Notes: generated from the sequence alone by a model not told the origin. Numbered from the stretch's first letter, positions 1 through 49,122 are shown. The stretch is DNA of 49,122 nt from a bacterium (GCA_023246095.1 JAHFJA010000006.1:1-49122); one strand, 5' to 3'. Translations and numbers: made by a program.

Positions 1-1185
1 GGCACAACTGGTGCCAATCGCGAAGTAGACGTCACTCCATTTTCAGGTAATCAGCATGGTTGCACTAATGGTGGCCAAACGATTCAAAGCTACCTCGATG
101 TTGATAAAAGTAATTCCATTACAGAAGGTGATATTCTTTCTACCCCGTCGTATCTCTGTAATGGTGTGTCAGGAAACAGCACGACCGGCATGACAAGCCT
201 AGTAAAAGTAACCAACGAACTATCTGGAACCCACTGTGCTAATGGAGGAAAAAAGATTGAAAGTGGGCTCGATTTAAATAAAAATGTGATTTTAGATGCT
301 GGAGAAATCACGGCTGTTGAATATGTGTGTAATGTGACGATAGGTGATGTGACCACCGGTTCGTTAGTAAAAGTAACCAACGAACCAGCAGGCCCCCACT
401 GTGCTAATGGAGGAAAAAAGATTGAAAGTGGGCTCGATTTAAATAAAAACAACATCTTAGAGGACAGCGAGACCACCTCAACTGATTACACCTGCAATGG
501 AACTCCCGGAACGAACGTAGAGGGAACGAACGGATTAGTCAGTGTTTCAGATGAGCCAGCAGGTATTAACTGTTCAAATGGAGGCAAAAAAGTACGAAGT
601 GGACTTGATACAAATGCAAATAATGCATTGGACGTCAGTGAAGTGACGTTTACAAACTACGTCTGTAACGGAATCCCCGGCACAAGTACAGAAGGAATGA
701 ACAGTATCGTCTTGGTATCAAACGAATCGCCAGGTGCAAATTGTCCAAATGGAGGGAAGAAAATTGAAACTGGTCTTGATTCGGATAAGAATGGAACTTT
801 AGATCCAAGTGAAGCTGTTTCTGCGTATGTCTGTAATGCCACCCCCATTGGTGGTACGTCAGGTACAAACCGAGAAGTTGATATCACTCCATTTTCAGGC
901 AATCAACATGGCTGCACCAATGGTGGTCAGACGATTCAAAGTTACCTTGATGTAGATAAAAGTAAAACGGTCACGACAGGAGATGTCCTTGACAACCCTA
1001 TATATGTTTGTAACGGCACTGTGGGAAATAATTCAAGTGGAAACAGTAGTATTTCTAAAGTTTCAGACGAACCAATCGGGGCTAACTGTACTAATGGCGG
1101 CAAAAAAATTGAGAGCGGAATTGACTCAAATAGCGACAGCATCTTACAAACTACGGAAGTAACAGACACACAATACGTATGTAAA
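1..1185 (+). repeat. Intragenic tandem repeat array with two repeat subtypes
   Basis: ~200-298 and ~364-461 are near-identical in DNA (gtaaaagtaaccaacgaac...gctcgatttaaataaaaa). ~1-112 matches ~862-964 (actccattttcagg..aatca.catgg.tgcac.aatggtgg.ca.acgattcaaag). Confidence 0.9.
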
Positions 1186-2697
1186 ACACTTGTCACTGGC
1201 GATTGTCAATCAACTTTCGAAAAACATTCGGATGGAAATTGTTACTCCATTGTCGACCCCAATATCACCAACAATCCTGTCGTTGAAATTATTAAGACAA
1301 ATGATCAGATAGGTAAAATTGCGCACCTAACTTTTCTTGTTAATGGTTTAGAAGCAACCAGCGATAGATTTACATGCGCAAAAAATAACTGTGAAACTAA
1401 TGACATGAGTACTGCTGAGGGAAACCAGCATCAGTATAAGGTCCGCGCGTATGCTTCTGACGGTTCTCAAATTGGAAATATTCAATCATACAGCTGGTCA
1501 GTTCCAGTTACAAACAAAACACTTCTCTTTCCACCTGGAGTGAATACCGATGAGGTAGAGGTGACGGCAAAGCAAGTTAACGGTACTACAACGGTGAGTG
1601 TTGTTGTAGAAGAAAGAAACTCGACATGCAGCACTGATATGACTATGCCATGTGACAAACCAGGCCCCGTCACGACAGCTGAGCTGAGCGTTGAGAATTA
1701 TCTATGTGAAAACTTATGGGAATTTGAAAGTTCGGCACCAGGACTGCCGAATGGATTTGATGGAATGGATTTCCGTACTGCATACTGCAAGGGTAATGCT
1801 GACACAAATCAACTGCCCGCGTTACTGGAACCCATCCCTATTGAAACAAGTAAGGTAGTCTTTGCTTTGGAAGATGTATTCCGATTTGCTATTCCGTGTA
1901 CTGCAACTTGCAATCCTGAGGATGAGGGTGTTGCGGATCCAAAAAACCCTGACGTTATTGTCTTGCGTGTTGGAATTAATGATCATAACTACTCCCCCTA
2001 TCAGTGGTATCTTAAAGCTAAAGCGGGGGCCAGTCCAACTCCTACAACAATAGATGGTTATCAAGCAGTTCGGGATGCTCAAGGAGTGTATATCGGCATA
2101 CCAAGTAAAAACGATGCTCACTTGTATATTTTATCATTTACGTACAATGAAGGGGCAAGTGCACAGACACAGCAAATTTTTGCAACATTTATATCTAACC
2201 TAAAATTATCCGCAAGTATTGTGGACGCAAGTGAGTCTGCTATAATAAGGAGAGATGTTCTTCGCCTTTCCGATATGGCTGATATGAATTATTTTCTGGA
2301 TGCTTACAGCAAGCTTATGGCGCCCCTGGGTAAAGTTCCTTATCCTGACTTGGCAGCAGGAAGCTTTTTCAAAGGTCAAACATTGTCAGCTTGGCCCTCT
2401 TGGCAAAGTGCGTTAGGCAATGTGCTGCGCGCAGCACTGCCAACTGATCCCCTCAAACCCTTTCCTTCATGTCCAGGTTTTGACACTAAAACATGCTGGA
2501 ATGCTCAAATAGGGAGGTTTGCATTTGGCCCAACTACAGGAACGCAAAAAGTTGAAGACGCACTTGGAAAACCAAACGTTCATGTGTACACATACACGAC
2601 TACAGATAATGGAAATACATACAAGTTGTGTATGAATCTAGAGAACCCGGGACGGTTTGGAAAAAATAGTCCATATTGCAGTACTGACTCAAACTAG
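1..2697 (+). CDS. Large surface protein, 5'-truncated: seven Cys-containing ~56-aa repeats (DUF7151-like) and a C-terminal pseudopilin-like domain
   Basis: Frame 1 is open from base 1 (GTTGANREVDVTPFSGNQHGC...). Repeat consensus EPAGxNCxNGGKKIESGLDxNxNxILDxxE...YVCNG. C-terminus RRDVLRLSDM..LDAY...YP...WPSWQ...LPTDP. Confidence 0.75.
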   Translation, partial: GTTGANREVDVTPFSGNQHGCTNGGQTIQSYLDVDKSNSITEGDILSTPSYLCNGVSGNSTTGMTSLVKVTNELSGTHCANGGKKIESGLDLNKNVILDAGEITAVEYVCNVTIGDVTTGSLVKVTNEPAGPHCANGGKKIESGLDLNKNNILEDSETTSTDYTCNGTPGTNVEGTNGLVSVSDEPAGINCSNGGKKVRSGLDTNANNALDVSEVTFTNYVCNGIPGTSTEGMNSIVLVSNESPGANCPNGGKKIETGLDSDKNGTLDPSEAVSAYVCNATPIGGTSGTNREVDITPFSGNQHGCTNGGQTIQSYLDVDKSKTVTTGDVLDNPIYVCNGTVGNNSSGNSSISKVSDEPIGANCTNGGKKIESGIDSNSDSILQTTEVTDTQYVCKTLVTGDCQSTFEKHSDGNCYSIVDPNITNNPVVEIIKTNDQIGKIAHLTFLVNGLEATSDRFTCAKNNCETNDMSTAEGNQHQYKVRAYASDGSQIGNIQSYSWSVPVTNKTLLFPPGVNTDEVEVTAKQVNGTTTVSVVVEERNSTCSTDMTMPCDKPGPVTTAELSVENYLCENLWEFESSAPGLPNGFDGMDFRTAYCKGNADTNQLPALLEPIPIETSKVVFALEDVFRFAIPCTATCNPEDEGVADPKNPDVIVLRVGINDHNYSPYQWYLKAKAGASPTPTTIDGYQAVRDAQGVYIGIPSKNDAHLYILSFTYNEGASAQTQQIFATFISNLKLSASIVDASESAIIRRDVLRLSDMADMNYFLDAYSKLMAPLGKVPYPDLAAGSFFKGQTLSAWPSWQSALGNVLRAALPTDPLKPFPSCPGFDTKTCWNAQIGRFAFGPTTGTQKVEDALGKPNVHVYTYTTTDNGNTYKLCMNLENPGRFGKNSPYCSTDSN

Positions 2698-2722
2698 AAG
2701 TTTAAACACTATATCATACAGT

Positions 2723-3385
2723 ATGCCAGGCGAAATTAGTTCAAATAATAGCGATAATCCCACTACTCCCAATTCAGTACAAACTCAAGTGCAGGATATA
2801 TTTAGTGACACCGATTCATCAGTGATGAGCCCCGAACCTTCAACTCAAGTATCTCATGAGACAACGTACAATCCGTATGCATCATCTGTAAGATCTGGAA
2901 CAAACAAAAAAACTATTATTTTGATAGTCGGTGCTCTTGTAGTGTTAGGTGGTATTGCTGGTGCAGCAATTTTGATTTATGGTCTTCTACAGAAAGCTCC
3001 ACAGCCCGTAGTCAATAACCCATCACCCGCGCCAGTGCAACAACCCATAACCAATCCTCCAGTTACGGCTCCCGCTAATTCCCAACCAACGACAACCCCT
3101 CCTCCGACAACTCAGCCTACAGTAACTCCTGAGACACCTCCAGTAGACCAAACTGTGTCTGATCGCGACGGTGACGGTTTGACCGACGCAGAAGAAGCAA
3201 CTCTTCACACAAATCCTGACTTACCTGATACTGACAATGACGGACTTACTGATAGAGAGGAAGTGAAAGTATATAAGACAAACCCTCTTAATGCCGATAG
3301 TGATGGGGATGGATATCTTGATGGTCAGGAAGTTAAGGGTGGATATAATCCAAATGGTCAGGGGATGTTATATAATATCAAATAG
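2723..3385 (+). CDS. Single-pass membrane protein with Pro/Thr stalk and Ca-binding DxDxDG (bacterial TSP3-like) repeats
   Basis: TM segment IILIVGALVVLGGIAGAAILIYG. Repeats DRDGDGLTDAEE, DTDNDGLTDREE, DSDGDGYLDGQE. ATG 2723 chosen to avoid overlap with the upstream gene. Confidence 0.8.
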   Translation: MPGEISSNNSDNPTTPNSVQTQVQDIFSDTDSSVMSPEPSTQVSHETTYNPYASSVRSGTNKKTIILIVGALVVLGGIAGAAILIYGLLQKAPQPVVNNPSPAPVQQPITNPPVTAPANSQPTTTPPPTTQPTVTPETPPVDQTVSDRDGDGLTDAEEATLHTNPDLPDTDNDGLTDREEVKVYKTNPLNADSDGDGYLDGQEVKGGYNPNGQGMLYNIK

Positions 3386-3405
3386 ATATTTTGTAAGTGA
3401 ATTTT

Positions 3406-4413
3406 ATGTTCGACCTTATTGAGGAATCACTTCCTGACGAGTCAAAAAATACTGGCGCTGCTCCGCTTCCTTCGTCACTCGAAGGTACGGTGTATACCAT
3501 GCCGTCTCATCGTCCTACAACATTATCTGCCTCTGGTAGTGAAACCAAAAAAAAGTCCGGTGGTTTAATACTGATCATTGTTGGTGTTGTCGTTGTTGTT
3601 TCGGCAACTGTTTTTCTTGTTTGGTGGGTTGTATTTCCACCAAATACTTCGACACCTACGCCGGTTGTAGAGCAACCTACCACACCAGTGAGTGAAGTAC
3701 CCGCGACTCCTGTAGTTGATAACACGCCCGTTACTCCTGCTACACCTCCTTCACCAATACCGGCCCCTACACCATCAGATGTTCCAACACCACCTCCCTC
3801 TGACACATTAAGTTATGTAAAGAGCCCAGATAGTGATGGCGACGATCTTACTGATGTTGAAGAGAAGCTTTTCAACACGGATCCTCAAAAGCCTGATACT
3901 GATGCAGATGGTTTTTTGGATGGTGCAGAGGTAAAATTTCTCTATGATCCAACAAAAGCTGGTGCTAAATTGGACACATCATCATCTGTGACTTTGTATA
4001 AAAACTCAGATTTTGCATATTCGCTATTATATCCATCTGCATGGGTCGTAAATTCCGTTGATAAAGGCAATAAAGATGTTATGTTTAGTTCAGCGACTGG
4101 TGAGTTTTTCAATCTGACCGTTCAGGACAATCCAGAAAAGCTGAGTGCTCTTGAATGGTACACTACAGTCCATAAGCCTAATGCTGACACTAAGTCCTTG
4201 CAGACTATGAAATATGATACATGGACGGGGGTAATGTCTGATGATGGCCTTGAAGTCTATATGACTGCAAACGACGATACGGGGACCGTAATCACTCCCT
4301 ATGTTTATGTTCTCACTTACGACATGGGCGGAAAAAAAGAAATGAATTTTGGTGCTGTTTTCCAGATGATGATCAGAAGTTTCTTGATCACTGATTTATC
4401 ATTTCAGAGGTAA
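3406..4413 (+). CDS. Paralogous membrane protein: Pro/Thr stalk, DxDxDG repeats, PsbP-like C-terminal domain
   Basis: TM segment; DSDGDDLTDVEE and DTDADGFLDGAE; YKNSDFAYSLLYPSAW motif. Confidence 0.75.
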   Translation: MFDLIEESLPDESKNTGAAPLPSSLEGTVYTMPSHRPTTLSASGSETKKKSGGLILIIVGVVVVVSATVFLVWWVVFPPNTSTPTPVVEQPTTPVSEVPATPVVDNTPVTPATPPSPIPAPTPSDVPTPPPSDTLSYVKSPDSDGDDLTDVEEKLFNTDPQKPDTDADGFLDGAEVKFLYDPTKAGAKLDTSSSVTLYKNSDFAYSLLYPSAWVVNSVDKGNKDVMFSSATGEFFNLTVQDNPEKLSALEWYTTVHKPNADTKSLQTMKYDTWTGVMSDDGLEVYMTANDDTGTVITPYVYVLTYDMGGKKEMNFGAVFQMMIRSFLITDLSFQR

Positions 4414-4847
4414 TGCTTCATTTTCTTATTGAAGAGGGAGCGTCAAACGTTCCTCAACTTCTTCAAAAACGCGCTTGGTATAACAAATACTATAATGCTT
4501 GTAATAAAATATTAGGGGCAAAGGCACCTCGCATTACGGTTACTGTCATACTAACGGGCGATGAACAAATCAAAAAACTCAATGCTCGTTACCGTAAATT
4601 ATCGAGGACGACAGATGTGCTATCATTTTATTACGGTGAGGATGGCATGACAGGGGAGGGAGAAGTATTCATTTCTGTACCTGTTGCGTTGAAGCAGGCG
4701 CGACGGTTTGAGCATTCACTCGAGAAAGAAATCGCACGTCTCGTGGTTCATGGTATTTTTCATGTGTATGGATATGATCATATCAAAACGGAAGAACGGC
4801 GACACATGAGAGCCCTTGAAAATGCCGCGCTTGCTCTTGTACCGTAA
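4413..4847 (+). CDS. ybeY: rRNA maturation endoribonuclease YbeY
   Basis: LNARYR, TDVLSF and HGIFHVYGYDH metal-binding motif. Confidence 0.93.
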   Translation: MLHFLIEEGASNVPQLLQKRAWYNKYYNACNKILGAKAPRITVTVILTGDEQIKKLNARYRKLSRTTDVLSFYYGEDGMTGEGEVFISVPVALKQARRFEHSLEKEIARLVVHGIFHVYGYDHIKTEERRHMRALENAALALVP

Positions 4848-4851
4848 CTAT

Positions 4852-5244
4852 ATGATTAATTATCATAACCTTAAAAAAAGTGCCAGATATGCTACTCGGG
4901 GTATGGTATCGGTTTGGCGAGAAGAACAGAATTTCAGAATAGAAATTTGTGGTGGATTAGTAGCAATATTTCTGGGTTTGGTCCTTCAATTTTCGTTTAT
5001 TGAATTATCGATAATTGTACTGCTTGTTGGATCTATACTTGCTGCAGAATGTGTGAATACTGCCTTGGAACGTATTGTTGATATATTAAAACCACGGGTT
5101 TCAGAATATGTACAGGTTGTGAAAGATATTTTAGCCGCCATGATGGCAATATTGGTGAGCGTATCAGTTCTTATCGCGCTTTTTTTATACGTACCCAAAA
5201 TTGTGACAGTCTTCGCTATTGTCATTCAGGCTATTTTCCGTTAA
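4852..5244 (+). CDS. dgkA: Diacylglycerol/undecaprenol kinase family protein
   Basis: EQNFRI, ECVNTALERIVD and VKDILAA motifs; usual position after ybeY. Confidence 0.88.
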   Translation: MINYHNLKKSARYATRGMVSVWREEQNFRIEICGGLVAIFLGLVLQFSFIELSIIVLLVGSILAAECVNTALERIVDILKPRVSEYVQVVKDILAAMMAILVSVSVLIALFLYVPKIVTVFAIVIQAIFR

Positions 5245-5267
5245 GGTGAAAGCACATATTTGTCTTT

Positions 5268-6521
5268 ATGAGTGAAACTCTAATTACAGGGCTTGATATC
5301 GGGGCAACATCGGTTCGTGTTGCCATTGCTCAAGCGCGTGACGATGGTGAAAATGCGGGTCTTGAGATTCTGCACGTCTTTGAGCAACCTACTGAAGGTT
5401 TTTCACGAGATACTGTGTCCAGTATCGAGGACGCGGTTGGTTCAATCAGCCGATGTCTTGAAAAAGCGGAACGAGTAGTCGGTGTGCCAATACAATCAGC
5501 GTGGGTAGGTATTTCAGGCACACACATACAAACCAGAGCAAGTCGCGGGGTTGTTGCGGTTGGAAAAATGAATGGCGAAATATCGCCTCAGGATTTTGAG
5601 CGGGCCATTGAAGCGGCAAAAGCAATATCCACACCACCAAATTATGAGATATTACACGTTATTCCTCGATCTTGCGTAATTGATGGACAGCAAGGTATAA
5701 AAGATCCCATTGGTATGTCTGGAGTTCGTCTTGAGGTAGACACGCGCATTGTTCAGGGTCTTTCTTCTCAAATTAAAAATTTCACCAAATGTATATATAA
5801 AGCGGGAATTGAGATCGACGACTTGGTTTTCTCCTTACTCGCTGCCGCAGAGGCTACTTTGACTACCCGACAAAAAGAATTGGGTGTCGTTCTAATCGAT
5901 ATCGGTGGAGCAACTACCGGTGTTGCTGTATATGAAGAGGGTGAATTACTGCATTCATTCGTTTTGCCTTTAGGGTCGGATCACATCACGTCAGATATAG
6001 CGATTGGATTGCGTGTATCGCTTGAAGTGGCTGAACGAATTAAGGTCGAGTATGGGACCCTTCTGACAAAGCAAATCCAGAAAAAGGATGAGATTGATCT
6101 TTCCCTTATTGATCCCGCTGAGAAGGGATACATTGCACATAAATATATTGCGGAGATTTTGGAGGCACGTGTTGAAGAGATCTTTGATCGCGTAGAGTCC
6201 GAGTTGAAGCGCATAGGGAGAAGCGGGCTTTTACCTGCAGGTGCAGTTTTAAGTGGCGGCGGTGCAAAGCTTCCTGGTATAGCTGATTGTGCAAAGAGAA
6301 GACTCAGGTTGTCCTCATCTCTTGCTCACCTTAAAGCAACGATCATAGGAGGTGAACACCTGCGTGATCCTCGCTATATTACAGTCACAGGACTCTGTTA
6401 TTGGGGGTGGCATGCACAGCAGAGAAAAGAGAAGAAAATGTCGTTTTCATCCATAAATACGACCTCAGCGGCGGATGTAAAGGGGCGAGTAAAAAAATGG
6501 CTCAAGGCACTCTTGCCATAG
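5268..6521 (+). CDS. ftsA: Cell division protein FtsA
   Basis: GLDIG, DIGGATT, PIGMSGVRLE and LSGGGAKL motifs; directly upstream of ftsZ. Confidence 0.96.
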   Translation: MSETLITGLDIGATSVRVAIAQARDDGENAGLEILHVFEQPTEGFSRDTVSSIEDAVGSISRCLEKAERVVGVPIQSAWVGISGTHIQTRASRGVVAVGKMNGEISPQDFERAIEAAKAISTPPNYEILHVIPRSCVIDGQQGIKDPIGMSGVRLEVDTRIVQGLSSQIKNFTKCIYKAGIEIDDLVFSLLAAAEATLTTRQKELGVVLIDIGGATTGVAVYEEGELLHSFVLPLGSDHITSDIAIGLRVSLEVAERIKVEYGTLLTKQIQKKDEIDLSLIDPAEKGYIAHKYIAEILEARVEEIFDRVESELKRIGRSGLLPAGAVLSGGGAKLPGIADCAKRRLRLSSSLAHLKATIIGGEHLRDPRYITVTGLCYWGWHAQQRKEKKMSFSSINTTSAADVKGRVKKWLKALLP

Positions 6522-6595
6522 CGTGTTTGCGGTGTTAAGATTGTGGTGATGAATCAGAAGCTTATTCACACCATAATTTTTTTGATCGTAACCGT

Positions 6596-7792
6596 ATGGA
6601 AATTAGACCAGAAATTGAAACCTTCGCAAAGATCAAGGTGATCGGCGTAGGTGGCAGTGGTGGATCCGCTGTAAACAGAATGATTACAACTAAAATTCGC
6701 GGTGTAGAATTTCTCGTTGCCAATACCGATATCCAGGCGCTTCATATATCTCAAGCACCTATCAAACTCCACATCGGAAAAAGTGTTACCAAAGGTCTCG
6801 GAGCAGGGATGAATCCTGACGTTGGGAAAAAAGCGGCGGAAGAAAGTCAGAATGAAATCCGTGATGCATTGGCTGGCGCTGATATGGTGTTCATAACATG
6901 CGGTTTGGGTGGTGGCACTGGTACTGGTGCTGCACCAGTGGTTGCTGAGCTCGCACGCGATATTGGTGCGTTGACTATTGCTGTGGTAACAAAACCATTT
7001 TCATTTGAAGGACCAGAACGCAAACGTCTTGCCGAAGAAGGTTGGAAGGAACTAGCGGCGAAAGTAGACTCCATCATTACGATTCCAAATGACAAGGTAT
7101 TGCAGATCGTTGACAAAAAAACGACGCTGCAAGAAGCATTTGTAATGGCTGATGAAATATTGCAACAAGGTGTTCGCGGAATATCAGAGCTTATCACCAT
7201 TCCAGGACTTGTAAACGTCGACTTTGCGGACGTTAAAGCCATCATGAAAAATACAGGTTCCGCTTTGATGGGTATTGGAAATGGAACAGGGGACAATCGC
7301 GCGGTTGAGGCAGCAAAGGCAGCTATATCAAGCCCACTACTTGAGCTTTCTATTGATGGGGCAGACGGTATCTTGTTTACTGTCACCGGTGGACCGGAAT
7401 TGGGTATGCTTGAGGTGAACGAAGCGGCAAAGATCATTACCAGCTCCGCAGCGGCAGACGCTCGTGTTATCTTTGGTGCGGTTATTGATGAAAATATGGG
7501 TGATGATATTCGTATTACGGTCATCGCAACAGGATTTCCCAACAAAGATAAAGACAAGCTCACTTCAAAGGCAGCAGAACCAACGCTTCATACAGATCGA
7601 AAGACGATGACTGGAGGCCCGCATCAGAGTATCTATACAGCACCTATTCCTCGCATTATGCGTCCTCCTATTCGTATGGAGGAATACAATGTGGAGGATG
7701 ATGACGAGGTATCACCTCCACCCGCACGGGATGTGACACAAGATGATGATGAATTGGAAATCCCCGCGTTTATCAGAAAAAAAATGATGTAA
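6596..7792 (+). CDS. ftsZ: Cell division protein FtsZ
   Basis: GGGTGTG signature, NVDFADV, C-terminal LEIPAFIRK. Confidence 0.99.
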
Positions 7793-7794
7793 TA

Positions 7795-7835
7795 GCAAGA
7801 AAAAAGCGCACATAATCTGTGTGCTTTTTTCTTGC
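7795..7835 (+). terminator. Intrinsic terminator after ftsZ
   Basis: GCAAGAAAAAAGCGCACA-taatc-TGTGTGCTTTTTTCTTGC inverted repeat. Confidence 0.8.
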
Positions 7836-7882
7836 GTATCGGTACTGCTTTTGGTATCATTATGTATAGCAAAATTTGCTTT

Positions 7883-8434
7883 ATGCAGCTGTTTAGACTG
7901 ATAGAAAATATATTATTTGCATCTGACGCGCCTGTCGCGTTTTTGAAATTATGTAAAATTGCTCACGCATCTGCCGAAGAAGTGGAAAGCGCGCTTTCTG
8001 CACTTAAAGAAGAATATAATCAAGAACGAGGAGGATTAGTGCTTGTTGAACATGAAGAAGCGTACCTATTCGCCACTAATCCTGACTGTGCTGACACAAT
8101 AGCACAATTGCGTAAAGAAGAACCGATGGGAGAGTTGACACGGCCTGCTTTGGAAACGTTGTCGGTGATTGCATATAGAGGGCCAGTTACTAAACCCGAA
8201 ATCGAACAAATCAGAGGTGTTAACTGCTCCGTCTCACTCCGTAATCTTCTTATGGCTGGTTTGATCGAGGAAACTGACGAGACAGGAGGGGAGAGAACGT
8301 ATTCTGTAAGCATAGATTTTTTACGACACCTGGGTGTGAGCGGACTTTCTCACCTTCCTGAATATCAGCGATTACATTCGTTGTTGGTAACAGGTAAATC
8401 AACAGAGGAGCCTCTTCCGGCGCTGAAGATATAA
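7883..8434 (+). CDS. scpB: SMC-Scp complex subunit ScpB
   Basis: LTRPALETLSVIAYRGPVTKPEIEQIRGVN motif. Confidence 0.95.
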   Translation: MQLFRLIENILFASDAPVAFLKLCKIAHASAEEVESALSALKEEYNQERGGLVLVEHEEAYLFATNPDCADTIAQLRKEEPMGELTRPALETLSVIAYRGPVTKPEIEQIRGVNCSVSLRNLLMAGLIEETDETGGERTYSVSIDFLRHLGVSGLSHLPEYQRLHSLLVTGKSTEEPLPALKI

Positions 8435-8448
8435 TAAATACCTATACA

Positions 8449-9246
8449 ATGTCATCAACTCTTTGCATCGCAAATTGGAAAGCGCAACTTACTCCTGACG
8501 ACGAAAGTATTCTCGCACACGATATTGTTTCCTTACTTCATCGCACTCCAGCCCCCAACGTTGAAATCGCATTAAGTCCTTCATTTTTATCGTTGTGTGA
8601 AATCGCGAAAACTACTGACTACCCCTTATCCTTGGCCGCTCAGGATTGTTACTGGGAACTATCAGCTGCCGCAACAGGTGAGATTACCCCATTGGCTTTG
8701 GCGCACGCGGGGTGTCGCTATGTGATTATTGGTCACTCAGAACGTCGACGAATGGGAGAGACCGATGCAATAATTGCAAAAAAAGCTAAGATTGTTTTTG
8801 AAACACAGAAGAAATTTGGCCTCATCCCTGTGATATGTATTGGTGAAACCGCTCAGGAACGAAAAAATGGAAAGACAAAATCCGTATTGACTAAACAGCT
8901 CTTATCCATTTTTGGTGCGTCATCACTGGACAAACATCACTCGTTTGTTATTGCTTACGAGCCGGTCTGGGCAATCAGCACGAATCAAACTCCAGGCATC
9001 AAAACAGGGTGTAGCCCGGAGGAATGTGCAACTGCCGTCTCCCACATACAGCAAGTGTTTAACGGTCATTACTCTTCAATCAAGACAGCCCCCACACTTA
9101 CGATTATTTATGGGGGTAGTGTAGATGAAAAAAATGCAGTCTCCTACGTCCACGACGGAGGAGCTCAGGGGGTGTTGGTGGGGAGCGCCAGTTTGCACGC
9201 AAAACGATTTTGCGCTATTGTGCACGCACTTAATACAGCACTATGA
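8449..9246 (+). CDS. tpiA: Triosephosphate isomerase
   Basis: NWK, GHSERR, AYEPVWAI and YGGSV motifs. Confidence 0.96.
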   Translation: MSSTLCIANWKAQLTPDDESILAHDIVSLLHRTPAPNVEIALSPSFLSLCEIAKTTDYPLSLAAQDCYWELSAAATGEITPLALAHAGCRYVIIGHSERRRMGETDAIIAKKAKIVFETQKKFGLIPVICIGETAQERKNGKTKSVLTKQLLSIFGASSLDKHHSFVIAYEPVWAISTNQTPGIKTGCSPEECATAVSHIQQVFNGHYSSIKTAPTLTIIYGGSVDEKNAVSYVHDGGAQGVLVGSASLHAKRFCAIVHALNTAL

Positions 9247-10103
9247 TATCAGTCATCATCTCTATTCTTCTTTTACTTGGTTGTTTGGTTATAATTGGCA
9301 TTATTGTCGGTCGCAAGATGACCATTTTGACATCTATCGATACGAGCATACTACCCGAAGAACGTGCCCGTACGGTAAAAAATAAGATAATCGCTGACAG
9401 AATAGAACGTAAATTACACACGGCGCGAAAAATGGCTTCGGTCGTTACGTTACCGTTATCGACGTTTCGAAAGAATTTGGGGCACAAAATGGGTGCGATC
9501 CAAAAGGGAGTATTAGAATTGCGCGAAAAACAACGCAGAGCAGCGGTTATCGGCGGGGCAAACGCGACAAATAGTGAACCCGAACGAAAACAAGAAGTCG
9601 CTAGTTCTCTTTTAGAACAAGCCCAAGAATTAGTAAATGCAGACCGATTTGTCGATGCAGAAAAAAGATACATAGATATCATTTCTCTGGATAGCAATAA
9701 TCTTGAAGCGTATGAAGGTCTAGCCGAACTATATATGACTCAAAAAGAATGGGCCGAAGCGAGTGAGGTGCTTGAGTATCTTTGTAAAAAAGAACGTGAA
9801 GGAATACAGATAACACCAGCAGAGGAATTAGGGCAGTTGCCAGCTCGATTTGCAAAACACCTATATGAACTTTCTGAGGTCCATCAAATGCTCGACAACC
9901 ACGAACGTGCACTCGAGGAAATTCTGGAAGCAGTGAGTCTCGATAAAAATAATCCAAAGCTACTTGATGCATTGGTTGAAATGTATATTTTCCAGAAACA
10001 ACGTCTCCGGGCAGAACGAGCTCTTGAACAGCTGCGACGCGCTAACCCTGATAATAATAAACTTGATGATCTGTCCGAGCGTATTGCAGAATTGTCATAT
10101 TAA
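9243..10103 (+). CDS. Membrane-anchored TPR protein
   Basis: N-terminal TM helix followed by TPR-like helical repeats (AEKRYIDIISLDSNNLEAYEGLAELY). Confidence 0.8.
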   Translation: MISVIISILLLLGCLVIIGIIVGRKMTILTSIDTSILPEERARTVKNKIIADRIERKLHTARKMASVVTLPLSTFRKNLGHKMGAIQKGVLELREKQRRAAVIGGANATNSEPERKQEVASSLLEQAQELVNADRFVDAEKRYIDIISLDSNNLEAYEGLAELYMTQKEWAEASEVLEYLCKKEREGIQITPAEELGQLPARFAKHLYELSEVHQMLDNHERALEEILEAVSLDKNNPKLLDALVEMYIFQKQRLRAERALEQLRRANPDNNKLDDLSERIAELSY

Positions 10104-10150
10104 ATCCCTCTTTACAAAAGAGACAAACGTGATATCATTTCGTTGTTAAT

Positions 10151-10223
10151 GCTGACGTAGCTCAGTTGGTAGAGCACGTCCTTGGTAAGGACGAGGTCTC
10201 GGGTTCAAGCCCCGACGTCAGCT
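10151..10223 (+). tRNA. tRNA-Thr(GGT)
   Basis: Acceptor stem GCTGACG/CGTCAGC, anticodon arm CGTCC-TTGGTAA-GGACG, T loop TTCAAGC. CCA not encoded. Confidence 0.96.
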
Positions 10224-10288
10224 TATGAATTTGAAAAAACAATTCTTTAGCGTATACTATATCTATTATCATTTACTCATGCGTCTTT

Positions 10289-11119
10289 ATGGATGAACTT
10301 AACAATCAACCTGCGAGTGTGCCTAGTGCGTCGAGTGTTTCCAGTGCACCGACAAATCAACCAATGAATAAATTTTCTCCAAAAGCAAGTTTTTTCATGG
10401 GGTTGGGAGCGGGCTTTTTCGTAATTTGTACCATTGGTTTCTTTGTTCTTCTTGGTGTGTTTTTGACCGGGAACAATAAACCATCTTCAGCGCAAGCAGT
10501 GGTAACTCCTCCAGCAACTGCACCCGTTGCCCCTTCAGCACAGGCGCCTGCTGATGCGCCTGCCGCACCTATCTCGGTTAAAGGGTATCAAAAAGATGAT
10601 CACGTCTATGGCGATGTAAACGCGCCTATTACGTTAGTTGTTTTCTCTGATACTGAATGTCCATTTTGCAAACGATTTCATCCAACCATGAAGCAGGTAG
10701 TTGATAACTATAAAGGAAAAGTAAATTTGGTATACCGCCATTTTCCGCTCGCACAGCTTCATAGCAAGGCTCCAAAAGAAGCGGAAGCAACTGAGTGTGC
10801 AGCAGAGTTGGGGGGCAACGCAGGTTTTTGGAAATATCTTGATCGATTGATGGAAATTACTCCATCGAATGATGGACTTGACCCAGCAAAGCTTCCTGAG
10901 ATTGCAAAAGAGGTAGGTCTTGATCAGAAAAAATTTGAAGACTGCTATAAGTCCGGTAAATACGCAGCCAAGGTAAGTGCACAAGAAAATGAAGGGCTCG
11001 CTGCAGGTGCTCAAGGAACCCCTTATGGAATTATCCTTGCCGGAGATCAAAAGATCCCCGTTCCTGGAGCTGTACCATTTGAACAGCTGAAAGCAACGAT
11101 TGATCCATTGATTAAGTAA
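10289..11119 (+). CDS. DsbA/BdbD-family thiol-disulfide oxidoreductase, membrane-anchored
   Basis: FSDTECPFCKRFH active site, YRHFPL, GTP cis-Pro motif, N-terminal TM. Confidence 0.92.
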   Translation: MDELNNQPASVPSASSVSSAPTNQPMNKFSPKASFFMGLGAGFFVICTIGFFVLLGVFLTGNNKPSSAQAVVTPPATAPVAPSAQAPADAPAAPISVKGYQKDDHVYGDVNAPITLVVFSDTECPFCKRFHPTMKQVVDNYKGKVNLVYRHFPLAQLHSKAPKEAEATECAAELGGNAGFWKYLDRLMEITPSNDGLDPAKLPEIAKEVGLDQKKFEDCYKSGKYAAKVSAQENEGLAAGAQGTPYGIILAGDQKIPVPGAVPFEQLKATIDPLIK

Positions 11120-11137
11120 ATGAACGACTGAATTCCA

Positions 11138-11166
11138 CAAAACGACCCTGCCTAAGGGTCGTTTTG
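11138..11166 (+). terminator. Intrinsic terminator
   Basis: CAAAACGACCCT-gccta-AGGGTCGTTTTG. Confidence 0.8.
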
Positions 11167-11245
11167 ACATATATTAAATTACGTATTATTTCGTTCAAAA
11201 CGAAGGCGACATTACAGAGGTACTCGATTGGTGTGTAATAATGAT

Positions 11246-11943
11246 ATGGAAGCTAACCAACAAAATCATACTGGTGAAATTTGTTTTTTGTATCAGAGGG
11301 ATTTTTTGAGCGCAAGTGAGATTGCCGAGAAATTATCTTTGTCAATTGATGCGGTGTATTATTGTTTGAGAAAAAATAAGATACCACGACGGACAACAAC
11401 AGAACAGAATATAATGAGATTCGAAAAGACACCATCTACCTTCCTATTAATGAGCATCTAAGCGATATTGATAGAGGGTTGTTAATTGCAGGTATTATTA
11501 TGTATTGGTGTGAGGGATCCAAGAGAGGAGATGGAAAGACGGTTGACTTCGCAAACAGCGACCCGACTCTAATTATATTGTTTCTTAAGTTTTTACGATC
11601 ATTGCTCCATGTACAAGAGAAGAAACTACGATGCTATCTGTATTGTTTTGCAAATCAAGATACTGACAACCTTATTGATTATTGGTCAAGCTTAATTGAA
11701 ATCAGGAAAGATCAATTTACCAAGCCGTATGTTCGAGGTGTCTATAATCCAAGTAAAGAGGGAAGAATGCCCTATGGTTTACTACATATAAGATATGCTG
11801 ACAAGAAACTCTTGTCTTTTATCAAAAATTACATTAATATACTCCCATGTGAGTTAATAAGAAATATGGGCGGTTACCGAAGTGGTCAACCGGGGCAGAC
11901 TGTCAGTAAAGGCAGCTTTATTGAGCAATCAATATCGAATTAA
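11246..11943 (+). pseudogene. Frameshifted HTH + LAGLIDADG-like endonuclease gene overlapping tRNA-Tyr
   Basis: 11246-11461 encodes an HTH (LSASEIAEKLSLSIDAVYYCLRK). A second frame, open from 11380, encodes AGIIMYWCEGSK...VDFANSDPTLIILFLKFLR. One extra base near 11441-11446 would join them (...TPSTF-x-INEHLSDIDRGLLIAG). Could be an assembly error. Confidence 0.6.
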
Positions 11944-12192
11944 TTGGGTGAATTCGGGGAAATCTTCATCTCAATCTTTGGGAAAAGACAATCCCGAGCC
12001 AAGCTAGGAAGGACATAGGTTTCCTAGACGGTGTAGAGACTAGTGAGTGAGTTCCAACAATACTCTCACAAACAGCGCCCAACCCCGCTTCAAATAGCGG
12101 GTGATGATATAGTCCGTGCTCCTAGAAATAGGGGAATTACATGAAATCTGCTGGCATCGCCTTCGAAGGTTCGAATCCTTCACCGCCCACCA
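11868..12192 (+). tRNA. tRNA-Tyr(GTA) split by a group I intron; exons 11868-11903 and 12144-12192
   Basis: Joining the exons gives acceptor stem GGGCGGT/ACCGCCC plus ACCA, anticodon arm GCAGA-CTGT|AAA-TCTGC, a long variable arm and T arm GAAGG-TTCGAAT-CCTTC. Confidence 0.95.
11904..12143 (+). ncRNA. Group I intron (240 nt, no ORF, IA-like)
   Basis: P1 CUGU|C pairs with GGCAG, with U.G at the splice site. P3 UUGGGUG/CGCCCAA, P4 UUCGGG/CCCGAG, P7 GACUA/UAGUC, an extra hairpin between P7 and P3', P8 CCCGCU/AGCGGG, P9 GAAA tetraloop, terminal G at 12143. Confidence 0.93.
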
Positions 12193-12234
12193 TAGCGCCC
12201 TTGAGGGCACCAAAGGCGTCCTTTTGGGACAGTC

Positions 12235-12306
12235 GCCACTTTAGCTCAGTGGTAGAGCAACACTTTTGTAAAGTGAAGGTCCTGGGTTCGAATCCCAGAA
12301 GTGGCT
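12235..12306 (+). tRNA. tRNA-Thr(TGT)
   Basis: Acceptor stem GCCACTT/AAGTGGC, loop TTTGTAA, T arm CTGGG-TTCGAAT-CCCAG. CCA not encoded. Confidence 0.95.
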
Positions 12307-12318
12307 TATTCCCAGCTC

Positions 12319-12347
12319 TTGAATAGTTTTTTAAGACATGTTATAGT
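12319..12347 (+). promoter_or_regulatory. Putative sigma70 promoter of rpmG
   Basis: TTGAAT-17 nt-TATAGT with TGn extended -10. Confidence 0.55.
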
Positions 12348-12369
12348 GTCGGCACCTATTTAAACCACT

Positions 12370-12525
12370 ATGTCACAAGATAATCTCATAAAAATGGAGT
12401 GCGGTAATTGTTCCCAGATAGGGTATTATACCTATAAGAACAAGAAAAAACTCAAGAACCGACTTGAGCTGAAGAAGTATTGCAAAACTTGCCGCGTCCA
12501 CCAGAACCACAAAGAGACCAAGTAA
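12370..12525 (+). CDS. rpmG: 50S ribosomal protein L33 (not in ORF track)
   Basis: Hand translation: MSQDNLIKMECGNCSQIGYYTYKNKKKLKNRLELKKYCKTCRVHQNHKETK, with two CxxC and RLELKKYC. Confidence 0.96.
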   Translation: MSQDNLIKMECGNCSQIGYYTYKNKKKLKNRLELKKYCKTCRVHQNHKETK

Positions 12526-12541
12526 GGGATGTCCAGAAGAA

Positions 12542-12571
12542 ACAAAAACCTGCGTAACAGCGGGTTTTTGT
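12542..12571. terminator. Bidirectional terminator between rpmG and the recombinase
   Basis: ACAAAAACCTGC-gtaaca-GCGGGTTTTTGT between convergent genes. Confidence 0.75.
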
Positions 12572-12603
12572 GTTAAAGAGGAGGTGACTGTCGGGGGGGT
12601 TTC

Positions 12604-13416
12604 CTAAAGGGGGCTTCTTATGTTTTTTAGTATAGGGTTGGTTACTTTTGTGTATAGTTGGGTTGTTCTGATATTGGCGTGCCCCAGAAGCTCTTGTACG
12701 TATCGTACATCGACACCATTTTCCAAGAGGTGAGTAGCAAAGCTATGGCGCAAAGAATGAAATGTTGCTTCTTTTTGAATATTGGCTTTTTTCAGTGCAT
12801 GTTCAAATACTTTTTGCGCGGTTCTTTCGGTGAGTCGACCGCCACATTCGCTTGAAAATACATACTCGTCGAGCTGTTTATGCGAAATCTGATCAATTAT
12901 GACGGGGATTAATTTCTCAGGAAATACGGTAATGCGATCTTTATTGCCTTTTGCACCTTTAACGTGAATTGTCAGCTCGGAAAGATTGATATCCTTTACC
13001 TTCATCGCTGTTACTTCGCTAACGCGCAAACCTCCGGCGTAGGCAAGCGCAATCATTGTTTTGTGTTTTGTGTTAGGGATGACTCGTAGAATGGATTGAA
13101 TTTCATCGCGAGATAAGAAGATAGGGAGTTTACTGGGTGTCTTGGCAAACCGAATATCAAGCTTACTATTAAACTTGAGCACATTCCGACAGAAAAAATT
13201 TATCGCTTGAAGCTTTTGATTAACGCTTTGCGAGGCCATTCCTTGGTCTATTTTGGATAGTAAGTATTGCTTGATGAAGTCGATATCAACAGAATCGAGG
13301 TTACTTTGTTTGGAAGTTAAATATTCAGCCACACAGGCGGAATAGCTTTTGATTGTTTTGGGACTGTAATTACGCAGTCTTAGCTCATTTTCGAGCTTTG
13401 ATAAATAGACATTCAT
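12604..13416 (-). CDS. Tyrosine recombinase (IntI/XerD-like, SAM-like N-terminus, no IntI insertion), 270 aa
   Basis: LRLRNYSPKTIKSY N-terminus. Catalytic residues intact: GLRVSE, KGNKDR, HSLRHSFATHLLE, LLGH, TTQLY. Ends SPL like IntI proteins. Confidence 0.93.
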   Translation of the reverse strand: MNVYLSKLENELRLRNYSPKTIKSYSACVAEYLTSKQSNLDSVDIDFIKQYLLSKIDQGMASQSVNQKLQAINFFCRNVLKFNSKLDIRFAKTPSKLPIFLSRDEIQSILRVIPNTKHKTMIALAYAGGLRVSEVTAMKVKDINLSELTIHVKGAKGNKDRITVFPEKLIPVIIDQISHKQLDEYVFSSECGGRLTERTAQKVFEHALKKANIQKEATFHSLRHSFATHLLENGVDVRYVQELLGHANIRTTQLYTKVTNPILKNIRSPL

Positions 13417-13450
13417 GTATTTATGTATTACTCTTAACCTAAGAGAAATT

Positions 13451-13520
13451 ATACGAAATATTCGGGTAGTATACAATATCTCGTATGCTATATGTAAACA
13501 CTTCGGATATGGAAGAGTTA
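13451..13520. other. Candidate attI-like primary site
   Basis: ACTTCGGATATGGAAGAGTTA (13500-13520) matches only the right half of the downstream sites. It is preceded by hairpin ATACGAAATATT/AATATCTCGTAT. Confidence 0.45.
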
Positions 13521-13565
13521 TATGAAATGCCAAAAGGAAATAAGGTATTTGGCACATCATCTAAC
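13517..13565. repeat. Empty cassette: GTTA...TAAC inverted arms with a 13-nt loop
   Basis: GTTATATGAAATGCCAAA / TTTGGCACATCATCTAAC, 15 of 18 pairs. Confidence 0.7.
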
Positions 13566-14035
13566 ACGGGATATCCGACTCACAAGCACTCAGAATAAAA
13601 TTATTTTTTCAAATTCATATGAAGAAAGACAATCTAAACAGCAACCCAGAGTTATCGTGGACATTTCTTGATGGAAGTAAGAGAACAGCTGGAATTCTTG
13701 AAACTGTTGTCATTGGTAAAGGAGAATATTTGCCAGGGTGGAAATGGTCAACACACGCTGGTGTAATAACAGGCAAAGAATCAGAACGGCATGTTGGCTA
13801 TGTGCTTTCAGGTGAAATGATAATCAAAAATTCTAATGGTGATGAGATTATGGTTGGTCCTGGAGAAGCCTTCGAGGCAGACCCTGGACATGATGCGTGG
13901 GTTGTTGGAAACGTCCCTTGTGTTGCTTTGGATTTTACAGATTTAGGATTGAAAAAATAATTTTATTCTGAATGCCTGTTCATCCAAATTTGTCTTCGCT
14001 ACACTACGACAAACTTCGGATATCCTGATACGTTA
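13562..14035. repeat. attC-like site 1, carrying the cupin gene inside its loop
   Basis: TAAC-A-CGGGATATCCGA (13562-13578) ... TCGGATATCCTG-ATAC-GTTA (14016-14035). Inner 31-bp inverted repeat at 13582-13612/13949-13979. Confidence 0.75.
13619..13960 (+). CDS. Cupin-domain protein
   Basis: PGWKWSTH, HVGYVLSG and PGHDAWVVG motifs. Confidence 0.88.
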   Translation: MKKDNLNSNPELSWTFLDGSKRTAGILETVVIGKGEYLPGWKWSTHAGVITGKESERHVGYVLSGEMIIKNSNGDEIMVGPGEAFEADPGHDAWVVGNVPCVALDFTDLGLKK

Positions 14036-14204
14036 TACGCAATTCAAAAAATATTTTTCTAACGGAGAATAAGGAATGATAGGCTTTTAAAAGGAAATAA
14101 ATTTGTTTTTCTTTATTTATCGAGGGGGATAATTTGTGTTTCCCTCCACTTCGTTACAGAAAACGAATTATTTATAAATATTAATTATTAAAGATACTAG
14201 TATG
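14035..14204 (+). repeat. Cassette leader copy 1 (homologous to 15785-15957)
   Basis: Shared blocks ATACGCAATT.AAAAAATATTTTTCT, GATAGG, TAAATTTG.TTTT and CTTCG.TACA.AAA.GAAT.ATTT, up to the ATG. Confidence 0.8.
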
Positions 14205-14795
14205 AGAAAAATAACCGTTCTAACAATGATTACATTGGATGGAGTCATGCAAGCACCTGGCGGATCCAAAGAGGATACCGCAGAGGGTTTTAAATATGGC
14301 GGCTGGTCTACGCCGTATATGGATGAAGCGTATGGTAAAGTTGCAGCAGAAGAAATGAAACCAGCAGAATATCTTTTGGGCAGAACAACATTTGAGATTT
14401 TTGCCAGATACTGGCCAGAACATGAAAATGGATGGCCAGGTATCAATAATGGTACGAAATATGTCTTGAGTGGGACTATGAAAAATTCAGATTGGAAAAA
14501 TACCGTTTTTCTCACAAGTCTGGCTGATATCGAAAAGTTAAAAAATTCAGAAGGTCCCGACATACAAGTATGGGGCAGCAGTAAACTCGTTCAACTGTTG
14601 CTTAAGAATGATTTAGTGGACGAACTTCGACTCAAAATTCACCCATTGACAATTGGCGAAGGAAAAAAATTGTTTGGCGATGGCACGATTCCGGCAGCAT
14701 TTGCCTTAATAGAGAGTTCGGTTACACCAAGCGGTGTGATTATTGCCCATTACAAACGAGCTGGAGAAGTCAAGACTGGCACCGTTGGAGATTAA
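14202..14795 (+). CDS. Dihydrofolate reductase-like / RibD C-terminal domain protein
   Basis: TLDGVMQAPG, LLGRTT, GSSKLVQLLL..DLVDE and GEGKKLF motifs. Confidence 0.9.
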   Translation: MRKITVLTMITLDGVMQAPGGSKEDTAEGFKYGGWSTPYMDEAYGKVAAEEMKPAEYLLGRTTFEIFARYWPEHENGWPGINNGTKYVLSGTMKNSDWKNTVFLTSLADIEKLKNSEGPDIQVWGSSKLVQLLLKNDLVDELRLKIHPLTIGEGKKLFGDGTIPAAFALIESSVTPSGVIIAHYKRAGEVKTGTVGD

Positions 14796-14821
14796 AGAGA
14801 AAAGAATTTGACGCAAAAAAA

Positions 14822-14882
14822 TTGAAAAATGAAATTCACCCCTGACCCCTCTTTCATTTTTCAAAACGGAAAAAACAAATTT
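14822..14882 (+). repeat. Cassette trailer copy 1 (homologous to 17150-17210)
   Basis: TTGAAAAATGAAATTCACCCCT.ACC.CTCTTTC.T.TTTCAAA..GGAAAAAA, containing a 13-bp hairpin. Confidence 0.85.
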
Positions 14883-14938
14883 CATACAAATACAAAGAAA
14901 AGTATGGATTACAAAGTCACGGAAAAGTATACTACATA

Positions 14939-15026
14939 TAACAAAGGATATGAGGTTACGAAGCCTTACGACTTCTCCACTCAAATTGCTCCCTATATTC
15001 GCAACTTCTCATATCCTTAAACGTTA
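14939..15026. repeat. attC-like site 2 (88 bp)
   Basis: TAAC-A-AAGGATATGAG-GTTACGAA ... TTCGCAAC-TT-CTCATATCCTT-AAAC-GTTA. Confidence 0.8.
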
Positions 15027-15103
15027 TCGGAAATAGCAAAAATCTTTCCTTATAGTTTAATATTTTGGATTTTTTTTATTTTGAATGCAAAAATTTTAAA
15101 AAT

Positions 15104-15715
15104 ATGGGCAACGAAATAGTAAGCGCGTTCGTACTGGGTCTAATAGGCGGTGTGATTCCCGGCCCAGTTTTGGCGGCCACATTCACGGAAATTTTACAGT
15201 CTGGCATGTTAAAAAGCATGCGGATAATTCTATGGGCAATGTTGACCGAAACCGTTGTTGCCCTAATAAGTTTATTGGCACTATCATCGATGAATTTTTC
15301 TGAGAGCTTTTTCCAGGGTCTTTCGGTAGTCGGGGCCGCCATCCTAATTTGGATTTCGACTTCGATTTGGAAAGTCCACAAAATCGACACCGAAGAAAAA
15401 GTCCATTTCAGTCTGGGTAAAATTTCGGCGATGATTCTGGCTAATGGTGTGCTGTGGACTTTCTGGATCACCGTGTGTGTGCCGAAAGCGATTATGTTGA
15501 ATAATAAGGCGGCTTTCGGCAATTACTTGTTCTTGCTACTCGTCGAAATCGGATGGCTCATTTCCACTGTTCTGGTTGCAGTGATATTTTCAAGATTCAG
15601 AAAAATTCTTTCCAACCCAAAAGTCGTGCCAATTATTTTTAAAATTTTTGCTCTTGTATTCGTGTATTTCGCTGTCGATATGGTTTATAGAAGTATCAGG
15701 TTTTTCCTGACCTAA
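15104..15715 (+). CDS. LysE/RhtB-family exporter
   Basis: GLIGGVIPGP motif and multiple TM helices. Enclosed by ~60-bp inverted arms 15023-15083/15716-15777. Confidence 0.8.
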   Translation: MGNEIVSAFVLGLIGGVIPGPVLAATFTEILQSGMLKSMRIILWAMLTETVVALISLLALSSMNFSESFFQGLSVVGAAILIWISTSIWKVHKIDTEEKVHFSLGKISAMILANGVLWTFWITVCVPKAIMLNNKAAFGNYLFLLLVEIGWLISTVLVAVIFSRFRKILSNPKVVPIIFKIFALVFVYFAVDMVYRSIRFFLT

Positions 15716-15784
15716 CAAGATAAAAAAATTCCAAAATCAATAGTAAGGAAGAAAGATTTTTTGCTACATCAGATAACACGCTAT

Positions 15785-15957
15785 ATACGCAATTTAAAAA
15801 ATATTTTTCTTAAGGTAAAATGAAGATAGGGTTTCAAAATATGGATAAATTTGATTTTTTCTTTTATTGTAAATGGGAATAATATTGTATTTTCTTCTGC
15901 TTCGCTACAAAAATGAATCATTTTATGAACTTTTAATTGTTAAGGGATATTATTATG
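15785..15957 (+). repeat. Cassette leader copy 2, fused to a collapsed site at 15774-15790
   Basis: TAAC-A-CGCTAT runs directly into ATACGCAATT. The hairpin body and GTT are missing. Confidence 0.75.
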
Positions 15958-16854
15958 GAAAACAATATGCAAAAAATAACGCCAAACCTATGGTTTTACG
16001 GAAACGCTAAAGAAGCCGCGGATTTTTATACCTCTGTTTTTTCCGATGCCAAAATCGTCGCAACTTCGCACTATCCAAAGAGTAAAGAAGAGGGGCTCGC
16101 CGACTTCCAGCTAAATATGGCCAGTAAAGTATTGACGGTTGACTTCGACGTTATGGATTTTCGTTTCGTGGCTATCAATGCAGGACCTGAGTTTACTCCT
16201 AATCCTTCTATATCATTCTTTATCACACTGGATTCCAAAGAAGAAATTGACGAGTTGTGGGGAAAGCTTGGAGATGGCGGAAAAGAATTGATGCCGCTCT
16301 CAAAGTATCCATTTAGCGAGTACTACGGCTGGTTGCAAGATAAGTACAATGTGAGCTGGCAGCTTATTTTGAACAATCCCGAGGGCGACCAGCGACCGAA
16401 AGTGATGCCTTCATTTCTCTTTACGCAAGACAAAAGTGGAAAAGCAAAGGAAGCAAGAGATTTCTATCTCTCAGTTTTCAAGGATTCAAAAGAAGGTATT
16501 ACCGCGCTTTTCGAAGAAGATGCCCAAGTTGGTCAAAAGAAGGGAGACGTAATGTTTTCTGATTTCATGCTTGAAAATGTGTGGCTGGCTGCCATGGATG
16601 GTGGAAACCCACACGAATTTACCTTCAATGAAGGAGTATCACTTTCGATTAGTTGCAAAGACCAAGACGAAATTGACTATTACTGGGAGAAGCTCACAGC
16701 GGACGGCGGTGAGGAAAGTGTTTGTGGCTGGCTCAAAGACAAATATGGCGTAATTTGGCAAGTCGTGCCTGCGAATATGGAAGAGCTTATGAAGCGGTCG
16801 AATGCATTCAAAATCATGATGCAGCAAAAGAAAATAATTATTGCCGAGTATTAA
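15955..16854 (+). CDS. Two-domain VOC/PhnB-like (3-demethylubiquinone-9 methyltransferase family) protein
   Basis: KITPNLWF..AKEAADFY, YGWLQDKYNVSWQL and CGWLKDKYGVIWQV motifs. Confidence 0.9.
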   Translation: MENNMQKITPNLWFYGNAKEAADFYTSVFSDAKIVATSHYPKSKEEGLADFQLNMASKVLTVDFDVMDFRFVAINAGPEFTPNPSISFFITLDSKEEIDELWGKLGDGGKELMPLSKYPFSEYYGWLQDKYNVSWQLILNNPEGDQRPKVMPSFLFTQDKSGKAKEARDFYLSVFKDSKEGITALFEEDAQVGQKKGDVMFSDFMLENVWLAAMDGGNPHEFTFNEGVSLSISCKDQDEIDYYWEKLTADGGEESVCGWLKDKYGVIWQVVPANMEELMKRSNAFKIMMQQKKIIIAEY

Positions 16855-16857
16855 GAA

Positions 16858-17145
16858 ATGAGCCATATGAATGAAAAGGAAATTGCAACCGGCTTTGTTC
16901 ACAAAGTACCTGCTGATTTAAAGGAAATCTTAACTTCTAATCCTGATGTGATCGAAAGATGGAACAAGTTAACTCCTGTTGCACGCAACGAGTGGATATG
17001 TTGGGTTACGATTGTCAAAAAACCAGAAACAAGAAAAGAGCATCTTGTTCGTTTGCAAGAAGATATTCTTATAGGGAAAAAGAGGCCATGTTGTTGGCCT
17101 GGTTGTCCTCATCGCAGAGAAAGTGCGAAAAAATGGTTTAAATAA
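16858..17145 (+). CDS. YdeI/OmpD-associated domain protein
   Basis: VPADL, WNKLTPVARNEWICWV..KKPETR and RPCCWPGCPHR motifs. Confidence 0.85.
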   Translation: MSHMNEKEIATGFVHKVPADLKEILTSNPDVIERWNKLTPVARNEWICWVTIVKKPETRKEHLVRLQEDILIGKKRPCCWPGCPHRRESAKKWFK

Positions 17146-17149
17146 GAAT

Positions 17150-17274
17150 TTGAAAAATGAAATTCACCCCTAACCTCTCTTTCGTGTTTCAAATAGGAAA
17201 AAATCAAATATATTATTAACGAGGAAAGCCTATCTGATAAACGAAATAGAAAATATTTTGATGAAATCACGTAT
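17150..17274 (+). repeat. Cassette trailer copy 2, truncated inside the expected TAAC core
   Basis: Homologous to 14822-14882 and complementary to leader 2 in several blocks. Ends AATCACGTAT followed by CATG. Confidence 0.75.
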
Positions 17275-17275
17275 C

Positions 17276-17968
17276 ATGGGAAATAACAAACTAATTCAAC
17301 TGAAAGATTCTCTTGTGGGCGCATTGTCAAAGCATGGATCCGTTGAGGAGATTGCTCTTTTTGGCTCGCTGGTTAAAGGCGATGTTGATCAGTATTCTGA
17401 TATAGATATGATTGTGGCCATCTCTTCACCGATAAACGGATTAGAGGCATTGGGACACTTTGGAGAGGTACGGTATTATCGATCGTTTAGTAGCGTAAAA
17501 TTTCCTTCAGGACGGTACTGGATGAAGGGTTACTCCGTATTCAATAAAATTGATATAAGTTTTCATACCCTTGATGAGTTTGAGAAAATTGTACTTCATG
17601 GTGATCCTGAAGGATATACAACACCGCCGTTCAATATTGAGTGGAAAGCAAATCGGGTCACCAGTGCAAAGTCCATCTCGACAAACATTGATATGGCGAG
17701 TCCATATATATTTTCCGAAGCAGAGGACAAGATAGGCAAGCTTGTGTATCGTTTGTCTCGTTCGCTTAAGTCTGTATATAGAAACGAATCCCCAGAACAT
17801 GATCCCCATGACGTTTATTCAGAATTGAGCTCATTATGGGCTATTCATTCAAACTCAAAGTGGGTTGGTGGTGCCTTGGATAGTCTTGTGACAGAAATAT
17901 TGTCTTTGGGTTCTGAGAGTGATACTGTAGTGTTACATAATGTGACGCCACTAAACAAATATGAATGA
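17276..17968 (+). CDS. Nucleotidyltransferase-domain protein (Pol-beta/MNT-like)
   Basis: LFGSLVKG..DQYSDID (GS...DxD) motif. Confidence 0.82.
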   Translation: MGNNKLIQLKDSLVGALSKHGSVEEIALFGSLVKGDVDQYSDIDMIVAISSPINGLEALGHFGEVRYYRSFSSVKFPSGRYWMKGYSVFNKIDISFHTLDEFEKIVLHGDPEGYTTPPFNIEWKANRVTSAKSISTNIDMASPYIFSEAEDKIGKLVYRLSRSLKSVYRNESPEHDPHDVYSELSSLWAIHSNSKWVGGALDSLVTEILSLGSESDTVVLHNVTPLNKYE

Positions 17969-18215
17969 AATAAAACGCAAATGGGATTTACTCCCAAAAA
18001 CAAAAAGACAGTCTTGTATTGACGAAATCGTTACTTTCTTCAAACAAAAACGAGACGAGGAAATTGGCATAATTGCAGCGGAAGATATTTTAGATTTTTT
18101 CTTGCAAGATATCGGAACAGACATATATAATAAAGGCATAGAAGATTCAAAAGAACTGCTAAAAAAACAGTTTGAGAATTTGGAAATAGATCTAGATCTT
18201 TTACTGAATAAATAG
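17961..18215 (+). CDS. DUF2164-family small protein
   Basis: FFKQKRDEEIGIIAAEDILDFF...IYNKGIED pattern. Confidence 0.8.
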   Translation: MNEIKRKWDLLPKTKRQSCIDEIVTFFKQKRDEEIGIIAAEDILDFFLQDIGTDIYNKGIEDSKELLKKQFENLEIDLDLLLNK

Positions 18216-18270
18216 TTTTGTTCAGTCATTACGAGAAGACGTACTGGGTGATTTTTCTTAACCACAGAAT

Positions 18271-18687
18271 ATGAAACAAAAAATCAAAAGAGGTGTTGCG
18301 ATTGTTGCAATTTATAATGGCAAGATTGTTTTATTAAAACAAATGCGACCTCCGCACAAAGTACCATTTTTAAATATTGTAATGGGTAGTATTAAAAATA
18401 ATGAAACACCAGAGCAAGCAGCAAAAAGAGAATGTATTGAAGAAATTGGTTTGGTGCCAAAAAAGCTGGTGAAGATTGGCAGAATAATCCAATTACCCGG
18501 AAGTGCAAATATCGAAACGGTTATTTTTTACTCTGAATTTCAGGAAAAGCCAAGTGTTCCTAAAAACATTTCCGAACCCATAATTGGTTTGGGGTTTTAT
18601 TCTGAGGAAGAGATAAAAAAGCTAATTAGCAAAGAAAAGATTATAGAGTCAACAACACTTTTGGCTCTACTATTGATAAAAAAATAA
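18271..18687 (+). CDS. NUDIX hydrolase
   Basis: GSIKNNETPEQAAKRECIEEIG Nudix box. Confidence 0.88.
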   Translation: MKQKIKRGVAIVAIYNGKIVLLKQMRPPHKVPFLNIVMGSIKNNETPEQAAKRECIEEIGLVPKKLVKIGRIIQLPGSANIETVIFYSEFQEKPSVPKNISEPIIGLGFYSEEEIKKLISKEKIIESTTLLALLLIKK

Positions 18688-18709
18688 ATCTGCGAAATTA
18701 AGAAAATCT

Positions 18710-19471
18710 ATGACCTACCAATGGGAAAAAACTGACAACCCTGACAAGATCAGATTTCGAAAAGAATTCGATCTTGATTCTGTTGTAGAAAAAGGGAAAA
18801 GTGAGTTTGAAAAATTACTCTTGTTAAGGTCTTGGGTACACAATATTTTACCTCCTGGCACCCCCTCGAGAGACTATTCTGAATTGGGGGTATTCGAAAT
18901 ACTGAGCGATGCAAAGAAAGGACTTCAGTTTTGGTGCACTCAATATAATCAAGTCTTTGTTCAAAGCGCAGTTGCTTTAGATTTTTATGCAAGAAAACTG
19001 GGAGTCGATTCTAAAGATCCGTCAAAAGACATGCATCACGGAGTTGCTGATATTTGGTCAAACGAATTTCAAAAATGGTATGTTGTAGACACGCAACATA
19101 ACCAACATTATGAAAAGGATGGTGAACCTCTGAATGTGTTGGAAATAAGAAACGAATATCTTAAAGATGGAGGTCAAAAAGTTAAAGGAATAATTGGAAA
19201 CTACGAAAAAGTCCTTGAATATAAGAAGGATTCTACTGGATACGACTCTCCTTCAAATTACTTTTGGTTTTTTATCCCTTTAAGAAATAACTTTTTTGAG
19301 GATCCTCGTATATACCATTCTCAAGCGCTACTCTGGGTAGATGAATTTAATAAAGATATGAAATGGGTGAGGAAGGGTGGAATTGAGGATCATCCTATGT
19401 ATGAATCCCAATTTGTTGAGACGTCTGATATTAATGAATGTTTCCCGGATATGGATAACATGAATAAGTAA
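18710..19471 (+). CDS. Transglutaminase-like (Cys-His-Asp) protein
   Basis: WCTQY, HGVADIWSNEFQKWYVVD. Confidence 0.72.
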   Translation: MTYQWEKTDNPDKIRFRKEFDLDSVVEKGKSEFEKLLLLRSWVHNILPPGTPSRDYSELGVFEILSDAKKGLQFWCTQYNQVFVQSAVALDFYARKLGVDSKDPSKDMHHGVADIWSNEFQKWYVVDTQHNQHYEKDGEPLNVLEIRNEYLKDGGQKVKGIIGNYEKVLEYKKDSTGYDSPSNYFWFFIPLRNNFFEDPRIYHSQALLWVDEFNKDMKWVRKGGIEDHPMYESQFVETSDINECFPDMDNMNK

Positions 19472-19477
19472 CCAAAA

Positions 19478-20128
19478 ATGGCCATGAGCGAACTAGAAAA
19501 ATTTATGCCACCATTTGAACAGTCACAACCAGAAAAAATACTGGCCTCGTTTGATGGAGAGCAGAAGACAGTACAGGATCAAGTCAAACAAGAGATACAA
19601 AACTGCCTTGGTATTGAGCAAAAAGATATTGAGAGAATAGAACTACTAAAGGTTGAAAATCTTCCAGAACACTATCGAGCGCAATTCGAGATTCTTCATG
19701 ACGAGCGGTTGAATGGAGTTACTATCGCAGTAGTACCCGATGAGTTATGGGTCAAAGGAGATCAGCCGTCTGAATCGAGTGCTGATAAACAGCTTATATT
19801 GATCAAGAAAAGCTATTTTGAAACACAAGAAAATCCTGACGAAATTGCTTGGCTATGCCATGAATTAGCGCACTGTCAAAATTTCCTTGATTCCCAGTCA
19901 CCTGAAGAATATCAAGATAACATGCAAAAATTGGCTTTTGAAGACTTGAACACTGGGTTTCCATACCCCAATAATCTCGTTGAAAAGTTCACATTCACCA
20001 GACAGTTTCAATATCTAAAAGAACAAGGTAAAAGTAGGGATGAGGTCCTAGAAATGTTGAGCCATGATTACAAAGAAAAAGACATCCCGTTTTTTAGTCG
20101 GCTGTTGGATGCTGTGTATGGGGAATAA
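19478..20128 (+). CDS. Hypothetical protein with HExxH zincin motif
   Basis: LCHELAHCQ, later NLVE. Start could be the ATG at 19505. Confidence 0.6.
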   Translation: MAMSELEKFMPPFEQSQPEKILASFDGEQKTVQDQVKQEIQNCLGIEQKDIERIELLKVENLPEHYRAQFEILHDERLNGVTIAVVPDELWVKGDQPSESSADKQLILIKKSYFETQENPDEIAWLCHELAHCQNFLDSQSPEEYQDNMQKLAFEDLNTGFPYPNNLVEKFTFTRQFQYLKEQGKSRDEVLEMLSHDYKEKDIPFFSRLLDAVYGE

Positions 20129-20136
20129 ACTCGATA

Positions 20137-20567
20137 TGAAAAAACTAAAATGCAATATTGGTGAATATGGCATCATCGTAAATCAACAAGGAGAATTGTT
20201 AATTTTGAAATTGGCAGCTAGCAAGAAGTACCCAAAGGAGACATGGATGTTACCGGGCGGTCGATTGAATATTGATGACCAACCAGAAGAAGGGCTCCAG
20301 CGTGAAATCAGCGAAGAGACAGGATTAAAGGTGAAAGTTATCAGCCCATGCCACGTTGCGCGATGGGGTTCAGAGAAACCGCCAAAATATGGGGTATTCT
20401 TTCTCTGTAAATTAGTCGGTAAGCAAACAGTGAAAATAAGTAATGAGCATGTTGAAAACAAATGGATACAATTTAGCGACATCGAAAAAATATCTTGGCA
20501 CAATGTGAATAGTAAAATAGCCATCAAAAAATCAAGAACTCTCATGAGTGGGGTTTGTGATGTATAA
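20137..20567 (+). CDS. NUDIX hydrolase
   Basis: WMLPGGRLNIDDQPEEGLQREISEETGL. Confidence 0.9.
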
Positions 20568-20582
20568 TGACCAGTCTTTCAT

Positions 20583-21215
20583 ATGTCAATAAATCTAAAA
20601 ATCGAATTTGGCATAGAGTACGAACTAAAAAGGGTAAACTATACTCTTGCAAAATTAGATTGGTTCGATTCGCAAGGATATAGGACGAGATTACCGGAAG
20701 GAATAACCAAAGAATCTTCGGAAGACGAAATCAAACATCAAATCGCGAATGAATTTGATGAAAAGAAATATAAAAAATTGGCTGATCAAATTGGCGCTGA
20801 TTTTGCGACGGTAAGCACTCAACTATTTAAAACGTTAAGAGAAGTATTTGGACAGGATATTCCCGAAACGTTCTGCGTCTATCTCACCACTTACGGTGTC
20901 GGTGGATCATATAACCTTCCTAATACGGTCATTTTTAACATAAACAACACAAGAGGCTACAAAACAATCATTCACGAAATTATTCATCTGCTTATTGAGA
21001 ACCAAATTATAAAATATAACGTTCAACACTGGGAAAAAGAAAGAATCGTTGATTTGATTTTGAATTCTAAGGAGTTGAGCTTTTTAGAGTATACTGAGTG
21101 GCAGAACAGCTATAATGGTGTTGAAAAATATATAGATGATTTATTCAATAGTTACTTCTTCGAGGATCCGGAAAACTTTTTTTCAAAAATACAACATGCA
21201 CGCATCTTTGCTTAA
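20583..21215 (+). CDS. Hypothetical protein with HExxH motif
   Basis: YGVGGSY, IIHEIIHL, HWEKE. Confidence 0.6.
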   Translation: MSINLKIEFGIEYELKRVNYTLAKLDWFDSQGYRTRLPEGITKESSEDEIKHQIANEFDEKKYKKLADQIGADFATVSTQLFKTLREVFGQDIPETFCVYLTTYGVGGSYNLPNTVIFNINNTRGYKTIIHEIIHLLIENQIIKYNVQHWEKERIVDLILNSKELSFLEYTEWQNSYNGVEKYIDDLFNSYFFEDPENFFSKIQHARIFA

Positions 21216-21218
21216 TCA

Positions 21219-21930
21219 AATGGAACAGGAAATTAACCAAACGTTAAAATCTTTTTTTGGTAAAAATTTAGTTTCATTATTGGTAGAGGGAAGCTATGGT
21301 ACATATGACATTATCGAGGGATACAGTGATTATGATCTTTGTGCTTTGGTGAAAGATGTTAGCAAAACGCCAGACGTCGATTTAGGCGATTTGTCAAAAA
21401 AATATTCCATTGATATCAAATGTTCAGTAAAGTCGTATAAAGATTTCCAAAATAGAGTTAAGAATAGTAACAAATCCTCCAGGTTTATTGATAATCTGTG
21501 GCTTGTCAAAGCAAAAAAGCAGGCGCGGGTCTTGGTCGGGAAAAATGTACTCAACCAAATACCGAGCATAAAGGAACTCATCAAAAGAGATATTGGCTGT
21601 GAACTAAGGGCAGATTATTATTATGCCACAAATCTAAATCCAGAATGGAATATATTTAGGCGAGAACCACAAAAATGGGTTAATTATATCATTAACATGA
21701 GTAATGACCTCTTGTTAAGTAAAGGCGTTATCACAAAAAAGGCAGATATTCCGGCAATGTTAGAAAAGCACTGTCCCGAATTCAAAGGGGTCGCGTACGT
21801 CAAAGAAGCACTTTATTTGCGAAAAACAAAGAAGGTTTTACACTTAACAAAAATAGAGAAAAATCAGCTAAAAAAGACCTTAGGCTTGTTTTTGGAGGAT
21901 TATAAGTTGTATACTTTCGGTGTTAAATGA
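21219..21930 (+). CDS. Nucleotidyltransferase-like protein
   Basis: VEGSYG......YSDYDL (GS...DxD) motif. Confidence 0.7.
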
Positions 21931-21965
21931 TCATACTCAATATGCCAAACCTCACAATTAAATAG

Positions 21966-22754
21966 ATGTCACAAAATACCAACAAACCTATATTGTCCTT
22001 TCCTTACCATGACCCCGCAGGGAAATTTAATGACTACATACGCCAGTCATTACCAAGATTGAAGGAAATTTTCTCGCATATTTGTATTAGTGCAACTCCG
22101 TCAACGTACGAGATAAATAAAGAGTTTGTCGATTTTTTGGAAAAAGAAGGCTGTCTAGTGTACAGAAATGTTGAAAATAGCAGTATAGGCGATCACTACA
22201 GAAACGCACTGCAGTTGGCGGTGGATATCGAGGGTGACAATAAAATATTCTTCAGTTTTATTGACCGGCTAGTATATATTTTAAACACCGATGTGCTGGA
22301 TCAGTTCACAGAAGATATGCAAACGAACTTTATTGACGTAGTTCTATACGAACGAAGCGAAAAAGCTTGGCAGACACACCCTGCGAACTATAGAGAGATA
22401 GAACAAACGGTAAATAAATTGGGGAGTTTTCTCATAGGTGAAGAAGTTGAATTGGGGACATGCGGATTTTCTATATATTCAGATATTGCAAGACAGATTT
22501 TACCGCAATCAATTGCCGATTCCTATTCGGCGGGGACAGAGTGGATTTTACTTATATATCTGTTAGGGATAAAACCAGCAATAATAAAGGTTGATTGGTT
22601 ATCCTGGGAAGACCCGTTCGTTGAGAAAATTTCGCCACAACAGCTCAAAGTCGAGCGGGAACAGGATAGGAATGAATATATCAAGCGTTTGGAAATGAAT
22701 ATTCCGTTCATAAATTTGCTTGTTCAAAAAAGATTTTACGGATTATTGAAATAG
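21966..22754 (+). CDS. Hypothetical protein (possibly GT-A-like fold)
   Basis: 262-aa ORF with PYHDP, GDHYRNAL, FIDRL and LSWEDP. The fold assignment is only a guess. Confidence 0.55.
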   Translation: MSQNTNKPILSFPYHDPAGKFNDYIRQSLPRLKEIFSHICISATPSTYEINKEFVDFLEKEGCLVYRNVENSSIGDHYRNALQLAVDIEGDNKIFFSFIDRLVYILNTDVLDQFTEDMQTNFIDVVLYERSEKAWQTHPANYREIEQTVNKLGSFLIGEEVELGTCGFSIYSDIARQILPQSIADSYSAGTEWILLIYLLGIKPAIIKVDWLSWEDPFVEKISPQQLKVEREQDRNEYIKRLEMNIPFINLLVQKRFYGLLK

Positions 22755-22764
22755 GGGCGGCATC

Positions 22765-22793
22765 TTGACTCAAACAGCTCAAAGTGGTAGCCT
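22765..22793 (+). promoter_or_regulatory. Putative promoter of uppS
   Basis: TTGACT-17 nt-TAGCCT with TGn. Confidence 0.45.
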
Positions 22794-22823
22794 GATCGAA
22801 TCCTATTAGTTTAAATATTACGT

Positions 22824-23516
22824 ATGGAAAACGAAACGCTACCAAAACATATTGGCATAATTATGGACGGAAATCGCCGTTGGGCGAAGAATAACGATCT
22901 CCCTACACTTGAAGGGCATGCAGAAGGGGAAAGAACGTTGTCCGATATTGTTGATCATTGTAAAAAACGAGATATTAAAGTATTGACGGTTTTTGCGTTT
23001 TCTACGGAAAACTGGAAGAGGACTCCCGATGAGGTAAAATACCTGCTCGATTTATTTTCAAAATTAATTCATGATCGAGCGGAGCGATTAATCCAGGAGA
23101 AGGTGAAAGTTCAGTTTATTGGCGATCTCAGCGGATTTTCACCTATACTTCGCAAAGAGATGCTTGATCTTATGGAACAGACAAAAGATCATACAGTCTT
23201 AACGTTCAACCTCGCGGTAAATTATGGAGGTCGCGCAGAGATACTGAATGCAATACGCCGGATCGATGAAGAGGGTATTGATATGAACACCTTGACGGAA
23301 GAAGTTTTCTCAAACTACCTGTACACCGCAGGATTGCCCGATCCTGATCTTGTTATCCGAACGTCAGGAGAACAGCGTCTTTCAAATTTTTTAACATGGC
23401 AGAGCGTCTATAGTGAACTGTATTTTATTGATATTCACTGGCCTGATTTCACACCAGAAGAACTCGACAAAGCAATCGAAGCTTATTCTCTCCGCCAACG
23501 TCGTTTTGGTAAATAA
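22824..23516 (+). CDS. uppS: Undecaprenyl diphosphate synthase
   Basis: IMDGNRRW, FSTENWKR, NYGGR and IRTSGEQRLSNF motifs. Confidence 0.97.
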   Translation: MENETLPKHIGIIMDGNRRWAKNNDLPTLEGHAEGERTLSDIVDHCKKRDIKVLTVFAFSTENWKRTPDEVKYLLDLFSKLIHDRAERLIQEKVKVQFIGDLSGFSPILRKEMLDLMEQTKDHTVLTFNLAVNYGGRAEILNAIRRIDEEGIDMNTLTEEVFSNYLYTAGLPDPDLVIRTSGEQRLSNFLTWQSVYSELYFIDIHWPDFTPEELDKAIEAYSLRQRRFGK

Positions 23517-23517
23517 C

Positions 23518-23796
23518 ATGGAATATCCATATATTCTTTCATTGGGCAAAGAATTAGAAGAGACAGGTACCATATCGTTTACCGCGTCAGTTCATCCAGG
23601 CGCGCGTACAACCAATGTTCAAAACGTATTTGAAAATAATGTTATAAAGATTAATATTGCAAAACCGGCAGATCAAGGAAAAGCCAATAAAGAACTGATA
23701 CGATTTATTGCGGAACACTTTTCTGTTCCTCAGGTCAATGTAGATATCGTAACAGGGGAACACTCGAGATTGAAAGGAATCCGGATAATAAAATAA
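23518..23796 (+). CDS. DUF167/UPF0235 family protein
   Basis: VHPGA, PADQGKANKELIRF and GEHSRLK motifs. Confidence 0.88.
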   Translation: MEYPYILSLGKELEETGTISFTASVHPGARTTNVQNVFENNVIKINIAKPADQGKANKELIRFIAEHFSVPQVNVDIVTGEHSRLKGIRIIK

Positions 23797-23927
23797 AAAA
23801 CGATAATAAGAGGCGGTGAATGCACAGAGAATCAACTTGGGTTACGGATATGTATTTGTTGCCCGACGGGTTGATTTATGGTATGATCCTTGTTGGAGAA
23901 CCTCTTATTTTATAGGAAAAGGTCACG

Positions 23928-26486
23928 ATGAATACGACTTTTTCATATTGGACACGACGGCTTCGCAGCATATATCAGTTATATGGGCGTCGTCTTTTTA
24001 TTGTTGATTTTCTAATCCTGATATCGTGGTTATTCCGATGCATTTCAGAAGGATTGGTTTTAATTATACGATCAGCTGCAGGCACGATTCGTTGGGCAGG
24101 TAATGTACTCTATCGTATAGTTGCCTTTTTTGCGTATGCCGCTACATTTTTTACTCGGACAGTGGGCCGTTCTGCAATGAGAGTGACTGAGGTCTCTTTG
24201 AAAACAACAGAACATGCGACTATCCAAACCGCGCACGTCACAAAAAAGGTTACTTTTGGTGGAGTGAGATTGGGATTGGCTATCATTGACTTTCTCGGGG
24301 AGGGGACAATCAATCTTTTTATCATGATATTCAGGGGCATTAGGTGGGTAATACAAGGTATATGCTATGTTGCTGCATACGCCATACACTTGATATTTAT
24401 TCGACCATTTTTGCTATTAGCGAGTATTTTTTCATATATTACTCGAAGTGTTCTCGGGAGTGCGCATCGCACAGGAGATGACACTATTGGATTTGTGACG
24501 TCTTTTCATCCTATTCATCCTCCACAAGGGTGGCAACGAACATTGATAAGTTTTGTAATTATGTCGATTGTTCTTATTGCCCCATTCACTGCAGTGCAAT
24601 CGCTACGGGCGATGGAGCGCGTGAAAGTGGATACGGTCACTCAAGCAATGAGCGGTGTTGATGCATTTTCGAAAGCGCAAGACGCTTTATTAAATAAGGA
24701 TGTTGGGAGTGCTAGTACCTATTTCAGTGAAAGTTATAGTCGCTTTTTAGAAGCAGAAGGCGCACTTGTTTCTATCCCTCCATTTGTGTTTGACCTTGCA
24801 CAGTATATTCCCGGCATGGGAAAAGAAGCAGCAGAGGGAAGGAAACTTTTAGAAGCAGGTAAAGAGCTCTCTTTGGCGGGTCAATCCCTTACAACGGCAT
24901 TCAATCCACTGGTTCATATTGACGAATTGTCTTCGCGGTCACTTTTGTCGGTTGCTGATACGGTACAGAAATCCCTTTCAGAGTCACTTCCACATCTACA
25001 GATTGCCTCTGATCTTGTCGAGTCAGTTGACCCTTCTTTTTTGCCCGAAAAACAACGCGAGTTATTAGTAAAAGCGCACCACCAGTTGCCCATGGTAGTA
25101 GCAACAGCTCATGACATGTCGGATGCCTTAGTTGTCTTACATAATGCGCTCGGTGCAGATCAAAAAAAACGTTATTTAGTTATCTTGCAAAACAATACTG
25201 AAATACGGCCGACAGGGGGTTTTATCGGGAGTTTTGCTTTGATTGATATCGATCGCGGTGTCATTACTTCTATTGAGGTCCCGCAAGGAGGATCGTATGA
25301 TCTCCAAGGTCAACTTGCTGCACATGTCATATCGCCTGACCCTATTCATTTAGTGAATCCTCAATGGCAATTTCAAGACGCAAATTGGTTTCCTGATTTT
25401 CCAACTTCTGCAAAAAAACTTGAATGGTTTTTTGAAAAGTCAGGTGGTTCCAGTGTTGATGGGGTTATTGCAATAAACGCAAAAATGGGTGCGGACATTT
25501 TAAAGCTCACCGGCCCTATTCCAATGCCGGCGTACAATAAAACAATATCGGCAGATAATTTCTTGTTGGAGATACAAAAAGCAGTGGAAATAGAATATGA
25601 TCGCGTAGAAAATAAGCCCAAAAAACTTATATCCGACCTTGTTCCTGAAGTAATTTCTCGCTTAAGTAATACATCCTCGAAAGACTATGACGCTTTATTA
25701 CAAATGCTTGTGCATTCGTTGAGTGTTAGTGATATACAGGTGTATCTAAATGATGGACCAGATCAGGAACGGCTGAAACATTTGGGCTTAGGAGGACATA
25801 TAAAAACATCTCCTCGTGATTATGCTATGGTAGTGGATTCAAATATTGCAGGCGGCAAAACAGACGGGGTTATACATACAAAAGCGCATGAATTAGTGGT
25901 AGTAAATGATGATGGAACTATTGACGTTACGACACGTCTCTGGAGAGAACACACGGGTGTTAAGGGGGATTTGTTTACGGGTGTTAATAACGTCGATTAT
26001 ATGCGTATGTATGTACCAGAGGGATCAAGATTGATGTCCGCGCAAGGGTTTAATGCTCCCGATCCATCATTATTTAAAAATCCTCCGCTTGACGATAAAC
26101 CAGATCAAGATTTGATGGCGATTCAGGGAGCAGTGGCATATGATCCAGTGGGGATGTATGTGAACAATGAATTTGGGAAAACGGTTTTTGGTAACTGGGT
26201 GCAGACAAAACCTGGACAAACCAGTTTGGTTGAAATAAAATATAGACTTCCTTTTAAGATAAAAGATTTAGTAACCTCAACGGGTGAATACGGATATATG
26301 CTCTTACTACAACGCCAATCAGCTTCTGTGGTTAACGATTATTCTGTCGATGTTGTATTACCTTCATCGTATGACATGACGTGGACTCTCCCCAAAGATA
26401 TGACACTCACCGATAACACGTGGCATTGGACATCTGCGTCTTTTGAGGAAGATGCGGTCATTGCCTTTCAATTTCATAAACGTTAA
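23928..26486 (+). CDS. DUF4012-domain membrane protein
   Basis: YLVILQNNTEIRPTGGFIGS, DANWFPDFPTSA and VDGVIAI motifs. Confidence 0.9.
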   Translation: MNTTFSYWTRRLRSIYQLYGRRLFIVDFLILISWLFRCISEGLVLIIRSAAGTIRWAGNVLYRIVAFFAYAATFFTRTVGRSAMRVTEVSLKTTEHATIQTAHVTKKVTFGGVRLGLAIIDFLGEGTINLFIMIFRGIRWVIQGICYVAAYAIHLIFIRPFLLLASIFSYITRSVLGSAHRTGDDTIGFVTSFHPIHPPQGWQRTLISFVIMSIVLIAPFTAVQSLRAMERVKVDTVTQAMSGVDAFSKAQDALLNKDVGSASTYFSESYSRFLEAEGALVSIPPFVFDLAQYIPGMGKEAAEGRKLLEAGKELSLAGQSLTTAFNPLVHIDELSSRSLLSVADTVQKSLSESLPHLQIASDLVESVDPSFLPEKQRELLVKAHHQLPMVVATAHDMSDALVVLHNALGADQKKRYLVILQNNTEIRPTGGFIGSFALIDIDRGVITSIEVPQGGSYDLQGQLAAHVISPDPIHLVNPQWQFQDANWFPDFPTSAKKLEWFFEKSGGSSVDGVIAINAKMGADILKLTGPIPMPAYNKTISADNFLLEIQKAVEIEYDRVENKPKKLISDLVPEVISRLSNTSSKDYDALLQMLVHSLSVSDIQVYLNDGPDQERLKHLGLGGHIKTSPRDYAMVVDSNIAGGKTDGVIHTKAHELVVVNDDGTIDVTTRLWREHTGVKGDLFTGVNNVDYMRMYVPEGSRLMSAQGFNAPDPSLFKNPPLDDKPDQDLMAIQGAVAYDPVGMYVNNEFGKTVFGNWVQTKPGQTSLVEIKYRLPFKIKDLVTSTGEYGYMLLLQRQSASVVNDYSVDVVLPSSYDMTWTLPKDMTLTDNTWHWTSASFEEDAVIAFQFHKR

Positions 26487-26491
26487 AAATT

Positions 26492-28387
26492 ATGATGTTT
26501 AAAACAAAAAAATTGAGCGCGACACAGTTAAAACAAGGAATAGAGTCAATTTATGACTCTTCGGACCATATCGGGAATGATGTAAGTATAATCAAGCCGT
26601 CAAAGAGCAGGAGACGATGGTGGATTATAGCTATTGTTGCACTTTTGTTAGCGTGTGCAATTACTACGTGGTTAGGTTTCCGCGTTTTTAGTAATCATCA
26701 GCCATTTCATGAGGATAGGGTGTCTATAAAAATGGATGGGCCTCGCACTGTTGCCTCCAGTGAAGAAGTGACCTACACGATTGTCTATCGAAATGATGAT
26801 CCGAATCCGATGACTAAAGTCGTGATTACTGCTAGTTACCCGCAAGGATTTAGTGTTATCAGTACTGAACCCAGTGCAAGCAACTCGTTAAATAATCGTT
26901 GGGAGCAAGATTTTCTTAAAACAGGAGAGGTCGGAACTATCACCATCAAAGGACAATTGCGTGGAAATGAAGGGCAAGAACAAGCCCTAAAAGCAAATCT
27001 AACCTACGTACCTGCTAATTTTAACTCTCCGTTTAGTCAGGAAGATACCTTATTGGTTACTGTGCAATCTTCTTTGCTCCATTTACAAATACATGGTCCT
27101 GCGCAAGCGAACCCGGGTGATGAGGTGCAATATGAAATTACGTATGATGATTTTAGCTCTATTTATAAAAAAGATGATGTCCAGCTTCGTGTTACTTATC
27201 CAAAAGGATTTGCATTCAAAGAATCGGATCCAAAAGCAGATTTTGGTCAGGATGTTTGGACTTCTGTAGCTCTCCTGAAAGGTATCGATCCAAATACTCG
27301 ACAAGGGAAGGTAAGAATTAGTGGAACATTTAATCCTGAAAGTCCGTCGGGTACTGTTGGTTTTGGTGCAGTATTTGGCTATGGTCACGGAGATGTGTTT
27401 ACTCCTGAAAAAAATGAAACTACTTCAACAGAGATAACAAAGAGTGATTTGATTCTCCATTTGCGTGTTAATGACATGCCAACAAATCCAGTAGTAAACG
27501 TTGGAGAACCTCTTGGTGTTGTTTTGGATTATGAAAATACCGGTAAATATCCGCTGTCTGATGTGACGCTTGCAGTCAAAATGGAAGGTCCTTTCATTGA
27601 TTGGTCCACACTAAAAGACAGTAAGTCAGCAGAGTTTAGTAATGACTCACTTACTTGGTCGAAGGGAAAGACGATCTCCTTGGCTGATGTTGCTCCAGGA
27701 GCAAAAGGACAAGTCTCTTTTCATGTGTCGCTTCAAAATAGTGCAAGTATTGCGAATTTGATTAAAGGTGGTATGGTGGACGTGAATAAAGCGTTGGCAT
27801 TTAATGCTTCAGCACTGGCTACCTACACAGTAGCTCCGTATAAGGATAACTTACCAACCGGTGGAACAGTGGAAGCAAAAACAGGTGCAACTACCGTCAT
27901 GATAAATTCAGATTTGGCATTTGTTGCTCAAGCTCGATATTTTGATGATCAACAGACTCCTGTCGGATCGGGCCCTCTTCCTCCTCGTGTAGGTCAAACG
28001 ACCGTATATAGTATCTCGTGGAATCTCCAAAATACGCTTCATGATCTTGATCAAATCCGGGTGACGACTATTTTGCCCCCCGATGTTATGTGGTCAAGTC
28101 ATGAACGGGCTGATGTAGGCGCAATTGAATATGACGACGCTACGAGAAGTGTATCTTGGGTTATTGATCGCATGTCGGCCACTCAACCTGTATTAACGGC
28201 TGATTTTACTGTTTCTATCACTCCAGCGGCTACCTATGCGCAAAAATTGATTACATTAACTGGTGATTCCGGTGTAACGGCGAAAGATATGATTAATAAT
28301 AGTAGTGTTTCTCTTAAACGGCCATCATTGACTACAAACCTTGATTTTGATCCAGTGGGAAAAGGAAAAGGATTGGTCCAACCATGA
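26492..28387 (+). CDS. Membrane-anchored protein with repeated Ig-like (DUF11-like) domains
   Basis: TM helix; VTYTIVYRN, YENTG and GSGPLPPRVGQTT beta-sandwich patterns. Confidence 0.7.
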   Translation: MMFKTKKLSATQLKQGIESIYDSSDHIGNDVSIIKPSKSRRRWWIIAIVALLLACAITTWLGFRVFSNHQPFHEDRVSIKMDGPRTVASSEEVTYTIVYRNDDPNPMTKVVITASYPQGFSVISTEPSASNSLNNRWEQDFLKTGEVGTITIKGQLRGNEGQEQALKANLTYVPANFNSPFSQEDTLLVTVQSSLLHLQIHGPAQANPGDEVQYEITYDDFSSIYKKDDVQLRVTYPKGFAFKESDPKADFGQDVWTSVALLKGIDPNTRQGKVRISGTFNPESPSGTVGFGAVFGYGHGDVFTPEKNETTSTEITKSDLILHLRVNDMPTNPVVNVGEPLGVVLDYENTGKYPLSDVTLAVKMEGPFIDWSTLKDSKSAEFSNDSLTWSKGKTISLADVAPGAKGQVSFHVSLQNSASIANLIKGGMVDVNKALAFNASALATYTVAPYKDNLPTGGTVEAKTGATTVMINSDLAFVAQARYFDDQQTPVGSGPLPPRVGQTTVYSISWNLQNTLHDLDQIRVTTILPPDVMWSSHERADVGAIEYDDATRSVSWVIDRMSATQPVLTADFTVSITPAATYAQKLITLTGDSGVTAKDMINNSSVSLKRPSLTTNLDFDPVGKGKGLVQP

Positions 28388-28388
28388 T

Positions 28389-29837
28389 ATGATTAGAATA
28401 TTTAATACTGCCAGCGGAAAGAAGGAAGATTTTAGACCTATTCACGAAAAGAAAGTGGGCATGTATACCTGTGGCATGACAGTATATGATTATGCTCATA
28501 TCGGTCATGGTCGAAAGTATGTTGGGGACGATATAGTGCGACGAACTTTGCAGTATTTTGGCTATAGCATTAACCACGTACAAAATGTTACCGACGTTGG
28601 GCATTTAGTTTCCGACGAAGATTCAGGACAAGACAAGATGGAAAAAGGTGCTTTAAAGCACGGAAAATCCGTTTGGGAAGTAGCGGAATATTTTACTGAT
28701 CATTTCTACGCCTCCATGGATGCGTTGAACGTACTGCGTCCAACTATCATTTGTAAGGCAACTGAACATATTACAGAACAAGTTGATCTGGTGAAAACGC
28801 TCATGGAAAAAGGGGTCGCCTATGACACACCCGAAGCGGTGTATTTTGACGTAACAAAATTTCCCGACTACGGAAAGTTGTTTGGTCAAAAGCTTGAGGA
28901 TAAAAAAACCGCAGTGCGTGAAGAAGTACATACGGGTGAGTATAAGAAAAATCCTCGCGATTTTGTTTTGTGGTTCAAACGAGTAGGAAGATTTGAAAAT
29001 CATATCATGTACTGGCAAAGTCCGTGGGGGGATGGATTTCCGGGATGGCACATTGAGTGTTCAGCTATGAGCATGAAATACCTTGGCGAAACATTTGATA
29101 TTCATACGGGCGGTATTGATCATATTTCCATACATCACATAAACGAAATAGCCCAGAGTGAAGCGGCGACAGGGAAGACATTTGCACACTATTGGCTTCA
29201 CCATGCATTTTTGACAGTGGACAGTACAAAGATGAGCAAAAGCTTGGGAAACTATTTCACTGTCGAAGATGTTATACAAAAAGGATATGACCCTCTAGCG
29301 CTTCGTTTTTTTTACTTGTCAGCACACTATCGCCAGCAATTGAACTTTACTTGGGAGGCATTGAGTGGAGCCCAAGCGGGGTATAAAACTCTTTGCAATC
29401 TCGTGCGATATATTCTTGATAAAAAAAATGCAGCCAGCTCAGATGAAATAAGCCAGGCAGCTCAAGACTTTATTGATACTACTCACCTGCAATGGACTGA
29501 TGCAGTCTCTGATGATTTCAATATGCCACAAGCAGTAGCTGTCCTGTTTGAGTATCTTAAACGGATTAAAGATGAGGTCGAGTTATCAGGAGCAGATTAT
29601 GCCGCGCTTTATGATGAAGTTATCGCCCTCGATTCTATACTGGGATTAAAGTTGGATCACGTTAAGCTTGTTGATGAAGTTAACGCCCCACAACACGTGC
29701 TTACCTTAGTTAAAGAGAGGGAAGAGGCACGTCATGAAAAGAACTGGAACGAATCAGATCGTCTCCGAGAAGAAATCATTAGACAGGGGTTTAGTGTAGA
29801 AGATACGTCAGAAGGTCCTGTCATCCGTGTTGTATGA
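28389..29837 (+). CDS. cysS: Cysteine--tRNA ligase
   Basis: [16 protein letters not shown] and KMSKS motifs. Confidence 0.98.
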
Positions 29838-30871
29838 CCTACTATCTTGCTATCGCCGTAGCTTCTTTTATAATTAGTATATTGTGTACTGCTATAGTAC
29901 GCCGGATTTCATTACTCTTAAATATCACTGATAAGCCTGATGGTAAGCGTAAGATACATAAAGTGGCTACCCCATTGTGGGGAGGATTGGCTGTCTATAC
30001 TGCGGTATGGGGGACCGTCATTCTCTATTCTTTATTTGCGCCAACGGGTTTTCCAGAGATTATCGGGCGACATGTTGAGGTATCTGATCTTGGATATGTT
30101 GCATTGGGGGGATTTTTCATTCTTGTCGGAGGCATGCTTGACGATGTGTATAATCTTAGGCCGTGGCAGCAAATCATTTGGCCGATTGCAGCCGCAGGAA
30201 TTGTTGTAGGAGCAGGAATTGGCATTGAACATGTATCTAATCCTTTTGGGGGTACTATTGAGTTAGGAATACTCTCTTCTATTACAACGTTTATTTGGCT
30301 TTTAGTCGTCATGTATGCAACCAAACTACTTGATGGACTTGACGGTCTCGTATCAGGAGTGACGGTCATCAACGCGGGAATCATTGCTGTACTGAGTCTT
30401 TTCTTTTTTATAAATATTCCCACAGCGATATTAGCGGTAATTATCGCATCTTCATATGCAGGATTTTTGGTGTTTAACTTCCACCCAGCGTCGATATTTC
30501 TTGGCGAGTCAGGTAGTTTGCTCGCGGGATATTTTTTGGGAATCCTTGCGATTATTTCAGGAGCAAAACTAGCGACCACTATGTTGATATTAGGTATTCC
30601 AATACTGGATGCTGTGTGGGTGATTGCACGCCGAGTTTTTATTGAACATCGTTCCCCATTTCAAGCAGATCGTAAACACATCCATTTCCGTTTGCTTGAC
30701 GCTGGTTTTTCTCAACGGCAATCGGTATTGGTTCTCTATGTGTTGGCAGCCGTGTTTGGTGTCGCAGCTCTTTATTTACAAAGTACACAAAAATTAATTG
30801 GACTTATGTTTCTTGTCTTGGTTATGATGGGGTTGGGATGGTTAGTGCTTGACAGACAGCCTCGAAATTGA
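29834..30871 (+). CDS. MraY/WecA(TagO)-family polyprenyl-phosphate GlcNAc-1-P transferase
   Basis: RKIH, LDD, DGLDGL, FNFHPASIFLGESGS and DRKHIHFRL motifs. Confidence 0.92.
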   Translation: MTYYLAIAVASFIISILCTAIVRRISLLLNITDKPDGKRKIHKVATPLWGGLAVYTAVWGTVILYSLFAPTGFPEIIGRHVEVSDLGYVALGGFFILVGGMLDDVYNLRPWQQIIWPIAAAGIVVGAGIGIEHVSNPFGGTIELGILSSITTFIWLLVVMYATKLLDGLDGLVSGVTVINAGIIAVLSLFFFINIPTAILAVIIASSYAGFLVFNFHPASIFLGESGSLLAGYFLGILAIISGAKLATTMLILGIPILDAVWVIARRVFIEHRSPFQADRKHIHFRLLDAGFSQRQSVLVLYVLAAVFGVAALYLQSTQKLIGLMFLVLVMMGLGWLVLDRQPRN

Positions 30872-30913
30872 TATCGTCATTTCAATATAATTGTAGAAAA
30901 AGGAGGGGTCATA

Positions 30914-31255
30914 ATGGCTAAACCATTATATCCAGAATACTTAAATGAGGGATCAATCGATGCAGGGACTCAGGGTCCTGTTCGTTTTCTTCAACAGCTT
31001 CTCTGTTCCCTTGGTGTAAAGACTGAGGATGATAGAGATATCATTATTGATGGTGTATATGGAGAAGGAACGGCCTCCGCTGTAAGGATGCTCCAAAATG
31101 ACACTTTGGAAGTTGATCCGGACGGCAACTTCGGGCCTGCAACCCGTGAAGCCTTATACCGGGTAACAAGCATCGATGTAAATACTATTCCGGCAGTAGG
31201 TGATTGCACGGTAAGTGTGAAAATGCCGGATGTTGAAGCTTTGCAGAGATATTAA
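30914..31255 (+). CDS. Peptidoglycan-binding domain protein
   Basis: VRFLQQLL, IDGVYGEGTASAVRMLQ, DGNFGPAT. Strong SD AAGGAGG and upstream TTGACA-17-TATCGT. Confidence 0.85.
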   Translation: MAKPLYPEYLNEGSIDAGTQGPVRFLQQLLCSLGVKTEDDRDIIIDGVYGEGTASAVRMLQNDTLEVDPDGNFGPATREALYRVTSIDVNTIPAVGDCTVSVKMPDVEALQRY

Positions 31256-31381
31256 CGTTCTTTAATTATTATTCTTGACGCCACCTCATGAGGAGAGGAT
31301 TGGCGTTTTTTTATAGTACTCTTTACAAACTCTTAAACCTTGCTATAATAACGCAATACATGAATTTTCTTATAAATACGT

Positions 31382-31696
31382 ATGTTCGCAGTCATTCAAA
31401 CAGGCGGAAAACAATATATTGTAAAACAAGGAGATAAGCTTGAGATTGAAAAAATCGAAGGTGAACCTACTTCTGAGGTCACTTTTGATCAGGTTTTTCT
31501 TAAAAGTGATGAAGAGGGTAACGATGTAACTCTTGGCATGCCTGCTATTGCGGGTGCTTCGGTAAAAGCAACTATTCTTGAGCAGGGCAGGGGAGACAAG
31601 ATCGATATCATCAAATATAAGCCAAAAGTCCGTTACCGACGTAAAAACGGCCATCGTCAGCCATTTACAAAGGTTCAGATCACATCCATCGCGTAA
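31382..31696 (+). CDS. rplU: 50S ribosomal protein L21
   Basis: MFAVIQTGGKQY...GHRQPFT. Confidence 0.98.
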   Translation: MFAVIQTGGKQYIVKQGDKLEIEKIEGEPTSEVTFDQVFLKSDEEGNDVTLGMPAIAGASVKATILEQGRGDKIDIIKYKPKVRYRRKNGHRQPFTKVQITSIA

Positions 31697-31703
31697 GAAA
31701 CCG

Positions 31704-31728
31704 CAAAAGCCCCGAAAGGGGCTTTTTG
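31704..31728. terminator. Bidirectional terminator between rplU and recR
   Basis: AAAAGCCCC-gaaa-GGGGCTTTT. Confidence 0.85.
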
Positions 31729-31756
31729 AGCAATTGAGATAGCTAGGTTTACAATT

Positions 31757-32359
31757 TTATACCTCTCTTCTTGCTTTTATCGCATCCGCCAGTGTAATTT
31801 CATCCGCATATTCAATATCCGCCCCCCTAGGCAGACCGCGTGCAAGACGGGTGAGTTTCATTCCGTATGGCATAAGCAACTTATAAAGATACAACCCCGT
31901 CGATTCTCCTTCGAGGTCAGGGTTAAACGCAAGGATGACTTCCTGAACTTTTTTTTCTGAGCGGGTGATACGTTCAACGAGTTCTTTGATTCGTAATCGA
32001 TCAGGAGTGATGCCATCGAGAATGTTTACATTGCCCCCCAGGATGTGATAAGCGCCTCGATATTCGCCCGTGCGCTCAAATGCTCCTACTTCATGGCTGA
32101 ATGCCACCACACAGATCGTTTCTTGGTCCCGAGTCGGATCACCACAAATATTACAGGGTGTTTTTTCAGCATAATTGAAACAGACCCGACATACAATAAT
32201 AGAGTCCTGGAGTTCCATGAGCGCTCGTGCAAAGCGAATAATATCTGCTGGCGGCTGACGCAAGAGGTAAAAAACAAACCGTTGTGCTGTTTTTTCGCCA
32301 ATACCAGGGAAGCGAGAAAATTGGTCAATGAGAAAACGAAGGGGGGCGGGATAGGACAT
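31757..32359 (-). CDS. recR: Recombination mediator RecR
   Basis: PGIGEKTAQR HhH, C4 zinc finger, Toprim domain, IEYADEITL. Confidence 0.97.
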   Translation of the reverse strand: MSYPAPLRFLIDQFSRFPGIGEKTAQRFVFYLLRQPPADIIRFARALMELQDSIIVCRVCFNYAEKTPCNICGDPTRDQETICVVAFSHEVGAFERTGEYRGAYHILGGNVNILDGITPDRLRIKELVERITRSEKKVQEVILAFNPDLEGESTGLYLYKLLMPYGMKLTRLARGLPRGADIEYADEITLADAIKARREV

Positions 32360-32367
32360 ACGTACTA

Positions 32368-33786
32368 CTAATTGAAGATATCAAATGAACCCCCTGTACT
32401 ACTGGTTGCTTCTTCGTTGGAGTGTTGTTGATCAAGGTTACGAAAACATGCGCGCTGTTCATCAAAGAAGAGATTCACAATTCCGGTCGGTCCATTGCGG
32501 TGTTTTGCAATATGGATTTCTGTAGTGTATTTATCTTGATCAGTCAGTTGGTCGGGACGATAGTTTCTGTCTGCGGCCTTACGATAAATAAATAGTACGA
32601 CGTCAGCATCTTGTTCGATAGATCCTGATTCGCGCAGGTGAGCCATTTTTGGAATAGCAGGCTTTGAAAGTTCCACAGCGCGGTTGAGCTGTGAGAGGGC
32701 AATGAGTGGTACATCGAGCTCGCGGGCTATAGATTTGAGACCACGACTGATTTCTGATACTTCTTGCGTACGGCCATCATTGCCTCCTGCTCGTCCTTCC
32801 ATAAGCTGCAAGTAGTCTAAAATAATCAAATCAAGTCCATGTTCGCTTTTAAGACGTCGCGCTTTTGTTCTGATCTCCATGATGTTGGCAGAAGGAGTAT
32901 CGTCGATAAAAATCTTTGCCTGAGAAAGTTGGTCGATAGCAGTACCGATGCGATTAAAGTCATCTGAATCAGGGCTGTCGGAGAGTTTTCCTGTACGCAT
33001 TTTCCATAGATCAACGCCTGCTTGCGCACAAATCATACGATCAACAAGTTGATCCTTTGACATTTCCAAGCTAAAAAATCCGACTGACGCACCACCCATG
33101 AGTGCAGCATTGCGAGCAAGGTCAAGCGCAAATGAGGTTTTACCAACACTGGGACGAGCGGCAAGAATAAGAAGGTCAGATCGTTGTAATCCCGCAAGAC
33201 TTTTATCAAGGTCAATAAAGCCGGTCGTAATACCACGCAGTTTCCCTTTTTCCTTGTGCATTTCATCAATGCGTTCAAAGGCATCGGTTAACACTTCACT
33301 GATTGAAGTAAATGCCTTTTTCAACAACCGTTGTGAAACACCAAAAACACTTCGTTCGGCACTATCAAGAGTTACTTCCACATCATTTTCTTCCTCAAAT
33401 GACATTTTCATGATATCCGACGCGGCTGCTTGCAAACGGCGCAGGGTAGATTTTTTTTGTACGATTTCAGCGTAATGAACGACATTGCTTGATGTGGGGA
33501 CGCTGTTGGCAAGCCCTATTAAATAACTGCGTCCTCCAATCATTTCGAGTTGCTTTTTTTCATCCAAACGGTTGCCAAGGCTAAGTAGATCGATGGGGTC
33601 ATGTTTACTATAAAGGTCCAGCATGGCGCCAAAAATGATCCGGTGGATGTCCTTGTAGTAGTCCTCATCAGTGATCATGTCAGCTATTTTGTGGATCGCT
33701 TCTTTGTCAATCAAAAGAGCTCCGAGAAGTGATTGCTCGGCGTCTACACTATGAGGGGGGATACGATCCATCAATTCAGTTGCCAT
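32368..33786 (-). CDS. dnaB: Replicative DNA helicase
   Basis: PPHSVDAEQ, ARPSVGKT, DYLQL, LRESGSIEQDAD and KHRNGP motifs. No intein. Confidence 0.98.
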   Translation of the reverse strand: MATELMDRIPPHSVDAEQSLLGALLIDKEAIHKIADMITDEDYYKDIHRIIFGAMLDLYSKHDPIDLLSLGNRLDEKKQLEMIGGRSYLIGLANSVPTSSNVVHYAEIVQKKSTLRRLQAAASDIMKMSFEEENDVEVTLDSAERSVFGVSQRLLKKAFTSISEVLTDAFERIDEMHKEKGKLRGITTGFIDLDKSLAGLQRSDLLILAARPSVGKTSFALDLARNAALMGGASVGFFSLEMSKDQLVDRMICAQAGVDLWKMRTGKLSDSPDSDDFNRIGTAIDQLSQAKIFIDDTPSANIMEIRTKARRLKSEHGLDLIILDYLQLMEGRAGGNDGRTQEVSEISRGLKSIARELDVPLIALSQLNRAVELSKPAIPKMAHLRESGSIEQDADVVLFIYRKAADRNYRPDQLTDQDKYTTEIHIAKHRNGPTGIVNLFFDEQRACFRNLDQQHSNEEATSSTGGSFDIFN

Positions 33787-34007
33787 AGGGTACAAAATAG
33801 AAGGCGCTGTTATTGTAGGGCAAGCGAGCGGGGGGCGCAATGGTGTGTTCCAAACCTTACCCAAAAGGGTACCCCTAGGGCATCTCCGGACTACCGCCTA
33901 CGATATCTACGAGCTTCCGCTCTATGACTTGCCATTTTGCCTTATTTATTGTTAAATATAGGGGCAATATGGGAAGGGCTATTCACGTGGCAACCCAGTT
34001 GTCATAT

Positions 34008-34083
34008 GCGCTCATAGCTCAATCGGTAGAGCAATGGCCTTTTAAGCCAGTGGTTGAAGGTTCAAGTCCTTCTGGGCGCACCA
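34008..34083 (+). tRNA. tRNA-Lys(TTT)
   Basis: Acceptor stem GCGCTCA/TGGGCGC plus ACCA; anticodon arm TGGC-CTTTTAA-GCCA. Confidence 0.96.
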
Positions 34084-34139
34084 AAGTCTCATTTTTATAG
34101 GTTAAAAAAAATAAACATTCATATTTTGATATTTGAGTT

Positions 34140-35129
34140 ATGTCGATGGAGATGATGCCGACTGTTGAAAGCGCGGAGGAAGACCCGGAGATTTTTCGTT
34201 ATCGAATTGACGACGAAGCCTACGAACAAGCTGTTGAATTGTTTGGTGACCAGAAAAATGATTTTATTAATAATTGTGAGAAAGTTAGAGTTTCATTGCC
34301 GGAGCGACAGAAACAATCGGTTATTTGGATTAAGGACGCTATTTATGAAATGGCGGTTGGTTATGGGTCTGAACAAGCAGGTGGGTTTCAGACTGATTTT
34401 ATCCCAATGAAGCCACAGGATTATAAAAAACTTGGTTATGGTGAAAAATCCGCTGCTGGATTTATCTCGCCTCTTAATATCATAGTAATGTCGTACGACC
34501 CGTCACTCCAAGGTAGAAGTAATGATGCTGATTTTATACAAAGCACAAGCCATGAATTTCTCCATGCGTTTTCTTTTCAGAGACACCTTGCACATTCGAC
34601 AGAAAAAAATAATCAACAAAGGTCGCACATAAGCCCTGCTCGTATTGGACTGAGTACTTGGCATCCAAATTATCCCAAAAAACACAAAGAAGGAAAATTC
34701 AATGGTCTCAACGAAGCAATTACGGAGTCTCTCGCCAAGGATATTACTGACACAGTGATTAATCAACATGCCCGATATTTTGCTGGCACTGCATCCACGG
34801 GGTTGGTGAGAGACAATGATTTTTTGACTCAAAAAAACGCTGATGTATCACCTCAAGACGATTTTCGTTATTCTTATCCACGAGATAAGATGATTTATCA
34901 GAAAGAAATAAAGATTTTTGATGAGCTAGTGGAAGCAGTGGCGCAAAAAAGACCGGATTTAGGTAGTGCGGGTGTAAAAAAGTTGTTTTACGAAGCGTAT
35001 TTTGGGGACTCAATGGTAACATTAGGCAGGTTGATGGAAGAAACACTGGGCCGAGGTGCATTTCGTGTGATTGCAGAAGATTTTAAAAGCGTTAGACAAG
35101 ATTTACTTTATACAGGAAGAGACCTATAA
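34140..35129 (+). CDS. Putative zinc metallopeptidase (gluzincin-like)
   Basis: HEFLH plus downstream GLNEAITE. Confidence 0.65.
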   Translation: MSMEMMPTVESAEEDPEIFRYRIDDEAYEQAVELFGDQKNDFINNCEKVRVSLPERQKQSVIWIKDAIYEMAVGYGSEQAGGFQTDFIPMKPQDYKKLGYGEKSAAGFISPLNIIVMSYDPSLQGRSNDADFIQSTSHEFLHAFSFQRHLAHSTEKNNQQRSHISPARIGLSTWHPNYPKKHKEGKFNGLNEAITESLAKDITDTVINQHARYFAGTASTGLVRDNDFLTQKNADVSPQDDFRYSYPRDKMIYQKEIKIFDELVEAVAQKRPDLGSAGVKKLFYEAYFGDSMVTLGRLMEETLGRGAFRVIAEDFKSVRQDLLYTGRDL

Positions 35130-35173
35130 TTAACGATAGATCAATATTTTATATTTTCTAATTCTTCAGTTTT

Positions 35174-36337
35174 ATGGAACAAATGCAATCAGGCTCAATT
35201 TCGATTATTAATCTTCCAGGGACTGGCTCTTTGTTGTCACGGACTTGGTTAATTTATCAGCGACTGAGTAAATCACTTGTCTCATTGAGCATTGGTCTAG
35301 GCCTAACGTTTCTTGTATATCTTGGGGTTACATCGTTATTGAATTTCCTGGTCAAAGACTCGTCGCATAGTGCACAAGCGCTCATAGAAATTATAAATAC
35401 TCTTGTTCAGCTTGCATCGTGCTTTGCCTATGCGTACTTCTTTACCGCCATGTTGTTTGTTATCAAACATCGGGACGAAGCGGTTTTGACAATGAAGGAG
35501 GCACTTTTAAAAGCAAAGTCCACATACCGTTCTTTGCTCTGGATTGGCGTTGTTTCAGGGCTAGCGATATATGGAGGGGCGATTACGATGATATTGCCGC
35601 TCCTTATGTCAGTTTGGTTCTATTTCGCCGTATATGTTTTGGTTACAGAAGGTCTTCGGGGAACCGATGCACTCAACAAGAGTCGGTACCTTAGTCGAGG
35701 AAATTGGTTTGCTATTTTTGGTCGTTATCTTTCACTTGCCGCAATCATGGGGGTGATTGCTTTGGTCATTTATATGTTAAGTGCCATCCCTGCCGCGGGC
35801 GCTGTCGTGTTTATCGTCATGTTTGTTGTCTTTTTGTTGGCAGCACTTCCATTCTTTGCGATTTATGACTTCCTCCGATATGAAGATCTCGTCGAGTTGC
35901 CTCGTACTCAAGGATATCAGTCCTTTAGAGGCGAAAAACATTCAGTAACTTTTTTTGCGATTATTGGTCTTATTATCACGGTGGTTATGTGGATTGGTTC
36001 ACTGTTGACCTGTGTTCAGCGGACGAGTATAGCTAATAATGCAAAAGGTGCCGCCGCCGTTATCGTGTTGTCTATTGCACAGAATGCAAGCGTGAATCTT
36101 GAAGGTCTATCAAGTACCCTTGATAAAATGATTTACGTGTACCATCCTGATGTATGCCCTCTTCCGCCTCGACCCGCGTACGACTTGAAGAACACATACC
36201 CACCAACGAGCAGTAGCGGTACCAATAACTTGAATGGCGTTCCTGTCCCGAGTGCTACTATACCTACAACGCCAAGTAGTTACGACGATTACCTCAAAAC
36301 ACTTCCATCGAGCGCCATCACTCCGACAAATCCCTAA
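35174..36337 (+). CDS. Polytopic membrane protein with Pro/Ser/Thr tail
   Basis: Multiple TM helices; VLVTEGLRGTDALNKSRYLSRGNWFAIFGR pattern. Confidence 0.7.
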   Translation: MEQMQSGSISIINLPGTGSLLSRTWLIYQRLSKSLVSLSIGLGLTFLVYLGVTSLLNFLVKDSSHSAQALIEIINTLVQLASCFAYAYFFTAMLFVIKHRDEAVLTMKEALLKAKSTYRSLLWIGVVSGLAIYGGAITMILPLLMSVWFYFAVYVLVTEGLRGTDALNKSRYLSRGNWFAIFGRYLSLAAIMGVIALVIYMLSAIPAAGAVVFIVMFVVFLLAALPFFAIYDFLRYEDLVELPRTQGYQSFRGEKHSVTFFAIIGLIITVVMWIGSLLTCVQRTSIANNAKGAAAVIVLSIAQNASVNLEGLSSTLDKMIYVYHPDVCPLPPRPAYDLKNTYPPTSSSGTNNLNGVPVPSATIPTTPSSYDDYLKTLPSSAITPTNP

Positions 36338-36349
36338 TTCAGAATGACC

Positions 36350-36381
36350 GAACACTGGCTCTGTATTCGGAGCCAGTGTTC
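36350..36381. terminator. Hairpin / possible terminator
   Basis: GAACACTGGCTC/GAGCCAGTGTTC 12-bp stem, weak U-tract. Confidence 0.55.
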
Positions 36382-36392
36382 TCTACTCGTTT

Positions 36393-37904
36393 ATGATTCG
36401 TGTACGTCTTTGCCCTTCGCCCACTGGTCTTCTCCATATAGGAACTGCACGAGCAGCTCTCTTTAATGTTCTATTTGCGCGTCATAACAACGGTGAGGTG
36501 GTATTCCGTATGGAGGATACAGACAAAGAGCGCTCTACGAGAGAGTCTGAAAAAGACATTATTGATGGATTAAAATGGCTCGGGATTGCCTGGGATGAAG
36601 GAATGGAAATTGGAGGACCCCATGCGCCATATCGTCAAAGTGAACGCAATGACATATACACGCCGTATATTCAGAAACTTCTTGATCAGGGGAATGTGTA
36701 TCATTGTTTTTGTACGGCAGAGGCGCTGGATGAAGAACGGAAACAGGCGACAGAAGATAAGCGCCCATCTATTTACCCAGGAACATGCGCGAAATTGACT
36801 TCTGAAGAGGTGAAAGAGCGTTTAGATCGAAGTACCCCATCGACATTGAGGTTTCGCGTGGGTACAAAGGTTATCCAATTTCATGATCTGATCCGTGGTG
36901 ATGTTGAATTCGACACCGCACTTATTGGAGATATCATCATCGCGAAAGACATCAAAACACCCCTTTATCATCTGGCTGTCGTAATAGATGATCATGAAAT
37001 GGCTGTTACTCATGTGATTAGAGGAGAAGATCACATATCCAACACTCCAAAACAGATACTTCTCATTCAAGCGTTGGGGTTTGAAATCCCTGAGTATGCC
37101 CATCTTCCCCTCATTTTGAACGCGGACAAAACAAAAATGAGCAAACGAAAAAACAAGGTTTCTTTGAACGAATACCGTAGAGAAGGATATCTTCCCGAAG
37201 CTATTATCAATTTTTTAGGATTGTTGGGATGGAACCCCGGTACGGAACAAGAGATGTTTACGTTTGACGAACTGGTACAACAATTTACTATTGAACGGGT
37301 TCAAAAGTCAGGAGCGGTGTTCAATTTGGAAAAACTTCAATGGATCAATGCACAGTATATCCATGCCCTATCGCGTGAAGAACTAATGCGACGCACCATA
37401 CCGTTTTTGATCGATCAAGGATACTTGCAATCACCAAAAGGTGATATGATAGAGGCGCCTGAGTACATCATTACCAAATCAGGGGAGAGTATAGGACGAG
37501 ATACTCTTGCAGGATATATCGCCCTTGAACAAGAGCGCGCAAAAATATTGTCGGAAATCCCTCCTGCCATCGCATTTTGCTTTGCAAATGAACTTATGTA
37601 TAATCCTGCCTTGTTGTCATGGAAAGAGACTCCAGTGGATGGTACTCGCGATATGCTTGAGTGGGCGAACCTCATACTCAAAGATATTCCGGATGATTCC
37701 TTCACTGCGACAAAACTTGAAGAAGTACTGAAGGAAGCAATTTCGCAAAAAGAGCTAAAAAATGGTATGGTGTTGTGGCCATTACGCATTGCTCTAAGCG
37801 GTCAACAAAACAGTCCGGGACCGTTTGAGATCGCGCAGGCCCTTGGAAAAGAGAAAACGTTGCATCGAATAGAGCATGCGATAGCACTTCTTCCTTTGAA
37901 ATAA
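36393..37904 (+). CDS. gltX: Glutamate--tRNA ligase
   Basis: PSPTGLLHIG, THVIRGEDHISNT and KMSKR motifs. Confidence 0.98.
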   Translation: MIRVRLCPSPTGLLHIGTARAALFNVLFARHNNGEVVFRMEDTDKERSTRESEKDIIDGLKWLGIAWDEGMEIGGPHAPYRQSERNDIYTPYIQKLLDQGNVYHCFCTAEALDEERKQATEDKRPSIYPGTCAKLTSEEVKERLDRSTPSTLRFRVGTKVIQFHDLIRGDVEFDTALIGDIIIAKDIKTPLYHLAVVIDDHEMAVTHVIRGEDHISNTPKQILLIQALGFEIPEYAHLPLILNADKTKMSKRKNKVSLNEYRREGYLPEAIINFLGLLGWNPGTEQEMFTFDELVQQFTIERVQKSGAVFNLEKLQWINAQYIHALSREELMRRTIPFLIDQGYLQSPKGDMIEAPEYIITKSGESIGRDTLAGYIALEQERAKILSEIPPAIAFCFANELMYNPALLSWKETPVDGTRDMLEWANLILKDIPDDSFTATKLEEVLKEAISQKELKNGMVLWPLRIALSGQQNSPGPFEIAQALGKEKTLHRIEHAIALLPLK

Positions 37905-37920
37905 ACGAGTTTAAAGCCCC

Positions 37921-39132
37921 ATGCGTCACCGAGCCACTATAATTATAGTTACCCTTAGCCTTATAGCGCCTTTTTTGGTGCCCTATTTAGGATATGGTAT
38001 TGATAAACCAGTGACTGATGTGACGGTTTTGGAGTTGAATAATGAGATAAAAGATAAAAAAAGTAATATCTCTGATTTACGTAAGCGCATTGATATCTAT
38101 CAACAGAATATTGCAAACAAGCGCAATGAAGCATCAACTTTAGAAAATGACATGTCTATAGTTGAGGATGAAATTGAAAAAACAAACCTTGATTTGCAGG
38201 CGTCAGAACAAGAAATCGAACAATTAACACTTGAGATTAAGCAAACGGATCTTGAAATACAATCAAAAAGCGAAGAATTTGCAGTACTTAAGAGTCAGTT
38301 GGCGGAATTTGTCCGTCAAGTATATTCTGAAGATCAGAAAAATCTTCTAGAGATTTTACTGACAAACGATTCGCTCTCTGAATTTTTTGATCAAGTAAGA
38401 TATTTGGAAGAGTCAGAGGGGGAGTTGAATAAGACAATATCACGAATGAAAGTGTTGCAGGAAGAACTGAATGTCCAGAAAATGGGTCTCGAAAATAATA
38501 AAAAAAGGCAGGAAGAAATCCGAGATCAACTCGCTAAAGATCAAGACAGTTTGGAGGAACAACGGTCAGCTAAACAAGAACTGGTTGTTGAATCTATTCT
38601 TTCTGCTGAAAAATTTGAACAACTGTTGAATGATGCTCGGTCCGATCAAGCAAGTATTGATTCTGAAATTTCAAGTTTAGAACAGACGAAGCAGGAAAAA
38701 TTAAGAATTTTATCATCAAAGTCGGTAAGCTTTATTTGGCCAGTGGATCCATCACGAGGGATATCAACCTATTTTAGGGACCCTTCTTATCCATTCCGTC
38801 ACGTATTTGAGCATGCTGCAATCGATATTCGAGCATATCAGGGAACACCCATTAGGGCTGCTGAAGACGGGTATGTTGCGCGCACCTACATGAATGGTAT
38901 CCAATATGCATACATCATGATTTTACATGACAAGGGCTTAGCGACAGTGTACGGTCATCCGTCGGTAATCAGTGTTCGACAGGATACATATGTTAAAAAA
39001 GGGACGATAATAGGCTATACGGGCGGAATGCCAGGCAGTACCGGTTCAGGAAAATTTACCACAGGACCGCACTTACATTTTGAAGTGCGACAAAATGGTA
39101 TCCCCGTTGATCCTATAAAGTTTCTTCCATAG
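37921..39132 (+). CDS. Coiled-coil M23 peptidase (murein hydrolase, EnvC/CwlO-like architecture)
   Basis: Signal/TM segment, long coiled coil, HAAID, YGH and TGPHLHFEVR motifs. Confidence 0.92.
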   Translation: MRHRATIIIVTLSLIAPFLVPYLGYGIDKPVTDVTVLELNNEIKDKKSNISDLRKRIDIYQQNIANKRNEASTLENDMSIVEDEIEKTNLDLQASEQEIEQLTLEIKQTDLEIQSKSEEFAVLKSQLAEFVRQVYSEDQKNLLEILLTNDSLSEFFDQVRYLEESEGELNKTISRMKVLQEELNVQKMGLENNKKRQEEIRDQLAKDQDSLEEQRSAKQELVVESILSAEKFEQLLNDARSDQASIDSEISSLEQTKQEKLRILSSKSVSFIWPVDPSRGISTYFRDPSYPFRHVFEHAAIDIRAYQGTPIRAAEDGYVARTYMNGIQYAYIMILHDKGLATVYGHPSVISVRQDTYVKKGTIIGYTGGMPGSTGSGKFTTGPHLHFEVRQNGIPVDPIKFLP

Positions 39133-39136
39133 TACG

Positions 39137-39685
39137 TTAGCGTTTTCCATTGCATGTATTTTTTGCCCATAGACCTCGGTCATGGGCTTTTGCATTTAGT
39201 GCGTATTGTTTAAATTGTTCTTTGAAGCGAAAGTCAAATCGAGTATAGGCGTACGCATAACCACTACTGATCATGGATGCATTCACAAATGTTACGGGAG
39301 CAAAAGGCTTATCCTGAAGATATGCGTATCTCAAAAGGCGACCGTACTTATCGCGATTAGTACCCAAAGACTCATCCATCAAAGTGATCGCCTTGTTAAG
39401 AAGAAGGGAAGATAGATTTTGCGACGCTTCTTTTCCGAAACACTCAACTTTCTTTGTGGGGTGATGCAGTTCGGGAGTGTCGATACCAATCAAGCGGACA
39501 GTTTCAGTGGTTCTATCGAGTTTAACAACAAAAGTATCACCATCAACCACTCGTGTGACGACGGCTTTTTGTATGCGAGGCGGGGGAGTAGTAGGTTGCT
39601 CTGCGGCGTAAAGAGACAAGGTGGATATTGTGAGTGAAGAGAGTACGACAAAAACTAGGGAAGGGAAGGTCTTGACAAAATGCAT
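39137..39685 (-). CDS. Thermonuclease (SNase) family protein
   Basis: VVDGDT, VRLIGIDTPE, DKYGRLLRY and RGLW motifs. Confidence 0.93.
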   Translation of the reverse strand: MHFVKTFPSLVFVVLSSLTISTLSLYAAEQPTTPPPRIQKAVVTRVVDGDTFVVKLDRTTETVRLIGIDTPELHHPTKKVECFGKEASQNLSSLLLNKAITLMDESLGTNRDKYGRLLRYAYLQDKPFAPVTFVNASMISSGYAYAYTRFDFRFKEQFKQYALNAKAHDRGLWAKNTCNGKR

Positions 39686-39799
39686 AATAAGTGATATTTT
39701 GGCACCTAATGATCGCCGTTACTATTGTATTGTAACTCACGAATCAGAATTTAGCACATTTACATTAGGATATCCCTAAACAAGGGAAAAGGAGTCATC

Positions 39800-40780
39800 G
39801 TGGCTAAACTAAAATTTCTCGCAAGCATCTTCATTGTCCTCATGAGTTTTGCTTTATCGGGGTGTGTTATAAGACAAACAGCCCCCATAATTGCACCTTC
39901 TCCAGCATCCATTGTTCAAATGTCACCATCTCAATCTAGTGTTCCAATAATTATGAACATGATTGTGATAGACCCACTCAACACTGATCCAACAACATCA
40001 GATTTTGAGTTGATCAAAGGTGAATTAAGAACTCAGATTACCCCCGATGTTCTTAAAGCAGCTGGAGTTGACCTGGGAGCAAAGGAAGATATCGTTGATA
40101 ATATCAAAAATATGTGTGGTATTGATGAGTCTACCCCTGACAAGAAGGTCGTTCTTGTTATCAATCGATCTATGATTAACAATGGGGTGAAGGTATTTTA
40201 CGAAGGTCCTATGAATAAGTTCAATCTGAAGACCGCTACCGACTTTTCTCTTGAAGATCAATACGCAGCTATTCAGAAAGGAATGAATATATTTAGCAAT
40301 ATTACAGGACTTCCTGTTAGTATGGTTCACTCTAAAGAAGAAGCCAATATCGTTCTTGAAGCCCCCGCTGGTCTTGACAGACCTCGCAGCTCTCTCACTG
40401 GCGAAGTACATGGATCATTCCAAACAGAAACAGGAAGACTCAATGGCTTATGGGATGAGATCGGAGTTGATATGCGCCTATATGATGTTGAGCCATCTTC
40501 ATATATTGATTTTTCTTCTGTGAAAGATCCAGTACTTAAGGCCAGGATGGAGAAGGCAGTCAAAACAGTTGCGTGGACGTATTCTACTGTCCACGAATTA
40601 GGACACGCTTTCGGGTATCGCATACACAGTAGCAACCCTAAAAGTATCATGAGTGCTCAGCTGGATATTCGTATAAAATACGTTGATACTCCGGAGATAT
40701 TTACTGTGGGTTTTATCAATAGTGATACTAACAACGCTGCATACAAGGTTGCACGACTTCTGGTGGCAAAAGGAATGTAA
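39800..40780 (+). CDS. Lipoprotein, matrixin-like metalloprotease
   Basis: Lipobox LSGC, HELGHAFGYRIH, Met-turn SIM. SD AAGGAG before the GTG start. Confidence 0.8.
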   Translation: MAKLKFLASIFIVLMSFALSGCVIRQTAPIIAPSPASIVQMSPSQSSVPIIMNMIVIDPLNTDPTTSDFELIKGELRTQITPDVLKAAGVDLGAKEDIVDNIKNMCGIDESTPDKKVVLVINRSMINNGVKVFYEGPMNKFNLKTATDFSLEDQYAAIQKGMNIFSNITGLPVSMVHSKEEANIVLEAPAGLDRPRSSLTGEVHGSFQTETGRLNGLWDEIGVDMRLYDVEPSSYIDFSSVKDPVLKARMEKAVKTVAWTYSTVHELGHAFGYRIHSSNPKSIMSAQLDIRIKYVDTPEIFTVGFINSDTNNAAYKVARLLVAKGM

Positions 40781-40958
40781 TCAAATAAGAAAACCTTAGC
40801 AGGCTATTGCACTCGGAATGAGTACTCAATAGTAGCTAAGGTTTTTTGATATAGCAGATTCAGGGTATAATATTTTGCGACACATAATCTTGTGCGATTG
40901 ACACAGAAGAGAGGATATTGTATTCTCATCGGTAATATAGAGGTAAAGGAGGGAAACA

Positions 40959-41084
40959 GTGAAATCGAAAGATATCAAGGATTTATTCGAGTACATTTGC
41001 CGGTTAGCGAGATCATTCCTCAATGAGAATGAAAACATTCAGGATGAAGAGAAGGAGGATGAGAGTGGCACAACACAACCGTGA
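40959..41084 (+). CDS. 41-aa small protein (not in ORF track)
   Basis: TTGACA(40898)-17-TATTCT, SD AAGGAGG, GTG start, MKSKDIKDLFEYICRLARSFLNENENIQDEEKEDESGTTQP, downstream hairpin AGCGGG/CCCGCT with T-tract. Confidence 0.6.
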   Translation: MKSKDIKDLFEYICRLARSFLNENENIQDEEKEDESGTTQP

Positions 41085-41288
41085 ACACATATTCAAATAG
41101 AAAGCGGGAGGTACTAACGTACCAATACCCGCTATTTTTATATAACTAGATGCGTCGCTCAATATATCTTAAACGACGCCAAGGAGAGGGGCTTTGAACA
41201 AATATGTGATACATTGGTACCTTGACTCTGACAAGATAAGGGTCTATAGTTCAGCATAATCATAGATACAAATATTTAGGGGGGTAAT

Positions 41289-41417
41289 GTGAGAAGAGAG
41301 TTCTTTGTTGGAGCCGCTATGTTTTTTGCAGGTATCGGTTTCTCGGTGATTGATACTTTTAGTGGTGTGACCATTACACTGGCAGGTCTTTTTGGTATGT
41401 TTATGAACACCGAGTAA
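41289..41417 (+). CDS. 42-aa small membrane protein (not in ORF track)
   Basis: TTGACT(41222)-17-TATAGT, G-rich SD, GTG start, MRREFFVGAAMFFAGIGFSVIDTFSGVTITLAGLFGMFMNTE, hairpin plus T-tract at 41433-41464. Confidence 0.62.
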   Translation: MRREFFVGAAMFFAGIGFSVIDTFSGVTITLAGLFGMFMNTE

Positions 41418-41532
41418 AAATAATGATCGATTAAAAAAGGAGACATAAGTCCCCTTTTCTTTTTCCCTCACGATATCGCATGCGTCGCACAATAAATATC
41501 CCCTACTCTATCTTATTTACTCTACGCAATAT

Positions 41533-41751
41533 TTATTCGACGATGATCTCTTTAAGATACTCAACAAAATCCTTTGTTGACTGAATCTTTGCCTGTTCCC
41601 TTCCCGCAAGCTGTTGCCAGTCCTTTTGACTTGGCTCGGCAATGAGTTTTCGGCTATAAAAACGCTCAGTGATCTCATATTCACAAACCTGGTTTTCCGC
41701 GTGCTCGAGCATCTTTTTTGCCGCTTCTTTGTGTGCTTGGGTGAATGCCAT
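41533..41751 (-). CDS. Small helical hypothetical protein
   Basis: 72-aa ORF MAFTQAHKEAAKK...; TTGACA on the minus strand at 41804-41809. Confidence 0.6.
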   Translation of the reverse strand: MAFTQAHKEAAKKMLEHAENQVCEYEITERFYSRKLIAEPSQKDWQQLAGREQAKIQSTKDFVEYLKEIIVE

Positions 41752-41826
41752 AGTGGTTATCAATATGTAGTAATGGGTAAAGAATAAAAGATTTCCCGAG
41801 TTATGTCAATGATAATACAAATTCAA

Positions 41827-41847
41827 AGACCCTTCCATGAAGGGTCT
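41827..41847 (-). terminator. Terminator
   Basis: AGACCCTTC-cat-GAAGGGTCT. Confidence 0.65.
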
Positions 41848-41864
41848 GTTTAGAGGCTAAATAT

Positions 41865-42317
41865 TCAATTGCATTTGAACTGTTTATAGATTTTCAGGAC
41901 AATATCTATATCTGTTGTGTTTGGTGCACTGATCTCTAGTTCCTTGTCGAGGCTCATGACATAGAATATGTTATCAATTCCTGTTTTTGGCATTTTTACT
42001 CCTACTATACCAGCATCCATAAGGTCAATATACCCTAAATTAGCAAATTGCCTGGCGTGCTCCATTTTTCCGCTCAATATGTGAAAAACCTTGATATGTG
42101 GTGCGAGTTTTGCTAGCACGTATACAGATTTCCCTACCTGTATTGGTTGAAATTTGTCGATACTGCAGGTGTTTACTCTCTGGATTTGCTGTTGCAATTC
42201 CTTAGAGAGGCTCCCTAATTTAATATCATTATAGCCACCATCGTTTTCAGCTGCCCAACTAGGAAGGCATAAAGCAGTAACAGCAAGTGAAATGAACAAT
42301 TTTTTAAAAACTTTCAT
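41865..42317 (-). CDS. Secreted hypothetical protein
   Basis: Signal peptide MKVFKKLFISLAVTALCLPSWA, SD AAGGAG, TTGACA at 42383-42388 on the minus strand. Confidence 0.7.
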   Translation of the reverse strand: MKVFKKLFISLAVTALCLPSWAAENDGGYNDIKLGSLSKELQQQIQRVNTCSIDKFQPIQVGKSVYVLAKLAPHIKVFHILSGKMEHARQFANLGYIDLMDAGIVGVKMPKTGIDNIFYVMSLDKELEISAPNTTDIDIVLKIYKQFKCN

Positions 42318-42456
42318 TTTGTTTCTCCTTATTGAAACAAAAATAATCTATATGCAAGATATTAACGCAATAATGACTTTTTGTCAATCCTACTGTCTTG
42401 ATGCCGGAGAACAAACCTTTTAATTGATGGGGACTTTGTAGAAAATCTATAAACAA

Positions 42457-42499
42457 TAAAATAAAATACACCTTGTATAAAGAGGTGTATTTTTATTTC
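42457..42499 (-). terminator. Terminator after the DUF2207 gene
   Basis: AAAATACACCT...AGGTGTATTTT inverted repeat. Confidence 0.7.
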
Positions 42500-42510
42500 G
42501 CATTATAACA

Positions 42511-44283
42511 CTACCACCCTCCCCCACCTCCACCACCGCCTCCACCACCAGAGAAGCCACCCCCACTAGAACCTGATGAAGTCGTCACATGCGACCCAAT
42601 CTCAGAAGACATCGACGATATTTGTGTTGTCAGAGCGTCAAACGATGTAAATGCTTGCGTACCCACGTACCATGCGGGCGCATAATTTGCAGCAGGTACC
42701 GCGCCTATATCATTCATCTTGCTAATCCACCGTTTGGTCATATCGAAGGCAATCGCATATGGCAGCATTTCTTCAAAAAAGTTTTGTTTTTCATTCCATT
42801 GTTGACGATACTTTTCTACCGTTTCCATGAAGAGTTTGAAGCCTTTTATTTTCCATAGAACCTCAGCTCCTTTCAACGTTGGTCGCTTCATTACAAGGCC
42901 GAATAAAAACATGATGATTGCAGAGACAATCAAAGACAGCCCAAAAGTGGTTACAAGTCCGATCAGATAGTATCCGATAAATCCCATCACTACACTAACT
43001 CCGGCTAATATACCCGCCAACTTTTTTCCTTTTCCTGGATCAATATAGCCTAAATCAGTAAGATCTTGTTCTGCTATTTTTTGTATCTCCGGAACTTGTT
43101 TATAAAACGATAACTTCAAGCTATTGACGCTCACATCATCGCCGAGGTGGAATAATCCATTAACAAATGCACGTTCCGTTTTGCTGAGTGTGCGTTTCCA
43201 TTCAGATTCAGGACGTTTTTGTAGATTGAATTGGGCAGCACTCAAGAATGCCGCGGGTTTAGTTTCCTTGATGATCAAAACGTTGTGAATCGCCAAATCA
43301 ACGATCGCAGCAGTGATTCCCTGTTTATCAAGTTTCCCGTACGTCTGTAATAACCTCATCATCAAAGGTGAGAGCTTATCGGGCGCCTCATATTCGGCAA
43401 TGATTGTCTTATTGGATTTGGGATCCTTCCCGTATTTTCTCCAATAGAGGAAACAGACTATTAATACAGCGAGGGGCAGTAAAAATACCCCATAGTAAAG
43501 TAGTGCAAAGAATATCGCCTCAATCCCGACAAGCTTATCTTGACTTGAAGCCGTTGCGGAAGTAATGAGTCCTTTAGGGAAACTCATCGACACGGTCATG
43601 TCATGTTTTTGAGGAAACGTCTGTATTGATTCCAGTGTGAGAGTGTGATCATCTACCCATTGAGATGTCATCCATTCCTTCGGATCACCGTTCTTTCCTT
43701 GCGGGCCTGCATATGTGTATAACTGTATGTCTTTTTGAAAAAGATTTGATGGCAAGTGAATGGTCGCGTTGACATGGTCCATTTCTAATGTCCAAAAACC
43801 GCCAACAAGGTTCCAGTAGAGCTCGTCAAACTGTTTTTGGTCGCGCACCACTCTATCGACTGAATAATTGATAATATAGTGGTGTTCACCGGTGACAGTG
43901 GTATCGGCATCACCAATCTTCCATGTTACGGTACCATCTTTAGTACTTTGACTTTCGGAGTAGGGATATGTATTTCCCTGCTCATCGGTGATGTCGTTAA
44001 GGGTGACTGGTGTTGAGTACACATTCCCTTCTTTTGTTTTAACTCGTTCAGGTACAATGCGAAAAATTCCATGGCGATCGCTACATTGCCCGCAATCCGC
44101 CAATATGTCTTCCACAATATCCAATCCCCCATCCTGTTTAACAGTGATATCAGTTTTAAAGTCCTCAATATACCAATCAGTCGCATTGGGTCGTGGAGCA
44201 GCGAAGGTAGAACCACCAATGAATGTAAAACTCAAAACGGTCAGCACAACCCCCGTGCGTAATATATTCAAAAATAATTTCAT
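42511..44283 (-). CDS. DUF2207 membrane protein
   Basis: HGIFR, ELYWN, FEEMLPYAIAF and C-terminal GGGFSGGGGGGGGGGGW. Confidence 0.92.
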   Translation of the reverse strand: MKLFLNILRTGVVLTVLSFTFIGGSTFAAPRPNATDWYIEDFKTDITVKQDGGLDIVEDILADCGQCSDRHGIFRIVPERVKTKEGNVYSTPVTLNDITDEQGNTYPYSESQSTKDGTVTWKIGDADTTVTGEHHYIINYSVDRVVRDQKQFDELYWNLVGGFWTLEMDHVNATIHLPSNLFQKDIQLYTYAGPQGKNGDPKEWMTSQWVDDHTLTLESIQTFPQKHDMTVSMSFPKGLITSATASSQDKLVGIEAIFFALLYYGVFLLPLAVLIVCFLYWRKYGKDPKSNKTIIAEYEAPDKLSPLMMRLLQTYGKLDKQGITAAIVDLAIHNVLIIKETKPAAFLSAAQFNLQKRPESEWKRTLSKTERAFVNGLFHLGDDVSVNSLKLSFYKQVPEIQKIAEQDLTDLGYIDPGKGKKLAGILAGVSVVMGFIGYYLIGLVTTFGLSLIVSAIIMFLFGLVMKRPTLKGAEVLWKIKGFKLFMETVEKYRQQWNEKQNFFEEMLPYAIAFDMTKRWISKMNDIGAVPAANYAPAWYVGTQAFTSFDALTTQISSMSSEIGSHVTTSSGSSGGGFSGGGGGGGGGGGW

Positions 44284-44306
44284 ATTATAAACATCGTTAG
44301 GTACCC

Positions 44307-45014
44307 TTATGGTACCATAGATTTGATGGAAGCGACTTCTTCGGGGGTCAGATTACGCCATTGTCGCCTTCGTAGTCCTTCATGAGTAATACCTGCGCAT
44401 GAAAGTCGATCCAGCTTTTCTACGATGTACCCTTTGGATTCAAACATTTTTCTGATCTGTCTATTTCTTCCCTCTTTGAGAGTAATTCGTACGAAGCGAC
44501 GGTCTCTTGGCGAAATGTCTATCTCACAGCTGTGTGTCGTGACCCCGTCTATCTCGACACCCTTCGCAAGCGTTCGTCTATCTGGTTCGATGAGTGGGAT
44601 ATCAAGAATAGCCTCGTAAATTTTCTCCATGTGGTGTTTTGGATGAGTCAATTGATATGCAAAGTCACCATCATTGGTGAGAAATAACACGCCCGTTGTA
44701 TGTCTATCGAGTCGTCCTACAGGAAATATTCTTTCTCGGGATTTGATAATATCTAAAACAGTCGAACGATCTCGCTCGTCTGAAGCGGTGGTAATATATC
44801 CATCCGGTTTGTTGAGAAGGATATAAATTGGCTTTTGATTTCGTGGAATCTGGATTCGGGAACCATTCACTTCAATGTCTTCCGTACCTTCAACTTTTTG
44901 TCCCAATTGTGCAACGACACCGTTTACTTTTACGCGACCATTCTCAATAAGGCTATCGACGGCGCGCCGTGATGCTATCCCTGCTTTTGCCAGAAATGTA
45001 TTAAGTCGTTCCAT
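44307..45014 (-). CDS. RsuA/RluB-family pseudouridine synthase
   Basis: S4 domain, LNKP, VGRLD and EGRNRQIR motifs. Confidence 0.95.
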   Translation of the reverse strand: MERLNTFLAKAGIASRRAVDSLIENGRVKVNGVVAQLGQKVEGTEDIEVNGSRIQIPRNQKPIYILLNKPDGYITTASDERDRSTVLDIIKSRERIFPVGRLDRHTTGVLFLTNDGDFAYQLTHPKHHMEKIYEAILDIPLIEPDRRTLAKGVEIDGVTTHSCEIDISPRDRRFVRITLKEGRNRQIRKMFESKGYIVEKLDRLSCAGITHEGLRRRQWRNLTPEEVASIKSMVP

Positions 45015-45016
45015 AT

Positions 45017-46156
45017 TTAAAAAAGTAATTTCATTTCGCGTAAACGGCGAATATGTTGCATTTCTTTCCATTGTTGCCACGAGGAATCAATAAATGTCCC
45101 CATCTCTTTTTGAAAACGCTCAGTGCTGAACTTTAATGCATGTTGGCGGATGACTTGAGGATCAAACTTTTCTGGGTGAAAATTGAGGATTACGTTCGCA
45201 AGCGCCGGCCAGTCTTGATCATAAAAAAATGTGCCCGTGACTCCATCAACGATTGTTTCTAACGCACCTCCCGCTGCTAAGGCAATGGCCGGCCTGCCCG
45301 CGGCCGCTGCTTGAACTAATGTGATACCAAAATCTTCTTCTTGTGGGTGGATATATGCGATACAGTGACGATATAGTTCGATCTTTTCTTCATCGGGAAC
45401 CTTACCGACAAACTCAATATTTTTGTTCGCAAGTTTTTTAAGTTTTTTAAGCTCAGGTCCTTCTCCGAATATCTTTAATTTTATACCAAGACGGTTAAAT
45501 GTATCAACAATCAGATCAAACCGCTTATACGCGACCAGGCGGCCTCCTGCAAGGTAATAGTCCCCTATCTTGTCCGATATGGAATAATGCCCGACGTCAA
45601 CGGGAGGATAAATAATATCACTATCTCTTTTGTAATATTTTTTTATACGCTCCTGTACTGTTTTGGAATTTGCAATAAATTTGTCGACACGGTCGGCAGC
45701 TAATTGATCCCAAATCCGAAGATGGGTCAGCAAAAACGGTAAAAACGGTTTCAAAAATTTTCCTTGTTGCAGTCCACGAATATAACTGTGCGTATCCATC
45801 CAAAGATATCGTGTTGGGGTATGGCAATAGCACAGATGCAATGTTGTTGATCGAGTGATTATTCCCTTTGAAAATGCAGAACTACTTGAAAGTACTACAT
45901 CGTATTGACTGAGATCATAACTTTCAGTGGCGGTGGGCATAAGAGGTAAAAACCACTGATAATGTTTCGTTCCAAATGGAAATCTTTGCAAAAACGAAGG
46001 ACGTATACTCTTCTTATTAAAAAACTTCCCTAGTCTCTTTTCATCATAGACAAGGGTGTAGATAGGTGCTTCGGGGTACATATCATGAAAGGCTTTGAGA
46101 ACACGCTCTGCTCCGCCTTCCTGGGTCAGGTGGTCATGTACAAGGGCAATCTTCAT
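45017..46156 (-). CDS. GT4 glycosyltransferase
   Basis: GGAERV, YCHTPTRYLW and EEDFGI motifs. Confidence 0.93.
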   Translation of the reverse strand: MKIALVHDHLTQEGGAERVLKAFHDMYPEAPIYTLVYDEKRLGKFFNKKSIRPSFLQRFPFGTKHYQWFLPLMPTATESYDLSQYDVVLSSSSAFSKGIITRSTTLHLCYCHTPTRYLWMDTHSYIRGLQQGKFLKPFLPFLLTHLRIWDQLAADRVDKFIANSKTVQERIKKYYKRDSDIIYPPVDVGHYSISDKIGDYYLAGGRLVAYKRFDLIVDTFNRLGIKLKIFGEGPELKKLKKLANKNIEFVGKVPDEEKIELYRHCIAYIHPQEEDFGITLVQAAAAGRPAIALAAGGALETIVDGVTGTFFYDQDWPALANVILNFHPEKFDPQVIRQHALKFSTERFQKEMGTFIDSSWQQWKEMQHIRRLREMKLLF

Positions 46157-46171
46157 GCAGTTTTTCGTTCA

Positions 46172-47599
46172 TTATACGTCTGATCGTCGAGATATGACCG
46201 CCCATGGAGTTTTGATGAGAATGGACAAATCCAGCAATAACGACCAGTTTTCAATATAGTACGTATCTAACCGCACTTCGTCCTCAAAGTCAAGGTCGCT
46301 ACGGCCACTAATTTGAGCAAGTCCCGTGATACCAGGCTTGATGGCAAATACTTTATGATGATGTTTCTGATACCCTGCAACTTGAACAGGCATGTGTGGT
46401 CGAGGCCCCACGAGGCTCATGTTTCCAAAAAACACATTAAAGAGTTGTGGCAACTCATCAAAACTCATACGTTCGATATATCGACCTACTTTTGTCCGAC
46501 GAGGGTCGTTGAGTACTTTGAAAACGGGGCCTTTTCGTTCGCTTTTTTCTTTTGCCAGTTTTAGCTCATACTCCCCTGCTTTGCCGGTGGCATCATACTG
46601 TGTTGGATTATTAGACGGCCCGGTACAATATTGGATATACATGGAGCGAAATTTATATACCAAAAAATTCCCTTTTGGACCAACGCGTTCGTTTTTATAG
46701 ACAGCGGGACCTTTTGATTCAAGTCGAACCGCAATTGCAACCACGATCATGATCGGAGAAGTAATGACAATTAGTAACAGTGAAACAATGATATCAAATA
46801 AGCGCTTGATGATTCTGCCCCATCCATCGAGCTTCGTTCGCTTGAGTTCAATCATAGGTAAACCCGCTATGGTGGTAATTTCAAAATTACGTCCACCCAG
46901 CAGATCAGCAGAATAGCGAACATTCAGATGCGAAACATCCGCAAAATCAAGAATTTCTTGAAATTCGTCATGAGACAGGTCGGTGTCCACAACAAATAAT
47001 TCTTCAAGGTTATTACTGCTTGCTAACGAAGAAAGTTGCGTTCGCGCCTTAACATCGAGTGTAGAAACGCGAGCTACTACCTTGTATCCAGCACCTACGT
47101 TTTCTTTCAAGCCGTCATATAGTTTTTTACTTTTGGAATCGCGTCCTATAAGAGCGACCTTATGAACACCGATGTCTTTTTTCAAAAGAAAATATCGGGT
47201 CGCCCTCAAGGTCAATCGAGCTAGGATAATAAAAGTAATACTTAACGCCCAAAATGCGAGAACAATTAATCGTGAGGAAAACAAATCAGGGATGAAAAAA
47301 ATAAAGAGAATTACCATCAAAATTGCCGAGGAACATGCGGTGATAATCTTTGGGATCTCATTCTTGATACGATAGAACCCTATTTCATAGAGACCGGAAA
47401 TCGCAAACACTAATAAATATCCGAGCGCAGCCAAAATGGTGTAATGAAGAAATTGCGGTAAAGCGATGGTATAAAGAACAGGCCGAACGTCTGATAAAGC
47501 TTGAAAACGTAAAAAATAACTTACCACGCCCGCCAGAATAAGCATGACAAAATCAACCGGTACGAGAATAGATGTAAAAATGAGATCAGCGCGTTTCAT
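46172..47599 (-). CDS. Polyprenyl glycosylphosphotransferase (WcaJ/CpsE-like sugar transferase)
   Basis: KRLFD, YKFRSM, DELPQL, GPRP and KPGITGLAQ motifs. Confidence 0.95.
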   Translation of the reverse strand: MKRADLIFTSILVPVDFVMLILAGVVSYFLRFQALSDVRPVLYTIALPQFLHYTILAALGYLLVFAISGLYEIGFYRIKNEIPKIITACSSAILMVILFIFFIPDLFSSRLIVLAFWALSITFIILARLTLRATRYFLLKKDIGVHKVALIGRDSKSKKLYDGLKENVGAGYKVVARVSTLDVKARTQLSSLASSNNLEELFVVDTDLSHDEFQEILDFADVSHLNVRYSADLLGGRNFEITTIAGLPMIELKRTKLDGWGRIIKRLFDIIVSLLLIVITSPIMIVVAIAVRLESKGPAVYKNERVGPKGNFLVYKFRSMYIQYCTGPSNNPTQYDATGKAGEYELKLAKEKSERKGPVFKVLNDPRRTKVGRYIERMSFDELPQLFNVFFGNMSLVGPRPHMPVQVAGYQKHHHKVFAIKPGITGLAQISGRSDLDFEDEVRLDTYYIENWSLLLDLSILIKTPWAVISRRSDV

Positions 47600-47624
47600 T
47601 GTGGAAGTTAAGTATTTGTTATGA

Positions 47625-48179
47625 ATACATTTACATTACGAGGTAAACCTATAAGCCGAATTCTGTCATACCCCCAAAGGGGCGGGGTGACCATCTCTCT
47701 TGCGATACTGTTGCCAGTACCGTCATGCGAGTGTTTATACTCTTGCACCTGGTAGGTGTTTGCCAAGCTGTTGTATCACTACAACACTGGTGCGCTCTTA
47801 CCTCGCTTACGCAAGTCAGCCATTCAAAAGGCTTCCGCACCTTTTCATCCTTACCTGTGCCCCGAAAGGCGTAGGCGGTATTTTATCAAAACATTTCTGA
47901 TTCGACCCCTCTTTTCGGGAGGGCTTTTCTGTTGCTCCGGTAGTTTTGAGGCCACCGAAACCAGTCTGAGACTGATACTATCCCGTGACTTGGTCATAGT
48001 ATCAAACGATCGAGTTGGGGTTTAATCCCCTTCTCTATCATAAAAGATTCTATGATTGCTTCAGGCCGTCGTTAACGGCTACCTCTTCCTTGGTTATACA
48101 CCAAGGGGTGTTCGGACTTTCCTCTATGACACTTGCGCGCCACAGCGATCACCCAGCTTACCTCGTAATGTCAATGTAT
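47625..48179 (-). ncRNA. rnpB: RNase P RNA, enlarged
   Basis: Minus strand contains GAGGAAAGUCCGAAC, GCAACAGAAAA, GGUAAGAGCGCACC and ACAGAAUUCGGCUUAU. P1 helix is extended to ~25 bp. Confidence 0.96.
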
Positions 48180-48192
48180 CATTATGTCCTTT

Positions 48193-48220
48193 ATTATACA
48201 GAAAAAGGTCATTTTGTCAA
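48193..48220 (-). promoter_or_regulatory. rnpB promoter
   Basis: TTGACA-16 nt-TATAAT on the minus strand. Confidence 0.75.
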
Positions 48221-48257
48221 GAAAAAGAAAGCCAGATAAATTGAAGTTATAAGCTTC

Positions 48258-48671
48258 TTACCTCCCCAAATGCTCGTCAATCGCCTCATTCACCAACCGA
48301 TCAGCATGCTTATTCTTCTCTCTCCCCACATGGGTAAACGTAATTTTTTTAAACTCCGTCGTAAGATTCCAAACTTGTATAAAAAGCTTAGCCAAACCAG
48401 GATCTTTGACTTTATATTCCTTTTTCATCTGTTTGACCACCAATTCGCTATCGAGATAGCACTCCACCTCGTCTGCACCTACATCGCGTGCACCTTCCAG
48501 GGCCATGATGAGCGCCTTGTATTCAGCCTGGTTATTGGTTGTCTCTCCAATATATCGTTTATATTCATGAATAATGTCAGTTGTGAGATCATGTACTACC
48601 GCACCGATCCCTGCGGGACCTGGATTTCCGCGCGCTCCCCCGTCGGTATATGTTGTTACTCTTTTTGACAT
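48258..48671 (-). CDS. rnhA: Ribonuclease HI
   Basis: TDGGARGNPGPAG, TNNQAEY, DSELV and NKHAD motifs. Confidence 0.94.
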   Translation of the reverse strand: MSKRVTTYTDGGARGNPGPAGIGAVVHDLTTDIIHEYKRYIGETTNNQAEYKALIMALEGARDVGADEVECYLDSELVVKQMKKEYKVKDPGLAKLFIQVWNLTTEFKKITFTHVGREKNKHADRLVNEAIDEHLGR

Positions 48672-49122
48672 AATCGCATATCGAGTAAATTAAGCTGTAA
48701 CTCTTGCTGACCATTCCACTCGTTGATATCTAATTCACATAGTATATCGACTATATCCCCTGTTTGAAAGTCCGCCGTCTGAACACCCAAGGAAAATCCA
48801 ATGGCACGGCGTTTCATCCCATCTTGTGAAAATGTACAACGGACGTGCTGGCCTGTTTTTCCAATGACAGACACGTGTTCTATGGTGACGTTTGAAATAT
48901 GGAAAATTGGTTTGGTATTACCTTGCCCAAACGGCTCAAGCTGGCTTATTGCATTTACCAATTCCCAGGAAACGTCGGTTAGAGTAATAGAGATATCGGC
49001 GCTAATGGACGGTCGCGTATCGGTAGACGAAAGTAAGTCAGAAATGTGAGGAGCAATCGTTGAACGAAATGTGTCAAATGATATCTCTTCTTTCAATGCA
49101 ATACCAGCTGCCGCGGCATGTC
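48656..49122 (-). CDS. recJ: ssDNA exonuclease RecJ, C-terminal part (runs off the window)
   Basis: Frame open to the window end: (G)HAAAAG DHHA1 motif, LEPFGQGN and INEWNG. Confidence 0.92.
   Translation of the reverse strand, partial: HAAAAGIALKEEISFDTFRSTIAPHISDLLSSTDTRPSISADISITLTDVSWELVNAISQLEPFGQGNTKPIFHISNVTIEHVSVIGKTGQHVRCTFSQDGMKRRAIGFSLGVQTADFQTGDIVDILCELDINEWNGQQELQLNLLDMRLCQKE

Follow-up and report, generated by a model that had tools for sequence, protein, structure and literature searches.

How a whole gene comes to lie between two long inverted arms, running from GTTA to TAAC inside an array of cassettes that resembles an integron, is the question raised by this locus. The window, by which we mean the whole stretch of 49,122 nucleotides that was analysed (GCA_023246095.1 JAHFJA010000006.1:1-49122), belongs to a groundwater bacterium with a genome of 0.99 Mb (40 contigs, 94.8% complete). 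An earlier note on this DNA had described such arms around a lysE gene and had viewed the locus in the frame of classical integrons, with an array that may fold into nested hairpins; this interpretation is, on the whole, partly supported by our results. The answer that we favour, and hold to be probable though well short of assured, is that each cassette has its own extended attC-like palindrome, of which the arms form the outer stem, and that they have been parted by a crossover inside this stem.

The array occupies the + strand to the right of a tyrosine recombinase gene of Xer/IntI-like type, which is on the - strand (12604-13416, 270 amino acids from the ATG at 13416, Pfam domains Phage_integrase and Phage_int_SAM_4). 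Its cargo genes encode, in order, a cupin, a RibD_C "DHFR-like" protein, a LysE-family protein, and a VOC-type protein accompanied by a small OmdA-domain protein; all array features given below are likewise on the + strand. An attI-like region (13440-13530) ends in GTTAT (13517-13521), the first crossover core, 100 nt from the recombinase start codon; the cupin cassette shared with another genome, G030, starts at 13517, and the covariance model of the attC-like sites, R1 (see below), matches this region weakly (12.3 bits, E = 0.085). Then come an arm-only hairpin of the cupin cassette, evident from pairing and fold, whose cargo position is empty (13517-13565), an attC-like site with the cupin ORF (13619-13960) in its variable loop (13562-14036), and the DHFR-like cassette (14033-15023; ORF 14202-14795, Pfam RibD_C; 5' module 14032-14178; 3' hairpin 14816-14882). 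The lysE gene (15104-15715, a LysE-family transporter, Pfam LysE 6.2e-10) is the cargo of the following cassette, and the last one (15781-17287) carries the VOC (15937-16854) and OmdA-domain (16858-17145) genes, downstream of which no attC-like core was found by the R1 scan. Two tRNA-Thr genes are located beyond the recombinase gene (12235-12306 and 10151-10223), the nearer one about 300 nt from its stop codon; the integron-like platform may adjoin a tRNA gene. At the other end, the 3' arm of the last cassette is overlapped by a nucleotidyltransferase ORF with a weak MntA-like match, followed by an ORF of 84 amino acids (17258-18215), and these two ORFs are possibly a toxin-antitoxin-like pair.

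The additional domain, formed by the I2 helix around patch III, is treated as defining IntI in the accessible part of the study by Ghaly et al. (10.1101/2022.02.06.479319), and in the available portion of another paper single-strand recombination is ascribed to acquisition of this helix (PMC7790495). The recombinase of the window lacks it. Against the integron integrase profile TIGR02249 (cut-off 265) the protein scores 201.7 bits, and its match is in two pieces, with profile positions 180-237 left out between them; against XerA_Arch it scores 215.2 bits, with a threshold of 220, and it aligns over its full length with the archaeal XerA structure 5hxy. In the comparison with IntI4 (2a3v), residues 180-194 of the query are opposite residues 184-241 of the chain, i.e., 15 residues against 58, precisely at the IntI-specific insert. 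The insert is also absent in all eight relatives from the same order that were aligned (270 columns), and the 48 extra residues of the longer listed recombinase ORF match nothing. The system is therefore not a classical integron, and the frame chosen in the earlier note has to be abandoned.

More than 7000 homologues of the recombinase were found, the best 120 of which are 266-298 amino acids long and are labelled in their sources as XerD or tyrosine-type recombinase. The closest named relative is from Candidatus Wolfebacteria (74% identity), followed by relatives from many lineages of Patescibacteria. Since the gene is present in only seven of the 16 genomes of the order, we regard it as part of an accessory system and not as the housekeeping Xer. 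In 14 control genomes no IntI was found above the TIGR02249 cut-off, and a tblastn search of plasmids produced, among the matches listed (40 of 880 records), insert-less relatives only. Other insert-less relatives, with 35-44% identity, are encoded in Spirochaetes, Flavobacteria and DPANN archaea, at loci that include L112 and L129 (Spirochaetota), L125 (Woesearchaeota), and L117, L128 and L134 (DPANN archaea); the spirochaete loci have weak R1 matches downstream, in the same orientation, and at one archaeal locus the same extensions flank a TAAC...GTTA junction that is core-less.

In the attC-like hairpin of canonical size (14930-15036), R'' TAAC (14939-14942) is followed after 3 nt by the L'' box (14946-14955); two small sub-hairpins then lead to the L' box (15008-15016), which a 6-nt spacer (15017-15022) separates from R' GTTAT (15023-15027). 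It thus has the features expected of an integron attC site, namely an imperfect hairpin with AAC/GTT cores in R'' and R', L''/L' boxes, and unpaired spacers. The covariance model R1, which we built from this site together with three more in one related genome, is strongly strand-specific (108.2 bits on the + strand versus 12 bits on the - strand of the site); the single-strand folds have z-scores of -3.0 (+) and -4.4 (-), and nine of the 27 predicted pairs in the consensus fold show a compensatory change. Within the order, R1 sites occur in seven of the 16 genomes; of 151 genomes sampled across the class, 76 have them (E <= 1e-4). They are also present at 14 of 80 loci reached through the recombinase in named records, and at ten of these 14 the sites lie on the upstream side of the recombinase gene, in divergent orientation, like those of the window. 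Across 89 sites, the consensus is yACATCrnmTAAC before the core and GTTAkryGAAAT after it, and at positions 6-7 of the R-box extension the two mismatches A.A and C.A (plus strand) are conserved. About a fifth of the sites have a second variant of R'', CGGGkCnnnTAAC; the mismatches and this variant could be marks of strand or orientation. Rfam searches of 13300-17500 at permissive thresholds gave matches at chance level only, and no Rfam family.

At some sites elsewhere, one or the other inner sub-hairpin is enlarged by about 100 nt of non-coding DNA (L033 1395-1602, L036 541-741, L077 4036-4243 and 4897-5109, L076 3491-3700, L075 5794-6002), i.e., the inner loops tolerate extra DNA. A scan for distant L''/L' boxes that might reveal further genes inside attC-like sites was unspecific, because the L boxes are common to neighbouring sites.

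The arms around lysE, 15023-15083 and 15716-15777, are matched in 51 of 66 aligned columns, with four gaps. Their local score of 51 (z = 11.3) was reached in none of 1000 dinucleotide-preserving shuffles (mean 19.1, sd 2.8, maximum 35), the flanks of 39 ordinary ORFs of the window score 14.8 on average and 22 at most, and the duplex is predicted to have a free energy of -29.4 kcal/mol versus -8.6 (sd 2.0) in 300 shuffles. The imperfect inverted repeats of about 60 bp described in the earlier note are thus genuine, and better than composition-matched chance. The 3' arm starts immediately after the stop codon, as had also been remarked, with the ORF ending at 15715 and the arm beginning at 15716. 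The 5' arm begins with the conserved R' extension GTTATCGGAAATAG and has relatives in another genome (G008), and the 3' arm terminates in the R'' extension CTACATCAGATAAC. Homologues of lysE in five of the 400 genomes of the class are ordinary chromosomal genes outside cassettes, with no arms, and neither an orthologous lysE cassette nor the lysE unit in another cassette context was found in these 400 genomes.

The ends of the DHFR-like and VOC cassettes had been claimed to be complementary as well. The claim is borne out for the VOC cassette, the arms of which (15785-15861 and 17197-17274) are matched in 58 of 84 columns, a score equalled in four of 1000 shuffles, and fails for the DHFR-like copy of the window, whose ends are at chance level (88 of 1000 shuffles) and share a perfect 12-nt core and nothing more. 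The DHFR-like cassette is also present, about 97% identical, in contigs of sequencing runs X2 and X4 from other studies; the similarity begins at 14031/14032, with different attC-like letters before it, and the 3' end of the X4 copy carries the exact reverse complement of 14032-14059 (28 nt, 0 differences), so this copy has the terminal arms that are absent from the copy in the window. Both flanks are common to the DHFR-like and VOC cassettes of the window, and in yet another contig of X2 (record 12) this pair of 5' and 3' modules encloses 907 other letters. The 5' module (14032-14178, 147 nt) is found at 75-92% identity, and the 3' hairpin (14822-14882, 60 nt, with the loop ATTCACCCC) at 83-97% identity, in many genomes, flanking unrelated cargo genes in dozens of them. 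Some part of 14032-15027 is present in 61 of 401 genomes, and the ORF part matches in five places only, at 64-68% identity. The arms thus belong to families that carry different cargo, and across families the modules (75-97%) are more conserved than the recombinase (about 50%). The 5' module and the 3' hairpin may hold expression signals.

To see how general the pairing of cassette ends is, we used 89 of 92 R1 hits, leaving out three lone single-site hits, in 21 arrays of 15 genomes; kin among these genomes are not independent. They delimit 68 intervals, three of which, shorter than 150 nt, were set aside, and in the remaining 65 cassettes the first 14 nt were masked. Scores of 28 and 23 are the 99th and 95th percentiles of the cross-pair scores among these cassettes. 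Among the 65, the 5' and 3' ends of one and the same cassette reach a score of 28 in 26 cases and of 23 in 34, as compared with 4 and 11 of 194 non-cognate pairs within the same array, and a 3' arm paired with the 5' arm of the next cassette is at background (10-22, with a single value of 31). Homologous arrays, then, do have such arms, and these are cassette-specific in the sense that own ends pair and neighbours' ends do not; they are not so in the sense of belonging to a single cassette, as arm families are common to unrelated cargo and to other genomes. In a separate set of 15 cassettes, two that start at the attI-like site have arm scores of 60 and 57, one being a 6-kb restriction-modification cassette. 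No arms above the 95th percentile are seen in 31 of the 65 cassettes, and the DHFR-like cassette of the window is among those without significant arms; long arms are therefore not required for the persistence of a cassette.

The same tendency is apparent position by position. Beyond the 4-nt core (89 sites, 66 cassettes), the two ends of the same cassette are complementary in 71, 78, 81, 83 and 86% of cases at positions 1-5 and in 53-63% at positions 9-18; when the two sides of one attC are compared, the corresponding values are 55, 37, 35, 73 and 52%, and 22-30%, which is the level of random pairs (46, 35, 42, 76 and 52%, and 24-32%). In a folding model of 63 cassettes, the 3' arm, core and own 5' end have a predicted energy of -49.3 kcal/mol versus -38.8 in the array context, the junction expected in a circle being more stable in 49 of the 63 and by at least 10 kcal in 31. 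The pairing of own ends is the classical relation between the first bases of a cassette and its own inverse core, stretched from 7 bp to tens of bp.

The cupin cassette displays a different disposition of the same elements. Its arm-only hairpin (13517-13565, 49 nt) has 15 of 18 pairs, equalled in 8 of 1000 shuffles, and a predicted fold of -9.1 kcal/mol (z = -4.1), the arms being joined by a loop of 12 nt. The adjoining attC-like site is made of R'' TAAC (13562-13565), L'' (13569-13577), inner arms (13582-13612 and 13949-13979), L' (14017-14025) and R' GTTAT (14032-14036), and the cupin gene is inside this hairpin, where it replaces the first variable sub-hairpin. The L box is complementary at all ten positions, and the inner arms of 31 nt form 29 pairs, a result matched by none of 1000 shuffles. 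The unit recurs in G030, a genome from another family of the class (L175, G030:C27:1982-2457, minus strand), with 470 of 521 columns identical, or about 90%, and the similarity spans exactly from GTTA at 13517 to GTTAT at 14036, both flanks being unrelated. The two copies do not differ in the R''-L'' segment or in the L box, and their inner arms keep 29 of 31 pairs; among these 31 there is one clear compensatory change, along with two gains and two losses. Arm-only units of the form GTTA-hairpin-TAAC, 33-42 nt long, are also seen at L033 (4517-4686 and 7322-7493), L073, L084 (three copies) and L037; after such short units the site is composite, one L'-R' half being able to pair with either of two upstream TAAC-L'' halves.

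We suggest the following way of accounting for the arms. The attC-like site would be a long imperfect palindrome with a conserved inner hairpin of about 85 nt, from TAAC to GTTA, from which the stem would run outward, through the conserved 8-9 bp extension of the R box, into a cassette-specific stem of 20-80 bp. Crossover would take place at G|TT, within this stem. Comparison of genomes places the breaks at 13517, at 14036 and at 14031/14032, with unrelated flanks, so that cassettes move as units delimited at the G|TT of R'. Upon integration of a cassette, presumably as a circle, one outer half-stem would be carried to the 5' end of the cassette and the other would be left just before the inner hairpin; with the half-stems at opposite ends, the cargo comes to lie between complementary arms, from GTTA to TAAC. 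In the excised circle the arms would abut across the inner hairpin and lengthen its stem, and the cargo would form the far loop, giving a rod with two loops. The contigs compared yielded neither a circle nor an excised cassette. The earlier note had envisaged an excised cassette resembling a dumbbell, which agrees with this picture, provided that the circle folds. It had also noted that every TAAC/GTTA core has two alternative partners; formally this is so, as the arms start and end at cores. The array of nested hairpins that it derived from this is, however, replaced by a simpler reading, with one long palindromic site per cassette, cut in the stem by the G|TT crossover.

A long stem may aid the folding of the site, through formation of a hairpin or a cruciform, and a Xer-like recombinase devoid of the I2 helix of IntI may also gain from it a complete duplex arm to bind. 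We assume, by analogy, that this recombinase would recombine single strands. In integration of the CTX phage, folded single-stranded DNA can serve as a substrate for Xer recombinases, which have no I2 helix (PMC3442271), so such a mechanism is compatible with the lack of the helix. The cupin cassette, with its arms joined by a 12-nt loop and its gene in the other loop of the rod, fits a site in which the central stem is the only fixed part.

The lysE cassette would then be a cassette in which both arms are retained, the inner hairpin is lost, and the remainder is fused to the VOC cassette. At 15774-15784 the sequence reads TAAC-ACG-CTAT, where the site 13562-14036 reads TAACACG...ACGTTAT, and R1 gives only 9.3 bits at this core-less junction. 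Judging from the sequence, the inner hairpin seems to have been deleted between two ACG repeats; with only TAAC-ACG-CTAT left in its place, lysE is fused to the VOC cassette, as in fused integron cassettes, and the fused cassette is probably immobile. Cassette fusion through loss of attC is, according to the available part of one source, a known fate of integron cassettes (PMC4670013). Similar core-less junctions were noticed at three other loci (L005, L109, L125).

Several other explanations of the arms have to be considered. The arms might pair when the integrated array is single-stranded, looping out the gene and competing with the attC-like hairpins for the cores, so that the flanking sites are brought together and excision is controlled. 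The data on own-end pairing fit this as well; for the R' extension, the R'' extension at the other end of its cassette is a better partner than the one in its own attC, and the stability predicted for the lysE arm duplex is considerable. The base of such a structure, however, would join the upstream R' to the downstream R'', whereas the crossover points of excision are R' and R', and the pairing would have to bridge 0.3-6 kb; we consider this explanation rather unlikely, while noting that it and the split outer stem are not mutually exclusive. Our doubts are about as strong regarding the view that the arms are a relic of a palindromic chassis, in which cargo was inserted into the loops of empty hairpin cassettes and the arms are inherited halves with no present role, even though the complementarity could indeed be inherited from a palindromic ancestor and have no present function. 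The arm-only hairpins of the cupin cassette and of the four other loci are what such a history would leave, as is one chassis with different cargo (DHFR versus VOC, and record 12 of X2); the modules are far more widely distributed than the ORF part, the lysE homologues outside cassettes are armless, and the arms are imperfect and missing in about half of the cassettes. Against this view, positions 1-3 next to the core, which are variable, still match in 71-81% of cassettes as compared with 35-46% of random pairs, the 29 arm pairs are kept between two cupin copies that have diverged by 10%, and the modules are better conserved across families than the recombinase. The retained pairing and this conservation together suggest either selection or a very recent spread.

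The remaining explanations do not involve a split palindrome at all. If the genes were enclosed, as in pdif modules, by inversely oriented duplex Xer sites acted upon as double-stranded DNA, the arms would be incidental. Public sources name this Xer-like recombinase XerD, and as duplex DNA each gene is indeed bounded by inversely oriented half sites. Such an arrangement calls for two inverted 11-bp arms with a 6-8 bp spacer and a near-universal enzyme, whereas here the half-site spacers are unequal (3 nt versus 6 nt), the L arm is not the R arm in inverted form, the conserved site is a hairpin that shows compensatory pairs, the cassettes move as directly oriented units between GTTA cores, and the enzyme is patchy and not housekeeping; we find this quite improbable. 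The same must be said, with slightly more emphasis, of the proposal that the 5' arm is a promoter or leader and the 3' arm a terminator, with paired mRNA ends stabilizing the transcript. The 5' module is immediately upstream of the start codons of diverse cargo and the 3' module is a hairpin between runs of A and T, but the arms start and stop exactly at recombination cores, promoter-like (12 versus 11.2 expected) and terminator-like (2 versus 2.9) matches are at chance level, no Rfam family is recognized, and neither signal needs complementarity. Finally, inverted ends of 60 nt around one gene would suit a lysE-carrying transposon or MITE, or might be a chance match in AT-rich DNA. Chance is excluded by the absence of comparable scores among the 1000 shuffles and by the maximum of 22 at ordinary genes; as for a mobile element, there is no target-site duplication at 15023/15777 and no transposase, the lysE unit was not found in another cassette context in the 400 genomes, and the conserved R extensions of the attC-like family are just where the ends are, so that we give this idea hardly any credence.

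The system shares much with integrons. The recombinase gene points away from the array, whose cassettes mostly hold a single gene and all face the same way; the sites, R''(..TAAC)-L''...L'-R'(GTTA..), are imperfect hairpins in which the two spacers differ in length and crossover is at G|TT; and the start of a cassette is complementary to the inverse core of the cassette's own site. In classical cassettes, this complementarity of the cassette start and its own inverse core reportedly was noted by Hall and Stokes and extends over 7 bp; here it covers 20-80 bp. Other differences from integrons are that the IntI-specific domain is missing, that the site sequence is conserved across families of a class, that the R box is extended by about 8-9 bp with two conserved mismatches, and that cargo is possible inside the hairpin and small arm-only cassettes occur. 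The pdif modules of Acinetobacter plasmids are genes between inversely oriented 28-bp duplex Xer sites with a 6-bp spacer, and neighbouring modules share sites. The array of the window is similar to them in that genes are bracketed by inversely oriented Xer-type sites common to neighbouring modules, and dissimilar in that unequal half sites form one hairpin and that units move as directly oriented cassettes.

Another parallel is the attP(+) hairpin of the CTX phage and XerCD, where a Xer-type enzyme without the I2 helix exchanges one pair of strands on a folded single strand, as described in the accessible part of the paper cited above (PMC3442271). CTX, however, is a phage genome that uses the host Xer at dif; a cassette array, a dedicated recombinase gene and a split stem are all lacking there. 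Archaeal and other recently discovered integrons, as far as the available part of the report tells (10.1101/2022.02.06.479319), resemble the present system in having integron-type arrays in metagenome-assembled genomes of uncultured lineages with small genomes, and differ from it in that their IntIs carry the additional domain, which the enzymes studied here do not. The accessible portions of the literature on integrons and attC in Patescibacteria and the candidate phyla radiation hold no description of such arrays that we could find, and the supplementary tables of these papers could list CALINs; in the available text of the IntegronFinder 2.0 paper (PMC9024848) the word Patescibacteria has 0 occurrences.

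These arrays are abundant, with the site found in half of the sampled genomes of one class and with the numerous related recombinases labelled XerD. Two tenets of integron biology are that the IntI-specific helix enables recombination of folded single strands, and that attC is a short site at the 3' end of the cassette, with a 6-base overlap with the next cassette. Here the logic of the integron, i.e., array, hairpin sites and G|TT crossover, is kept although that helix is missing, the site extends across the crossover by tens of bases, and the hairpin can accommodate cargo. The family can serve as a natural experiment on the amount of duplex required by an integrase, may afford a glimpse of how cassettes originate, and offers a route of gene exchange in organisms with genomes of about 1 Mb. 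More tentatively, and with the odds rather against it, we propose that Patescibacteria own a widespread integron-like system, in which the recombinase never had, or has lost, the I2 helix, and a rod-like hairpin of conserved sequence is cut in mid-stem and takes cargo in either terminal loop, lysE being an example of a gene between the arms and cupin of one within the attC. If this were true, the system would be one that has gone unrecognised in public annotation, and the arm-only cassettes, together with one chassis holding many different cargoes, would be snapshots of the birth of cassettes, with genes entering the loops of empty hairpins; the origin of cassettes and the step from Xer-type to single-strand recombination would then become testable questions.
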